Below, in pieces: positions 1 to 13,956 of a DNA stretch of 13,956 nt; the stretch's first letter is position 1, and the number at the start of each line of letters is the position of its first letter. Below the pieces are notes generated by a model. The model was not told the DNA's origin, did not search any database, and saw only the letters and a list, made by a program, of their open reading frames with translations. Origin of the DNA: a bacterium (GTDB lineage: Bacteria; Bacteroidota; Ignavibacteria; UBA10030). Position numbers and translations under genes: made by a program. Location: NCBI GenBank assembly GCA_043803945.1, contig JAZDJN010000097.1:1-13956 (forward strand), written 5' to 3'.

Positions 1-124
1 ACTCGTGATGCCAACGAGTGAGCTTAAGGCGTAGATGCCGTTTGTCTGATAGTTCACTCCCGGTCCGCTCTGGTAGGTTACAGTTGCTGGATATTCCTTT
101 CCTGCCTGTCCATCCCAGATCTTG
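1..124. repeat. Terminal direct repeat, copy 1 (124 bp)
   Basis: actcgtgatgccaac...catcccagatcttg is identical to 13833-13956. Confidence 0.98.
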
Positions 125-3100
125 AACTGGATGAGCTCGCCATCATCAAAACCATCCTTCAATGGTGTCTGATCATTATCGCCCCAGACTGCAACAGCGG
201 CATTTTGTCCTTCCTGCCAGATACTGTAACCGCCACAGACCAGAGTGTTATCGCGCTGGAAGAAAACACCGATGGCATCGCCGGTTTTTAGCGGCGTTGC
301 AGCAATCTTCGGATTGATTGCAAACGGAATTGCAATCGTGGCATTCTTTCCGGTGGAGAGTGCAAAGTTCCAGGAAGCAGGCGGTGGAACAATTGATCCA
401 CCATTAAAGAATGTTGTGACTTCATCAACGGCAGAGCGGAGCGCCGTAATGCTATTGATATTGGAGGTTCCCTGCGCGATGACAATCGCAATGACCACCT
501 CTGCAGAATCACCGGCGGTGAGATTAAATGGACCACAACTGATGAGTAATCTTCTGTCGTTTGGACCCGCGTCGATCCAGCCTGTGTTCGTCACTGGATC
601 TCCATTGACAGGATATGTTGTCACCTGTGATGTTGTCGGATCGACATGGCTGCTGCCGTCGATTCGTTTCCCCTGAAGTTCGTTATAGAACTGCTGGGCG
701 TTATTCGGATCAACCAATGGTGCCACACCTGCAGCATTGTAGCCAACTGCCTTCATAGGATTGCCGGTAACAGGACCTTTCAGATAGACGAAGCCCACAG
801 CAGGCGGAGCGGATCCGTAGGAGGTATCCGTTGGTGCACCATTATAGACATACGCAAGGTTTCTATTGATATCGCAGGCAACAAAATCATCGTAGGGATT
901 GCCAAGATCCGGATCGTTCCAGAAACCTGCATAGGCATTTGTCCATGCCTGCGCACCTTTGTTATAGATTCTATATTTGATGAAGAGTGTGTTCTTCAAC
1001 GCATCGGTGGAATTGAATCCGTATGATGTCTGACGGACCTCAGCACCGATCGGCATGGAGCCGTAACTGTGATTCCCGACATTCAAATCATTGTAGACGG
1101 TATAGAGCGTTTGATCTCCAATTATCTTTGGTGAGCCGTCGGTATTGACAGGTGCACCAAGGTCAGCCGGCCACTGGGCATAGTCCGGATTACTTGCATT
1201 GTCACCCTTTGAAATCTTATACATCCGGTACTTTGCATTATTTGGATCCACAGGTGTACTGCCAGTGGCAGTGCCTGCCTGGAAATCGGAGCGATAGTAT
1301 GCCACACCGGAAGCTGTTGTACCTCCGACTTGTCCGGCCAGCCATAATCCCGCCTGATACACTGCCCTCTTACCACTGCCTTTGGGCCACTCGAGAAGCG
1401 GGCCATTGGTGAACGCTTCTGTAACGAATCCCGCGCGCTTTAATGGTGTCCTGATGTTGTTGCCATCAAAATATTTCCGCGCGAGTACAGTGCCCGTACA
1501 GGGTATTGTATTCGGAGAGGATGGTGCATTAGAATGAAATTCAATCGGAGAAACCAATGCTCCCTCTGGTGTCAGCAATGCATAGACAATATGCTGTCGA
1601 TTCTGGCCTGCGGGGACTAAGAACATACCGGTTGGGCTGTGTCCAACCAGCGTGCCGGTACCACTGTTCGTCAGAGTTACACCGTGTGAGCGCTGTTCTC
1701 CCATTTCATATATTCCAAAATCCACGCTCGTTGGAGCGATCGACAACGTTGGGGGTCCACCCGGATCAAACGGGGAGAACAGTTCTGTCTTTGCGTTAGA
1801 CCGGTATTGTGCACTATCAGCAAGCACACCTCCATAATTTGGTGTATAGCTTAAGTTCGGTGGATTGTTTTCTTCAAACTTCCAGTAACTTATCAGCCCC
1901 TGTTCAAGTGAGGGGAATTCTATCCCATTTATAGCATTCTGAATTTCTGTTTGAGTGCGGGCCCTGCTCCATTGGCGCACCTCATCAATAAATCCATAGA
2001 ATGGCTTATCGACAGCGGGAAGAATATTGATCCCGATTCTGGATTCTCCCAGTGCGGGCAGCGACGCGGTGGCCGCAACCTTGTTCGCTTCAACGCCATT
2101 GACATAGACTTTGAGCGTATCACCGGAAAAGACACCGGCAACATGCGTCCAGCCGCGCAATGGAATTGTAGTCGCTCCACTATTTACTCCGACGACACTT
2201 CCGGGTGTTCCGCTCGAAACAAGAAATTCTAACTTGGGTAGTTCGCCTGCCGCGTAGCGGTGTAATTGAAGCGACATGGCCAGGTATGGATCCGTTCCGG
2301 CAGATGTGAAGCGCCGGTAAATAATCGCTTCATCGGCACCCATCAGCACCGGGCAGATCCATGCTTCCATTGTCCGTCGATTGCCTGGAGTTGCAAAGAC
2401 ATCAGTACTACGAACATTGCTATTCGGCCAGAGTTGAACGGAACGACTGCCGGTGCGCGAGACGGGTTTTGCACTTACTTCATTCCACGAAATACTCTCA
2501 CGTAAATCTGTTTCAACAATCGTTATCCGATAATAATACTGCACTCCATTTGTCAGACCAGTGAAATAGCGGGAGGTTTCATTCGGTGTGCTAATGGAAT
2601 CAATAAGCGTGGTCGGATTCGGCGATGTTCCTCCATAAATGCGAAACCGTAAGAATCTCTCAGGTTGTGATGAGCTATTCCACAATAAGTATATTCTACC
2701 GTCACCGGGGTGCGCCTGCACCTGTCGCACAACCGCCGGCAAACGTTCTGATCGCACAAACATCTGAACAACAGGTCCATCGAAATTAAAGCAGCCAACG
2801 TAGCACGTATCGCCGGTTGGACTGAATGCGATGCCGCGTGGACGTTGCTGCTCCGTTCCCGGAATCATATTCCAGCCGATGGTATCGACGATCTGTTTAG
2901 TCACCGGATTGAATGCATACCAGGTCTGTTTAGTATAGGGCGGAACCGGAGGATTGAATTCCGAACCGGAACTCACCCAGATATAACCAGTAACCGGATG
3001 CCGTGTCATCGACTCGATTGCGAGCCCACTGAATAGATTCTCCATGTTCGAATACGGACCGGCGGCACCGTTGTCGCTGTGATATCTGATCAGCGCTTTA

Positions 3101-6100
3101 GTGTTTTGATACTCCGGCCAGAAAACATCTTTCCCATCTCTTGTTACTCCGATGGATCTTGAATAGCCGGTGGAGAAACCAGCGACATTACCCAGAGTGT
3201 TGAACCCTGCATCGAATACCTGTATTGGATTATTAGGATTGACTTTCCCTACAAAAATATTTCCAAACGTGTCTGTTGCGGCTGCTGTCAAGACTTGATT
3301 AGGTTGCGGAATAACTTTGTTAAGCCCCTGACCTGTTTTGTAATCAATGCGATATAAAATGTGGTTGGCAGAATAGAGGATGTTTCCCTGATGATCCGTT
3401 GTGAGGCCGCGGCTGGTGTTATAGAGAGTATCAGTTATTCCGCCAACAGTAATCATCTTTATAGGTGAGAATGATGCTTGTGTGCCATTCGGGTAGAAGA
3501 CATACAGGACCCGAGTTTTGCGATACCCTGTTCCTGTAAGTAAACTATCAGAGGCATTAAACGGAGTGATCCAGACTTTCCCTTCCGGATCCACAGCAAG
3601 ACCGTGGATACCACCTGAACCGATTGTTGAATTGAAGAATGTCTTCACAAATTGCCATCCCAGTACGACCGGCGGCGGCAAGATAGCTTGTGTCGTGAAA
3701 CTATTGACGGGCGACCAGGCACTTGTTCCCGCACTGTTTGTCGCATTCACTCTCCAATAGTATGTTGTACCTCCTCCGAAAGTTACTGTAATTCCAGTAC
3801 CGATCAGGTTCGACTGATCATAAACAGTTGATGAAAAATCCTGAATAGTGGAGACCTGAATTCGATACGACTGTGCACCCGTTGATGCGTTCCAGATAAT
3901 CGATATTGGAATAAGAACGCCGCTTGCACCATTTGAAGGTAATGAAAGTGTTGGCGGTGCTGGGATTCCCGATGCCTTCGCATAACTCATCGTTTCGAAG
4001 CCCGTCGAGTCAACAGCTCCGACACGGTACACATAGATTGTCCCTGCAATTACTCCGGTGTTTGCATAACTTGTTTGCGTCGTAGAATCGATCAGCGTCA
4101 CATTGATGGAATCGATTCCTCTATAGATGCGATACCTGAGGAGACCAGTCCTGCCGCCAGCATCCTGCCAGGTAAGATTGACTGTCGTACCATTCGTAGA
4201 TGCAGTGAGATTTTGCGGAGGCAGATGCAAATTGAACTCCTGTGGTGTGCGGGCAATGTTCGAAAGACGCATTTCATCGATGATTCCCTTGAACCATTGG
4301 TCACCATGTGTACCGATCGTAATCCGTGAGTTTGTTGAGGCAATCGTACCCGGCCATGAACGCATTGCCACCAACAGACCATTAATATAGACCTTTTGAT
4401 CCACGCCATCGTACACTGCTGCAACATGAACCCACCGGTTGACCGGCATGGAAAAACTCAATGCATTATTTTCACTGCCATCACGCGAGATGAAAAATGC
4501 ATTTCTGTGCATATCCCAGGCAATTGGTCCATCATAGCGGGCAGCCCAGCCGCCGGCGCCTTCGTCATACACCCACGCTTCGATGGTGATTGCATTTCGT
4601 ATGTCGAGCGTCGGTGAGTTTGGTACTTCAACCAAATCTCCGGTTCCATTGTACCAGCGGGCAGCCCCAAACCGGCCATTGACGATTGTGGTTCCGGTGG
4701 CAACGCCATGATTGCTATTCCCACTTGCATCAGTTACCGTGGAACCGCCTGTCTCGTTCATATGCATGAGCAGCATCGTGTTGGCATCCGTTTTGTATTC
4801 ACCCAACAAGGTTGGGATCTCCCCCGCAGCGAGTGAATTCTCCGTTGTCCCCAATGCTCGCGCAAGAGCAACATATACCGTTCCGCCATTAGGTATAGTT
4901 GTTACCCTCACTGTATCGGATGAGATCAACCGTGGCAGACTATCGAGGGCCGTGGTATATGGTACAATGCTTGGCCCAATCCCTATCCAGGTCGATCTGG
5001 AATTTTCAGAGAGTGCGACACGCAGGTTTTGATTATTTGCTGCGACACCATCATTCAATCCATAACTTGGAGAGAACTGATCGAAGGACATTTGTGCTGC
5101 ACCGACGCCACCCTGCATGTATTGAACCTTGTAAAATCGAACTGCCGATACTTTATCGATACCATTTGAAAACGTACTACTCCCAGTATTAGCATTACCA
5201 AAGAGAGCGGTTACTAACACATGATGGCCGGTTGCCGTTCCCGGAGTTGTAGAGCGAACCTGGACTGGACGATAGCCATATTCATCTCCCACAGGGAATA
5301 ATCTTGTAATATAACTTCCGCCATTTGTCATTCCCCGCCCCATCGTGCCAAGCACATAGCTTGAATCAGAGCCGCCTAGAATCGAACCGCCTGTGAAGAG
5401 TAGCACGATCGCATTGCCGCCTGTTTCCACAATGCCATGTGTTAATTCAAGAAACGATGTTGCATTCAATGGTGAAGCGGAGTTTCCTGTTCCCATGTAG
5501 ATAGTACTCAGAAGCTTCAACCGTGCAGTGCCGGATTTGTTAATGATAATCCCGCTGAATTCGTTTGTACTTGTCCACCCTGAGCCTGCCACATAGGCCG
5601 TGGTAGTCGTATTGCCGGCAAATGTTATATTGCAGACACTCAGAGTACTATTGGAAGAGCCTGAGCGGAAGTCGATGAATCCAGAAGACTGCAAATTTCC
5701 CATCAACATTAGTGTATGTACAAGATTTCCACCTGGGGCTCCAACACTTCCGATCGTTCTGAAAGAAGCACCATTATTGATTGTAATGTCACCATTGACT
5801 ATGCAATTGACCAGTGTCGCCGCATTGAAGAACAGGCTGCCGGAGTTGCCCCCTCCTACCGTCAGCTTACCAATCGTAAAATTCTGATCAATGGTAACTG
5901 TATCATTATCCATGATGAGTACACAGTCCGTTGATACCGGTACAGTGCCGCCAATCCATGTCGTCGGCTGACTCCAGAGCCCTTTAAGACCAGAGGAGAT
6001 CACAAGTCCCGATTGCGCTGTCGCAGCAACCGCATAACTCATCGCTCCCTCAAAACCAAGAGTATCAACTGAACTGATCCGGTAAAAGTACTTGGTGCCC

Positions 6101-9100
6101 AGTGTTAGACCTGTTGAATTCAGATACGAAGTTGTGTTCGTGGAATCGATGAGTTGCAGCGTCGTTGAGTCGGTACCACGATAAATTTTATATCGCAGCA
6201 AACCAATTCCTCCTCCATCATCCTGCCAACTAAGGTAAATCTTCGTACCACTGGCAGAAGCAAGCAGATTTTTTGGAGGCAGATGCAGACTAAATTCCTG
6301 AGGTGAACGCACTCTATTCGAGAGACGCACTTCGTCGATCAGTCCATTATGGAAGTATGTGTTCATTCCCTGGCCGACCTTCGTATTCTCAGAACTGATT
6401 GAAGCAGGTGTAAGCCCCGAGACATTTTTATTAAAGACCTGCAAGCCGTTGAGATAACCAATAATTCTCCCGTTCGCATAATCATAGATTCCAGCACAGT
6501 GGACCCAAGTATTCAAGGGGACAACGACCTGAGAGGAGTCGTAGCGATTGGTTCCGTCAGACATCCGAACCCCCATTTGAAGCTTACCCCGCTGACTGAT
6601 AGAGACAAATGTCTGCATTGATGTCCCATTAAAGAGAATATCACCGGCAGGAGTTGGATAGTAATCCATCTTAATCCACGATTCAAATGTAAAGGTCGGT
6701 GCCGAAGCGGAGAGCAATGACTTTCCAAGATCGATGCCGTCGCTTGTGCCATTAAAAGATCTGGCTTTCCCAAATCTTCCATCCACGATTATCGTACCCG
6801 TCGCAGTACCATTGTTGCCGTTACCGCTTGCATCACCTACACTTGATCCGCTCGTTTCATTCATATGGAACAAGAGAGTGGTGTTCGCATCGGATCTGTA
6901 CTCACCTGCTAATAACGGCGGAGGAGGAGGCAGAATGCTGCTTCGAACAAACATCTGAACAGAAGCATTATCGCTATAGAAACAGGCAACATACGCTGTG
7001 TCACCGGTGGGTGAAAAAGCGATGCCGCGGGGGCGTGATTGTTCCGTTCCGAACACCGGATTCCAGCCGATGGTGTCAACAATCTGTTTTGTACTAGGAT
7101 TAAATCCATACCACGTTTGCTTTGTCCACGGTGGCACGGGAGGATTCGTTGCCGAACCCGAACTGACCCATAGCAATCCTGTGGTATTTTGCCACGTAAT
7201 AGACTCAATAGCCAAACCGGTGAGCATGCTGTCGGCAAGCGAATAGGGTCCGCCAATACTATTGTCGCTATGATACTTATAGAGTTTCTTGTTCGAATAC
7301 TCCGGCCAGTAAACATCGCGGCCATCCATTGAGACCTCGATTGCCCTTGAGTATCCTGTCGTTGTGCTGGTGACATTCCCCAGAGAATTGAATGCAGAAT
7401 TAAATATTTGGATCGGATACCCGGGGAGCACTTTGCCGACAAACAAATTGCCGGCGGCATCTGACGCTGAAGAAGTGATTGTCACATTTGGCTGCGGAAT
7501 GACTTTGTTCATTCCCTGACCGGTTTTATAATCGATCTTATAAACCGCATCAAATGAGGAGAAGAGAATATTCCCCTGATGATCCGTGGACAGGCCGCGG
7601 CTCGAGTTATACAGAGTGTCGGTCACGCTGTTGACGGTAATCATTTTAATTGGAGAAAATGTCGCCGGTGTACTATTTGGATAGAGTACATAGATTGCCC
7701 GTGTCTTCCGATACATTGTTCCTGTAAAGACACTGTCCGACGGATTATAGGGAATGATCCAGACTTTGCCATCGGGATCAACCGCAACACCATGGACACC
7801 CATTCCTCCCATGCCGCTAAAGAATTGACGTGCGAATGTCCACTGAGATGATATCGGAGGTGAAAGAATTTGCTGCGTGACAAAGCTGGAGACTGTTGAC
7901 CATGCGCTCGTACCGCCGGCACTGCTGGCATTGACTCTCCAATAATAAGTCGTGTTCCCGGCAAGGTCGTAGACTTCAAACTGTGTCCCTGTGTAACCGC
8001 TCTGATCAAAAATGAGTGAAGAAAAATCTGCCGCCGCTGAAACCTGGAATCGATAGAACGAAGCACCACTCGAAGGATTCCAAGCAATTTTTCCAGGCAG
8101 CAGGAAACCTCCAGTGCCATTTTCGGGGGCAACAAGTGTTGGCGCTGGCGGGATTACCATCGGTGTGGCACTTGCCATAGCCAGGTAATCAAACTCTTCA
8201 AGGGCTGCATTATCAGCCGTTACGCGGAAGAACTTAAGAGTTCCGTTTTCCAAACCCGTTATGAGTTTTGTCGTGTCATCGATAGCGCTCGTATAGTCGT
8301 CCTGACCCATCAAGTTGGGTAAAATTCCTTTATAAATTCGATAGCGCAGGAAGTTCGAGATCTTTGCGCGGTCCCAGCTCAGACGGACATTCCCGTCACC
8401 CGCAACAGCCAACAGGTTGAGTGGAGTATATTGAAGATTGAACTCCGCCGGCGTGCGGGCAATATTTGAAATACGCACTTCGTCGATAACAGTGCCGGAG
8501 AATCCCTGACCGATCCGGAGCGGAGAGCTGTTTGCACAGCTTCCCACACCATTAAAGGTTTGTTCACCCTCTTTTATTCCATCAATATAAAATGCATAGG
8601 TATAACCATTCTTCACGACAGCCACATGATGCCATCGTGTTTCATCGATTCTCGAGTTCGAACTAATATTCTTTACTCCTGTACTCCCATCGCTGAAGGT
8701 AAACACAAGCCGGCCGTCGGGCTGTAGCATATTCTGAAAGAGTTTGAAGCCGGGAATCGCAGGAGACTCATTTTCCCATTTATAGAATAAGAAGGGCTGA
8801 TTGGTAACCGTCGAGGACTTGATCCTCATCTCGATTGTGAAATTGGTGTTGCCAATATTTAACGACGTTGAAGCGGGAACGTTAATCATATTACCGGAGG
8901 TAAAGATTCTTGCTTTTCCAAAAGCACCCGTGCCGATGTACGTTCCGGTTGCCGTTCCGTTGTTACTCAAACCGCTTGCATCAACAGCAGTAGTTCCTGT
9001 CGATTCATTCAGATGGAGTAACAGCACCGTATTCGCATCGGTTGAATATTCCCCCAGCAATGTTGGGGGTGGAGTGCAGGGTTGATCGTTCCACCATTTC

Positions 9101-12100
9101 CAGTAGAGCGTGGTATCTTTTGGACTGGCACTCGCCGGGAGAATACGATTAGTTATTGATTCTGTGGCGGAGACATTCGCTAAAGGATCATTCGAATCGA
9201 TGATGACAAACTTGTACTCAATATTTGATGCAAATGCCGTAACCGGAAATCGAACTGAGCCTGACCAGAAGTTTGTACCATCGTACGGAGTTGCTCCATT
9301 TCCATGAGGTGACTCCTTCGTAAGAATAATTGTTTTTCCCCAATCTAAAGGAAGTGTACTACCCCGTATACCCACCAGTTGATTTGATTGGGTGAATCCC
9401 TGGGCTTGCATATTTACGCGGAAGAGGACATCAATCGAGTCGGGTTGATCGATATAGGGTTTCCAGTACTGCGGTTGAGGTGTGCGACCGTTAACATACT
9501 CGAGTGGAAGAGTCGTATCTGAATTGCCGACGACGAGAAATCTGTTGGGGCCCCAGAGTGGAGGAGTCTGCAGAATGCTGTTCTCCCATCCCTTGTTTTC
9601 CTCACCCACGGATAAAGAACTCTTCACATTGGTAAAGTACTTATATTGCAGTGAATCGCCCGGTTTCAGTTTTATCGTCGCTCTCCAGTAATCGCCGCCG
9701 ATGTTCGTCATAATGCCCTGCGATGTTACATCCCATGGTCCCAGGAACGGGGCAGTACCGCGAATTTGCACAAAAGAGTTCAACTTGATGGTATCTGGAA
9801 CAGTCGACGTGTTTGCAGTGAAGGTAACAAGAACCGAGTCACTGATGGTTACCTTTGTAGCGTAACTCAAGGCTCCTTCAAATGCAGTGACATCCACAGA
9901 ACTGACACGATAATAATACGTAGCGTGCAGAGTGAGACCTGTATTCGTGTAAGTCAATTGAGTTGTTGAATCAATTAACGTCATGGAGAGCGAATCCGCT
10001 CCTCGATAAATCTTATACCGCAAGAGACCAACAGAACCACCGCCATTCTCCCAACTCAAATTACTTGTTGTCCCCGTGAATGTTCCAGAAAGATTCTTCG
10101 GTGGTAATTGGAGATTGAACTCTTGTGGCGAGCGAGCGACTTTGGAAATGCGAACTTCATCGAGAATGCCAGCAGCTGTTCCTAAGACCAAGCTTCCATC
10201 ATTATCCGGGCTTCCTTGAGTCAGAATAGGAACAATGGTATCCAATGCCCCATCGATGTAGAGCAACATCGACGTTTGCGTCAGGACGGCTGCAAGGTGA
10301 TGCCAGCGTCCATCATTAATGAGCCGACTGCTGAACAGCCCGGTGTTTCCTTGATCGCCTAGGAGAGTACCATTATTATAAACCGACACGCAAACGCGCC
10401 CATCTGCTTGTGCAGTCATAAACCATCCACGGCCGTTGCTTCCTCTTTTATGAATGATTGATCCGCCCACATTAGGCAAGCCGAGAGTATTAAACCAGGT
10501 TTCCAGTGTGTATGCGCCTGTACCTACATTGAGAGAGGGTGAATGCGGAATGCTGAATCCCTCTCCGGATACACTAAAACGACGTCCTTTACCCCATCGT
10601 CCATCTTCGATTGTCGAACCCGTGACTCCGTTATTGCCAAAGCCACTCACATCGGCAACGTTCGAGCCGCTCGTCTCATTCATATGCAGAAGGAGTACAG
10701 TATTCCCATCCGGGACATACTCACCTAACAATGGAGTGCTGTACGGTGTGGCAGAGACTTCATAGGAGTACTGACTCTCACCCAACGCGGTTACCGCTGT
10801 CACGCGCAGATAATATCTGGTAGCGTTGAGGAGACTTGAAATAATCTTTGTTGTATCTGTAATTCCGCCACTGACAGTTTCTATCAATGTTGTCGGGTGT
10901 GGAGAGGTACCGCCATAAATTTTATAGCTCTGAAAATTAGGATCATCGCTTTTTCTCCAGGTGATCGTCACCTGGTTATTGCCGGCGAATGCGATAGGAT
11001 TGCGCGGTGCACCTGGTTTATTAGTTAAGAACGCAGCGTTTCGATCACCAACAGCGAATCCCTGAGTCTCAGAGAGGAATGAGAGATACCGGAAATCTCC
11101 ATTGCTGTAGGTTGAGAACACATAGGCCCACGTGACACCGTTGTCCGTTGATTTCCAAATCTTTGCATCTGTAGAACCGCGCCCGGCAGCATAAACGATG
11201 TTTGTTCCCCGAATAGGTTTCACCGCAAACGTTCTTGCTTCAGCATGATTGATACCCGGCTGCACACTGATTGTATCGCTCCAGGTCTGTCCCCCATCGG
11301 TAGTTTTGATGAGGTAATTGTCAGTGTTTGGTGCAGAACCGGCTCGAACACAGATTCCATACCCAAAAAGGGAATCACGGAAACTGATTGCATGGAAGCG
11401 ATAGTTAAAAGCAGAACCGGTCGGCAGTGTGACTGAAGTGAATTGCCATGTCTCTCCCTTATCACTGGTTCTGAGAATAGCAGGATTGACTCCCGGTCCT
11501 TGATAGAGTGTGAGCCATGCATGGTTTCCATATACATCAAGGGGCTGGCCATACGAGAGGAAGCTGACCCAGTAATTTGGGGTCTTTGCCTCGTTGGGAA
11601 GATTGGTCAAACGCTGCCAGGTGAGTCCCGCATCCGTGCTCCGGGCGACGAAGAGGCCAGAGCCGTCCGAATCTCCAAGAGCGAGGACGGTGTCATTCCC
11701 CATGAACTTAATACCGTCAATAAATCCCGTTCCCGGTGTCGGATATGTACAGACAAGCGTCCAATGCGCTCCACCATCGGTGGTTCGATAAATATCACCA
11801 AAGGCCGTCCCGACAAGAGCGATGTTAGCATCGCGGGCAGCAATGTTGGTGATGCCGCAGCTCGTTCTCCCATAGAGGTCCATGAGGGAAAATTTTGTCC
11901 ATGTCACTCCATGATCTGTCGATCGAAATCCGTAATGAGTTGGTGCATACGGACTTGGACATCCAACAAGCCAGACAGTCCCATCTGGTAGATAATCCAC
12001 ACTCCTGAAAAAACTTGTGGCGGTCTCAATATCAACAGTAGTCCAATTGAGATTATCCACGGTCCCAAAAATACTTGAGGCGGTTTTGACATCAACCGTT

Positions 12101-12198
12101 GTTAAATTTTGTTGTGCAACCAGCATATTGGAGAAGGGTAAGAGACAAGTAACAGCAGCAACAAGGAATGCAACGCGATGAAAGCATGATCGTGCCAT
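1..12198 (-). CDS. Giant multidomain secreted/surface protein, T9SS cargo (open at the left edge; continues in frame into 13832..12639 if the ends are joined, 4463 aa total)
   Basis: Hand translation from ATG 12198 (MARSCFHRVAFLVAAVTCLLPFSNMLVAQQ...) to position 1 (...GVNYQTNGIYALSSLVGITS) shows no stop in 4066 codons. SD AAGGAG lies 9 nt upstream. Recognisable BNR, FN3, LamG and CBM20-like motifs occur throughout. Confidence 0.96.
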   Translation of the reverse strand, partial: MARSCFHRVAFLVAAVTCLLPFSNMLVAQQNLTTVDVKTASSIFGTVDNLNWTTVDIETATSFFRSVDYLPDGTVWLVGCPSPYAPTHYGFRSTDHGVTWTKFSLMDLYGRTSCGITNIAARDANIALVGTAFGDIYRTTDGGAHWTLVCTYPTPGTGFIDGIKFMGNDTVLALGDSDGSGLFVARSTDAGLTWQRLTNLPNEAKTPNYWVSFLSYGQPLDVYGNHAWLTLYQGPGVNPAILRTSDKGETWQFTSVTLPTGSAFNYRFHAISFRDSLFGYGICVRAGSAPNTDNYLIKTTDGGQTWSDTISVQPGINHAEARTFAVKPIRGTNIVYAAGRGSTDAKIWKSTDNGVTWAYVFSTYSNGDFRYLSFLSETQGFAVGDRNAAFLTNKPGAPRNPIAFAGNNQVTITWRKSDDPNFQSYKIYGGTSPHPTTLIETVSGGITDTTKIISSLLNATRYYLRVTAVTALGESQYSYEVSATPYSTPLLGEYVPDGNTVLLLHMNETSGSNVADVSGFGNNGVTGSTIEDGRWGKGRRFSVSGEGFSIPHSPSLNVGTGAYTLETWFNTLGLPNVGGSIIHKRGSNGRGWFMTAQADGRVCVSVYNNGTLLGDQGNTGLFSSRLINDGRWHHLAAVLTQTSMLLYIDGALDTIVPILTQGSPDNDGSLVLGTAAGILDEVRISKVARSPQEFNLQLPPKNLSGTFTGTTSNLSWENGGGSVGLLRYKIYRGADSLSMTLIDSTTQLTYTNTGLTLHATYYYRVSSVDVTAFEGALSYATKVTISDSVLVTFTANTSTVPDTIKLNSFVQIRGTAPFLGPWDVTSQGIMTNIGGDYWRATIKLKPGDSLQYKYFTNVKSSLSVGEENKGWENSILQTPPLWGPNRFLVVGNSDTTLPLEYVNGRTPQPQYWKPYIDQPDSIDVLFRVNMQAQGFTQSNQLVGIRGSTLPLDWGKTIILTKESPHGNGATPYDGTNFWSGSVRFPVTAFASNIEYKFVIIDSNDPLANVSATESITNRILPASASPKDTTLYWKWWNDQPCTPPPTLLGEYSTDANTVLLLHLNESTGTTAVDASGLSNNGTATGTYIGTGAFGKARIFTSGNMINVPASTSLNIGNTNFTIEMRIKSSTVTNQPFLFYKWENESPAIPGFKLFQNMLQPDGRLVFTFSDGSTGVKNISSNSRIDETRWHHVAVVKNGYTYAFYIDGIKEGEQTFNGVGSCANSSPLRIGQGFSGTVIDEVRISNIARTPAEFNLQYTPLNLLAVAGDGNVRLSWDRAKISNFLRYRIYKGILPNLMGQDDYTSAIDDTTKLITGLENGTLKFFRVTADNAALEEFDYLAMASATPMVIPPAPTLVAPENGTGGFLLPGKIAWNPSSGASFYRFQVSAAADFSSLIFDQSGYTGTQFEVYDLAGNTTYYWRVNASSAGGTSAWSTVSSFVTQQILSPPISSQWTFARQFFSGMGGMGVHGVAVDPDGKVWIIPYNPSDSVFTGTMYRKTRAIYVLYPNSTPATFSPIKMITVNSVTDTLYNSSRGLSTDHQGNILFSSFDAVYKIDYKTGQGMNKVIPQPNVTITSSASDAAGNLFVGKVLPGYPIQIFNSAFNSLGNVTSTTTGYSRAIEVSMDGRDVYWPEYSNKKLYKYHSDNSIGGPYSLADSMLTGLAIESITWQNTTGLLWVSSGSATNPPVPPWTKQTWYGFNPSTKQIVDTIGWNPVFGTEQSRPRGIAFSPTGDTAYVACFYSDNASVQMFVRSSILPPPPPLLAGEYRSDANTTLLFHMNETSGSSVGDASGNGNNGTATGTIIVDGRFGKARSFNGTSDGIDLGKSLLSASAPTFTFESWIKMDYYPTPAGDILFNGTSMQTFVSISQRGKLQMGVRMSDGTNRYDSSQVVVPLNTWVHCAGIYDYANGRIIGYLNGLQVFNKNVSGLTPASISSENTKVGQGMNTYFHNGLIDEVRLSNRVRSPQEFSLHLPPKNLLASASGTKIYLSWQDDGGGIGLLRYKIYRGTDSTTLQLIDSTNTTSYLNSTGLTLGTKYFYRISSVDTLGFEGAMSYAVAATAQSGLVISSGLKGLWSQPTTWIGGTVPVSTDCVLIMDNDTVTIDQNFTIGKLTVGGGNSGSLFFNAATLVNCIVNGDITINNGASFRTIGSVGAPGGNLVHTLMLMGNLQSSGFIDFRSGSSNSTLSVCNITFAGNTTTTAYVAGSGWTSTNEFSGIIINKSGTARLKLLSTIYMGTGNSASPLNATSFLELTHGIVETGGNAIVLLFTGGSILGGSDSSYVLGTMGRGMTNGGSYITRLFPVGDEYGYRPVQVRSTTPGTATGHHVLVTALFGNANTGSSTFSNGIDKVSAVRFYKVQYMQGGVGAAQMSFDQFSPSYGLNDGVAANNQNLRVALSENSRSTWIGIGPSIVPYTTALDSLPRLISSDTVRVTTIPNGGTVYVALARALGTTENSLAAGEIPTLLGEYKTDANTMLLMHMNETGGSTVTDASGNSNHGVATGTTIVNGRFGAARWYNGTGDLVEVPNSPTLDIRNAITIEAWVYDEGAGGWAARYDGPIAWDMHRNAFFISRDGSENNALSFSMPVNRWVHVAAVYDGVDQKVYINGLLVAMRSWPGTIASTNSRITIGTHGDQWFKGIIDEMRLSNIARTPQEFNLHLPPQNLTASTNGTTVNLTWQDAGGRTGLLRYRIYRGIDSINVTLIDSTTQTSYANTGVIAGTIYVYRVGAVDSTGFETMSYAKASGIPAPPTLSLPSNGASGVLIPISIIWNASTGAQSYRIQVSTIQDFSSTVYDQSNLIGTGITVTFGGGTTYYWRVNATNSAGTSAWSPVNSFTTQAILPPPVVLGWQFVKTFFNSTIGSGGIHGLAVDPEGKVWITPFNASDSLLTGTGYRKTRVLYVFYPNGTQASFSPIKMITVGGITDTLYNTSRGLTTDHQGNILYSANHILYRIDYKTGQGLNKVIPQPNQVLTAAATDTFGNIFVGKVNPNNPIQVFDAGFNTLGNVAGFSTGYSRSIGVTRDGKDVFWPEYQNTKALIRYHSDNGAAGPYSNMENLFSGLAIESMTRHPVTGYIWVSSGSEFNPPVPPYTKQTWYAFNPVTKQIVDTIGWNMIPGTEQQRPRGIAFSPTGDTCYVGCFNFDGPVVQMFVRSERLPAVVRQVQAHPGDGRIYLLWNSSSQPERFLRFRIYGGTSPNPTTLIDSISTPNETSRYFTGLTNGVQYYYRITIVETDLRESISWNEVSAKPVSRTGSRSVQLWPNSNVRSTDVFATPGNRRTMEAWICPVLMGADEAIIYRRFTSAGTDPYLAMSLQLHRYAAGELPKLEFLVSSGTPGSVVGVNSGATTIPLRGWTHVAGVFSGDTLKVYVNGVEANKVAATASLPALGESRIGINILPAVDKPFYGFIDEVRQWSRARTQTEIQNAINGIEFPSLEQGLISYWKFEENNPPNLSYTPNYGGVLADSAQYRSNAKTELFSPFDPGGPPTLSIAPTSVDFGIYEMGEQRSHGVTLTNSGTGTLVGHSPTGMFLVPAGQNRQHIVYALLTPEGALVSPIEFHSNAPSSPNTIPCTGTVLARKYFDGNNIRTPLKRAGFVTEAFTNGPLLEWPKGSGKRAVYQAGLWLAGQVGGTTASGVAYYRSDFQAGTATGSTPVDPNNAKYRMYKISKGDNASNPDYAQWPADLGAPVNTDGSPKIIGDQTLYTVYNDLNVGNHSYGSMPIGAEVRQTSYGFNSTDALKNTLFIKYRIYNKGAQAWTNAYAGFWNDPDLGNPYDDFVACDINRNLAYVYNGAPTDTSYGSAPPAVGFVYLKGPVTGNPMKAVGYNAAGVAPLVDPNNAQQFYNELQGKRIDGSSHVDPTTSQVTTYPVNGDPVTNTGWIDAGPNDRRLLISCGPFNLTAGDSAEVVIAIVIAQGTSNINSITALRSAVDEVTTFFNGGSIVPPPASWNFALSTGKNATIAIPFAINPKIAATPLKTGDAIGVFFQRDNTLVCGGYSIWQEGQNAAVAVWGDNDQTPLKDGFDDGELIQFKIWDGQAGKEYPATVTYQSGPGVNYQTNGIYALSSLVGITS
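400..1473 (-). other. ~350-aa domain of unknown function, of a type I recall from FCB-group T9SS cargo proteins
   Basis: Motifs DGNNI, EWPKGSGK...GLWLAG, WPADLGAP, GDQT, PIGAEV, FWNDPDLG..DDFVACD, PPAVG, GDPVTNTGWID..PNDRR, GPFNL. Recognised from memory; no family name can be assigned. Confidence 0.55.
1485..1755 (-). other. ASH/choice-of-anchor-D-like Ig domain
   Basis: PTLSIAPTSVDFG...VTLTNSGTGTL...HSNAPSSPNTIPCTG. Confidence 0.65.
1790..2740 (-). other. FN3 followed by a fifth LamG-like domain of a different subtype
   Basis: FN3: IYLLW...IYGGTSPNPTTLIDS...GLTNGVQYYYRI. LamG: TMEAWI...WTHVAGVF...VYVNG...FYGFIDEVRQWSRARTQTEIQ...GLISYWKFEE. Confidence 0.85.
2749..3660 (-). repeat. ~300-aa beta-propeller, copy B
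   Basis: Shares long identical peptides with copy A: FSPIKMITV, TDHQGNIL, IDYKTGQG, NKVIPQPN, TKQIVDTIGWN, RPRGIAFSPTGDT, VQMFVRS. Confidence 0.8.
3685..3963 (-). other. FN3-like domain (PxLxxPxNG...YYWRV type), copy 2
   Basis: PAPPTLSLPSNG...IIWNASTGAQSYRIQVS...TTYYWRVNATNSAGTSAWS...FTT. Confidence 0.8.
3965..4809 (-). repeat. LamG + FN3 module, copy 4
   Basis: LLGEYKTDANTMLLMHMNE...ITIEAWV...WVHVAAVYDG...VYING...FKGIIDEMRLSNIARTPQEFNLHLPPQNL...LLRYRIYRG. Confidence 0.9.
4820..6000 (-). other. G8-like start followed by a probable beta-helix/beta-rich module
   Basis: GLWSQPTTWIGGTVPVSTDCVLI...VTID, then short Gly/Asn-rich strands (LTVGGG, VNGDITINNG, IIINKSG, LELTHGIVETG), then SSYVLG...LFPVGDEYGYRPV. 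Confidence 0.6.
6010..6915 (-). repeat. LamG + FN3 module, copy 3
   Basis: LLAGEYRSDANTTLLFHMNE...WVHCAGIYD...YLNG...LIDEVRLSNRVRSPQEFSLHLPPKNL...LLRYKIYRG...YFYRISSVD. Confidence 0.9.
6940..7845 (-). repeat. ~300-aa beta-propeller (NHL/YVTN-like blades), copy A
   Basis: HGVAVDPDGKVWI, RGLSTDHQGNI, SRAIEVSMDGRDVY, PRGIAFSPTGDTAYV. Aligns end to end with 2749-3660. Confidence 0.8.
7870..8155 (-). other. FN3-like domain (PxLxxPxNG...YYWRV type), copy 1
   Basis: PPAPTLVAPENG...IAWNPSSGASFYRFQVS...TTYYWRVNA...GTSAWS...FVT. Confidence 0.8.
8161..9060 (-). repeat. LamG + FN3 module, copy 2
   Basis: LLGEYSTDANTVLLLHLNE...WHHVAVV...FYIDG...IDEVRISNIARTPAEFNL, then FN3 (VRLSW...YRIY...GLENG...FRVTA). 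Confidence 0.9.
9075..9840 (-). other. Two tandem CBM20-like (starch-binding fold) domains
   Basis: VTFTAN...VQIRG..PFLGPW...DYWRATI...QYKY...GWE...NR, then VLFRVNM...VGIRGSTLPLDW...FWSGSV...EYKFVI...NR. Confidence 0.7.
9841..10731 (-). repeat. LamG (concanavalin A-like) + FN3 module, copy 1
   Basis: LLGEYVPDGNTVLLLHMNE...WHHLAAV...LYIDG...ILDEVRISKVARSPQEFNLQLPPKNL...YKIYRG...YYYRVSSVD. Confidence 0.9.
10741..11016 (-). other. Fibronectin type III domain
   Basis: PGAPRNP...VTITW...YKIY...LLNATRYYLRVTAV...GES. Confidence 0.85.
11030..12050 (-). other. Asp-box/BNR (YCF48-like) beta-propeller domain
   Basis: Six S/T-x-D-x-G-x-T/H-W motifs: STDHGVTW, TTDGGAHW, STDAGLTW, TSDKGETW, TTDGGQTW, STDNGVTW. 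Confidence 0.9.
11991..12110 (-). repeat. Degenerate in-frame 60-bp tandem duplication
   Basis: 11991-12050 vs 12051-12110 match at 43/60 nt by hand count. Peptides are QNLTTVDVKTASSIFGTVDN and LNWTTVDIETATSFFRSVDY. Confidence 0.85.
12115..12198 (-). other. Sec/SPI signal peptide (28 aa), predicted cleavage LVA|Q
   Basis: Basic N-region (R, H, R), hydrophobic core VAFLVAAVTCLL, Ala at -1 and Gln at +1, as is typical of Bacteroidota-type SPI substrates. Confidence 0.8.
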
Positions 12199-12207
12199 GA
12201 CACAATT

Positions 12208-12213
12208 CTCCTT
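12208..12213 (-). promoter_or_regulatory. Shine-Dalgarno sequence
   Basis: Minus strand reads ttAAGGAGaattgtgtcATG, a 9-nt spacer. Confidence 0.85.
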
Positions 12214-12481
12214 AATACAAAGATTTAAAAACTTCCAACACCTCCAACATCATCCCAATGGGATCTCTCTTGCACGAAAACAAGAACTATGTTGAATAGT
12301 AGTGTGGCGCTATAATCTCAGAATATTGGTTTGGAAAGAAACAGAAGAAGGCGATGGTGGGCGGTGAATAGTGTGCACTGTGCGGCACTCGAGAGTCTGA
12401 AAAGTTTGTGTTTGATTCATGACGCCCACCCCCAAAAAATGGGAAACGGAATGACCACGCCGCAGTGTGTTTACATTGAGC

Positions 12482-12510
12482 AAAGTAGAGAAATCGCTTC
12501 AGAGTGTCAA
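12482..12510 (-). promoter_or_regulatory. Putative sigma70-type promoter
   Basis: Minus strand TTGACA (12510-12505), 17-nt spacer, TACTTT (12487-12482), pointing toward the giant gene. Confidence 0.65.
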
Positions 12511-12577
12511 CGATCTGAGTCACGTGAGGAAATATTGACAAATATCGGCGGGAAACGAGCAACCGTCAGGAACAATT

Positions 12578-12615
12578 GTTCATCCCCGGCTGAATGGTCT
12601 CAACCGGGGATGAAC
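12578..12615 (-). terminator. Strong stem-loop after the stop codon (terminator or 3'-stabilising hairpin)
   Basis: Minus strand GTTCATCCCCGGTTGA-gaccat-TCAGCCGGGGATGAAC is a 16-bp stem with one G-U pair that forms only on the sense strand. It starts 23 nt after TAG. The U-tract (AATTGTT) is weak. Confidence 0.65.
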
Positions 12616-12638
12616 CAATAAAGGCAGGGCAATCGACA

Positions 12639-12908
12639 CTATTTCAGGAGGATACACCTCTTTGTTGATGCGAACTCTCCTGCAAGAATCGTATAGAAGT
12701 ACACACCACTCACAAGATTTCTGTTCTGGAATTGTACTGAATAGTATCCCGCTTTCTGCTCGGTGTTGACTAGGGTTACTACTTTTCTGCCGAGAACATC
12801 ATACACTTCCAGAAGCACCTTCATATCCTTCGGCAAAGCATACCGTATCGTTGTCGATGGGTTGAATGGATTCGGATAATTCTGTTCAAGCGCAAACTCC
12901 GTCGGTAT
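12639..12908 (-). other. T9SS type A C-terminal sorting domain (Por secretion tail)
   Basis: IPTEFALEQNYPNPFNPSTTIRYALP...VYDVLGRKV...SGVYFY...KRCILLK is the canonical YPNP...GxY...K pattern. Confidence 0.95.
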
Positions 12909-13956
12909 CGCTTCTACAACTTCATCAATAGTCGCTATCCATACTCCATCGGTTCTATAGCTTACGCTCTTACTCTCATACTCTCCTGTCAATCCGTTAA
13001 GCAGAGTATTGATTTTCAAGACTCGTTCTTTACCCGACCAGGATGTCATCATCAAACTCTCCCCCTCTCCCACTCCTTCTTTCACCCCTTCCGTCATCTC
13101 ATCGTCACCCCAAATTGTGACTAACGCTTTACCATTTGCTACAACTCCGCTTCCCACCAGCTTCTTCTCCTGCGTCCACACACCAATCTCTTCTCCTTCC
13201 TTTACTCCGCTTCCCTCTATTATAAGGATTGCACTGGAGCCAGTATTGTTGTATTCCACTCGATACTTCGTCGGCTCTGGTATCGTTGAAGTGTTCTCTG
13301 TTAATGCTGTCTTCGTCAAGAGAGAGGGTGGCGCCACGGCAGCATTTGCCGGATAGGTGAGTGTCGCCGCACCGGAGAGATACATCTGGTAGCCCTGGCC
13401 AGGTTTCATACTGCCTATCGTGTTTATAGTGAACGCCGGCCAGTACACCTGACCCATATTGTTCTTCGCAATCACTATATTGCTGCCGAGTGTTACCAGA
13501 GCAGAGTCGGCACGCATAGCACTATTCCGTAAGTACGATACTAAATTCCAGCCCTGCGGCATTGCAATCGGGAATTGCTGCGGATTAATCTCTTCACCAA
13601 TCACCGTTAAGGTATCTTTCAATGACATATAGACCTGATACCCATGATACCTCTTCCACTTCCCGATGGTGTTGATTGTAAATGCAGGCCAGTAGACCTG
13701 TCCCAGATTATTCTTCGCAATCACCATCTTCGATTTCACTTTTGCATAGAGTGTATCGAGTGTCGAGTCTTTCGGCGTGACGAAGCTCGAGATCATATTC
13801 CAGCCCTGCGGCAGGACAATACTATGCGCTACACTCGTGATGCCAACGAGTGAGCTTAAGGCGTAGATGCCGTTTGTCTGATAGTTCACTCCCGGTCCGC
13901 TCTGGTAGGTTACAGTTGCTGGATATTCCTTTCCTGCCTGTCCATCCCAGATCTTG
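12639..13956 (-). CDS. C-terminal part of a T9SS type A sorting-domain protein (5'-partial; either the same gene across the junction or an upstream tandem paralogue)
   Basis: The frame stays open past the GTG at 13889 to the window end (KIWDGQAGKEYPATVTYQSGPGVNYQTNG...), matching the translation of positions 1-124. It ends ...LEQNYPNPFNPSTTIRY...SGVYFYTILAGEFASTKRCILLK-TAG. Confidence 0.95.
   Translation of the reverse strand, partial: KIWDGQAGKEYPATVTYQSGPGVNYQTNGIYALSSLVGITSVAHSIVLPQGWNMISSFVTPKDSTLDTLYAKVKSKMVIAKNNLGQVYWPAFTINTIGKWKRYHGYQVYMSLKDTLTVIGEEINPQQFPIAMPQGWNLVSYLRNSAMRADSALVTLGSNIVIAKNNMGQVYWPAFTINTIGSMKPGQGYQMYLSGAATLTYPANAAVAPPSLLTKTALTENTSTIPEPTKYRVEYNNTGSSAILIIEGSGVKEGEEIGVWTQEKKLVGSGVVANGKALVTIWGDDEMTEGVKEGVGEGESLMMTSWSGKERVLKINTLLNGLTGEYESKSVSYRTDGVWIATIDEVVEAIPTEFALEQNYPNPFNPSTTIRYALPKDMKVLLEVYDVLGRKVVTLVNTEQKAGYYSVQFQNRNLVSGVYFYTILAGEFASTKRCILLK
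13350..13826 (-). repeat. Two tandem GWN-type repeats (84-aa period)
   Basis: PQGWNMISS...VIAKNNLGQVYWPAFTINTIG...GYQVY and PQGWNLVSY...VIAKNNMGQVYWPAFTINTIG...GYQMY. The Trp codons are 252 nt apart. Confidence 0.9.
13833..13956. repeat. Terminal direct repeat, copy 2 (124 bp)
   Basis: Exact match to 1-124. It lies inside coding sequence and is read in the same codon phase. Confidence 0.98.

Follow-up and report, generated by a model that had tools for sequence, protein, structure and literature searches.

The window analysed here is a whole contig of 13,956 nt, and the protein of its long open reading frame, gene A, is database entry P0121. The contig very probably forms a loop edge of a de Bruijn graph between tandem paralogous genes and is not a closed molecule. 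The 13.8-kb one-gene unit is most likely an assembly artefact rather than a circle, and the 4463-aa protein obtained by joining the contig ends is probably a chimera. According to this explanation, at least two giant genes of secreted multidomain proteins would lie head to tail on a chromosome of the FCB group, each ending in a similar cassette of ~530 aa with a T9SS sorting domain. The cassette copies would carry an exact common DNA stretch in their first module, called domain X, and the assembler would break at both copies. The contig would then run from the end of the repeat through the tail of the upstream gene, a hairpin, a spacer and gene A to the start of the repeat; joining its ends would fuse the passenger of gene A to the tail of its neighbour. 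In the simplest case of two copies, the upstream gene would be the gene of P0124, a second giant protein. The identical stretch may have arisen through patchy gene conversion or recombination. The features are listed in Table 1.

Table 1. Features of the 13,956-nt window
Feature	Position	Strand	Basis and remarks
Gene A, 4066 aa, open at the 3' end	1..12198	-	ORF translation and domain profile searches; P0121
Domain X, 133 aa, first module of the cassette	1..399	-	90% identical to P0124; no Pfam match
Terminal 124-nt copy 1	1..124	.	Last 41 codons (+1 base) of domain X in the cassette of gene A; identical to 13833-13956
Predicted end k-mer	1..141	-	47 codons common with P0124; first 141 nt of the putative 158-nt repeat; Asp/Glu forces a difference at base 142
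350-aa domain of unknown function	409..1461	-	In P0122, P0034 and P0123 at 52-58%; absent from P0124
NHL-like propeller 2, aa ~2845-3154	2737..3666	-	80% identical to the P0124 propeller directly before domain X
NHL-like propeller 1, aa ~1450-1757	6928..7851	-	PF01436, E 6e-05; ~65% identity with propeller 2
Two CBM20-like domains, aa ~789-1043	9070..9834	-	PF00686, E 1.7e-13, 2 stretches; 68% identical to P0124
BNR/Asp-box (YCF48, sortilin-like) propeller, aa ~40-395	11014..12081	-	PF14870, E 7e-16; PF15902; PF02012
Likely Sec signal peptide (aa 1-28), with Gln following the presumed cleavage site	12115..12198	-	Read by eye
Intergenic spacer, 440 nt, from upstream gene stop to gene A	12199..12638	-	ORF boundaries
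Shine-Dalgarno-like AAGGAG upstream of the gene A ATG	12208..12213	-	Sequence motif
Sigma-70-like candidate TTGACA-17-TACTTT	12482..12510	-	Perfect -35, weak -10 (3/6); below the promoter-scan threshold
17-pair hairpin, 24 nt past the tail ORF stop	12578..12615	-	Hairpin scan: 2 sites against a shuffle mean of 0.5
Tail ORF B, 438 aa, open at the 5' end	12639..13955	-	End of domain X, then two ~84-aa repeats (repeat family D6), a linker, a second module resembling domain X, and the T9SS type A sorting domain
T9SS type A C-terminal sorting domain, aa 360-435 of B	12651..12878	-	PF18962, 36.9 bits (cut-off 27); TIGR04183, 39 bits (cut-off 23)
Predicted last 141 nt of the putative 158-nt repeat	13816..13956	-	Predicted tail divergence at base 13815, the third position of a Val codon; from 2k-124, k=141
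Terminal 124-nt copy 2	13833..13956	.	Start of the tail ORF; identical to 1-124

Comparison of the window ends showed that bases 1-124 are identical to bases 13833-13956 with zero mismatches and that there is no longer terminal overlap. The unit without the duplicated end is 13,832 nt long. The overlap is not a chance event, since the window contains no other exact repeat of at least 18 nt. Two minus-strand reading frames run into the ends: the frame 1-12198, of 4066 aa counted from its ATG, is open at the 3' end, and the frame 12639-13955, of 438 aa, is open at the 5' end. The two share 41 residues, and their in-frame join gives 4066+438-41 = 4463 aa, or 96.8% of the unit. Both observations of the original prediction, the identical 124-bp ends and the in-frame 4463-aa join covering about 97% of the unit, are thus confirmed. 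Such a join is expected from a break inside a conserved cassette: in 100 of the 356 other proteins compared, domain X is directly followed by the repeats.

The further claim, that the window closes, is not confirmed, because a second contig shares its end and the overlap is shorter than the k that we infer. P0124, a protein of 3428 aa without a sorting domain, belongs to a different contig of 21,730 nt, and its final residue coincides exactly with that of ORF A. The last 47 residues (141 nt) of the two proteins are identical and are preceded by a mismatch, Asp versus Glu. P0124 is known as a protein only; it would come from the same assembly, presumably made with k=141, and its gene would stand in tandem order with gene A. 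We tested end lengths of 124-150 nt. The residues of both proteins allow only 126, 129, 132, 135, 138 and 141; among these the residue change forces 141 alone, and 127 and 139 are excluded. Given 41 identical residues, the first mismatch lands at residue 48 with a probability of 0.057; taken by itself this is a modest fit to 141, and the estimate is post hoc. At the protein level, then, a second contig ends on the same k-mer, and the end point of P0124 together with the 47-residue identity is the signature of two contigs that enter a single repeat under de Bruijn assembly with k=141.

P0124 is also the sole protein more than 70% identical in domain X among 253 proteins with a match of at least 100 aa, the window's own protein aside. 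Of the arrangements proposed originally, a tandem array of different paralogues agrees with these data in its layout: another contig with a different passenger enters the same cassette segment and shares its end point. The predicted exit contig, with a further tail that begins where B begins, was not among the 120 matches listed of 158 (8000 candidates of 240-767 aa were scored), and among the matches listed nothing besides the window's own protein exceeded 59% identity over the whole query. No third near-identical domain X was present in the best 150 of 2906 representatives, a set in which clustering at 50% can hide one.

The available text of the paper on COBRA states that breaks at repeats leave contig ends of maxK (127 for metaSPAdes, 141 for MEGAHIT) or of maxK-1 (IDBA_UD, 140-1) (PMC10914622). 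The window resembles such cases in that its end coincides with the end of another contig over a length fitting the MEGAHIT k of 141. It differs from those in the available text in that both of its ends lie on one short repeat within a coding cassette, and the resulting loop mimics a perfect one-gene circle. In our simulation with random DNA, a tandem X-R-L-R-Y with R=158 and k=141 yielded a contig of 13,956 nt with an overlap of 124 nt. A lone circle at k=141 yielded 13,973 nt with an overlap of 141 nt, and at k = 99, 127 or 141 a lone circle never produced an overlap of 124. The observed overlap is below k and equals 2k minus the repeat length (124 = 2x141-158), with k and the repeat length both being deduced values. 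The rule was derived here by simulation and is not found in the accessible part of PMC10914622, although the supplementary simulations of COBRA may already describe the loop case. The original caution that overlaps of this size are a product of k-mer assembly is therefore justified in a more specific form, with an overlap of 2k minus the repeat length rather than of k.

The exact stretch shared in domain X would be 128-158 nt long, and 158 nt if k=141. The combination of k=127 and a 130-nt repeat gave the same lengths in simulation; it was discarded since A and P0124 have in common a Gln whose middle position is base 128. A repeat of exactly 124 nt was rejected on the same codon grounds, unless a third copy exists.

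These results also bear on an autonomous one-gene episome, with P0124 as an unrelated coincidence from another assembly. The window ends overlap and join in frame, the common assembly of origin of P0124 is itself a deduction, and COBRA, in the text available, accepts overlaps shorter than k as self-circular if neither end has a partner (PMC10914622). For the window, an end partner exists. The overlap of a lone circle would equal k, P0124 has the same end point and alone exceeds 70% identity in domain X among the 253 proteins, and no replication gene was found in the 15 shadow ORFs examined. We regard this explanation as extremely unlikely; the lone episome suggested originally is not supported, given the overlap and the absence of a rep or integrase match.

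The reported absence of mobility genes, in turn, was reproduced within the ORFs examined: none of 15 shadow ORFs (15 of the 31 other ORFs of at least 80 aa were examined) had a Pfam or PHROGs match at E<=0.001. There is no tRNA in the window, the stretch 12199-13956 has no match to plasmids, none of 20 of the 33 repeat families lies in 12199-12638, and the non-coding part has no DnaA-box or dif-like motif. Within this scope, the features of a plasmid or episome (a replication or mobilisation gene, origin-like features, an overlap of k or ends without a partner) were not found in the window. The same holds for an integrase, tRNA-associated att sites and phage genes, which would point to an integrative element or prophage.

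Two other structures are harder to separate from a tandem layout, as all three gave identical contigs in simulation and differ in depth alone. The first is a non-replicating circle of 13,832 nt, excised with gene A and tail B by homologous recombination and present in a large share of cells, while the chromosome keeps the P0124 passenger fused to the other tail. A perfect direct repeat of 128-158 nt suffices for RecA-dependent exchange. However, no rep, integrase or origin-like feature was found in 15 of the 31 shadow ORFs and the non-coding part; without replication such a circle would be lost by dilution and would not reach the depth of the chromosome in an assembly. It also needs an extra event beyond the tandem layout, and we consider it highly improbable. 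The second is an array in which the 13,832-nt unit flanked by the repeats has been amplified head to tail and each extra copy would encode the chimeric 4463-aa protein. The unit does have a spacer, a ribosome-binding site and a complete reading frame, and amplification simulated with three copies resulted in 3x depth. Nothing in the sequence requires it, though, there is no internal exact repeat of at least 18 nt, and no sign of a mobile element was found in the 15 shadow ORFs examined; we assign it very little probability.

The tandem layout has parallels elsewhere, as genes with sorting domains often stand in tandem. We scanned GTDB with two peptide patterns and retained the best 80 of 688 stretches, corresponding to 74 loci, with the generic sorting-domain pattern dominating the result. 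At least two same-strand matches were present in 33 of the 74 loci. One locus (L026) has six tandem cargo genes of differing length, whose sorting-domain DNA is 77-90% identical and includes an exact 82-mer. Nowhere in the 33 loci do tandem cargo tails share an exact stretch longer than these 82 nt, which fall short of the length needed here; 5 of the 33 loci reach 40 nt. Parts of the cassette were found in 3 of the 74 loci at 27-32% identity, and two cassette copies in none, within the best 80 of 688 stretches.

Gene A encodes a signal peptide, a BNR/YCF48-like propeller, five LamG, about eight fn3-like and two CBM20-like domains, and two NHL-like propellers, as well as a G8-like region, an Ig-like domain, the 350-aa domain and domain X. 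A rule on Gln after the signal peptide cleavage site is described in the available part of PMC5837995. Profile searches of the main ORF revealed extracellular domains only, and no catalytic domain was recognised. The 350-aa domain has no Pfam or PHROGs match and falls into Atlas clusters that are all "hypothetical"; a PDB sequence search with the final 1400 aa of A retrieved a single fn3 match. Given this domain content, the most likely role of the proteins is that of adhesins or scaffolds that bind glycans and are secreted or displayed on the surface through the T9SS. Both ORF A and P0124 have N-termini that look like signal peptides by eye. Identity between the two is patchy: 68% in CBM20, 72% in LamG3, 83% in fn3, 80% in NHL2 and 90% in domain X, versus 35-40% in the other LamG domains.

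Tail ORF B is most likely the tail of the upstream paralogue. It carries a sorting domain above the curated cut-off at its extreme C-terminus (aa 360-435 of 438); the own tail of A is presumed to be similar. With a signal peptide (by eye), a multidomain passenger and this sorting domain, the proteins resemble T9SS type A cargo of the FCB group (PF18962, TIGR04183). They differ from the usual cargo in their very large size, ~4460 aa if A has a B-like tail, and in the ~440-aa all-beta cassette without a Pfam family that precedes the sorting domain. The AlphaFold model of tail B is confident (pLDDT 88.9, pTM 0.76) and nearly all beta. Foldseek found weak Ig-like matches only (TM by query <=0.18), including the RgpB C-terminal domain 5ag8 (E 6.3e-05). 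GC3 of the tail B repeats is 0.58-0.61 versus 0.41-0.53 in most of A, a difference that is not discriminating.

Many proteins with unrelated passengers carry the C-terminal cassette of ~530 aa, whose last part is a T9SS sorting domain. Domain X has 2906 relatives at E<=0.001 among 50% representatives, and its Atlas search returned hypothetical clusters only. Cassettes are 76-100% identical in blocks despite different passengers (e.g., P0009, P0011, P0022, P0026). This widespread all-beta cassette without a family may serve as a spacer, as an anchor, or as an aid in folding or secretion.

The original prediction also raised a possible surface-variation system, i.e., a programmed locus swapping passengers onto a common T9SS tail. 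The long identical tract within a domain otherwise 15% divergent at the protein level, the mosaic module identities of A and P0124, and the blockwise identity of cassettes across passengers would all suit it. On the other hand, both genes have their own putative signal peptides and A has a ribosome-binding site, so neither resembles a silent donor; neither a recombinase in the window nor a silent cassette was seen. Other same-contig pairs are not homogenised (P0052/P0214 40%, P0081/P0113 41%, P0005/P0216 49%). If the tails are equivalent, a swap is neutral for the displayed surface, and a crossover in the cassette would delete or duplicate a gene but would switch no passenger on. Programmed variation thus lacks support and appears very unlikely.

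Borrelia vls, Neisseria pilE/pilS and Campylobacter fetus sap are loci of cassette-based antigenic variation. They likewise combine paralogues with a conserved anchor or sorting part, variable exposed parts and recombination in shared sequence. Their silent promoterless donors, invertible promoter or recombinase were not seen here, where each gene looks complete; silent donors with one expression site were likewise not found. A further likeness is offered by gingipain and adhesin genes of Porphyromonas gingivalis, which, according to the available text of PMC5266723, are diversified by domain rearrangement and allelic exchange: these too are T9SS cargo with module mosaics made by recombination. 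That evidence comes from strain comparison in a host-associated pathogen, whereas ours concerns two paralogues of one putative locus, in which no catalytic domain was recognised and the shared tract lies in the C-terminal cassette.

A broader proposal is that the ~530-aa cassette is an actively homogenised recombination module in the FCB group, whose crossovers delete, duplicate or re-tail whole giant surface-protein genes so often that, in the sampled population, excised 13.8-kb circles or amplified arrays occur beside the tandem form. The dose and repertoire of surface proteins would then be adjusted with no recombinase involved. We find this rather unlikely; were frequent excision or amplification true, the locus would be a testable case of recombinase-free dosage variation of surface proteins. 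For the loop edge that we prefer, the practical consequence is a caution: identical contig ends with a seamless in-frame join can mark a loop between tandem paralogues, such a loop gives itself away by an overlap below the k of the assembler, and screens for new circular elements will pick up such contigs.

The unit was originally thought to have its own promoter and hairpin. The hairpin scan bears out the structure at 12578-12615, which lacks a clean U tract and is likely a terminator or stabiliser of the upstream gene: lying 24 nt after the tail ORF stop, it more probably ends that gene than forms part of a self-contained unit. As to the promoter, the candidate is a consensus match only and falls below the scan threshold; the single site that the scan does report is at the level of shuffled sequence (mean 0.8). 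No Rfam match was found in 12100-12750. Folding of the whole spacer gave z = -2.27, which is explained by the hairpin.

The first and last 124 nt of the window (bases 1-124 and 13833-13956) are identical, which gives a repeating unit of 13,832 nt, and no other exact repeat of at least 18 nt was found within the window. When the ends are joined, ORF A and tail ORF B, the two partial minus-strand ORFs, form a single minus-strand frame of 4463 residues that starts at the ATG at 12198. Sequence comparison therefore bore out the original prediction of 124-bp identical ends joining in frame. The window is a complete contig, and its long ORF is present in the protein database as P0121 (longest contig 13,956 nt). 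Because the break falls inside a conserved C-terminal cassette, any two paralogues cut at the same position should join in frame and with the correct architecture, and hence the join is no evidence of a circle. The one-gene circle is very probably an assembly artefact.

The cassette has no Pfam family outside its sorting domain. It opens with domain X, a 133-aa module that leads directly into the repeats in 100 of 356 other proteins compared (101 of 359 including the window's own tail fragment). The passengers of cassette proteins are diverse (chitinase, serine protease, cohesin, TolB-like and BNR proteins); judging by their names, the sources are Ignavibacteria, Bacteroidota and KSB1. The tail is predicted with a confident fold as a nearly all-beta chain, with weak, Ig-like structural matches. 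No catalytic domain was recognised in the protein. Judging from the LamG, CBM20, propeller and fn3 content, it is most likely a glycan-binding adhesin or scaffold, either secreted or at the surface.

Features of the two ORFs and the intergenic hairpin (window coordinates)
Feature	Coordinates (strand)	Description
ORF A	1-12198 (-)	4066 aa, 3' open
ORF A		signal peptide, likely
ORF A		BNR/YCF48-like propeller
ORF A		five LamG domains
ORF A		about eight fn3-like domains
ORF A		two CBM20-like domains
ORF A		two NHL-like propellers
ORF A		G8-like region, weak
ORF A		Ig-like domain
ORF A	409-1461 (-)	350-aa domain without family
ORF A		domain X, 133-aa module
Tail ORF B	12639-13955 (-)	438 aa, 5' open; end of domain X, two repeats of ~84 aa, second domain-X-like module
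Tail ORF B		T9SS type A sorting domain, above Pfam and NCBIfam cut-offs
Cassette, ~530 aa	1-399 and 12639-13955 (-)	domain X, two 84-aa repeats, second domain X, sorting domain
Hairpin	12578-12615	24 nt downstream of the tail ORF B stop

A search of giant proteins (1785 candidates) with the last 567 residues of ORF A gave four matches. One of them is P0124, a protein of 3428 aa without a sorting domain, on a contig of 21,730 nt. It is 90% identical to ORF A across domain X, and its passenger is unlike that of ORF A, with FG-GAP and ASPIC/UnbV among others. P0124 ends on exactly the terminal residue of ORF A. The final 47 residues (141 nt) of the two are identical, and the preceding residue (Asp in ORF A, Glu in P0124) forces a difference at window base 142. 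P0124, known as protein sequence alone, would come from the same assembly as the window, given the shared end point and since no other protein compared exceeds 70% identity in domain X.

When two contigs run into one repeat in a de Bruijn assembly, they share the k-mer at their ends, and the base beyond it differs. Among shared end lengths of 124-150, only 126, 129, 132, 135, 138 and 141 fit both proteins, and 141 is the only one forced by the residues. End lengths of 127 (metaSPAdes), 139 (IDBA_UD) and 141 (MEGAHIT) are given in PMC10914622 for the settings used there; only 141 fits both proteins. By itself this fit is modest, with a post hoc probability of 0.057. For k=141 the length of the repeat comes to 2x141-124 = 158 nt; the remaining compatible lengths give repeats of 128-152 nt and the same conclusion. 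In a simulation on random DNA with two repeat copies (X-R-L-R-Y, R being the repeat), k=141 and R=158 yielded a contig of 13,956 nt with a 124-nt overlap. Closure into a lone circle is not supported: P0124 shares the end residue, and the simulated lone circle gave 13,973 nt and an overlap of 141, not 124. In simulation the same contigs also arose from an excised circle next to a chromosome shortened by its loss, and from amplification of the unit head to tail, with differences only in depth or read phasing; we regard it as unlikely that the cassette often mediates excision or amplification.

The underlying locus is most likely of an ordinary kind, a tandem set of T9SS cargo genes that are here unusually large, in which a tract of the family-less cassette was recently homogenised. 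The predicted layout of different giant paralogues sharing an identical cassette segment agrees with P0124, with its different passenger, same end residue and 47 identical residues. The contig would be the segment between two repeat copies and would comprise an upstream paralogue's tail with its hairpin, then a spacer, then gene A as far as the repeat copy inside it. Two copies would allow a single linear order: the P0124 passenger, a repeat, tail B, the spacer, passenger A, a repeat and a second tail. If there are more copies, a different paralogue may stand upstream, and A would still immediately follow one. On this reading the 4463-aa protein is most likely a chimera, although the true A is probably similar in length. 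The predicted second tail was not among the 120 listed of 158 matches (8000 candidates of 240-767 aa); it may be on a contig that is short or broken further. In another pair, P0218 and P0222 (longest contig 14,502 nt each), one protein stops in the repeats of the cassette, at residue 165 of B, and the other starts at residue 183 of B; the two could come from one split gene or from another contig with the window's loop geometry.

The predicted lack of mobility genes held: 15 shadow ORFs tested among 31 other ORFs had no Pfam or PHROGs match, no tRNA gene or recombinase was found in the window, the spacer had no Rfam match, and positions 12199-13956 had no plasmid match. No DnaA-box or dif-like motif was found. 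Of the predicted promoter and hairpin, the hairpin is present and the promoter is only a consensus match.

A surface-variation system, also proposed for the locus, is not supported. ORF A and P0124 each begin with a signal-peptide-like sequence followed by Gln (a rule from PMC5837995), A has a ribosome-binding site, and the window has no recombinase. Moreover, a cassette crossover would remove or duplicate 13.8 kb while exchanging functionally equivalent tails.

The vls, pilE/pilS and sap systems have silent donors or switches, which set them apart from this locus. The nearest published parallel found is in Porphyromonas gingivalis, where the domains of T9SS cargo proteins are rearranged (PMC5266723).

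Tandem cargo genes occur elsewhere. At least two same-strand sorting-domain matches were present within the fetched flanks of 33 of 74 GTDB loci, and two tails shared an exact stretch of at least 40 nt in five of these 33 (longest 82 nt). The GTDB scan that gave these loci was swamped by the generic sorting-domain pattern; distant cassette parts were present in 3 of the 74 loci and two copies in none. Locus L026, on an Ignavibacteria contig of 789,630 nt, has six tandem cargo genes (355-857 aa) with sorting-domain DNA 77-90% identical; this is the layout proposed for the window, fully assembled. Its six genes (7853-18156) have unrelated lengths, and a seventh, more degenerate copy lies near 18756-19017. 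L053 (8220-12954) has two adjacent paralogues with 95% identity over 1.1 kb; their sorting-domain parts apparently fall outside the long ORFs, an arrangement suggestive of interruption in both. Sorting-domain matches of T9SS type in L020, L038 and L004 (titled Heimdallarchaeota, Actinomycetota and Acidobacteria) could mean that contigs were mis-binned or that the domain is more widely distributed.

Seven cassette-protein pairs with a common source and equal-sized longest contig were picked by eye. Cassette homogenisation is patchy, since the blocks of P0009 and P0022 are 76-98% identical (8-20% just upstream), whereas P0052/P0214, P0081/P0113 and P0005/P0216 reach only 40-49% identity. The modules of A and P0124 have mosaic identities (35-90%), and the P0124 propeller (80% identical to NHL2 of A) lies right next to domain X, at a place where A has about 780 extra residues. 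These features suggest that modules have recombined and been shuffled in the course of evolution.

Among 50% representatives, domain X has 2906 relatives, and some giant proteins carry up to about 15 copies of it. The 350-aa domain occurs in 11 other proteins compared, frequently near the N-terminus; in the Atlas it is surrounded by hypothetical clusters of Bacteroidota, Fidelibacterota and Ignavibacteriota. An internal duplication of an fn3 and NHL-like propeller unit (2752-3970 and 6943-8158, spacing ~4190 nt) has 71-74% DNA identity, and its second copy is nearer to P0124 (80% protein identity) than to the first copy (~65%). Positions 13001-13500 differ from the remaining window in a strong compositional skew, the coding strand being rich in purines (0.66 across residues 201-300 of B).
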